From Hormiphora californensis (Eukaryota > Animalia > Ctenophora), in the NCBI GenBank assembly GCA_020137815.1, contig CM035351.1, positions 6,696,001-6,760,000 of the forward strand: a stretch of DNA of 64,000 nt, given 5' to 3'. The stretch's first letter is position 1. Each line of letters begins with the position of its first letter. The notes under the pieces were generated by a model. That model worked only from the letters and a program-made list of their open reading frames with translations, did no database searches and was not told where the DNA came from. Position numbers and translations under genes: made by a program. Below are positions 1 to 64,000 of this stretch, one piece after another.

Positions 1-223
1 AGCTCAATTAGGAAACAGATAAAACCGATATTTCCCTGGAGAAAACAAATAACTTTTCCTGAAAAGGAGAAAGTGATAAAAATTGCCGAGTCATACATTC
101 TGCCCTATTTCTATTTCTAATAGCTTTCTTGCAGAGGGCAATCTTCGGTACTTTAATTCGAGAAAAAAAAAGCGAAACAGTCGCCAGCTCAAAATATAAT
201 TTCAAGTGGACGACTACAGTTAC

Positions 224-597
224 CTAGGACCCAGTGTTGGGATATGATGGTAAGGAGAACAGGGATCATGTAACATAGAGCGATTGTTAGATCCAGAGCA
301 GCCAACCACTCGATCATGGCCATGGAAACACAATCAACTGTCACCGCCTTGTACTTGACACAACCAACCAAGACCAAACTGTTTCCTAAAATGGGGTTAT
401 TTGAAAAAAAGTTGCGAAGTAAATTAGAAGGATATAAATTAGAAGAATATAAATAAGAAGGATATAAAATTACCGATAATAGATTGGAGGGTAGCGAAGG
501 CATGGTAGATGGTGAGCATGCTATATCCGGCATCACTGAACCCCAGGGTTTCCGGAACAGAAATGGAAAAATTTGACGAGTCAACGAATAAAACCAT
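224..597 (-). CDS. Rhodopsin-class (class A) GPCR, first two coding exons (N-terminus to ECL1); gene continues towards/beyond the window start
   Basis: Exon 597-474 (MVLFVDSSNFSISVPETLGFSDAGYSMLTIYHAFATLQSII) joins through a phase-1 GT-AG intron to exon 385-224 (GNSLVLVGCVKYKAVTVDCVSMAMIEWLAALDLTIALCYMIPVLLTIISQHWVLG). Carries TM1 GN, TM2 LAxxD, ECL1 WxLG and an N-terminal NFS sequon. Confidence 0.8.
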
Positions 598-2110
598 GCC
601 AACTGAAAACTGAGATGCGCAAGTCAGATAATTTATAAATAAGAATCACACGGAACTTGGGGCACATTAAACACTAATACAACTAACACCTGGCGAGATG
701 TACACATGTTAAAACTATGTCATTGACATTGTCAAAAATAACACATTTCTCTAATTGCAAAGGACTTTTGCAATGGGACGAAGAAAAACTTGAACTCCTT
801 TTTATAGATCGAAACAAAGAAATTACGGGTATTCTGAGCATATTGAGATTGCAAACTACAAGTCATTCTTGTAAGGGTCCCACCCTTACTCAACAAAGTC
901 ATTCAGTTTATTAGAAATGCTGTCAAGCCAAGTTCAAACGAGAATGTTCTGACAGAAGTAATAACTATCTTTGGTCTCCCTATTTCATTCTCTCGAGCTG
1001 ATAACTATTACTATTGATCATTAGTATCTAAATATAATTATAGCTTATATAATTCACAAACAGAGATTGTGAGTAGTTAGGGACTGGAGGGTAGCCATCT
1101 GGTACTGATAATCCAGACATTATATTGGAAACAGCTGGAATGGAGAAGAATTCTAACAACTAACAACGTGCATAAATAGAAATCACCCCTTGCCTCATAC
1201 TATAAAGATAAAACCAGCTGTAACGACCTCTGTTCGCCACCTCAGTTCCATATTGCTTGGGTACTGTATCATAAGAGGAACCGGATCTGGTAAAATAAAC
1301 CGACTGTTGAAAAATAATAGAAACCAATTGCAGCCTGCGGGGACTAAAGATGAGGTTTCAGACTAAATGATTAAGGCGTTGTTGGGCGTGAGAGGGGGTA
1401 ACAGGTGGATAAAAACCAATCTCGATCATTTTTTTCTCCCCCTCAACCTTTCTCTTCCTCTAACATCTACCGTGGTCTCTCTATAAGTGACAAGGGTGAC
1501 AAGAAAAAAGGTGTCAACAGGGACGAAAGATCTCACATAGGAGAGATCCTTCCACTTCTAATCGACGCGTTGTTGTGCAAGCTGTTTTAGTGATTAAATC
1601 GTTTATCTAGAATAAGGCTTAAAAAAGAAACTGAAAAGTTATCTGGTATCATGTTATTGATACTACTATGTACATATCTGCCTATAGCATCGGTTGGATA
1701 TATCAAAATGTGCTAAAAATTAGACAATGGGCTGAGACATCCCACTATTCCATCGCATATTGTAGGACGACCTTTTGTTCATGTCCGATGAACGGCTGAC
1801 GTATTTGTACGATACCTGCTGATCAGCAAATAGCAATATCTGCGGTGTCAATGATACGGCAGGATAGTGGATACACCACAAAGTACGGCAGATACTTCAC
1901 CCCACATGCCACAAAGTACGGCACTATCAGGAAATATGACACACGGATTACACATCGCATAGGTCGTAATGACTGTAATACCATCAGATAATGACACACG
2001 GTATATATACATTGCAACCATTATCAAACTTCCTGGTATGAACTTCCCGCATGATCTAGTAGTTCCAGACCCCCATGTTACTTCACTCAAACTCTTACTG
2101 ATATTCCCTC

Positions 2111-4240
2111 TCACGCATCATCATAAATAGGGTCTTCTCCTTCTGTACTAGGTGATATGGAATACTGAATATCTCCCTCGTCATCACTCTCATCTGGTTC
2201 GTGGTATGGTCGGTGGATCTTTAGAATTGTATCATCCACTACCGGGTCGTTCACCAACTCCACCAGACCATTCAATTTGACCTGGTCCATCGCCGTCATC
2301 CTTACCACCTGGGTGCCCGACTGAAGACGAGGGAGAGATGGGAATGGTAGTGAGATAGGGGGTATGGGAATAGTGGGATAGAGGGAAGAGATATTAGGGG
2401 AAGAGATGAGGGGAATCGGGCATTTGTACGGCTAGAGGAGGGAACAATCGTTTACCGGTTTGGGTATGATTTGTTGTTTCTTCCACCTCCTCCACGCCAG
2501 CCCACCAATAATCCCTCCCACGACAAGGAGAAAGAACACAATGAAAACAATCATCCCAGCCGATAGCCCACCTGTCTCACAACCTGAATGGTATGCTAAT
2601 GACTTGTAGCTTAGGAAATTAAAACAGGATTAGCGGCGGCACTGAACATATATCAAAAGCTATCATAATTAATCGTTATTATGTATTGTTTTACCTTGAG
2701 ATGCCGATGCTATCATCTCCTTATTCCAAACAGGTTCCGAACAGATTTCTCCCTTGCTCGTTCTCTCCCAGTAGGTAAATGTCGTGGAACAAGAACAGGA
2801 CTCCTCAGGATCCGGTATAGTAACCAGATACACACTAGTGGTGGTGTTGTCCAATCTCACTAGACCAGGACCATTACAGGTCGTGTCAGCCCAGAACCTG
2901 CCATTACCCCAGGGTTCTGTGGATGAGTGATGATTCTCAATCAAAATATTTTAAACAGCTGTTATACCTATCTACAAACAATCCACTTACTGTTGATAGA
3001 GAGGGTCTGTACAACATATTCCTGTCCATCCGCAGGGCAGTTGTAGGTATTTTGTTGGGTACAATTCACCTGACTTTTAGATACGCTAACCACTTTCTCA
3101 AGGGTATACTCTCGCTTTACCTGTGGCATTCGAAATTATTGAGTGAAAACACTGTCCTTGAGGGATATCATACGACTCTTACTTCAGTTAGCAGGTGCTG
3201 ATTGATTTCGCAATCGCTTACTGGAGTAAGCGACAGGTGCTGACTGTTTTCCAAAATAACTCTTATTTTCTTGTAAGAGATATCAAGAGTAAGAGAATGG
3301 TGATTCCATTCTCTTGTGTGGTAAGCGCCGCTACTTAGCGACGTATAAACTCTTAAAACGCTTAACTGACGGGGGATCACAGGATCTGGTCACGTGAAAT
3401 GTCACGTGATAAGTCCTAGTGCACAGGGATAGCCTGTGACTGCGTACATGTGATAGATAACAGCCAATCAGAATGCAGCTAGTGAGTGAGAGAGAGCAAG
3501 ATAGTAACGCGCGGCGCTCTGGCACGTGCGGTTTGGGCGCTGGCAGGCTTTTACATGTTGCAACATGTAAAAGCCTGCCAGCGCCCAAACCGCACGTGCC
3601 AATGCGCCGCGCGAGATAATTTTCTCTCAAGGGGGCACCCTGTCTAGTGTCTCTCACTTTCTCTCCCCAATTCTTTTCCCTGTTGCTCACTAAGAATAAG
3701 AGTTTTGAGAGAACACACAGCACTGTCGCTTGAAAGAGTTATGCTGTCTGTTTTCTCGATTGTCGCTAACTGCAGTAAGAGTCGTATGATTTCCCTCCTT
3801 GGAGTTTCTATAGTCGTAGACTTAAATAACAAAATGACACACAAACCACTAGGAAGTTTGAGAAATGGAAAGTCACGTACCGTTTCGTCACAGTCAGTGT
3901 AGGCAAAGCACTCCAAGGTACAGGCGCTGAGGAACCGGCAATCATCGTTACTCTGCCACCTAAAATATATATGTGAACGGATGTATAATTTGGGTGGTCA
4001 TATCAAAGGATATCCTAGGCCATACAACTTTTCTAGACGATTGTCGAAGATAGTGCATGGATGATATTTGGTTGATGGTCTTAATGTGTACCTCGATGAT
4101 ACGGAATCCGTTCCAGCGGATGATTTGAAGACCTCCTCATCTGATCCCTCACAATTCACTGCCAACTCGCTCCATACCTCCACCCCAGTCACTGTGGTTA
4201 TTCCAGTACAGGTAAAGGTCGCATACTCGTTTGAGTTTAC
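2111..4240 (-). CDS. Multi-exon single-pass (type I-like) membrane protein with Cys-containing ectodomain and Tyr-bearing acidic cytoplasmic tail; 5' exons lie further upstream (candidates ~5155-5480 and beyond)
   Basis: Mostly phase-compatible exons: VNSNEYATFTCTG...VSSR / WQSNDDCRFLSACTLECFAYTDCDET / ... / VKREY...SIN / KPWGNG...ASQ / TM exon 2583-2456 GCETGGLSAGMIVFIVFFLLVVGGIIGGLAWRRWKK / last exon 2320-2111 ending EDPIYDDA*. One junction near 3690 is ambiguous. Confidence 0.65.
3508..3613. repeat. Intronic near-perfect palindrome (fold-back/MITE remnant)
   Basis: Perfect spacerless 82-bp palindrome at 3520-3601 centred on TTACATGTTG|CAACATGTAA; extends to 106 bp with two mismatched pairs. 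Confidence 0.9.
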
Positions 4241-4963
4241 CTGCATGTATCATATTGTGCCATTAGATCTTGTACCATTAGATCTTCTAATCTTCTAATC
4301 TTCTAATTTAGACGTCACAACGACTTGAAAAAGCGGCCTCTATCCCCAACAAAACAGAGAATCACGTTTTCCTATGTTCAGTCTCTCTCTCTCTCTCACT
4401 TTTTTGGATACGATCCAGTGAACCAAGGTTTCACAGTGAATGTCAAGGGCTCAGATGTACAATGTATAGAAGTGGGTTAAGTTTTAAAACTGCAATTACA
4501 TTTCATCACAATTCGCATACACAGCTGTGCGTTTTCCACACTTTACTGCACTTTGTTTTGCCGTGTAGTTTTATTTACTGATACTCTAGTAGGGCATCAT
4601 CTTTAGCTTTGGATATTATATTCTTACATAACATTTTATTTGGCCATACATTGGGGACTGAGGCCAGCTGAGCTGAGGTTTTGTTCAATTTCCAACATCA
4701 TCACATGATATAGCCAATTATATTCAGTACCACGGCATATGGGCTTGGCTGCAGTTGCGTATATTAGATTCATGGCTTCTCTGAGAGTTAGCAGTGAGCT
4801 CAGTTGGCAACAGACCAGTAGAAGGATCGAAACTTAAAATTCAGATATTTCACGCGATTCTGAAGACTTGAGAAACACAAAAACTCTTGGTTCCTGAGTT
4901 TAGAAAATTTGCATTGTGCATCTGCTTGTCCCATCTGCAGTTATTCGTCCCACTGCTCTCTCC

Positions 4964-4972
<9 letters not shown>

Positions 4973-5043
<71 letters not shown>

Positions 5044-5056
5044 CTCTCTCTCTTCT

Positions 5057-5099
<43 letters not shown>

Positions 5100-5110
5100 C
5101 TCTCTCTCTC
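4973..5110. repeat. (CT)n microsatellite
   Basis: Directly visible dinucleotide run; source of spurious SL/ER ORFs. Confidence 0.95.
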
Positions 5111-8100
5111 TGCTCTGACCATCTTCTAAAGCATAGGTTTCTCACTCATGCAGTACCTTGTACTTTGTCCCATTTTCTAGCTTGTACACGCCGGTAACCT
5201 CCAAGTTAGATCTCACGTTGCCACTACACTCTACATGGTTGTCAGGGGCAACGGGGGCAAACAGATAACCCTGGAACAACAAGAGAAACAACATGAGGAG
5301 AAAGAATGGATATTGGGTGTGTGCGGGTTTGAAAGCTTGCACAAGAGCTGTTTGTACTTTCTGAGTACATGTGCAGTCTATGTGCAGAATCGATTTGGTG
5401 TAAATGTGCACACTGTACACGATGCAAGCCTTGTATGACACATAGGAAACACCATGTTTATGGAATTGGGTCCAGTGAATCAAACAATTAATTCATCATC
5501 AGTGGAAAAACTGTTTGGGAGCTCCAACCAAACTCAACATAAATTCATGTGTTTTGAATGACCAAGGTAAACCCGACGAATTCAGCACCTGGTCTTGTAT
5601 GTAGTAATATATATTGAATGCCTTGTCACACCTACTTAAAAAGTTCAGTATCTGTCAAAATATACAGTCCTGTCAATATTTGCTTTTCCATCTAAACATT
5701 GCTGCATAGAAGCTGGCTAGGTGTTGGTTCGGCTATCTGCTGTCTGGCATCGCACAGACCCTTGCGGAGCGAAGAAACTTTCTTGGAAAGTGGTCAGAAA
5801 AGGTGCTGATAGGCTATCTGGGGAAGCCAAAACGGGGGCGGGGAGAGGCAAATACGACAGTTGATCGGCCCCTTTAGCTTGCTGCAGATACTTGATAGGC
5901 TGACACTTAACCATTTCTAGTTAAAAAGAGTTCTTCACATCATTTGTATGTCCGTATCATAATTTCTATAAACCCAAACATTTAGTCTTGTTCAGCCGTA
6001 AGAGTCTTGTACGACTTCTCAAGTTGTGTGACCTTTGGGACCCAGGTGACTTGCAACCTAGCTTCCTTCGTTTCAGTTTTATAGCTGACCATCTTCGCTA
6101 TTTATGGTAGTAGGACAAGGAGAATCTCGTGGTCAGATGTGGTCTTGGTATAGTGTACCATGTGTACAACTACTATACGCTGGTAAAAATGGTGAATTCG
6201 TAATTGGAGGGGGCCACGTCTAGTCCTTAGCTTGGTCTTATGCCAGCTCATCATAATGATGCTGTCTGAGATCTTTCTTCTCTCACTTTCTCCCTTCTTC
6301 CGCCCTTCATCTCTCTCTCTCTCCCTCCCTCTCTCTCTCTGTTTCTACACATCCTTTCCCTGTATTTTGCTTTCTGATTTCTCTCCCCTCTACTTCACTT
6401 TCGCTCTCCCATGCTGTTGGGACCGGAGCTATTATCCCTTATCCAACAAACGCAGAGAGAGAGAGAGATAATGATAAAGAGAGAGATAGGGAGAGAGATA
6501 ATGATAAAGAGAGAGAGATACTTAGGGAGAGATATAGATAGAGACTATGAGTATTGCAACCCCGACAGCTGCAGTAGCTATTGTAATCTGCACCGAATTT
6601 CTAGCTCCAAAGCCCCGACTGTATCGTGTACTCATCAGCTAATACAGCCTGTAATTGTAAATGTTTGGAATGCACTGATCGATACCATTGCTGACTATCC
6701 ACTTCGTATGGAATTGGAAGCTTAATCTGATCTCGGTTGCATTGTTAGGTGTTAAGGTTATGAACGAATGCACCGGTATCTAAGTATGAAAGTAGCACCA
6801 TTTTTATTAGCTGATCCGTTCGCCTCAAATTGAACTGATTTCAGATTCAGATTCAGAAACCAGAACGATTTACATCGGGTTGAAGTTCCGCTCATTATTT
6901 CTGGTTGTTTCCGTTGAAGTTGTTTTTCAAATACACTGATTTGTGGCCTGTTTGGATTTCCCCTACTCCTCTTACCACAACAGCATATTTCCACTATAAA
7001 CCATTATCAAGTCTGTCTCCATAGCTACTTCGAAGCTCTCTCTTTTTGATCTGTCTATTATCGACGTGAGAGACCGCACATACTATTTCCCCATTTTTCT
7101 CATATCCATGTATACATGTGTACCGGCCAGCTAACTTAAAGCTTCCGATTTCAGGTCATTTGCTACTATTTTTTGTTTCAATGTTTTCTTATAGGCAAAA
7201 CTTTTAAACCCCAGTTAGTTGCCAATCCGTCAGTCGTTCTAGTTTACTGAAGTAAACTTTGAAGTAAACTTTGGATTTTAACAAGCAATGCCACGTTATA
7301 TTATGTACGTTGTACTATATTTACACTACTAAAGGTATGGTTTTTAGGTAAGTATGGCTTCTTGACGATGGTCATGTACCGTTTTTGACCTTTCATAGTA
7401 CGTTTTTTGCTGATTCATAAGCTCCTAACTACTGGAGGTTACTGGATTACTTCTAAAAGCACTTTATTTCAGTTTAAAGTTTTAAAAGCTGCTGTTACTA
7501 AAAATATCTTGATAAACCATGATTGTTTCGGCCACCTCTTTCTGTGGCGGATATATGCATGGCATGTAATCATGCACAGTATGTATCATGATACGCCGTA
7601 TGTGCGGCCTACTCCTGCTCTGCAGAGATAGCTGAAGGTGAGGGGATTATATGCGAGAGAGACCACGACCGAGACGAGACTGGGGGCCTTTAACAAGATA
7701 TGTTTTGATTTTGAGGCTGGATAGAAAGCATGTGAGACTGTTAATAAGAGCTACAGATTCAGATAAATCTATCTGATCATCCAATCACCTCTCGTCGCGT
7801 TTTTAATTCTCTCTATCACGGCCATATAGCAGTTAAATCCTTTATCTTTTCTCTCTATCTTTGTTTGAATTTAACCATTACTGTAACGATTTGCGTATTC
7901 ATCATTTTATTCTGTGTCTCAACTCACAAACTGACAAAGATAGAATCTCTCTATCTCGCTCTCTGTGAACTGCTAAGCTCCGACCTCTCTTTCTCTCCAC
8001 AAAATTCTTTCTCTCTTTTATGATTTGACATTTGCAAATATTTGGAACTGTATCCTAGATCGCGAGCGAATATTTGATATGAATTATGAAGAGAGTTAAA

Positions 8101-9790
8101 AGAAAAGATACGAAAAGATACGATAGATCCTTTTGTTAAACTTGATTGAGAAAGATATCGAACAGTCGTGGTTGGTGACGTATGATGAAAGGGCATTTGA
8201 TGATTCTCCAGGGCTGAATTGGATAGGCTGAATGGCGAAATGATCATCGACGCCACACGTGTTTACGATAATTATATGATTTGGTCGGCTTTCTTGAGGG
8301 AGAGAGAGAGAGAGAGGGAGGGAGAGAGATAGGTGAAAGAGAGATCAGAGTCCTGCAAATCGAAGAGAGAGAGAGAGAGAGATCTAGAGCCGGCCTCGAT
8401 TTGCAGGAGTTTGATCTCCACGTTGTCGTTGATCTTCTCGATTTATCGGTATCTTGATTGTCATTTGCTCCACGTGACAATATAGCAGAACGGAGTGAGA
8501 GAGAGATAGAGAGAGAGAGAGAGAGAAAGAGAGAAGGGAATAAATCTCCAGTATAATTGTTATGCATATAATTGACCGCGGTTATGATTGCTGGACAGGC
8601 AATGCTCCAACACCAACAATTTGAGATTTTGATTGTCGCTATAATCGATTGGTACTCCCGGTTATTGAGTATGTCACGGCGTGCCTGGTGATATGGTGGT
8701 GCTGTACAGATCGAGTATATTTGGGCAATTTCTTTATAAATTCTCTGATTGTATTTGCAGTATGGGTTGTCTAATTATCTCTTGTTCCCAATCTCATTTC
8801 GGTGCAGTAGGGGTGCAGGTCCTGCTACTTATAGCACTAATACGCGAATGGTTCAGCCAATGGTCAAGAATATATTGGGTTCAAACTTCAAGATATCGAA
8901 ACTTTATAGCCTATTATCTAGCTACTACTTGCTAAATAAGATTGGGGTCTCACCAGATTGATATTGATAAAGGCTCGCTTCAATACGGCGTGTAGTGAGA
9001 TTGTGAGAGACAGGAAAGACATATAAATAGAATAAGAGAATGGGGGGGGGGAGAGCAAGATATTAAAGTTGTAGGTCCAATCGGTACATAGCGCTGTACA
9101 GAGTTAGGACAAACACCCATGTGGGCTCAATACAATCAGAGTTGTAGAGCGGGGTATAGATAGACCCATTATAAGCTGTAGTAGCAGCTAGTGGGAAAGA
9201 CATTGGTGGGGTTGAAGGCATCTCATGGAGACAGAGGCTCAAAGAGAGAGAGAAAGAAAGAGTGAGAGAGATGTATACAGAGAAAGCTCTCTTTCGAAAG
9301 AGAGAGAGAGAGGGGATTTGCAAAGGGGTGCTGGAGTCTAGTGTATGCCGAATTGAGCTATGTTAATGTCCTCATACTTATGCAGTGTACATAGACACAC
9401 GTGTTTTGCATGGGCCATGTTCTCTCTCTTTCGAAAGAGAGAAAGTCTTTTGGCCAACATGGACCATTATACTGGCTATACGGCCTACACTTATCCCTAT
9501 GATCCATACATGTATGAATCATATCCGTTCGATAACAGGGATAAGTTAATGTTAATGGTCCATGTTTTCATGTATAACGATGTAACTGGCTATTCAAAAT
9601 TATAACGGCCAGATGATGGAGCCAACATCATCTGTAACCAGTTTAATTATTGTTGCAGTGTTACCTTACTCTCAAGTTTTAACTCGACTTGCCCCCTATA
9701 GCTAGTCAAGATCAGAAGTGGAGCACCAGAAATTGGGCGGCTAACAGCTGCAACTGCTGCAGACCCCCCGAGGTGCAGGGAGAAGAATCA

Positions 9791-9844
9791 ATGCGACCTG
9801 GCATTCTCAAGAAAGGTGGACCTAGAAATGGAGCCATTTCTTTT
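9791..9844 (+). CDS. Probable upstream coding exon of the Kv channel (MRPGILKKGGPRNGAISF; frame open back to an acceptor at ~9701)
   Basis: Strong donor TTT|GTAAGT at 9845 is phase 0 and in frame with acceptor TTTTAG|GCG at 12351, which reads AIGAGL into the Kv ORF. Confidence 0.4.
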
Positions 9845-10254
9845 GTAAGTAAAATTATATCCGATTGTTGTTGTTGCTGCAGCTTTGTGTACGTTTATAT
9901 CATAATTTTCCTTTTTTGTCGATAGGAAACTTTTTTTGCACAAAACGCCCTTCCCTTCGTTCATTTCGGGTGATTTAAGCTTGTTTTAGCCAGTCACATC
10001 CTGTTGTCGTCGATATTCTTTAAATTGTCATACAACAACTGCAGCAGTCAACAACTTCGAGCAGTTATCACTTTGTATACAATTAAACCATACATTATAT
10101 GGCGTCTATTATTATAATCGCATTTTCTGGATATAATGAGAAAATCTTTGGCAGTTGTTTTGTGAGAGTGGTAGACATATTAGGGAGTAGTATACGCCGG
10201 GAGTTAGACGGAGAGTGATAAAGTGGAAGAGGGAGAGTTATAAGTAGGAAGGAA

Positions 10255-10262
10255 GAGAGAGA

Positions 10263-10318
<56 letters not shown>

Positions 10319-10324
10319 AAAAAG

Positions 10325-10406
<82 letters not shown>

Positions 10407-10467
10407 GAGAGATATAGAGAGAGACAGAGACAGAGACGTAGACAGAGACAGAGACAAAGAGAGAGAT
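10255..10467. repeat. (GA)n microsatellite
   Basis: Directly visible. Confidence 0.95.
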
Positions 10468-11208
10468 ATTCATTCATAACTAAATAACTTTATTAAGAAG
10501 CCTGCTAAGTTTAAAAAAACCATGGCTTTGGGAGATTTTTTCACATTTTTAGTATAGATAGCTTCTAATTTTACCCCACGAATATATAATTGCATTTCAC
10601 ATTGTGTTGAGAGCTCAAATAAACCCAGACGGCGTCCTTGTCTTAGCTCATAGCCTAAGCCCACGTACTGCCATACACAGAAAACGTTTTATGTTTTTGG
10701 ATCTTTGCACTAAACTGGGTAAAGTTAAGTAGCTTCTATCCGCAAAACTATTTCGGTATTAGCTCATGCTTCTCTAACCAGTTAAATCACACAGGAAACT
10801 GTGTGGTCGAAGCTTGGAAATCTGAGAGATTATAGAATATCTCTTCCTTGCTTTTTCAAATTCAACAGATTTTCTGATCCTTATATCTCCCACTCTCAGC
10901 TTGGAGTGTAATAAATTACTGAATTGCACAGGTCCACAGGGCTGGAAGTAGTGATTGCTTGCGTGTTTTGCAGCACAGGCTCCTGGACAAAGACCTGATC
11001 AGGCCCCCTGAAGCATCGTCCACTCGTCCTATATGGAAGAGACTAAGAGAGAGAGGGTGGGAATTTCTGGCGCCCATGTAATCAACCTGATTGATTGCTG
11101 CTTCATGCACTGTTAGATTTACTGAAAGCTGCACAGTAAAACGTTTTCCATCTACCTTCTTCGTTTCCATCTTTTTAGCTGTACGGACTCTCCCCCTCTG
11201 GGGGAGGC

Positions 11209-11470
<262 letters not shown>

Positions 11471-12368
11471 TAGAGTGAGAGCGTGCTCTCATTGAATTTT
11501 TTTCTCAAATTCATTTTGCAGCTCTCCAGTCTCCAGTTTTATACATTTTTATGCAGGTCACGGTTTTTAATCATGCATCAATCGTATTTTTTGTGGAATA
11601 CAAAAGTAGACAAATACATACCTTATTCATCGTTATTGGCCATTGCCCTAGTCTGAATCTAGCAAGATATACCCTCAGATCTAATCTCAGATAGTATCTG
11701 AATCTGGGAACTGTTTATTTGATCTCAGATACATGAGATCAGATCAAATAGTAAATGATAATTGCAAAATCCAAATTCCACAAGTTTAGTGGCAACTAAC
11801 GTCTAACTAGTTGTTGTTTTTTGCATATTTAAGTGAGAGAAAGAGAGAGAAAGAGAGATAAAGAGAACATGAAACAGAGATGTGGAGAGAGGAAAAATGT
11901 TATACAAACTTACAAAGTGAGAGCTAGAGACACATTGAGAAGGGCGTGGTATAGATTAATATAGAAAACAATGCTATTTGCAGATCTTTGCACCTTTAAC
12001 TGAGCGTGCACACCTCACCCAAAATAGGTGTGCAAATCAGCACATCTTTGGCAGATATCATGCTTGTTATCATAAACTTCATGGTCCGATGAATGTGCCA
12101 TTCTAATTTAGCCTAAAGCAACAGCAATAGCTGAGTACATCTTTTAAGTACTAGAACCTGTGAAAAGCCTATACTGCAGAAATGATTGATTTTTATACTG
12201 AGACGGTCTTGCTTGTTAGGATCCTCGGTATAACATAACCATGCTCAATCATTTGCATTCTAAGTTGTTTTGTCTGTGCTTTGCATTTAGATCTCTATTC
12301 CATGTACTGTAGATCCTGTGTACTTCTAACGACTGTTTCCCCTGTTTTAGGCGATTGGTGCTGGTCTT

Positions 12369-14148
12369 ATGCACGAGATTACAACCGAAGATGGTCCTGG
12401 TACTGATTTCTGCTACATAAACATCTCTGGGGAAATCTTCAAAACTCGCCGAAAAACGCTCAGACAATTTCCGAGAACTCTCCTAGGCTCGAATGAGAAG
12501 GAGAAGTATTATGACGAAAGTAGGGGACAGTATAACTTCGCCCGAGATAGACAATCCTTCGAGTCCATCCTTTACTATTATCAGTCAGGGGGAACCCTCC
12601 GACGACCTCCAAACGTCAACGAAGAAGTTTTTAACAAGGAGGTGTTCTTTTTTAAAATCAGAAGCGCCCTAAACAGCCGAGGGGTAATGCAATCCACAAA
12701 CCCCAAGGTAAAGGGCCTAAAACGGATTCTCAGCCAGAAACCCACAGAGTTCATGCACTTTAAGAAACTCCTCCGAATTCAGATGATAGACCTTGTCGTG
12801 ACGATCATGTTTGTTTTAGCGGTTGTGTGTGAGCAGCTGGTTCAACCGGATGCCCGAAACGCCTCACCAGACTCTCGTCTCCGATCTCTTTCCAGTAAAT
12901 GGACGGAAATTGATACCCCGCTCAAAATTATCATGAGCATAGAAACTCTATGTACCTTGTGGATCACAACCTTCCTCATTCTACGATTTTACTGGAGTGA
13001 GGATAGGACTAAGTTCGCCAAATCATTCATGGCCATTATGGATTCATTTGTCGTTATGTCCTACTTTGTGACTCTTATCCTGTTTGAGCTGGAAGCGTAC
13101 CTCAAAGAAAAATCCCAAGATTATGATCAGCATAGGTTTTTTACCATATACCGGGTCATGGCGTGTCTCAGAATGATTAAACTCTTCAGAATGGTCCACG
13201 TGTTTAACTTGGCACGCTATAATGCTCTGTTTTTCTCACTCGGCATGGCCGTGAAAGACTCCCTACAGGACCTGGCCGTCATCTTCATGTTCATTTTCTT
13301 CTGCATTGTTGCTTATGCTACCTGTATATTCTGGGTTGAATTTGACTTCGAAGGTAACTCTTGCTTGGAGCATTTTCTCGACACTGAAATGGAGAACTTG
13401 GAATTCAACGTTACCATCTTCACCTCCGATGCGAATGGGGTTTCCTGCAATTTCACAATCACATCTGATGTAAGTAGTTAACAATCTTATCATTCCTGCC
13501 TTGATTTAGCTTGCTTTGTTCGACCTTCTCTCTTTGCGCCCCGGAACAAAACAAAATTTAGCGTCATTTTAGGCTGCATTATTTTTCCTTTGCTCCATAC
13601 TTAGACCCTAATTACAAACGTCCCTTATTTCCCAGGATATGGAGAAGAGGAAGTTTGATAGCATATTCGCCTGTATGTGGTGGAGTCTCATTACCATAAC
13701 TACAGTGGGGTACGGGGACATGGTGCCAACCTCAACAATCGGTTAGTTAATATTACACATGTGCTTGTAACTTTGGTATCTAGTTTTCCGAATATTTGAG
13801 CTATTTGCACGGGTATGTAAGAGAACTGCCGTCCCAAGTTTAGTTAGTTAATAGTTAGTTGGTTACACATAATTCCCAACAGGAAAGATAATTGGAGCGT
13901 GTTGCGCCTGTAGCGGAGTGCCCCTTATCGCTATCCCTCTTCCCATCATATCTCAGAAATTTGATGTTTACTACCGGCGTTACTGCAAACGAATGGAAAA
14001 GCGTTCTACACGGAAAGACAATGAGCGGTTAGGAGACAAGTGGATTAGTTATCTGGACCGTCCCTTCTTTGATACAGATAGATACATGGCAGATGTCATT
14101 GATGATGCCGGACCTGCTTGGAATGAGAAAAAGGAGCGGAAGGTGTAG
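12369..14148 (+). CDS. Voltage-gated potassium channel, Shaker/Kv1-type alpha subunit (divergent)
   Basis: Exons 12369-13469, 13636-13741 and 13883-14148 join in frame (~490 aa). T1 domain (INISG...TLRQFPRTLLG...RQSFESILYYYQSGGTLRRP) is Shaker-like. S1-S6 present; pore WWSLITITTVGYGD; S6 GVPLIAIPLPII. Confidence 0.95.
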
Positions 14149-14677
14149 CTACTGTGATTTTATTATTTTGGTTTAGGGGTTGGGTGAGAAGTTATATCGC
14201 CCGGCTTGTCAGTTTAAGTAGATGTGGAGATGTTTTTTGTGTGTGCGAGGTATTGGGTTGAATATTGAAGTTGATAATTGTGTAAATTAGAGTTTTTCAA
14301 GTAATTTATAACTCAAGCTAAACGTTTGTTTAAGTTAATCAAGAACGGGTGTACACACATATTTCAAAAACTGGCTTCACAATACAGTACGAAACAACAT
14401 CGGAGGACAGTAAAGGCACCAGAGAACACATGGAGTGGCATGGGGCTACTAAGAACTAAAAAGGCATGGGTGATATTGTTTAACATGTACACGTGATCAC
14501 CATGCAAATTTAATATTAGCAGAAAAGTCTAAAGTTTTGTTGGATTATCTGCTGAGCTTCAAAAGTTTGAACATTTGTCAAAAGAAGTTTGGTTCCAAAC
14601 GCATGAATAGAGCTAGAGTCAATAATTGATTTATTGAATAATGGCATATAGTACTGGTTTCTGTCTATTTATGTAAT

Positions 14678-15208
14678 TCACTTAGATTTGGAGTTGGAGT
14701 TTCGCGTCCTCCCACCACCTCTTTTCCCGTAAATCTTAGTATTCCTCTCATCCTCCTTTTGCTGCTTCATCATCAGCTCAGCTCTCTTCCAACTGGGCAT
14801 CTGGTACTTGTCCGTTTGATCTGTACTTGGTGGTGTTGCTGACTTCGCCTCCTTGATATCTGGTTGTACCTCCGGGATCAAAGTCTGGGTGGGTTGACGG
14901 TACAGCTTCTTCCGTTGTGAGTTAGACCTCGTGTTGATCTTATCCAAGGACTCTTTCCGGGAGTCAGCTACAAGTCTGGGTGGTTGAGGTGACTTGATCT
15001 CCTTGATAATCCTCAGGGCGTTCAACTTGGCCACAAGTTGATGGTTTCCCCGTTTCAGCAACTGCTGTGACTCCCGCTCCTCGTTACGGATGGAGTTCCG
15101 TACTTTGGACAGTTGTCTGTTCATCTGAGTGTTTCGTTTAATGGCCGCTCGGAGCGCCACAGGACGGTGATCCAGGGACACGAGACGTTTCTTTTCTGCT
15201 GTTGACAT
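14678..15208 (-). CDS. Hypothetical single-exon basic, coiled-coil-like protein (176 aa)
   Basis: Non-repetitive 531-nt ORF, ACCATG start context, K/R/Q-rich helical composition; tail-to-tail with the Kv gene. No family recognised. Confidence 0.6.
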   Translation of the reverse strand: MSTAEKKRLVSLDHRPVALRAAIKRNTQMNRQLSKVRNSIRNEERESQQLLKRGNHQLVAKLNALRIIKEIKSPQPPRLVADSRKESLDKINTRSNSQRKKLYRQPTQTLIPEVQPDIKEAKSATPPSTDQTDKYQMPSWKRAELMMKQQKEDERNTKIYGKRGGGRTRNSNSKSK

Positions 15209-15509
15209 GGTACTTGCTACAATGATTGAGTGTTATGATAGAGGCCAAATCAAATGTCAAGCCATATTTAGAACGAATGCAAGTAAAATAATAAGCAAAT
15301 CTGAAAAGGAAACTACATACTAAAAAAGATTCCCCCCCCCCTCCCCCCCCCCCCCCCGAAATCGGGTACCCTGTGTTTTCTAACTTTCAAAATACATGTT
15401 TCACAGAGCAGTAGCAGTTGCACTAGATCAAGCAATCGTGATTCGCGAGGATCAGGAAAGTCGAAGTTCGACCGAGAAACATCAACAGAAGAGTTTCTCT
15501 CACTCTCTC

Positions 15510-15564
<55 letters not shown>

Positions 15565-16355
15565 AGTCCACTACACGCAACACTCCCACACGGGGCCGTA
15601 AGCCCGTGCGGGGAACAGGGTTAAGACACCACGGCGTAGTGTTCATTTCTGGGTCACATTCATTTCGTTCGTGGCGCTATAGTTGGGGTGGTGGTGGGGG
15701 ATCGGTGGGTCCCCATTTCGTTGTTTGTACTGGGGACCCAGCGGGTGTTGCTATTAACCGTGAGGGTCCACTACCGGGATTTACGTTTAGGACAGTTGTA
15801 GGGACTTGCATATCTGTTCTCTCCGTCGGAGTTACACATGTGTAAGATTTCTCTATAGATCTGAATGCCCAGCGAGTTTTTACCTGGCAGTGGGTCTATT
15901 CCTTATCTTCCCACAGGGCGTGCTTAGCCTCTTCCAGGATCCGGATGTGCCTGGGTTATGCGGGATTAGCAGTATACCAAGGTCTAGGTTCTCTTGCTTA
16001 GACCAGACATTCCTGGTGTTCGGGTGTTAATTGGACCATGTCCGGATAAGATGAGTAAGTTTTGGGGGTGAGTTCAAACCAAGCACTGTATATTCATAGT
16101 CATCGGTTTGTTGAAAGAAGAGCGGGTTGGGGTCTTAACCACTGACACCGGTGCGCGGTATGGTAAGTAAAAGGAAATCCCACCGCAACATTTGGTCCGT
16201 TATCCGTTTAGTAGAGGTTTGCCCGTCCATCCTTGCAGATTTCAGCACCGAACCGACACTTCAGGTACCGGGTGTTGTATCTATATAATATGTCTATATG
16301 GGGATCTGGACCAGGGGCCAGTGTGAAGCATTATGACAACGGGAAAAAGAGGGTA

Positions 16356-17550
16356 AACTATCCTCTCTGGAGCGGGGCAGACTATCCTTCTCCGGAGCGG
16401 GATAAACTATCTCTCAGGAACAGGGTGAGACTCCCCTTCCGGAACGGGGCGGGGGCGGCGGAAACTATCCTCTGTGGAGCGGGGTGGTGAAAATCCTCTC
16501 TGACCGGGGTTATAAACTATACTCTAGAACGGGGTATGGGGTAGACTATCCTTCTGGACGGGGCAATATTCCTCTGGGAAGAGGGGTACTATCCTCTCTG
16601 GAACGGGTAAATATCTTCTCAGGAACGGGGTTATGGGGTAGACTATCCCTTGGGACGGGGGCAAACCTCCTCTGGAAGCGGGGTAACTATCCTCTCTGGA
16701 CCGGGTAACTATCCTCTCTGGAACGGGGCTACCGATCCTCTGTGAAGCGGGGGTATAGTTAGGGTATTAAAACTATTCCTCTCTGGACCGGGGTAACTAT
16801 CCTCTCTGGAACGGGGCTACATCTCTGTGATGACGCGGGGGTAAACTATCTCCTCTGGACACGGGGTACTATTTTCCGAACGGGGGGTATGGGGGACTGG
16901 GGGACTTATCCTCTATGGGACGGGGGCAACTATCCTCTGTGAAGCTGGGGGGTGTAAACTATCCTTCTGGGACGGGGGGGGTAACTATCCTCTCTGGAAC
17001 GGGGCAAACTATCCTCTGTGAAGCGGGGTATAAACTACCTCTCTGGACCGGTGGTTAACTATCATCTCTGGAACGGGGGCTACTATCCTCTGTGAAAGCG
17101 GGGTGGAAACTATTCCTCTCGGGACCGGTCTCGGTCGGTAAAACATCACTACTCTCTGCAACGGGGATAAATCACCTCTGTGAAGCGGCCCGGTCGGGCT
17201 TAACTATCCCTCTCTGAAACAGGGGGGACACTATCTTCTAAGGAACCGGGTATGGGGGACTATCTTTCCTCTGGGACGGGGCAACTTCCTTGAGACAGCG
17301 GGGTAAATATCCTCTCGGGACGGGGGTAAACTATCTTCTCTGGACCGGGGTAAACTATTCTCTCTGGAGGGTACTACAAACCATCACGGGATCGAAGACC
17401 CTAATAATGAAATGGAATAGGGGTTTAGCAGTTAATCAGGATGGTTAGTGGGTTAGTAGATAAAGGGGCAATGGAGGTCCACAGGGTAACTATCTTGTGG
17501 AAGCCCCGAGCGGGGAAAATATCCTATGGACGGGGTTAACTATCTCTCAG
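16356..17550. repeat. Minisatellite array, ~21-23-bp unit AACTATCCTCTCTGGAACGGGG(T/C)A
   Basis: Dozens of imperfect tandem copies, with indels increasing towards the right end. Confidence 0.9.
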
Positions 17551-20500
17551 GACAGGGTTAATGGAAGGGTAGGGGGTAGTAGATTAGTATCAGGCTGGGT
17601 AGTGGTTAGTCTGACATCACCCGGTGACTCTGACGGCCTAAACGATGCCCAGCCTGTCTTCTCGCGATGTTGCCTCGCTCTTCTCTCTACTCCGCTCCTC
17701 TTCTCTGCCCCCCCTTCTCACTCTCCGTCCCTCTTCTCATCCGCCGCCTACTGTGTCGTCACTGCTTTACCATATTATTCATGCGTCAGTTGCTTCTATT
17801 GCTCCTCGCATGCGACTGCAGTACCCCGCTCGACTTTTTTCCTCACGTGCGATCTTTTTATCCTACGCCGTCATGTTCTTGTATACGAGCCTGGTCCCCT
17901 CTCACGATGACCTAGACCACCCCTACACTCATGTTTCATGACGCACTTCTCAGTCCCGGCCTTCCGAAGACACTATAGCGGTCCTGTACGTCCCTGTCTC
18001 CCCTCTACGCCCTGACGTCCCTGCCCATGACACTTCCCATGCCGGCTTCTCGCCGTCCTCCTGACGCTTCTTCATCTTTTCTCATCTGCGCCTTCCGCGA
18101 TGTCCCCGCCCACGAGCGCGCTGAGAGAGCCCCGCGGCGCGCCGCTACGGCGACCTGGCCCGTGCGATATGCAGACAAGCGGACTCAGGGACTGATGACT
18201 GCGTGGTGGGGACCCTGTGTGAGTCTTACACAACGAGTTGTCTATCGTTGCGTGCATGCCACTCGCCTTTCTTCACGTATGCGCGCAGTAGACTGTTGTG
18301 TTTCCCCCCCGTTGTCCCCTGCCTTCTCGCCTCCCTCCCCTTCCCCCACCTTCCCCCGGCTTCCCTTTGGTCTCTTTCCCGCTACCGTTTTTCCCCGTTT
18401 CTCCCCCCTCCCCCTCACCCGGTTGCCCACCCCCCCCTCCCCTATCACTCTCTCTTCTTCCCGCGGCTGTTCCTCAGACCTCCTTCCCCCCCCTGCCCTC
18501 TCCTCTCGTCCCCGCCGTCCCCTGCCCCCGCCGGCTGCGCGCTGTTTCGCTGCGCCGCCTCGCGGTCCCACTTCCCGAGCGGGTCTCCGGGAGCCCGCCT
18601 GCCTGCTGAGAGGCGACGACGGACCCGAGCCCCAGGCCGACGTCTGCCCGCGTTCGCAGTGGCAAGGGCTGGGGGATCCGCGGCGGAGGGCCAGTCTCCC
18701 ATCTGCCGGATCGCTGCCGGCCCTTCTGCCCCGCCGCTTACAGCCGGGCAAGCGACGATTGGCCGAACCAGAAGGCCTAAGCCCGTGCGCCGGGCTCTTT
18801 GTCCTTTCGTCCCGTCTCCGCGCCCGCGCCTGGGCCGTGGCGCTCGCGGACACGGTCCCTTCGACGTCGGCGCGAGGCGCGGGCCGCCCCCGCCGTCTCG
18901 CTGTTTACTATTTGCTTTATCTCCTCGCACGCGCATAGGCTCCCACGGCGGATTACACGCCTGACGTACACTGCCCGCGTCCCGGGACGGGGCGTAGGCC
19001 ACAAGGCGGACCCTGGAAATATCGATTTAAAAGGGAACACGGGGCAGAAAAAGGAAGGAGATGGGGGAAAGGTTTCAGATCCGTGTTGACCCTGTTGCCC
19101 GGGGGAGGAAAAAACATAGAGAGGATCGTGCGCCTCCGCAAGGGTAAGGAGGGTAGAAGGAGGGAGAAAAAGAGAAAAAATGATGAGAGGGAAAGAAAGG
19201 GAGAGAGTCAGAAGTATAGAGGAAGCAGGGCAAGAGTATAAGAGAGAGAGAGAGAGAGAGGAGATTAGAAGTAGAGAGAGAGATCTAGCTATATAGAGAG
19301 AGCCAGATAGAGAGAGCGCTAGATCTATAGTATAGATAGATATCGCTCGATAGATATATCTATCTACTATATGATGAGCCTATCTCTAGTATCTCGGCTA
19401 TCTCTCTTATCTCTCTCGTCTCTACTCTTCGCTCTATAGATCTCTCTCTTCGCTATCTATCTCGCTCTGTATATTCTCTCTCTCTCGCCTCTCAAGCTTG
19501 GGACACTTACAGTGATTGTCCGGGTATCAAGCAGCTATCGAGCAAAGTGGTGTTGCCCGAGGATCGCAAAGCAAGCTGACACTGACAGAGCAGAATAGAG
19601 TTGATGGGGAGGACGTGGAGAGAGAGAGAAGTGTCAGTGCTAGATAGAGAGACTTGTTTAATCAAACAACTGCAGTATACCACTAATGCTCTTCGAAAAG
19701 CTTTGCATGGGGCATGCTATATAATATATCACTCGGACCCAATCATTTGGATAGCGTACAGATATAGGCTAACACCGACTAGGACAAATATCAGCTAACA
19801 GGCTGAGGATTATCAAGGCTAGAAAAACCACATATATTTCACCATCTAGTCGCGGCTAAGTTGTTCACGAATCCAAAAAAAATTTTTTAAACATCCCTTT
19901 TGTTAAATTTTAAATTTTTTTCTTAATGCACATGATGACTTATTATCTCTCTTTTCTCTCCTCCCCCAACTGCATCAGATCTCACTATTTTTGTGGCTGC
20001 AAGTAAACGGGGCCTTCAGGGTTCTTTCCTTAAAAAATCCACCCCAACTTTTTTGGGGGCCCTTTTACATGCGTGATAGGAATCGGCCCCCCTCAAACGC
20101 ATTTCACCGGTGGTTCAGGTTTTTAACCATTCCAAGACAAATTTTGGGGGGGAAACTCGGAGGAAGTGATATACTAAAGTAACCGAAGTGTCAGTATAAT
20201 ACACTAGGGAGCAAGCTCGCAAGCACAACGGTGCCATTCACTTGAGAACCGGAGAAACAAAGGACCCGGGGAAAAAAGACAAAGGGAGAGGAATAGAGGG
20301 AGAGGAAAAATCGAACTACCCCCGTCGCAAAAATTGATTTTAAAAGAACAAGAGATGAAAAGTAACACCGCCAAAGGCAGTGAATGCAGTGAGCCGTGAT
20401 AAATTTTATGGCCCGATCTTTGGGCTTAAACCCCGGCCAAAATTTCACGGGGAGGGGCAGCAAACGGTAAAAATCCGGCTTAATTTTCCAGAAGCCAAAG

Positions 20501-23500
20501 GGGGGAAAATACCCCTCTAATAAGGGGCCGGGTGCACCCTTCACAAAAGATTGGGGAATTGTCATTTCCAATTGGTCCAAATTTTATTTTCAGCGGGACC
20601 CCTTTTAATACTTTTTCTTTGATATATGTAAAAAAAATCAAAACCCCTAGCAATTGATGAAAAAAACTAAAAAAGGTTCAATCATGACTAGAACGGATGT
20701 GTTTTAATTTATATTGTGATCAATGACTTTAAAAGTCTTGAAGAACTTCTTAAGTGGTAAAAAGCAGCGAACGGTTTTGAAATTTAAAAATTGGGGGAAA
20801 GGAAAAATTTAAAAACAATTTGTTTTTTGGTAAGGGTTTGCGGCCCTTATCAACAATCATTTTGCTTTTTTAAAAACGGAATTTTGGAATCAACAAAACA
20901 GCTTGCATGGCGATTGCCTCGTATAATACTAGCTCTTGCTATACCGACAGCGGAGGGTGTTTTTATATTTCGCACCAAATTTTTTTCAATTTTATAAAAG
21001 TTCTAAATCGGGGCAGCTTGGGGTCTTATATGCCATATCCCCGCCCGGGATAGAGTCCCCCTTACCAAAATAGATCAGGAAAAACAACTGTCTACTGAAC
21101 AACCTTGCTAATCACATACCTCTCTTCCCTCTTTTCACCTCAATAGTTTAGCCAGCTTTCTTGTTCTTTGAATTTGAAAAAAACCCTTTCCCCCTTTGAA
21201 AGCGTGCCCAGTCTCGGGGGAGTCGGGCTTTGGGGGTGGTCGTGGGTAATCTCAGGAGGGGGACAACTATGGGGTATTTCCCCGGGGGGAGAAAACGGCT
21301 AATGGGCAGGATTTCGGGGGTCACCCAGGATCATGAACCCCACCCCTCGTGGAGGGGGTCGTTAACAATGGAATTGCAGGCGGAGGAGGGACTTATCCCA
21401 GGGAGACCACCCCGACCCAATCCAATCACCGGTGGCCCCGGGACCGGGTTTTTTCCCGGGGGTCCATCCCCCTCTATCCATCTAGTTATAAAAACCCCTT
21501 TTGGGGTTCTCCTTTCTTGGTTTTTTCTCGCGATATAGCTTTTTAACCCCTCCTCGACATCTCCCATTTTTTGGGCTGCTTTCCCCGGGGGATGTTTGCT
21601 CCGGGAAGATGGCTCGTTATTGGAAACTGCGGGAAGAGAGAGGGTGATAAAGTAGATAAACTGCGGAGAGAGAAGGGTCGGGGACGCCGATAAACGTGAA
21701 ACGTTTGGGGACTGAAAAAAACCTCGGATAACAAAAGTGACCATCTCGCTGTTATCTCATTTCATGCTGACAACTATACTTACGTTGCGAGGTGTAGTCC
21801 TCTGCCAGGTATGTTAGGGCAGTCTCACTGAACCTTCTCCCTCTGTTCCGTGCCCCTGCCGTCTTCCCCCCATGGGGGCAACCCCTTCTTAGTTTGCCCT
21901 TTCCGAATAGGGGAGGGTTGTCACAGGGAATTTTCGGTTTTAGTTAGGTGGGGGAGATGAAAATTTTAATTTAAAAAAGCCCCGGGAAAACCGGCCACCC
22001 ATTTTTTTCACGGATGGTAAATAGTTGGTTAGGTTTTACATTAAAATAAAAAACCAAAGCTGGAGATTACCTATTCTAGGAAGACGTGGGGAGAAGATGT
22101 AGCGATGAACGGAAAAAAATGACACAAAACAGTAAATTACAATACTACTCAGAGCAGTCATAACAAAATCACAGTACGGAATTGGGAAATTAAGCGGGAT
22201 CAGGAGAGAGAGGGAGAGATCAGGGGCCCTAGAATATTGTTACTAATTCTGTAATATTTCGTAATACCTGATCTTTTTTTTGGGTTTTAAAGGGGGTTGA
22301 AATGGGGCCTTAAATTTTTCTTTGAATCCCAAATAATATATCAAAGTATGGTACTTTGGGGAGAGATTGTTCAGAAGGGTGGCTTTGGTTTCCCTAATTC
22401 CTTTTTTCCCCCTAACAATTTGTTCCTAAAATTTGCTTCTACCTTTACAACATTTTAATTCAAAACCCTTTAAAATTTAAGGGTCAAACCCGTAAAAAAG
22501 GAAAAAAAAAAAAATGCTAAAAATTGTGCTGGGTAAATTTGCTAGAGATTATGCAGTAGATTTTTGCTAGTAATTTGTGTGAAATTGTGTTGGTGAAATT
22601 GTGTAAGTGAAGTCCTAGTTGTGTTGTAAACTTACGCTCGAAGATGAACCTCCGTCTCCTCAAGTATGTTGTCATGGACGGACTCGAATCTTAGGAAGAC
22701 CTCTTTGTCATCATCATTGGTTTCCCGGGTCAAACTCATCAGAAAAAAAAAAGGGGGGGGGTCACTTGGGAGAAAAGAGACAGAAAAAATTGAAAAAGAA
22801 AGGGTGAGAATAGAAAAGGGGGTTTTAAAGACCCCAATTCGAAAAGGGGATATACAGAAAACTTTTATGGAACGAAAGCCATTTTAGTCCCCCAAAATGT
22901 AGATACCGGTCATAATGACAGGTACTGGTATAAAGGACACACAATGTCGTCATACAACTTAAAGCCCCAATTCTATTAAAAACTTTCTACTACATAGTTT
23001 TGGGGAGAAGGGGGTTAGTGTTCTGTCTGCACGTTTCTGACCATTCCCCTAATATTACCTTTTAGATTTAAATTACTCAGAGAAATGGTAGCCGCTGCCG
23101 ATGGCGGGCCAAAAAACGGGGCATCCCTTGGGGATTTTTACCCCATTTAAAAAATATTTCTATGGTATGGGGAACAAAAAAAAAAAAAAAAGTGACAAAA
23201 GATTATAAAACATAAAGACACGGTGCTGGTGGAGTAGAAACGAATTTCAATTTCTCTGATAGATTGAATATCTCCATTTTTGGGCAACTAAAAGGATGGC
23301 TTTATATTATAAGTTATAAACATTATCCACTTTCAAGCTCCTATTGGGGAAAGCGGGTAAAACCCATCAAGCACCCCCCTTTTTTTTTCTCTCTTTCCCT
23401 CTTTTTTCCTTTTTTTAAAAAAAACGTGCTCAAAGGTGGGCTAAAGGTTTTAGGAGGACCCGGGCTCAGGAGCTTTAAAAAACCCCAGGGCTGTAAGGTC

Positions 23501-23803
23501 ACTGACAATGCCATTCTTTTTAAGGTTGCTCAACAAGAACCCTAAAAACCCCCCAATGAAATTTAATTCCAGTCATGGGAAAGTACAGTTTTTTTTTAAA
23601 AAAAGCAACAAATGCATAGTGCAGAAGGGAGCTCGAGCAATAATGGATCGCTCCCTCACTTTCTCTCTCGCTATCTGTTGGTTCCATCTCTCTCCGTCTC
23701 TCACCGCATGGCAGAAGTAACATTAATAAACGCAGGAGCTCGTGACGGTTCCCAAAGCAGGCACTTTCTAAGTTATGGGTCACGTGATAAAAGACAAGAA
23801 GAG

Positions 23804-23804
<1 letters not shown>

Positions 23805-23886
<82 letters not shown>

Positions 23887-23900
23887 GAGTGAGAAAGAGT

Positions 23901-23962
<62 letters not shown>

Positions 23963-24012
23963 GCGAGAGAGAGACTAGAGAGAGAGAGAGAAAGAGAGAG
24001 AGAGCGAGAGAG
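23805..24012. repeat. (GA)n microsatellite
   Basis: Directly visible. Confidence 0.95.
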
Positions 24013-24483
24013 CGACGGAGAAAATTGGCGCCTTCAGCCTAAAAAGAAATAGAATTATATACCCATTATTAGACAAAGATACGGGATATCTTCTAGATAC
24101 AGATGACAAGAAGATCTCTCAAAGAAACACCAAAAAAGTTAGCCGAGTATTGAGTAATTTAGACGGTGAAAAAATTAGTCTTCTTGTGATCAAGTGATCT
24201 ATGAAAAGAGTAAAACCCTTTTTGTGAACTGAACTGCCGAACAAAAATAATGATGGATTAAATGATCAAATATAATTAATTTAATACAGTGATAAAGGAT
24301 TACGTTATGACGTCATACTGCTAAGAGACAGCTGTCAGGTCCTCATCATGATATAGCACCAAGTGCCAATTTTGGCAGATATGATTCTAGAATATGGGAC
24401 ATACATCATACCAATGAACATTAAATTATTAATTAACATCTTAAATCCAATGATAATTATTAATTAACAATTTAATGATGTAA

Positions 24484-24662
24484 GCTGAAGTTTTTGAAGC
24501 CGACTTCAAAAACTTCAAAAACTAAAAAGGGTAGGAAAATTCAAAAACTTCAAAAACCTATAATCCAGGAAATGATCGAAATTTCGGTTTGATTTGGTTC
24601 AAATTGAACCAAATCAAATTGAACTTCAAAAACTAAAATGGGCAGGAAACTTCAACTTCAGC
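24484..24662. mobile_element. Small MITE-like element
   Basis: Ends GCTGAAGTT...AACTTCAGC are inverted; internal TTCAAAAAC repeats and palindrome TTTGATTTGGTTCAA-A-TTGAACCAAATCAAA (24588-24618). Confidence 0.5.
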
Positions 24663-26540
24663 CCCCCCCCCCTTAAAATTTCACAGGTACCAAACTTTGC
24701 TGTTGCAAACATGATTTGTACAAACAAGTAAGGTTTCGTTAGCGCTTACCAGCGCTATAGTGCACCTACCTTGTTTGTAGGTACAGCTTTCAACACAAAT
24801 TCTTAGATCCATATCCACCTCACAATCAGCGTGATAACTTTCGCTTTTCCTTCATTTCCAGTCTGGCGGCGCTCAGATGGGGAATGCGCCGCCAGAGTGA
24901 CAGTATATTTCTAGTTTGCTCCTCATCCATTCCTAGCTCTAGATCCTTTCACAGCTTATGTACGGACATACACACGCACAAACGAACAACCCAGGATATA
25001 TTTTTAGAGAGAAAGTAAGAAGATAAGATAGAGATAAAATAGAGAGATAGATAGAGATTATACACATATCCAGGATCATCATATAATAACACTCTCTCAA
25101 ATAATACAGTTTTTGTTGTTGTTGTTGTAACACGTTGTTTGGCAAATAGTAATTCAAAAGTCATAGACAAACACACACATGATACATATCATACCCAAAA
25201 CAAAATCCTGAGAGAGAGGTTTCTCTCTCTCTCTTCTGCCGCACTAAAAGATCAGGGTCTCTCTTTCCCCCCGCATTATATAAGATACTAAAACTTCCAA
25301 TTGCTAGATACGGCTGCTGCAGCAGGACCATTTAAAACCTTACACTCTGTAACAAAATACAAGTGTTCTGAATTTCCAAGATATTTCAAGGCTAAACCTA
25401 CATCACAGATTTTGATGTACCTCTACATGGTATCCATCAAGTCGGTAAAACATGTCCAAATTAGGACATGCCCATATACGGAAACTAACCTAGAAACACG
25501 AACATGTAAAGCACTACCCAAGCCATTAACATGATTAAGTTAGGGTTATACCTCACGCACGTGTGTTTTGTTAATTCATGTACAACCTACTAAAGCTGGA
25601 ACTAACCCAAAATAAACCTTATCTTACTCTTCTTTTCGGCTCATATATATTAGAAGACCCCAAATACAAAAAACAAACAAAATTTTTACTAAAAACACTG
25701 ATCAAAAACGCAGTTCTTAGCTGGACCGGCCACTCTCTTACACAGACACACTGTCTCTTAAAAGTATCACTCACTCTCAGCACTGTCAGCCTTTATATTT
25801 TCTTTCGTTGACATACTCACAGTTCACATACTAACACACACACAAAGAGAGTCCTAGTAATAACTAAAGGAGATCATCCCCCTCTTGGGAGGAGGAGGAG
25901 GGTGGAGGAGGGTGGGGTACCATCACAGGGAATCCTGACTACTAGACGGGCTACCTACAGGGAGAGAGAGAGGTTAGTGTTAGAACTATGTAGGTTGATA
26001 CATAACAACACGATCAACTAATAACATACATACCACTGTCTTGAGCGCTGGCCAGTGTACCGCTATTGTTAGTTGGAGATGAGAGGGTGTAGTGGTTCTC
26101 CCCATTCCCACTACCCCGATAATCGTACGGTGGTATGGGACTGGTGGCGGTCGCTAACCACTGATAGTAACTGGGAAGGTCCTCTGCAGTCACCAATACC
26201 AAGTCCCGCTGGTGTGCCCATACCGTGGAACCTAGTGCAGTAGAGTGTGTTATTGAGAGTCTAAATCATAGCATGTGTTGTCCTCTTCCACATACACTAT
26301 ACAGTAGGTATACTAAAATGAAAACTGCGTTCAAATAATCTTTTTCTCCCTCGAGCAAGGCACTGACAAGGGACAGCCATGTGTCTACCTGATTTTTCAT
26401 CCTGTGTCTGGACATTGTAGGTATCCTTCTCAACTACCTTTACATATCTGTTAGTTATTCTGTTCCGGTAAATGTTATCATCGGCTTCTGCAGGGGGGGG
26501 GGGATAGTTACAGTTACGGTTACGGAAACTTACCGAAACA

Positions 26541-34608
<8,068 letters not shown>

Positions 34609-35236
34609 ATTTCTTTACATGTTCTCTTAAAGGAAAAAGAAAACGGGTTAAATCTCCAAGCGGACAAAGATCTGCTTCAATTTGAACAGCACAAAAATGC
34701 TCGCACTAACTGGGTAATGATCCTTTGTTGCTCATTTCTCCGGCAGAGCGAGAGATATACATAGATGAAGAGGGAGAGAGAAAAGAGAGAGTGGTCACTG
34801 GTCAGTGGTGAGATAGAGAGAGGGGGATTACGGTGAGAGAACGCTTAAGGAAGACAGTGAATTTTAAGCGAGTTCCCACGATATGTAAATGCCGTGTGGC
34901 TAGTAACAACAGTCAGTTGAACAATGCAGACTAAAAGATGGTATTAAATAAAACATAATTGAGATGGGGGAAGTTGTAGATCATGGTTACGACAGGACTA
35001 CTTGCCTGGAAGGACAAGTAGCTAATTCAGAAGTAATTTAACCAACATTGAGGTTCAGTAGAATGTTTCAGGTATGATTTCCATGGAACAGAGCAACTTG
35101 AAGTGGGCTTTGACCTCACTGACATCTGTATCGCGATACAATGGTAGCGTTGCGGTCGCGGATCGCTGTGGCTTGGGCAGGGCAGAGGCATTATCTCAAA
35201 TCAGGGTTCAAGGGTATGTATTTTGGGATATTAGTG

Positions 35237-35419
35237 GTGCTCCGTCAAATTAGCCACCCACATGAAGCGTCGTCCAAAGTGTTGTCAACGACGTTTAAGA
35301 TGGACTCCACTGACATTGATTTTTTCAAGTCGGACTTAATTTTTTGCGTGTTTTTGACATCGTAGACAGTGGACAACGCTTTGAGCGACGCTGTGCGGCC
35401 GGCAAATATGACGGAGCAC
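35237..35419. mobile_element. Imperfect-palindromic MITE-like element
   Basis: GTGCTCCGTCAAATTAGCC vs GGCAAATATGACGGAGCAC at the ends; pairing continues inward (AGCGTCG..AAAG.GTTGTC / GACAAC.CTTT..CGACGCT). Confidence 0.6.
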
Positions 35420-37006
35420 TACTCTTAGACAGAGATGTAAGGGTACAAGCGGGGGAAGGCTGGTGCCATGATAGGTATCACAGTTTAAAATCAAAAGTCT
35501 TGAAACTTTTGAGTTTTTGAAAAGAGTGACGTCCGCGTCGCGAAAATATGAATCGCGATTTTTTTCCTATTTTTTATAAACGCGCATTGTGCCGCGCAAA
35601 AGTAGTATTTTAGCGCGTTTTACTATTTGCGCGTGTCTTCAGTGCGCGTCAAATGATAGCAATAGTGTCGTTTCCTCTCAAGAAAGCGCGATGTGCGATG
35701 CTCTCCTTTGTAGACCATGTCGCATCACAACACACAGTTTTTGGAGTTCTGCCAGGATGACTTCCACATCCTGTAGAGGCCTGTGACAGTGCCGTGTGTG
35801 TGTATCAGTATGTATAGGACACACCCATGACATATGTAGTGTTTCCATATAGCTATGCACAGCTCATACGGTTTGTGTAATCGCCAAACGATTTGCACGA
35901 CTCTGAATTCGGAGAACTACCTAATTAGTAATTTGTTGGCATGTTCCTTGCCTGTCAGCTCTCACACCGGGCCGAAGGCCCGGTGTGAGCTTACGCGAGC
36001 CCGAGGCGCTTAAAGTGCCGAACAGACAGACGCGTAGCATGGCAAGTAATTTGTAGAGAAATGATAAGCATTCATTAACATGTTTAAACTTTTATGATTA
36101 AATAACAGAGATTCGATAAAAATTAAAAGAAACTTTCACAGCTCGTTTGACTTAACATATGGAAAGAGAGAAATACATTTTGAATGTATGTATGTCACCA
36201 AAAACACTCTGATGACTAAACAGTTGCATTATTGAATGTATTACACATGTAATAGACACATACTCAGTTTGAAATAGGCTCTGCCCAAAACTATTAATAT
36301 TGAAAAAAAAAACCAACAGATCTTCGATCATTTTTAAGAAAAACTCCCAATCAATGGGGACCATATCTTCTGAAAAAAGTTAAACCGGTTTGAAATATAT
36401 TTTTAAACATGCTCTTTTTTAACAAATAATATTCCTCTCTGCATGCATAGTACCCACTAAGGTTTGATATCCCAGGTTTTTGTGAAATTCCTTGATTCAA
36501 GGTGAAGTTAGGAGTGGAACAGTAAAGAGATGGCATACACCATCTTTAACTGAGTCACTCCCAGGCCTTCCACTACTCCCATGCAGCTGCAGGTGAGTAT
36601 GGACAGTCCTGAACCCGCGGCCAGCGGTAAACATCACTGAACACGAGTTAAAAAAAGAAAACGCTAACAAATCCTCCAGTATTCTGAGTGTGTGCGTGTT
36701 ACTCATGAATTGGCATGCACATCACTCAGAGGACAATGGAAACTGAAAACTGAAAAATAAAATCATGAAACCAACATTACCCCTTAATTTTTAATATTTT
36801 CACCACTTGTCTGACTCTGACAAGGTAAGGTTGGTTTCTGACAAAATGGGTTAAAACCCCAGTCCATAACAACAAAGAGTTCAGTCAATGTGATAGGGTC
36901 CATATGTTCTTCAGGGCCCGTAACCTCAACTGAGTACTGCAGACGATCTGTACAAATATTATGACAGTGTTTATGGCGCATTGTCCACATATCAGATTAT
37001 GTCTCA

Positions 37007-40000
37007 TCAGAATTGGAGATCCCAACCATTATCCTTTACCATGTGAACAGTTTCAATGATAAACTTGCCCTCCTTGTACTTTTGACTTCGTTCAAACGCA
37101 AACTCCTGCAGCGAAAAGTGGGTGTTATGGTGGGTGTGATCAATGATCCAGATTATTAAAAGTTTGATGTTTTAGAGAAAGAGCTGTATTTTTAATGGCA
37201 AATATATTACTGTGATCTAAGATAGTAATGTATGATTATCATGATTTTATGCTATACATGCAAAGTTTTACAATGTATATTATTGTGGATGATCAATACA
37301 TTTGAGGAAATTAAAAGAGTATGGGATGATCATATCGGCTGAAGAAAGTTAATTCCTCTCCCGCTACACATTTTATAATTCTCTCCTTCTCCCTTTCATA
37401 ATTATATCCTTCTCTCTTTCTCTCTGTTTCTCTCTAGTTTCGCCGCCATTCACTTCCGGTTGCAATTCAAAGGTCAGTTAAATTACGTTAACTTAATGAG
37501 ATAATGGATATAACGCCTCACTCTCTCCCTCCTCCTTTTTATCTCATCATCTATTTCTTTCTGATGATATGTCAGATCTTCTCTCACCCCAATAACTTAT
37601 TGTTGAGTGGATCAACAAATATAACTTACATATTTCCATCCCAGGACAGTCTGACAGTTGGCACAAGAGATGTCTGCCACACTGTGTCGACCTGTTAACA
37701 GTATCCTCTCTTCAGCAGGTCCAGTCTTGATGTTAACCCTGCGGGGGGAATGAACATAGTACAGTAAGGGGTTAGGGAGGGTGGGGTTTTTATTTTACTG
37801 TTAGGGGGGAGAGAGATAGAGAGATGAACCACGCCTAAGGGGTGCTGCTGCATATGAGTGTTGAAAAGAGGGGAATAACGGGCCTTCCGTGGGGGCGTTG
37901 GGAGATATAGAGAAAAGAAACCTAGCATGCCATGCTTGTTGCAATCTAACTGTCAGACATCCCAATCTGGTCTATTTTTAACTTTTACCGGTAATATCGA
38001 GCCCATTCCCAAGCTCTCATTTCTCGCAAGCACAGTTCTGTCATATATATAGGAGAAAATGAGATTGAGAAATATACAGGGAGGCAGAGCGAGAGTTGTT
38101 GCCTAGCATGCCGGAATGATCGAGCCCACCAGAATTACCGATCATTCATCCTAATATCCTGTTTCTCTCTCGCTCTTTATTTTTTTCGTTCTCCTTTCTC
38201 ATAATATTTTGTCTCTCCCCTGCTCACGACTCTCTCTCTCATTCTCAGTCTCATCGACTCCTCAAGTGTACCAACACACATAATATGCTGATCAATTCAT
38301 TTCATTTATTAGCTCGCGGTTTCGCAATCTTTCTCTGTCTTTCAGCTGTCTATGCTCTGTCATAAACCTCTTTATACCATACTTGATGGGGGGGGGTGCA
38401 TGGTATGAAGCTGAAGGAGAACATGAACAGTATTGAGATGTATCACTCTCTGCACTGATGTAGAAATGATGGTGATTGGTGAAAATGTATTGACGGAAAT
38501 ATACTGACATAAAATACAAAGACAGGTGCACTGCTTTGAAATTCAGAACAGGTGTACAAACTGGACCACGCCCCAGAATTCACACCATCTCTCTCCCAGT
38601 TTACCATTCAGTATTATCTCTTTCAAGATTGTATACATTTCCCTATTCCTCCGCTTCCTATGAGGCGAATATTTAGAACTTTATATGGGATATGTATCTA
38701 GCAACATGGTACGGGATATTATCCTCTATCAAGAACATATCTTTGGGACTAAAGAAAGGAGAATGGATAGAGAGAGTGCAATAATATCCTGTGTATGTAG
38801 TTGTAGAGAGGGATAGAGAGGAGGAGGGAGGGAGAGGGCGTATGACACAAGTCAAGGCTCCCTTTCTTTACAATTACACCAATGCACTGGTCTACTACAT
38901 CGAGATAGAGAGAGAGGGGAGCCGGAAAGAAATTGAAGAAGAAGGGGTAGGAGAGATAACATGAATAAATATGAAGATAAAAAAGAAAATAAACCAAAGA
39001 GAATAAAGACGTAGCTAAAAATAGAAACTTCGTATCGTCATGACGACTTTTAGCCTTTAGGCAGTAAAATTTAGTATTGCATTATTATTTTTCTCATTTA
39101 AATTTTTAAAGTAAAATGAGATCATGGGATTCTAATGAATAAGAAATATACATGGCTGACATGACGGTTTCTTAAATAATGAATATATTCCGATACATGT
39201 TAATAAACATTTTATGAGCCCGCTTCAGCTTCATTAGCAGCATGAATATGTATCTTTGTATGTAACACTGTTCCAATCTCATGACATTATGAGAGATGAG
39301 AGTACGTGATATTACAACGGCTTGCTCATTGAGCCTTCCTGATTCCTTATAATCACATACATAGTAGAAGGGTCAATTCTTTATGTCAAACGGCTGGTAT
39401 AAGTAATGATAATATACCATTCGGCTTAGCTACAGATATTCTCCTCCCTCTCTAAACTATTTCCTTTTCTGACAGCAATTAATAACAGTCGGTGTTATTA
39501 ACTAAGACATTAAATAAAATAACAATACATCTCTTTTTCGATATTGTGACACTTGTAGAAACTTGTGATAACTTGTTGTTAACGGCGACTTATCCAATTA
39601 AAATTCTACCTGTGTTTTACAAGCACAATATGTCCCTAAAAACTCTCCGTGTCGCTATGAAGGGGTGTGACAGTGTGACATTGTGTAATTGGCAACAGCA
39701 GCTGGGGCGCCACCCAAATTTCACTAATTGCAGGCACAATTATGAATAGTCTCGTGAGCAATGAGGGAGAGATGGAGAGAGAGGTGGAGAGATAAATAGA
39801 GAGATATTAGAGAGAGAGAAATAGATGGAAAGATAGAGAGAAAGAGAGTGCTGATGAGAGGGAATTGGAAAGACATGCCATATGGGTCAAAGTGTGGGAT
39901 TTTTAATTTTTTGAATGACAGCCAACACTTACACGTCGTTAAATAGGTAGGCTCTTCCCTGACTTCCGTGGAATGACTGAGGAGGAAAGAGAATTAACGA

Positions 40001-40728
40001 TCAGAATCTTTTACAATTATACCAAATTAATTATAAATTATTCATGGTTAACGGGATATGTTCTATGGAATATCTTTAGGAAATGCTACTGACACTATAT
40101 TGTCATTGTGGAGGACATGCACTGAGGGTGTGGGTCTTGCAGGACAATAGAACATGTCTAGAGAGGTGCATTGTTCACTTGTTTTACAATAGTTTACACA
40201 TAATGAATAATAGATTGATCCTGAATGAATAGGATGGCTCAGTGGCGCAAAATGGCATGGCTTCCCCCTGTAAATCGGTAAATCTACTGATATTGTATTG
40301 TCACAGTCAGTACTGCAGTAAAGGTGTATAATATGTGTGTGGTGTGTACAATTATACAGCTTGTACAATGATGAATGACCCCCTGCATAGCTCTCATATT
40401 GTTGATCAAACTACACACATGGTTAGAACACACGTACAAAATACATCACTCCTTGCTGACCCCAGAGACCTCTAAATCTGTCAGTTATGATTTAGAATTT
40501 AGACAATCCAAATCCATATAAAGCACAATTACACATAACATACACCACATATCTCTCTGAGTAATGGCCAGTAATACACCCTACCTTAGAGATGATGTCG
40601 TTGTGAAATGCCAGGTGTGCCTGACAGTATACACAGCAGTATATCTTGTTCACATTGGGCAGGTAATCCCGGTAAAACTTGCCAGAGGAAGACCCCTCCC
40701 TGTCACTGTCAAGCCGTTCTCGAGACAT
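37007..40728 (-). CDS. YPEL: Yippee-like protein (YPEL1-4 type), 4 coding exons, ~131 aa
   Basis: Exons 40728-40585, 39976-39933, 37738-37630 and 37105-37007 give ..[98 protein letters not shown], the Yippee signature with two CxxC motifs. Confidence 0.95.
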
Positions 40729-42080
40729 CCTCTCCACCTCCCGCCGGGAAAACCCAAGAATTCTCTGTGCTGATTCCAGCATCCAAAACATAACCAGTGA
40801 TAACTGTATAGAATATGATTCAGGGTTAAAATGTGCAACCTAGATAACAGTATGAATGAATCGATTAATACAAACATTGCCTAGGCTTCTAGAATTAGAA
40901 AGTTGAAGCTATAAAACATGAATATTAGAGTTTAGAAATGGCAACGTTGCACGAAAAGAGACCTTCTAGAATACAGACCGATACATTATAAACGGGAGAT
41001 TGGAGAAGTTACCAGAGACAGCTGAAACAAGAGGAACTCAACTGACGTCAGAAAGCTACTCATTACTAGTCTAAACTTGAAACTCTAATTCTAAAGTCTC
41101 TTACAGTTTCAACATAGCTTTCAACTATTAACACACTACATGGTAACATATAAAACAGGCGTGTTTTCAACTGATTAAACTGCACGTGAGGCAACACTGT
41201 TAACACACGGCCCGGTTCAGATAGTTAGTACTCGCCTAGTGAAGCCACCGGAAAGTAGGTTCTCTCTCTCTCTCAATCGGATCTCAATTCTCTGAGTGCA
41301 TGTAAGCCATTAGCATGTGTATGCTCATTCGCGGTGGGGGGGGGCACACAAACATGGCAGGCTTCCTCTCTTCCCTACACAGAGACTTGCAGCAGTAAAG
41401 GCCATCTCTGACAAAATCACATGGTTTATCCAACGCGACTTTTACGAATTTCAACCTTTGATCGCGCGCGTTTGATCGACTGCGCGCGCCCAGAAATGCT
41501 AAATAAATGCGCGCTCTTCTCCGCAAACAATCGTGAGTTGTGATCCAGCATGTCGAGAGAGATGGTTCATGTGGGTTTCGCGCCGTTTCCGTTCCACCTT
41601 CTCCTTGATTTTTTGCCGACCGATAGCAAATAAAAACACTGACATTTTCATAGATAAACGAGTTATTGCAACAGCATTTGACATTATTAATTCACGACGA
41701 CAAACTGATTCTACGACAGTCGCAAGGCTTATGACAGTAATATATTATAGAACATTCAATGCCGTCTTACATTACATACGGGGTAAAACATTGTAAAACC
41801 TCAAACCATATCCATTCTGTGTTGTACTTTCAATTTGTACTAAAATAAAGATTATATTTCTTTCTCTCTTCAGTAAATTTAACAGTTTGCCTATAATTAT
41901 CACCTTGTCAATTATAATTGTCCCATTACACTTGTGTAATTACAGAATATAACACGGGCCAGAGATTGCATGTGTACATAATTTTATTATACAGAATGTG
42001 GGGGGGGGGGGTGAATATAATTGAAAAATAAATTATCAAAGTCGGTTTAAACTGCGAATTAGGGGGGTAGAGGAAAGTTG

Positions 42081-51858
<9,778 letters not shown>

Positions 51859-54284
51859 CTACAATCATGGACCTTCATAGCTACAGGTCACACAGTGGTG
51901 TGTCAGTGTGTGTGTTGTTTTGGAATGCCGCCAACGCATGGCAAAACAAGTTAATATGCGCGCGCAGTTCACTCAATGCTGGACGCGCTGTCGTCAGTAC
52001 AGAAACCCCCTATTTCTGCTAGTTCATGTTGCGCTTTTTGCAAATGTGTCCCACATCAGAGCTGTTCAAAAATGGCGGCGCGGGAGACATCGCCCTGGAT
52101 AACAATTCATCATAAACTGAACAACGTAACTGCATAATAGTTTTCGAGCAAGCAAAGGTGAAAAGGGAAACTAAAACGAAGCGAGGTATTCTTGAATGAC
52201 AACTTATGACGGAACGATAGGGCTGTCGAGAATAGTCTATCGGGGCAAAATGGGCAAACAAAATAACACACTTACACTTAACCAAGACGCAATTAACTTT
52301 ATCTTCTCCATATCATGCCATTCTATAATATGAGAGACAGGGTTAGTAAAGGTTTAACAATGTGAAATGATTGTACGTCATCAAAAGTGCGACAACGAAA
52401 TGAGACAAAAGGTTGTGATTTACACATTTCAAGTAGGCAAGTGGAAGAAAAAAGATCGGGGAGAATGGAAAGAAAATACGAGAATTAAGAAATGGCACTT
52501 CGATGTTTCAGGGACGATCAAAAATCAAAAATAGCAAAATTATCAATCATCGATAACTACTCCTTCCGATCGTTCCAATTTTGCTACATTTGTTTGAACA
52601 TGATCTCAGAACACACTGCAAAAAGTTAGGATCACAAAAATTTGATTGTGATTTGTGATGAAACTTGGTACAGTTGTGCTGATTTATGTGGCTCATATCG
52701 TCATATTATCTCATAGAATGACGTGCTCTGTGAGGGTTCGGTTGCCTAGCTAGACTGTGTTTTACAAATGTAAAGAAGGGTTAGAACATATGTAACAAGG
52801 GTTCGGTAGAGCAAGTTGGACGAAGAGTTCTCAAACCGTTCTCTCGCAATCAGTGACCCCAGTGGATAAAACGAAATGCCCGGGGTAGTAAGTTATGAAT
52901 TTGACCTTGGAACCCAGAATCAATGTTAAAAAACACCGGTCAGTGGCCAATACACTTCGAAGTTTCGGCCTTTCTGGACCCATCCATTTTATAACTAGTA
53001 GGCCAGATGTCAGGTGGTTACCAGGCCGTGATTACACGAGTCGGCAACCAATCAGTAATGCACCCTAATCCCCCCAATTCAGTAATGCCCCATAATCCGT
53101 CCACTGTCCAGTACACATGGCAATACCACGGCCCGTTATCTTCTTTCATCAGGGCAGAAGCAGGGACTTACCTCCGGAAAGTAGTCAAAAGTACGCAATT
53201 GCCTTTATATATGAACAAACCGTGAGAACTGCTCTTATTATTACGACAGTCAACAACTCATTCAAACTTTACTGCAGACTATAACATGTACATGAAATGT
53301 CTTCACTCTTGATAAACCCCAGAACACTTTCACCAGCTAAGATTCTAGATAAAACAAATAACAGCGTTTGTTGGCTAAGGACGGGACTTGAGACTGAGAC
53401 TTGTGACATGCTGAACTTTGAATCCTATGCTAATATAAAAATAATAAAGTCAGTTTAAAACTTTTAACTATTTAATCAGAGCTACAATAGAAATGTCTAC
53501 ATTATATTTATATTCCTGAATTCTTTTGCTTTTTTCGAACCTGTCTCACCGCACCCCACACGGTGAATTAAATGAGGAGGGTTAAAACAAGATTCCTCTT
53601 AACTTGAACTGTTCGTACTGTCTCCGCGATCATTTGAGAGAGAATTGCCCCCGTTGAATCATTAATATCTCAGCGATAAATGCATCTTTTTAGGGCGGGA
53701 AAAGTGCTATACTACCTACAACAATTTTGTCCAATTATGTTTCTGTCCACTCTCACTTTAACTGTCAAAGCCTTTTGAAAGCTCTGAAACCACGACAATG
53801 AGTCCAGTCTACAGCGTTCCTTCGCAATCGGACACGCAACACGATATCAGTGAAACAAAACACAATTCTTCAGAGAGTTGTCCACTTGCTGAACAGCCTG
53901 CTAATAGCTATGAGGAACTGCGGAAATTTTGTTTGTAATGCGTGACCTGCTTCGTTTAGTCTCAGCCAAGAACAGTTTCGATGACACGCGATCCGAGTAT
54001 CATATCACCACTCATCAGTGCGTGTATGAGCTTTTTGGTTGGTCACGCAGTGCAAACCTGAAAAGTTATAAGGCTGTTCGGCAACTCTCCGAAGTCTGGA
54101 CCACCTTTTGATGGAAAAAACAATCTTTTTTGCGAAAATTAAAACAAATTTACAAATTTTTGAAATGTTTTGAAAAAAATCAAAAAATCTCCAAACAAAT
54201 TTCAAAGCACGAATTATAACGCGCGGCGTTCAATTGCAGCGCTTATTGAAAGTATGTAGCGCCGTGAAATTAAAAGTTTTTTAT

Positions 54285-54682
54285 ATGAGGCCCCTCGGAA
54301 ATGTTCAAGTCATGCACTGTAATATTTATTGTTTATTTGAGTGAGTGATTTTAAGATTTATTTATTTATTACTAACCCCAACACCGGGGGCAAATGATCG
54401 AACCCAATGTGAATGAGACTCATCGCGATTAACTCTTCATACGGTTACCCCCTTTCTCTCTTCGGCAGCTTCTCTTCGGCTGTCGGAAAGTGATGCCAAT
54501 CGGTGTTGGGGTTAGTGAATTTTCAAAAAAAAAAAAAAAAAAAAAAAAATTCAAGTCATGCACAATCAAGTCACGCCCACCAATCACAGCGCAGAACGCG
54601 CGAAGCACTCCGCGCGTTCTGAGCTGTGATTGGTGGGCGTGACTTGATTGTGCATGACTTGAACATTTCCGAGGGGCCTCAT
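54285..54682. mobile_element. MITE/fold-back element with perfect 33-bp terminal inverted repeats
   Basis: ATGAGGCCCCTCGGAAATGTTCAAGTCATGCAC (54285-54317) is the exact reverse complement of 54650-54682. Internal hairpin at 54550-54663 and second inverted repeat ACTAACCCCAACACCG/CGGTGTTGGGGTTAGT (54371/54516). Confidence 0.8.
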
Positions 54683-54908
54683 GCTTTGAAAATTTGTGTG
54701 GAATTTTTTCGCTTTTTGCAAGAGTGAAAGTTTTCCGCCCTGCGGCCGGCCCACTTATGTTTTGAATTGGGAATTGTTGGAAAGACCACACGCTTAACAA
54801 TATTTGACATGTCAAGTAGTGGTTTGCAATGTTTTTGTAGACAGAGAGGGGCGCAAACTGCTCCAAAAGTCTTCTTTACCTTAGATTTGTAACATGCGTT
54901 GTTATTTA

Positions 54909-57549
54909 ATGGCAATAGTAATGATATTTAGGCGTAGCAAAAGTACACCAGAAACAAGAGAGACATTTCGGTAGGTTTTAACACCAACCACTTCACCCTA
55001 GTGTTAAGTTTGTCATGCCTAAACCCCGCTCAGTTTCACCGTCCCGGGCCTTAATTGAATCAATTCATGGACAGTAAGAAACAAATGTTTTATGTCGTAA
55101 AAATTGCGTGAAGCATACATGTGCATATTGTCAGGATATTTGTCAGTCATCGTACTATGTTCCATGTGTGAAATATCGGGTTGTTGTAGCCAATTATTCA
55201 TCCCAGTTTACCCGGTAAAGACTAAAGATTGATTCTGAAACTTTCATCACTGCAGGCCACCAGTTGATTCCAATCTGGAGGAGAGTTCCAGTAGTTTAGC
55301 AGTTCCTGGGTCAGAAGGTGCAAAACCAGATGCAGATGGAAAGAAGAAGTAGGTCCTTAGTCTGGTCACATCTGTTTTTAGTTCTCTCTTGGCATCGAGA
55401 AATAGAGACAGTTTCTCACTTGACAGTTTCCGTTTTTTTCTGTAATTATAGTGCACCAGATTGGAAATCTGTTTTCTCTCCTCAGCTTTTTCTCTCACTC
55501 TTTCACTATTTGTCTCATTACATCTCTCCCACCAAATTAACCCTCTCTCTCTCCCTCTCTGCAGTAGTAAATTCGCCATTGCAAGTTGGTTGGGGAAGAA
55601 GGCGAAGGATAAGGAAGGGGATGGTGCTGGTTCCTCCCCCGCTGACAGGTAGTTTCAATTATCACACTTCTCTCCCACCCCCATATTTTGGCACCTCCAT
55701 GGCAATACTTATGACATACAGCTATCTCATGATCATCCCTGATTATCACACGAAATCCAGAGAGTTAGAAATCCAGGGGGATTTAAAAGGCTAGGCCACT
55801 GTCCTGGGATGTCAGTTTTTACCATCACCACACCTGACAACATCTGATCATGTCGACTGCAACAACTTTCCTCTCTCTGATATCTGCCGTGCTTTTCCTG
55901 GCCCTTGGCGCTCCGCCCGCCAGTAGAAGTAACGAGGAAGATGGACTGTACTATGTCCCCGGATTAAGCGAGGAAGACGGTCTATACTACGTTCCTGGGG
56001 AAAAGAGAGATGCTGACTCTGCAGGACTTTACTATGTTCCCGGAGAAAAGAGAGAGGCAGACTCTGCAGGACTTTACTATGTTCCCGGAGAAAAGAGAGA
56101 GGCGGACTCTGCAGGACTTTACTATGTTCCCGGAGAAAAGAGAGAGGCAGACTCTGCAGGACTTTACTACGTTCCCGGAGAAAAGAGGGAGGCAGATTCT
56201 GCAGGACTTTACTACGTTCCCGGAGAAAAGAGAGAGGCAGACTCTGCAGGACTTTACTACGTTCCCGGAGAAAAGAGAGAGGCTGACTCTGCAGGACTTT
56301 ACTACGTTCCCGGAGAAAAGAGAGAGGCTGACTCTGCAGGACTTTACTACGTTCCCGGAGAAAAGAGAGAGGCAGACTCTGCAGGACTTTACTACGTTCC
56401 CGGAGAAAAGAGAGAGGCAGACTCTGCAGGACTTTACTACGTTCCCGGAGAAAAGAGAGAGGCGGACTCTGCAGGACTTTACTACGTTCCCGGAGAAAAG
56501 AGGGAGGCAGACTCTGCAGGACTTTACTACGTTCCCGGAGAAAAGAGAGAGGCGGACTCTGCAGGACTTTACTACGTTCCCGGAGAAAAGAGAGAGGCTG
56601 ACTCTGCAGGACTTTACTACGTTCCCGGAGAAAAGAGGGAGGCAGATTCTGCAGGACTTTACTATGTTCCCGGAGAAAAGAGAGAGGCTGACTCTGCAGG
56701 ACTTTACTACGTTCCCGGAGAAAAGAGAGAGGCTGACTCTGCAGGACTTTACTACGTTCCCGGAGAAAAGAGAGAGGCGGACTCTGCAGGACTTTACTAC
56801 GTTCCCGGAGAAAAGAGAGAGGCTGACTCTGCAGGACTTTACTATGTTCCCGGAGAAAAGAGAGAGGCTGACTCTGCAGGACTTTACTATGTTCCCGGAG
56901 AAAAGAGAGAGGCGGACTCTGAAGACTCTCAAGAAAGTTCAGATGCGCTGTACTATGTACCGGGATAAAAAGCGAGAGAAAGAGCTAGGGAGTAGCGATT
57001 CCCCATCATTATATCCTTCATTCTACAGTGATTTTATATTTTGAAGTGTATTTACATTGCAGCAACAAATCAGGACTTGTTTATGTTTTGGTTAGCGCTA
57101 AATTTACCGGGTGTTAAAGATTGTTCACACTGGCCCATTACAACAACTCATATGATACACACACTCACAAGATATACCACATGAATCTCACGTGGACAAT
57201 GGGGATAATGTGGTAGTTCCCCACTCACAAAGATGATATATCAGATCAATGATTCCACAGATATGTATCCTGAATCTATAGTCTATACCTGTTTCAGCAA
57301 ATCAAAGTCCAAGTCCAAGTTGAGATCTATGATTAAAAGTGTGGTTTACGAGGACACAACCCGGGGAGGTCCGACCAACATACCGACGGGTCCGATAAAC
57401 AGAGGTCCCTTGTTTGGTGTAGCGCTGAAAGATGCTGTTGAGAGGAGCCAGTGCCTTGATGGACTGCCCCTGTGTAGAGTCTTCCAGGACTGTATCATGT
57501 ACCTCGAAACATTTGGTATGTTTGTATGGTGTCTATCTGTCTGTCTGTG

Positions 57550-57590
<41 letters not shown>

Positions 57591-59587
57591 GGAGTGAATG
57601 TTGAGCTAGCCGTGCATAATACCCACGGTATACCCTCCTCGACTAAATATCCCATCCTCATTGTAGGACTGCAAAAGGAAGGAATCTATCGAGTACCCGG
57701 ATTCCGAACTAAAATGGATATCATGAAACGAACATTTAATAAAGGTACAGGATATTTTCATATTTCACTTCTAACCTGCTTTGAATCTCTCTTATACAAG
57801 AACCGACCGAAACAGATAAACAACCAATCAGAACTCGTTATTTAGGTCACGTGACTGGTTATCAGCCAATCAGGGACCAGTATTTCCTGATTTGGTCGGT
57901 ACCTGGCAACAAATCTCTAACCAGCTCTCTCACTCCTCCAAAACCAGGTGATGCAGTAAAGCTATCTGAGTACGACCCAATGACGGTTGCTATGTTGTTG
58001 AAACTGTACCTCAGGGAACTCCCTGAACCCCTTCTTACTAGACAGCTGGGAGCCAGTTTTGAACAAACCATTCGTAAGTTGTGTATTACTGCGTCTACCA
58101 ATACAACTATTTAGATGTTTTGAAGCACACTTTAGCTGTATCTGGTATCTGTTAGTCAAATATGACTGAGGTTATCCTCCAGTGATTGATCGTTATTCAA
58201 TTTGGAAGATAGCACACTGTATTGCAAATATCAGGCGCCCTCTGTTTGACACAAACCAACTGGCATGATTCGCGGTGTTGTTGTGTTGTACAGCAGGACA
58301 CCCGATACACTGCCAATTGCTGTAATTCTGTAGGGTGTGGCATGAGAAACAAGGAAGATCCCCTTCCCTTCCTTGCTCTTACATCTTGGTATAGTAATTA
58401 GTTATTGATACCACTGCCGCGAAACAGGCCCTTCGTTCGGTTTGTTTCGCGGCTCAAAACCAGATTAGTACACTATTTTAACCACCTTTATATTTCAGAG
58501 TCGGATGAATCTAATGAGCATATAGCAGTGCTCCGGAGGCGGCTGAGGGATCTGCCTGTAGAGAACTATGCCACTCTGGCCTGGCTGTGTCTGCACATGA
58601 GTCACGTTGCCAAACATGTACGTGTTGAACAGACTTACTGGATGTTATTATATGACTTGTTTCTTACTAACCTAGTCCCTGTATATGGTCCCTACCACCT
58701 GTAAATAATACTACCCCTTTCTCAGGAAAAGTACAACAAGATGAACCTATCGAATCTGATAATTGTCCTCTCACCCACCCTCCTCGTCTCAACCACCCTG
58801 CTCCGTTGTCTCTGTGAACATGCCTCCACCCTTTTCCCTGGTGTAGAGCTCAACCCCAACACTCCAATCCCTGAGTATGATGAAAGTGAGGATCACACGG
58901 TCGCTGAGAAAGTTGCACCTCAGCAATCCGCCAAGGCGAACTCAGTTCGACTCGAGCTGACTCAGATGTATCTATACATGGTGGCCAGGAATGACACGCT
59001 TGTGTTTATGAAGGAGCAGCTGAAAACGAAACTTAAGGAAGAACGGAAAAAGCTGTTAGAGGTCCAGAAAACTTTAGATGGGACAAGGGAAAATGGTGAG
59101 AGGTTGGCACAGCAGTCGTCTACTGTGTATTTACTGCAGTTATAATGACGTTTCTAAATCCTAGAATAGCGAAATTTGGACTTGAGACTTTCTATCTTGA
59201 CCACCACGGTTGAGTAATATTTTTTCTTCCCTCTTAGGTCCCTCTCCTGCGATCGAATCCACGGATTCTCCCGATACCCTGAGTGAAAAACTTAAAGAGC
59301 TGGAGCAGCAACAAGAGATATCTGAGGTAAAGATAAGAATGGGCACTCGATCAGCGGTTTGGGCCGGTTTCATTCGTGCTTAGATTATAGATTCTAATTT
59401 CTATGAATCATAAAATCTACTGTTCTTTGCTAATACCGTTTTGACTGCAGCATGTCTCTCTCTCTGACATGCACTCTTCCAATTACAGGGGGAGAAACTA
59501 CACTTGTTCAACCTAATTATGGCGAGTGCGATGGAGTGTGTGGACCTGCGGAGTGAAGTGAGGGCCCGTCAAATGGAGATGAGGTAG
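54909..59587 (+). CDS. RALBP1: RalA-binding protein 1 (RLIP76)-like RhoGAP
   Basis: In-frame exons 54909-54970, ~55257-55349, ~55565-55648, then 57298 onward. Motifs PLFGVALKDAVERS..DGLPL..VFQDCI.YLE.FGLQKEGIYRVPG (arginine finger), LLKLYLRELPEPLL, LPVENYATLAWL..H, NKMNLSNL.IVLSPTL, then coiled coil ending ECVDLRSEVR. An alternative end near 59817 is possible; first exon tentative. Confidence 0.85.
55850..56968 (+). CDS. Putative neuropeptide precursor (LYYVP-amide; 23 peptide copies), intronless CDS nested in a RALBP1 intron
   Basis: 20-aa hydrophobic signal peptide; 20 tandem [E/D]ADSAGLYYVPGEKR units plus two N-terminal EEDGLYYVPG and a terminal SDALYYVPG-stop. Dibasic KR sites; nucleotide variation among the 45-nt units is synonymous apart from the D/E at the start of the first unit. 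Confidence 0.9.
   Translation: MSTATTFLSLISAVLFLALGAPPASRSNEEDGLYYVPGLSEEDGLYYVPGEKRDADSAGLYYVPGEKREADSAGLYYVPGEKREADSAGLYYVPGEKREADSAGLYYVPGEKREADSAGLYYVPGEKREADSAGLYYVPGEKREADSAGLYYVPGEKREADSAGLYYVPGEKREADSAGLYYVPGEKREADSAGLYYVPGEKREADSAGLYYVPGEKREADSAGLYYVPGEKREADSAGLYYVPGEKREADSAGLYYVPGEKREADSAGLYYVPGEKREADSAGLYYVPGEKREADSAGLYYVPGEKREADSAGLYYVPGEKREADSAGLYYVPGEKREADSAGLYYVPGEKREADSEDSQESSDALYYVPG
57530..57590. repeat. (GTCT)n microsatellite, intronic
   Basis: Directly visible. Confidence 0.9.
57798..57904. mobile_element. ~105-bp intronic MITE-like repeat
   Basis: Ends AAGAACCGACCGAA...TTTGGTCGGTACCT are inverted; core CCAATCAGAACTCGTTATTTAGGTCACGTGACTGGTTATCAGCCAATCAG. From memory it resembles a very abundant Pleurobrachia repeat (unverified). 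Confidence 0.65.
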
Positions 59588-60468
59588 GGCGCCGTGACGC
59601 GCAGTTAGAGGTGCTCGCGCAGTATGCCCGCTCTTCAATTGGTTCACTGAACCGTTCAGGGTTGCAAATCCTCACCCCCTCCCCCGGCCTTAGCGTAGTT
59701 TAATTTCCCACGTAACGGCCCTGTAATACCATGGCCGGCCTTGTAATACCATGGCCGTTTCGTGGCAGTTTTCAGTACATTTAACAATAATCCTACCCAT
59801 GCTTTTCAGGATCTAGCCAGCCGTTATTACAGTTATTGATTCATCGTCCCCTCACTTGTTGAAGAATCTTCAAAAGAATGGAGGACCTCCATTGGATATC
59901 ATCTTCAAACGAGATGAAGGAGTTTTAACTGACTGTTTTATTTTTGTTGATACATGAACAATTTAATACTCAGACACATATATTTGTAAATTGTTTCACT
60001 ATTTCATTTCGTATACTACCGCGAGATTTTCTTACTATCTCAGTTGATGAGTTTACTGCAGTTTAATGCTGGCCGAACCCCAGACAATATATTTTGTAAC
60101 TCTAGTGTAAATTGTTTGAAGCTAGGAAATCGTGTAGGAATGTAGGATTAGGAAGGGTAGATTTGAGTTGGTCTGTAATCAGTTTGAACAATTCAAGGGG
60201 GATTTGTTTTGTAGAGTGAGGGCTGCATTCCCTCCTATTGTCGTATGGGATGTATCAGTATCTTGTCAGTATATTTTACTTTTACTCCCACCAGATATGC
60301 CGTTTTGTATTTAAGAGAATAATTTAACTTATGGGAAAGGCTAAAACATGTAAAAAACAAAATCAAAATAAACACATTCTCTGTCACTCAAGAGCTCTTT
60401 AGTTCACGGATCACTGTTATGGCTCTCAGTGTTCCCATTCCCCTCCGTTTGGTATGTCCACAAACATC

Positions 60469-63400
60469 TCAGTTGGCATTACAGAACCGTGCCACGCTGG
60501 CTAGGATGTGATCCTCACTGTACACATTGCACAACTTGGCCAGGGTATTGAGGTACTTGGTGATATAGGGATGATCCTGGATCCTGGTGTGACAGGCGGA
60601 GAAGAACCCTGACATCACGTTCTTGTTGCACTCACCGTGGTTAATCACCAGGGGGACCTGAGAGAGTGAGAGAGGGTTAGGTTTTAGTCAGCCTAGAGTG
60701 GTCAGGACTAGGGGGCGAGGGCACCTGAGATGGAGAGAGAGAGGGGGTTAGCCAACCTATTATAGTGGTCAGGACTGGGGCACGTCTGAGCTGAGTTGAA
60801 GAGAGGGGGTTAGCCAACCTAGTGTGGTCAGGACTGAGGGCACCTGAGATGGAGAGAGGGAGTCCGTGACTTAAAGATATGGGTCATATTTCAGCTCGGC
60901 TTCAATTGCTAATCAACCGACTGGTTTCCTTATCACTTATCAGTTCTGTATCATATATCTTTTTTCTGCTGTTTGGGGTCCGCTAATGAGGTACCTAGTG
61001 AGGTCACGTGATATCTGAACAGCCTAGTACATAAGGCGAGGACCAGGTACCCGTATATATCATAACTATTGCTGCAGTAGTATAATATTGCTATGCTCAG
61101 TTGAACTCGATTTACAACTGCCAGTATAAGGGTGTCCTAGTAGTTTTAGCTGAACTCCGTTGTTGATCAGGCGCCTGCAGGCTTGACATTCTTTGTGTTC
61201 ACATTGTATCCACTACTATATGAAACAGTCTTGTTCTGTTTAGGAGGAAACTGTATCCCTTTTTCCAATTCGTGTATCCTTGTCTCCAAATCTATCCCCT
61301 CTCTCCCTTCCTTTCTAGCAAGTCAGTATGTCCGATATACAAGATATGAACTGTCTGGCGCCGCCGACCCCATCTGAGCGCACTGAATCAAATTGGGGTA
61401 TGGGCGCCATCATACAGGATATAAAGAAAGATTCTGTTCTCTCGACAATGCACCCCGAGGATTGGCTTATTTCATTGGAAAAGATGAAGCTGAAGTCGAT
61501 GCGGGAGAAACATGACTTGATGGGTGAGGATATGATTCATGATATCCGATATCAAGGATGCGGAGGAGGCGTTGAAGAAGAGGATAGAGGAGAGGAGAGG
61601 CCAGCAAGGAACAGGGGAGATGACGAGGTAGCTGACTGCAGAGGAGAAGTTGAAGATAAATGTGCAGGCCATTAATCGAAATGGTGCTTGGTGAATACAA
61701 TGTGCCACTACCCGAATACCAACAATTGTCTGAATGTGAGATTTGTGGACATTATGGGCATATCAAGGAGATTTGTGTTTATAATAGGCATCGAGTTGAT
61801 AAACTTGCACTGTAGATATTAATAGTTCCGAATTGTGGCGAAGACATGGACATTGGCAGTGTTTAGGAGCAGTGTGCAGTATTTTCAATTATCAATTTCC
61901 CCCGCGTGATTCTTAATTCTTATACTTGGTAATGACACTTGTTTGTCTGTCTTTTACACGGATGATATTTGGTTTCGAGTGGCACTGGTATGGGTCTGCC
62001 AGCTGCCTAATAATTTGATGAAGTCGTGTATGGTATTGGGTAGATAGGAGGTTGTCTCACCTGTTTCAGACTGGACACAGCCTCAACACCACCTAGGACA
62101 TCATCGGCTATGGCATTGATGGCCTTCTCTACATACCGCTCCTTGTCTTCATGGAACTGGGGAAGAATTAGGAGCTGAGTCAGTTAAAGTCGATTTGTTA
62201 GATTTCATCCTCTCTCTGTGGGACACCGAATACTCGTCTTATGTTATACAGACCCCGATCTAATACCACCATGTCCCTCCTCCTACATACCTTGATTTGT
62301 CGTTTCAGGTCCTCAGCTGCTTCCTCATCGTTTTCCTTCTCCAGCTTCCTCTTCAGCCAATCCACCATGACATCCTGACTCTGGATACTCTTCATGTTCC
62401 TCTCTCCACTCATCTCCATCTTCCACCTCTTCTCCCCGGGCGTGCCCAGGAAGGTTGAAAGTGGCTCGTTGGGGATAGTGGTCAAATCACCGTAGAGCAT
62501 AGCATGGGATTCTGTTGTCATCTTTTTGACGATCTGGTACTGTTGCCCAACAGTCTCTTTGTCCCACCCCGGGGCAATAGTTTCAGTGTTGTTCATCCAG
62601 TTCAGGGACCAGCAATCACCTGAAATAGGGACCATGTTAGAGGATGGAGAAGGGGGTGAAGAAGGGAATGGAAGTTCAGTGATATTAAATATGGATGAGA
62701 GAAGGCCAAAACTCAGCTGAACCGCGTCCTGAGAGACCTACCAAGATAAGTATTTAGGTCCTCGTCCATAACACAAGCATATGAGCTTTCGTCAGCGTTA
62801 GCAGCGGTGTGAGCGGTGATTCCCATCTTGTCGGACATTTTGGTGAACATGGAGCCAGAGTAGCATGCCTCAATGTACATCAACATCTGCTTATACCTGC
62901 ACAGAGGGGAGGGAATGGGGTAGTACTCTGTACTGCAGCTGCAGTGGAGTGTAGTGGGAAGTGTAGTGGGAAGTGTAGTGGGAAGTGTAGTGGGAAGTGT
63001 AGTGGGAAGTGTAGTGGGAAGTGTAGTGCGACTGGAAAGAACAGTTTGCATCATTGAATTTAAAATGTTAATTGGGTGTTAAATGTTAATTAACTGTGTT
63101 ATACCTGCCTCCCTCAAACATTTGGTTCATGGTAGAATCCAGGTCGACCTTGTTCAGTTCACCAGATGGGAATGCCAGGATACCAGGACCACCATGGTCA
63201 ACAAAGTTAACAAAGATGATGTCATCCTTGGTACTCCTCACTACCTTCCTACTTCCCTGTGTAGTGGTGTGTTTAGCTACAAGGTGCAGTGTATAACAGC
63301 TAGCTAACAGCTCAACTCTCAGGGCTGTCCAGTACCCTATCAGTCGAGTCCTGGTATTTATGAGAACAGAATTGGTGTCCGGACATGTCCTCCGTATCAG

Positions 63401-63863
63401 TCTAGTCGAGAGCCAATTTATATATTTTCCCTGTCAAAGGAGTCTGAAGTAGATAAAAACAACTGACCTTATGAACTTCTTTTCCAGCCAGGACGTCCAG
63501 GAACATTTTGGGGTTAACATCATCCCCCATGTAGTCAATCATCACCCCTTCGTAAACATCACCCGCTGTAAAGAAACATTTTTTATCAGGAGAGGTGATA
63601 ATTTTGAGTATGGGGTGCATGTAAGCTTAGGAATTTATAAGACGTTCTAGGATTTACGTACAACACCGATAGCAGCTTGTCTCGTGCAGAAAAATGGATA
63701 ACCACACAACTCCCGTATATTTACCGTGTAGTGCGTTAATGATGGTACCAGGAGTTGGGTTTTCCCGGTTATAGGCAATGTCATTGTACATCATGGTGAC
63801 GATGTTCTCTCGGGGAATGGCATGGTTCCTCACAAGCAGCTGGTAGATGTGACACACATCCGA
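60469..63863 (-). CDS. LGMN: Legumain (asparaginyl endopeptidase, peptidase C13); 5' exons outside window
   Basis: Exons encode [50 protein letters not shown], catalytic His (FVDHGGPG) and Cys ([10 protein letters not shown]), [29 protein letters not shown], and a Cys-containing C-terminal prodomain ending FCNAN*. Confidence 0.95.
60655..60860. repeat. ~60-65-bp imperfect tandem repeat at the 3' end of the last legumain intron
   Basis: 3-4 copies of GG(C)ACCTGAGA..GAGAG..GGTTAG(C)C.ACCTAG.GTGGTCAGGACT. Confidence 0.8.
61328..61694 (+). pseudogene. Small nested ORF or disrupted gene, antisense within a legumain intron
   Basis: 115-aa ORF (61328-61675) preceded by a pyrimidine tract and AG. 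Removing a 7-nt duplication at 61541-61553 shifts it into a helical-looking frame ([17 protein letters not shown]) with one in-frame TAG. Confidence 0.4.
62943..63028. repeat. 12-bp tandem repeat GTAGTGGGAAGT, intronic
   Basis: About 6-7 copies; source of TTLP/GKCS ORFs. Confidence 0.95.
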
Positions 63864-64000
63864 CTGAAAATAGAAGTAGAAGTAGAGTCTAGAGACTTGT
63901 GTAGATCAAACTGCAGGGTTCGGCAGAGCAATTTAAGTAGAGACTATAGAGGGATAATTCTTGTAAAAGGTAGATATCATATCAAGAACAAACAACAGCT

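Follow-up and report, generated by a model that had tools for sequence, protein, structure and literature searches.

Whether the neurons of ctenophores and of other animals share an origin has been debated largely on transmitters. The ctenophore peptides proven so far number only about a dozen and come almost entirely from lobate species. In Bolinopsis mikado, short amidated peptides with homologues in Mnemiopsis were identified by mass spectrometry, namely NVFa/NIFa, LNSa, NVRa, TFQa, VWYa, RWFa and PARa (PMC9525235; Sachkova et al. preprint 10.1101/2021.03.31.437758). Their precursors present the amidation site in several contexts: NVRa is encoded as ..NVRGER, TFQa as ..TFQG with the cut before LAEDD, LNSa as ..LNSGQEE and NVFa with GKEKR (PMC9525235). 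The VWYa, RWFa and PARa precursors have Gly-stop endings, and VWYa is cut at its N-terminal side after AEEE (PMC9525235). Acidic residues are major cleavage sites in ctenophore and cnidarian precursors, and acidic cleavage is stated for Nematostella (PMC9525235).

A candidate precursor of this general kind lies in a 64,000-nucleotide stretch of the genome of the pleurobrachiid ctenophore Hormiphora californensis (the window; positions below are counted from its first nucleotide, and all features lie on the + strand). A single-exon open reading frame (ORF) of 372 aa plus stop spans 55850..56968, starting with an ATG that has an in-frame TGA upstream at 55835. On balance, we favor the reading that a single-exon gene at this locus encodes a secretory, multi-copy precursor, processed as proposed below to amidated signalling peptides. 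Residues 1-20 (MSTATTFLSLISAVLFLALG, 55850..55909) are a predicted signal peptide, recognized heuristically by hydropathy and by a helix at residues 3-15 in a single-sequence AF2 model that is uninformative on the precursor fold (pLDDT 54.8). The hydrophobic core lies at residues 7-19, the 9-residue hydropathy window reaches its maximum of 2.9 over residues 10-19, and a putative A-x-G cleavage motif (A-L-G before A) is located after Gly20 by the same hydropathy-based heuristic.

The motif LYYVPG occurs exactly 23 times in the ORF, with Gly directly after LYYVP in 23/23 copies, and successive copies are spaced by 12 residues, next by 15 (20 times) and last by 22. The two divergent N-terminal copies, EED-GLYYVPG-LSEED-GLYYVPG (55943..55999), have no dibasic site ahead of either, and L-S-E-E-D follows the first. 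Twenty units of EKR-[E/D]AD-SAGLYYVPG plus a closing EKR come next (56000..56908; predicted product SAGLYYVPamide, 20 copies). Nineteen of these units are the same at the protein level, LYYVPGEKREADSAG, and one has RDADSAG, with SAGLYYVPG present in 20 copies. A divergent acidic spacer, EADSEDSQESSD (56909..56944), leads to the last copy, ALYYVPG, which has TAA directly after it (56945..56968). The residues after Gly are Glu-Lys-Arg in 21/23 copies, Leu-Ser-Glu-Glu-Asp in one and the stop in the last. On the other side, Asp stands ahead of all cores (EED before G, [E/D]AD before SAG, SSD before A), and KR is found in 21 units. These counts bear out the earlier note, which had claimed 23 copies with 20 of them in near-identical 15-aa units, three divergent copies that change their spacers and keep LYYVPG, and a Gly right before the stop in the last copy. 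The signal peptide that it had also claimed is predicted here, the N-terminus being signal-peptide-like by its hydropathy.

We infer a route of processing, amidation, release and signalling as follows. The signal peptide would bring the precursor into the secretory pathway, where a furin/PC-type convertase would cleave after each Lys-Arg. The N-terminal side would be trimmed up to and including the Asp preceding each core, and the residues C-terminal of Gly would be taken off by acidic-site cleavage of the ctenophore/cnidarian type. The exposed Gly would then be turned by PHM/PAL into a C-terminal prolinamide, and the peptides would be kept in secretory vesicles until released as a signal from a neuronal or other secretory cell. 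The most likely products are SAGLYYVPamide (20 copies), GLYYVPamide (two) and ALYYVPamide (one), or the same peptides extended at the N-terminus, for example (p)EADSAGLYYVPamide. The [M+H]+ values predicted for the amidated forms are 868.456 (SAGLYYVP-NH2), 710.387 (GLYYVP-NH2), 724.403 (ALYYVP-NH2) and 1183.563 (EADSAGLYYVP-NH2; 1165.552 with pyroGlu). The earlier note had named (G)LYYVP-NH2 as the mature product. GLYYVPamide is indeed expected from two copies, but the acidic N-terminal rule makes SAGLYYVPamide, or a longer form, likelier as the main product.

Components of such a route are encoded in the genome. A PHM-type monooxygenase is indicated by a Cu2_monooxygen domain (PF01082, 58.9 bits, above cut-off) at C4:7693098-7693349, and the convertase P domain (PF01483) is found at six places, all above cut-off and representing at least four loci. 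A precursor orthologous to the NVRa type is encoded in the same genome and was found through the NVRa C-terminus pattern; a pattern search of this genome for the conserved cores of VWYa and NPWa gave no match. The published spliced leader is present in 534 copies in the genome, vs 0 for controls.

Neither the full ORF nor its first 110 aa gave a match in a word-indexed protein search, and the exact precursor protein is absent from the protein cluster collection. With HMMER, 184 matches at E<=0.001 were obtained among 1.84 billion representatives, and YYVPG occurs in none of the best 150 of the 184. These matches were rejected as relatives, being driven by periodic KR/acidic composition, and the best-scoring unrelated ones are other KR-spaced multi-copy precursors. 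Scores in the ESM Atlas were 0.83 or lower for the precursor, which makes them leads only. Pfam matches of the precursor to Ribosomal_L30_N, Vac_ImportDeg and BLOC1S3 were rejected as repeat artefacts, with no stretch passing alone. Within the genome itself, a YYVPG-coding pattern was found at 23 sites of the locus and at ~30 scattered single sites, vs 22 for a reversed-pattern control, and no paralogue was found; matches from the protein search of this genome were set aside as unrelated minisatellites open in several frames. A two-motif DNA pattern matched 22 loci in JGI/ENA metagenome contigs, and the five inspected, all multi-match ones included, were rejected as unrelated satellites or as loci lacking an in-frame repeat. 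The LYYVPG motif was found nowhere in the searchable literature, a comparison that covers papers other than the Moroz 2014 Pleurobrachia paper, which reportedly lists 72 predicted prohormones. Neither YYV nor YVPG occurs in the supplements of PMC9525235 and 10.1101/2021.03.31.437758, in which the control motifs RVWYG and GNPWG were found. Cross-species conservation is thus not seen, because an orthologue was found in none of the protein libraries, the metagenome scan and the genome itself. The author of the earlier note did not recognize LYYVPG as a described family, and our searches agree, with no homologue or description found in the protein libraries, the metagenome scan, the genome or the searchable papers.

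Repeats of this kind could also belong to an uncut, secreted, tyrosine-rich protein (roughly 38 kDa) of structural, matrix or adhesive function, for instance in tentacle or colloblast secretions. The composition after the signal peptide (Tyr 13%, Gly 13%, Pro 7%) would suit such a protein, 20 near-identical tandem units are like those of many adhesive proteins, and AF2 models each LYY, at low confidence, as a strand of 3 residues. However, KR stands beside an acidic spacer in every regular unit, the divergent copies keep only the 6-residue core while their spacers are free to vary, and the C-terminus falls exactly at Gly. Furthermore, the best unrelated HMMER matches are other KR-spaced multi-copy precursors, and a literature search for colloblast adhesive repeat proteins gave nothing relevant. 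We therefore consider an uncut structural protein unlikely, and a cleaved precursor the better description.

If the product is a cleaved peptide, its C-terminus depends on how the precursor is cut. At G-E-K-R, a convertase and a carboxypeptidase acting by the textbook bilaterian route would leave a non-amidated ...PGE. Because Gly is followed by Glu-Lys-Arg in 21 copies, textbook processing, with a convertase cutting after KR and a carboxypeptidase stripping K/R, would yield non-amidated EADSAGLYYVPGE (predicted [M+H]+ 1370.611), possibly with an N-terminal pyroglutamate from Glu. The segment from KR before E to GE before KR offers the sole canonical site in 20 units, and non-amidated peptides do exist, a Hydra regulator being one example. 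Dibasic-only processing is nevertheless quite improbable, since the first two copies lack a preceding dibasic site and the conserved block stops exactly at Gly in 23/23 copies, whether E, L or the stop comes next. Moreover, the last copy ends in Gly-stop like the amidated VWYa, RWFa and PARa, and NVRa of Bolinopsis is amidated in a G-E-R context. For the preferred amidated products, cleavage at acidic sites is needed (PMC9525235), because 21/23 copies read G-E-K-R. The earlier note had argued for an amidated multi-copy precursor from Gly together with KR sites; its layout stands (a core that is conserved, acidic spacers that vary, 21 units with KR and a Gly at the end), whereas the Gly-plus-KR argument does not, with G-E-K-R in 21/23 copies. 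The amidated-peptide reading of the precursor is thus partly supported.

Purifying selection acts on the precursor coding frame. Tandem Repeats Finder delimits the array at 55985-56921, with a period of 45 bp, 20.8 copies, 96% matches and no indels. Among the 19 units of identical protein sequence, only four DNA columns are variable (TAT/TAC, AGA/AGG, GCA/GCG/GCT, GAC/GAT), exactly the columns that the earlier note had called silent. The five distinct changes in these units are silent in the ATG frame, whereas in all other open frames they alter the protein; they are also silent in one further frame, but about two stops per unit close it. Since 32/135 of the possible single-base changes per unit are silent, the probability that all five would be silent is roughly 0.002, a value that rests on few mutations because the units are 96-100% identical. 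Over the whole array, 7/7 variable columns are at codon position 3 ((1/3)^7 = 5e-4), whereas in a 42-bp minisatellite of this genome, taken as a control, the 6 variable columns are split 1/3/2 over the three phases. Five different 18-mers, divergent outer copies included, spell LYYVPG, and the third base varies in 5/6 codons with the amino acids unchanged. An environmental RNA contig differs from the window at 56164 (T>G), 56188 (G>A) and 56194 (A>T), all of them silent third-position changes. The silent variation in the ATG frame and the lack of phase bias in the control support the claim that the LYYVPG array is a selected, secreted-type protein repeat, not a satellite. A non-coding minisatellite within an intron of the RALBP1-like gene described below, open behind an ATG by chance, would fit the same-strand intron location, an array open in three frames and the occurrence of other minisatellites open in several frames in this genome, but it is highly improbable given the position-3 bias, the five synonymous spellings, the hydrophobic signal-like N-terminus at the first ATG to follow a stop, and the stop right after the last Gly.

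The whole precursor gene is held, on the same strand, by a 1649-nt GT..AG intron (55649..57297) of a RALBP1-like host gene, and the exons on either side of it can be joined in frame with no intervening stop. The upstream host exon (55565..55648, ..GKKAKDKEGDGAGSSPAD, ending GACAG before GTAG) is assigned by GT-AG boundaries and reading-frame continuity only. The downstream exon (57298..57515, ..GPLFGVALKDAVERS..ETFG) contains the start of a RhoGAP domain, its best solved-structure match being 2mbg, RalA-binding protein 1 (E = 1.5e-5), and later host exons match RhoGAP PF00620 and 2mbg. For these matches the host exons were searched one by one, and joined exons were used for reading-frame continuity only. 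The host-exon ORF at 57233-57601 has a low-complexity tail derived from (TGTC)n.

Transcription of the precursor gene is only hinted at. Exact contigs of the array, 37-130 nt long, were found in marine RNA libraries of three studies, and in one library the array, after correction for copy number, has a depth of 15.9 vs 2.0 and 6.2 in the flanks. A run labelled with the species gave no such contig. The contigs cover the array alone and, in one run, the downstream flank, which looks unspliced; the 5' unique part and the mRNA ends are uncovered. DNA carry-over or host pre-mRNA may explain these contigs, given that the intron around the gene is on the same strand. A pattern scan located a TATA-like TTTAAAA at 55782..55788, 62-68 nt upstream of the ATG, which may be a core promoter within the host intron, and the AG at 55814-55815 is a possible acceptor for spliced-leader addition. 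No AATAAA or ATTAAA was found by pattern scan between the stop codon and 57332; the ATTAAA at 57332..57337, the only such signal between the stop codon and 57700, is inside the next host exon.

It is possible, though we put it forward tentatively, that the LYYVPamides form a new, lineage-restricted family of ctenophore neuropeptides, whose precursor would have the highest copy number known to us in the phylum and would be expressed from within the same-strand RALBP1 intron as its own mRNA, via an intronic promoter or spliced-leader trans-splicing. The 23-copy candidate comes from a cydippid whose genome is assembled at chromosome scale. It provides a probe, an epitope and exact masses, with which peptidomics, antibody staining, HCR and receptor deorphanisation could test it directly. 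As a clear example of a Gly-Glu-basic site, it is also useful for training precursor predictors that now assume Gly-basic.

Several known systems resemble the LYYVPG precursor in layout. Cnidarian precursors of the Antho-RFamide/LWamide type contain many near-identical copies, are processed on the N-terminal side at acidic and not basic residues, and use Gly as the amide donor. In these precursors Gly is usually directly before basic residues, whereas Glu lies in between in the LYYVPG precursor, and the two, from different phyla, have no sequence relation. The TRH precursor carries multiple copies of KR-QHPG-KR with canonical G-K/R-R sites, and its product is 3 residues long. It is like the LYYVPG precursor in being multi-copy and in giving a prolinamide from a Pro-Gly site (predicted here), with no homology. 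Nematostella PRPa is another Pro-amide peptide (PMC9525235). The yeast alpha-factor precursor (MF_alpha, KR-EAEA-peptide repeats) likewise has tandem copies parted by KR and an acidic X-Ala spacer, and among the nearest ESM-Atlas clusters MF_alpha alone is a named family of secreted peptides, at a score of 0.80 (below 0.9, a lead only). There is no homology, X-Ala trimming fits only the first dipeptide (Glu-Ala) of the LYYVPG spacer, and alpha-factor is not amidated.

The Bolinopsis precursors also resemble the LYYVPG precursor in layout. Sequence similarity to them is none, the C-terminus here would be a Pro-amide, and the LYYVPG peptides are predicted, whereas the Bolinopsis peptides are known from mass spectrometry. 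The copy number is 23, compared with at most about ten in the Bolinopsis precursors as printed (our own count), of which NVFa/NIFa and LNSa also have a multi-copy layout. Common to both are a signal peptide (predicted here), short Gly-ending cores, acidic spacers and mixed basic/acidic flanks, and the Asp ahead of each LYYVPG core is matched by acidic N-terminal cleavage in the Bolinopsis peptides. Importantly, Bolinopsis precedents cover all three contexts in which LYYVPG occurs, i.e., G-E-basic (NVRa), G-L-acidic (TFQa) and G-stop (VWYa, RWFa, PARa).

The 372-codon open reading frame at 55850-56968 (+) starts with ATG, has an in-frame TGA 15 nt upstream, and on recount contains exactly the 23 LYYVPG motifs claimed for it in the earlier note, so that the observation of a 23-copy repeat is confirmed. 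Its hydrophobic N-terminus, MSTATTFLSLISAVLFLALG-APPASRS, is followed by two divergent copies (NEED-GLYYVPG-LSEED-GLYYVPG), twenty units of the form EKR-[E/D]AD-SAGLYYVPG, a closing EKR with an acidic spacer (EADSEDSQESSD), and a final copy, ALYYVPG, with TAA directly after it. Tandem Repeats Finder places the array at 55985-56921, with a period of 45 bp, 20.8 copies, 96% matches and 0 indels. The number of peptide copies in the protein is unusual for the phylum Ctenophora. The multicopy layout argues for a peptide precursor. A Tyr-rich secreted repeat protein that is never processed is an unlikely alternative, on which the single-sequence AF2 model (pLDDT 54.8) is too weak to weigh.

The reading as an amidated neuropeptide precursor had relied on Gly standing before a Lys-Arg site. 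As written this rule fails, because 21 copies read Gly and then Glu-Lys-Arg (G-E-K-R), and convertase cleavage followed by carboxypeptidase B/E-type trimming would stop at ...PGE, leaving the Gly unexposed. Processing at KR sites only would yield the non-amidated EADSAGLYYVPGE, but this outcome is rather improbable given the amidation contexts known from Bolinopsis. In a mass-spectrometry survey of Bolinopsis mikado peptides, acidic residues are described as major cleavage sites besides basic ones in ctenophores and Nematostella, and each of the three C-terminal contexts of the precursor has a precedent in Supplementary Data 1 (PMC9525235). G-E-K-R resembles NVRa ..PVNVRGER (Gly-Glu-Arg) and the predicted LNSa-precursor copies ..RKGEELEKR, G-L-S-E-E-D resembles TFQa ..SGTFQG-LAEDD, and G-stop occurs in VWYa, RWFa and PARa. 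For the amidated precursor, acidic-site cleavage would thus take the place of the Gly-KR argument: it would remove the residues after Gly, and amidation would then leave a Pro-amide. Among the proteins encoded by H. californensis is one with a PHM-type copper monooxygenase domain (PF01082, 58.9 bits), and the convertase P domain PF01483 occurs at several loci.

Three patterns separate the array from a satellite. Openness by itself proves nothing, because the array is open in two further frames besides the ATG frame and several minisatellites in this genome are likewise open in several frames. Among the 19 units identical in protein, however, all five distinct base changes are silent in the ATG frame and non-silent in every other open frame; one reverse frame also leaves them silent, but it carries about 2 stops per unit. 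Since only 32 of the 135 possible single changes in a unit are silent, the chance of all five being so is ~0.002. Over the whole array, codon position 3 holds 7/7 variable columns (P = 5e-4), whereas in L002 (G000:C10:7484144-7487974), a 42-bp minisatellite with 20.7 copies and two open reverse frames that served as the negative control for phase bias, the six variable columns of 20 units spread over all three phases. Five different 18-mers encode LYYVPG, the third base differing in five of the six codons, and the three outer copies have spacers that differ in amino-acid sequence. An environmental RNA contig departs from the genome at 56164 (T>G), 56188 (G>A) and 56194 (A>T), all silent (CTT>CTG, AGG>AGA, GCA>GCT). 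The silent codon alternatives listed in the earlier note are exactly right, and its claim of a selected protein repeat agrees with these patterns, which point to purifying selection on the frame, with the core through Gly as the constrained element. A fortuitous intronic minisatellite, despite the multi-frame openness that would suit it, is thus very improbable. Beside L002 lies a 239-aa ORF that may encode a membrane protein, being rich in long hydrophobic segments.

Exons at 55565-55648 (+; ..GKKAKDKEGDGAGSSPAD, ending GACAG/GT) and 57298-~57515 (+; CAG/C.., ..GPLFGVALKDAVERS..ETFG/GTATGT) join in frame without a stop across a GT-AG intron, 55649-57297. When the exons were searched individually, the second exon (E = 1.5e-5) and one later exon (1.2e-7) best matched RalA-binding protein 1 (PDB 2mbg), and further exons matched RhoGAP PF00620; exons of this gene extend to ~59100 (+). 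By the in-frame join and these matches, the precursor sits in an intron of 1649 nt belonging to a RALBP1-like gene and is encoded on the same strand as that gene. For H. californensis, genes nested within introns are reported to number in the hundreds, some of them parallel to their host, and at least 56% of Iso-Seq reads to carry a spliced leader (PMC8527503), so that the arrangement is ordinary for this genome; the published leader has 534 copies in it, against 0 for a reversed control. Candidate elements are a TATA-like TTTAAAA at 55782 (+), a spliced-leader acceptor AG at 55814-55815 (+), and ATTAAA at 57332 (+), the sole AATAAA/ATTAAA from the stop codon to 57700 in a pattern scan. Just past the host exon, a (TGTC)n microsatellite (57530-57591, 15.5 copies) translates as CLSVCLSV.. 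and swamped one protein search. Elsewhere in the window are an NIF/CTD-small-phosphatase-like exon (50136-50432, -; PF03031, 30.2 bits) and, some 8 kb upstream of the precursor and sharing its strand, an ORF fragment (47665-47928, +) with a weak rhodopsin-family GPCR match under the cut-off (7tm_1, 20.9 bits). A legumain-like Peptidase_C13 gene has exons at 62198-62635 and 62713-63054 (-; 64 bits for one exon). Legumains cleave after Asn or Asp, and the class is a conceivable candidate for Asp-side trimming of ctenophore precursors; the nearness of this gene is probably coincidental.

In a run search, 16 RNA runs from 10 studies contained 4-10% of the sampled words, and exact contigs of 37-130 nt within the array were found in 3/3 public environmental or marine runs examined (X1, X2, X5). 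X1 also gave two flank contigs, 57074-57222 and 57286-57400+; its depth, corrected for k-mer multiplicity, was 15.9 in the array versus 2.0 and 6.2 in the flanks. The silent flanks of X2 and X5 are uninformative because corrected array depth there is ~1 or less. The contig from 57286 extends to ~57582 (record coordinates) and spans the host exon with the intron border on either side, which shows that the X1 library contains unspliced RNA or DNA. No contig in the three runs covers the unique 5' part of the precursor or an mRNA end. These contigs are a hint of transcription, not proof. Against the genome, the 57074-57222 contig carries one extra nucleotide after 57146 and lacks two at 57191; indel lengths not divisible by three are what a UTR or an intron would be expected to show.

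No homologue was found in a word-indexed protein library (full length or first 110 aa), nor among the best 150 matches when 1.84 billion representatives were scanned exhaustively with HMMER; these matches were other KR-spaced repeats and low complexity, none with YYVPG. The metagenome matches inspected yielded no relative, and a search of the H. californensis genome showed no second locus. A literature search for LYYVPG, YYVPG and amide spellings, whose reach did not extend to the Pleurobrachia prohormone list (Moroz et al. 2014), found no paper, and the supplementary data of the two principal papers on ctenophore peptides, in which control motifs were recovered, contain neither YYV nor YVPG. 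The claim that this is no described peptide family therefore stands for the protein libraries and literature searched, ctenophore transcriptomes lying outside them. The gene may well be present as an unnamed model in the annotation.

The interpretation as a precursor of amidated ctenophore peptides, forming a family for which no relatives could be detected, is partly supported, and the gene is a good, directly testable candidate neuropeptide gene rather than a demonstrated one. H. californensis belongs to Cydippida, Pleurobrachiidae, and its orthologue of the ctenophore-specific NVRa-type precursor (L035, G000:C13:252054-255086, -), recognized by likeness to published sequences, is closest to the Pleurobrachia one (PMC9525235). 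Its signal exon (MIRLVFVLLVISLTVTNTK) and Cys-rich C-terminus (..CVAGLQCADYGHVALCY-stop) are conserved, whereas the Pleurobrachia site LLNAAGEE reads LLNTDED, hence the Gly amide donor is absent. In the LYYVPG precursor, trimming after the Asp preceding each core would set the N-terminal ends, and the predicted products, every processing step being conjectural, are SAGLYYVPamide (x20), GLYYVPamide (x2) and ALYYVPamide (x1), with N-terminally longer forms possible. The Asp before every core (EED-G, [E/D]AD-SAG, SSD-A) fits the acidic N-terminal cleavage of VWYa, which is cut after acidic residues (AEEE-ARVYK..; PMC9525235).
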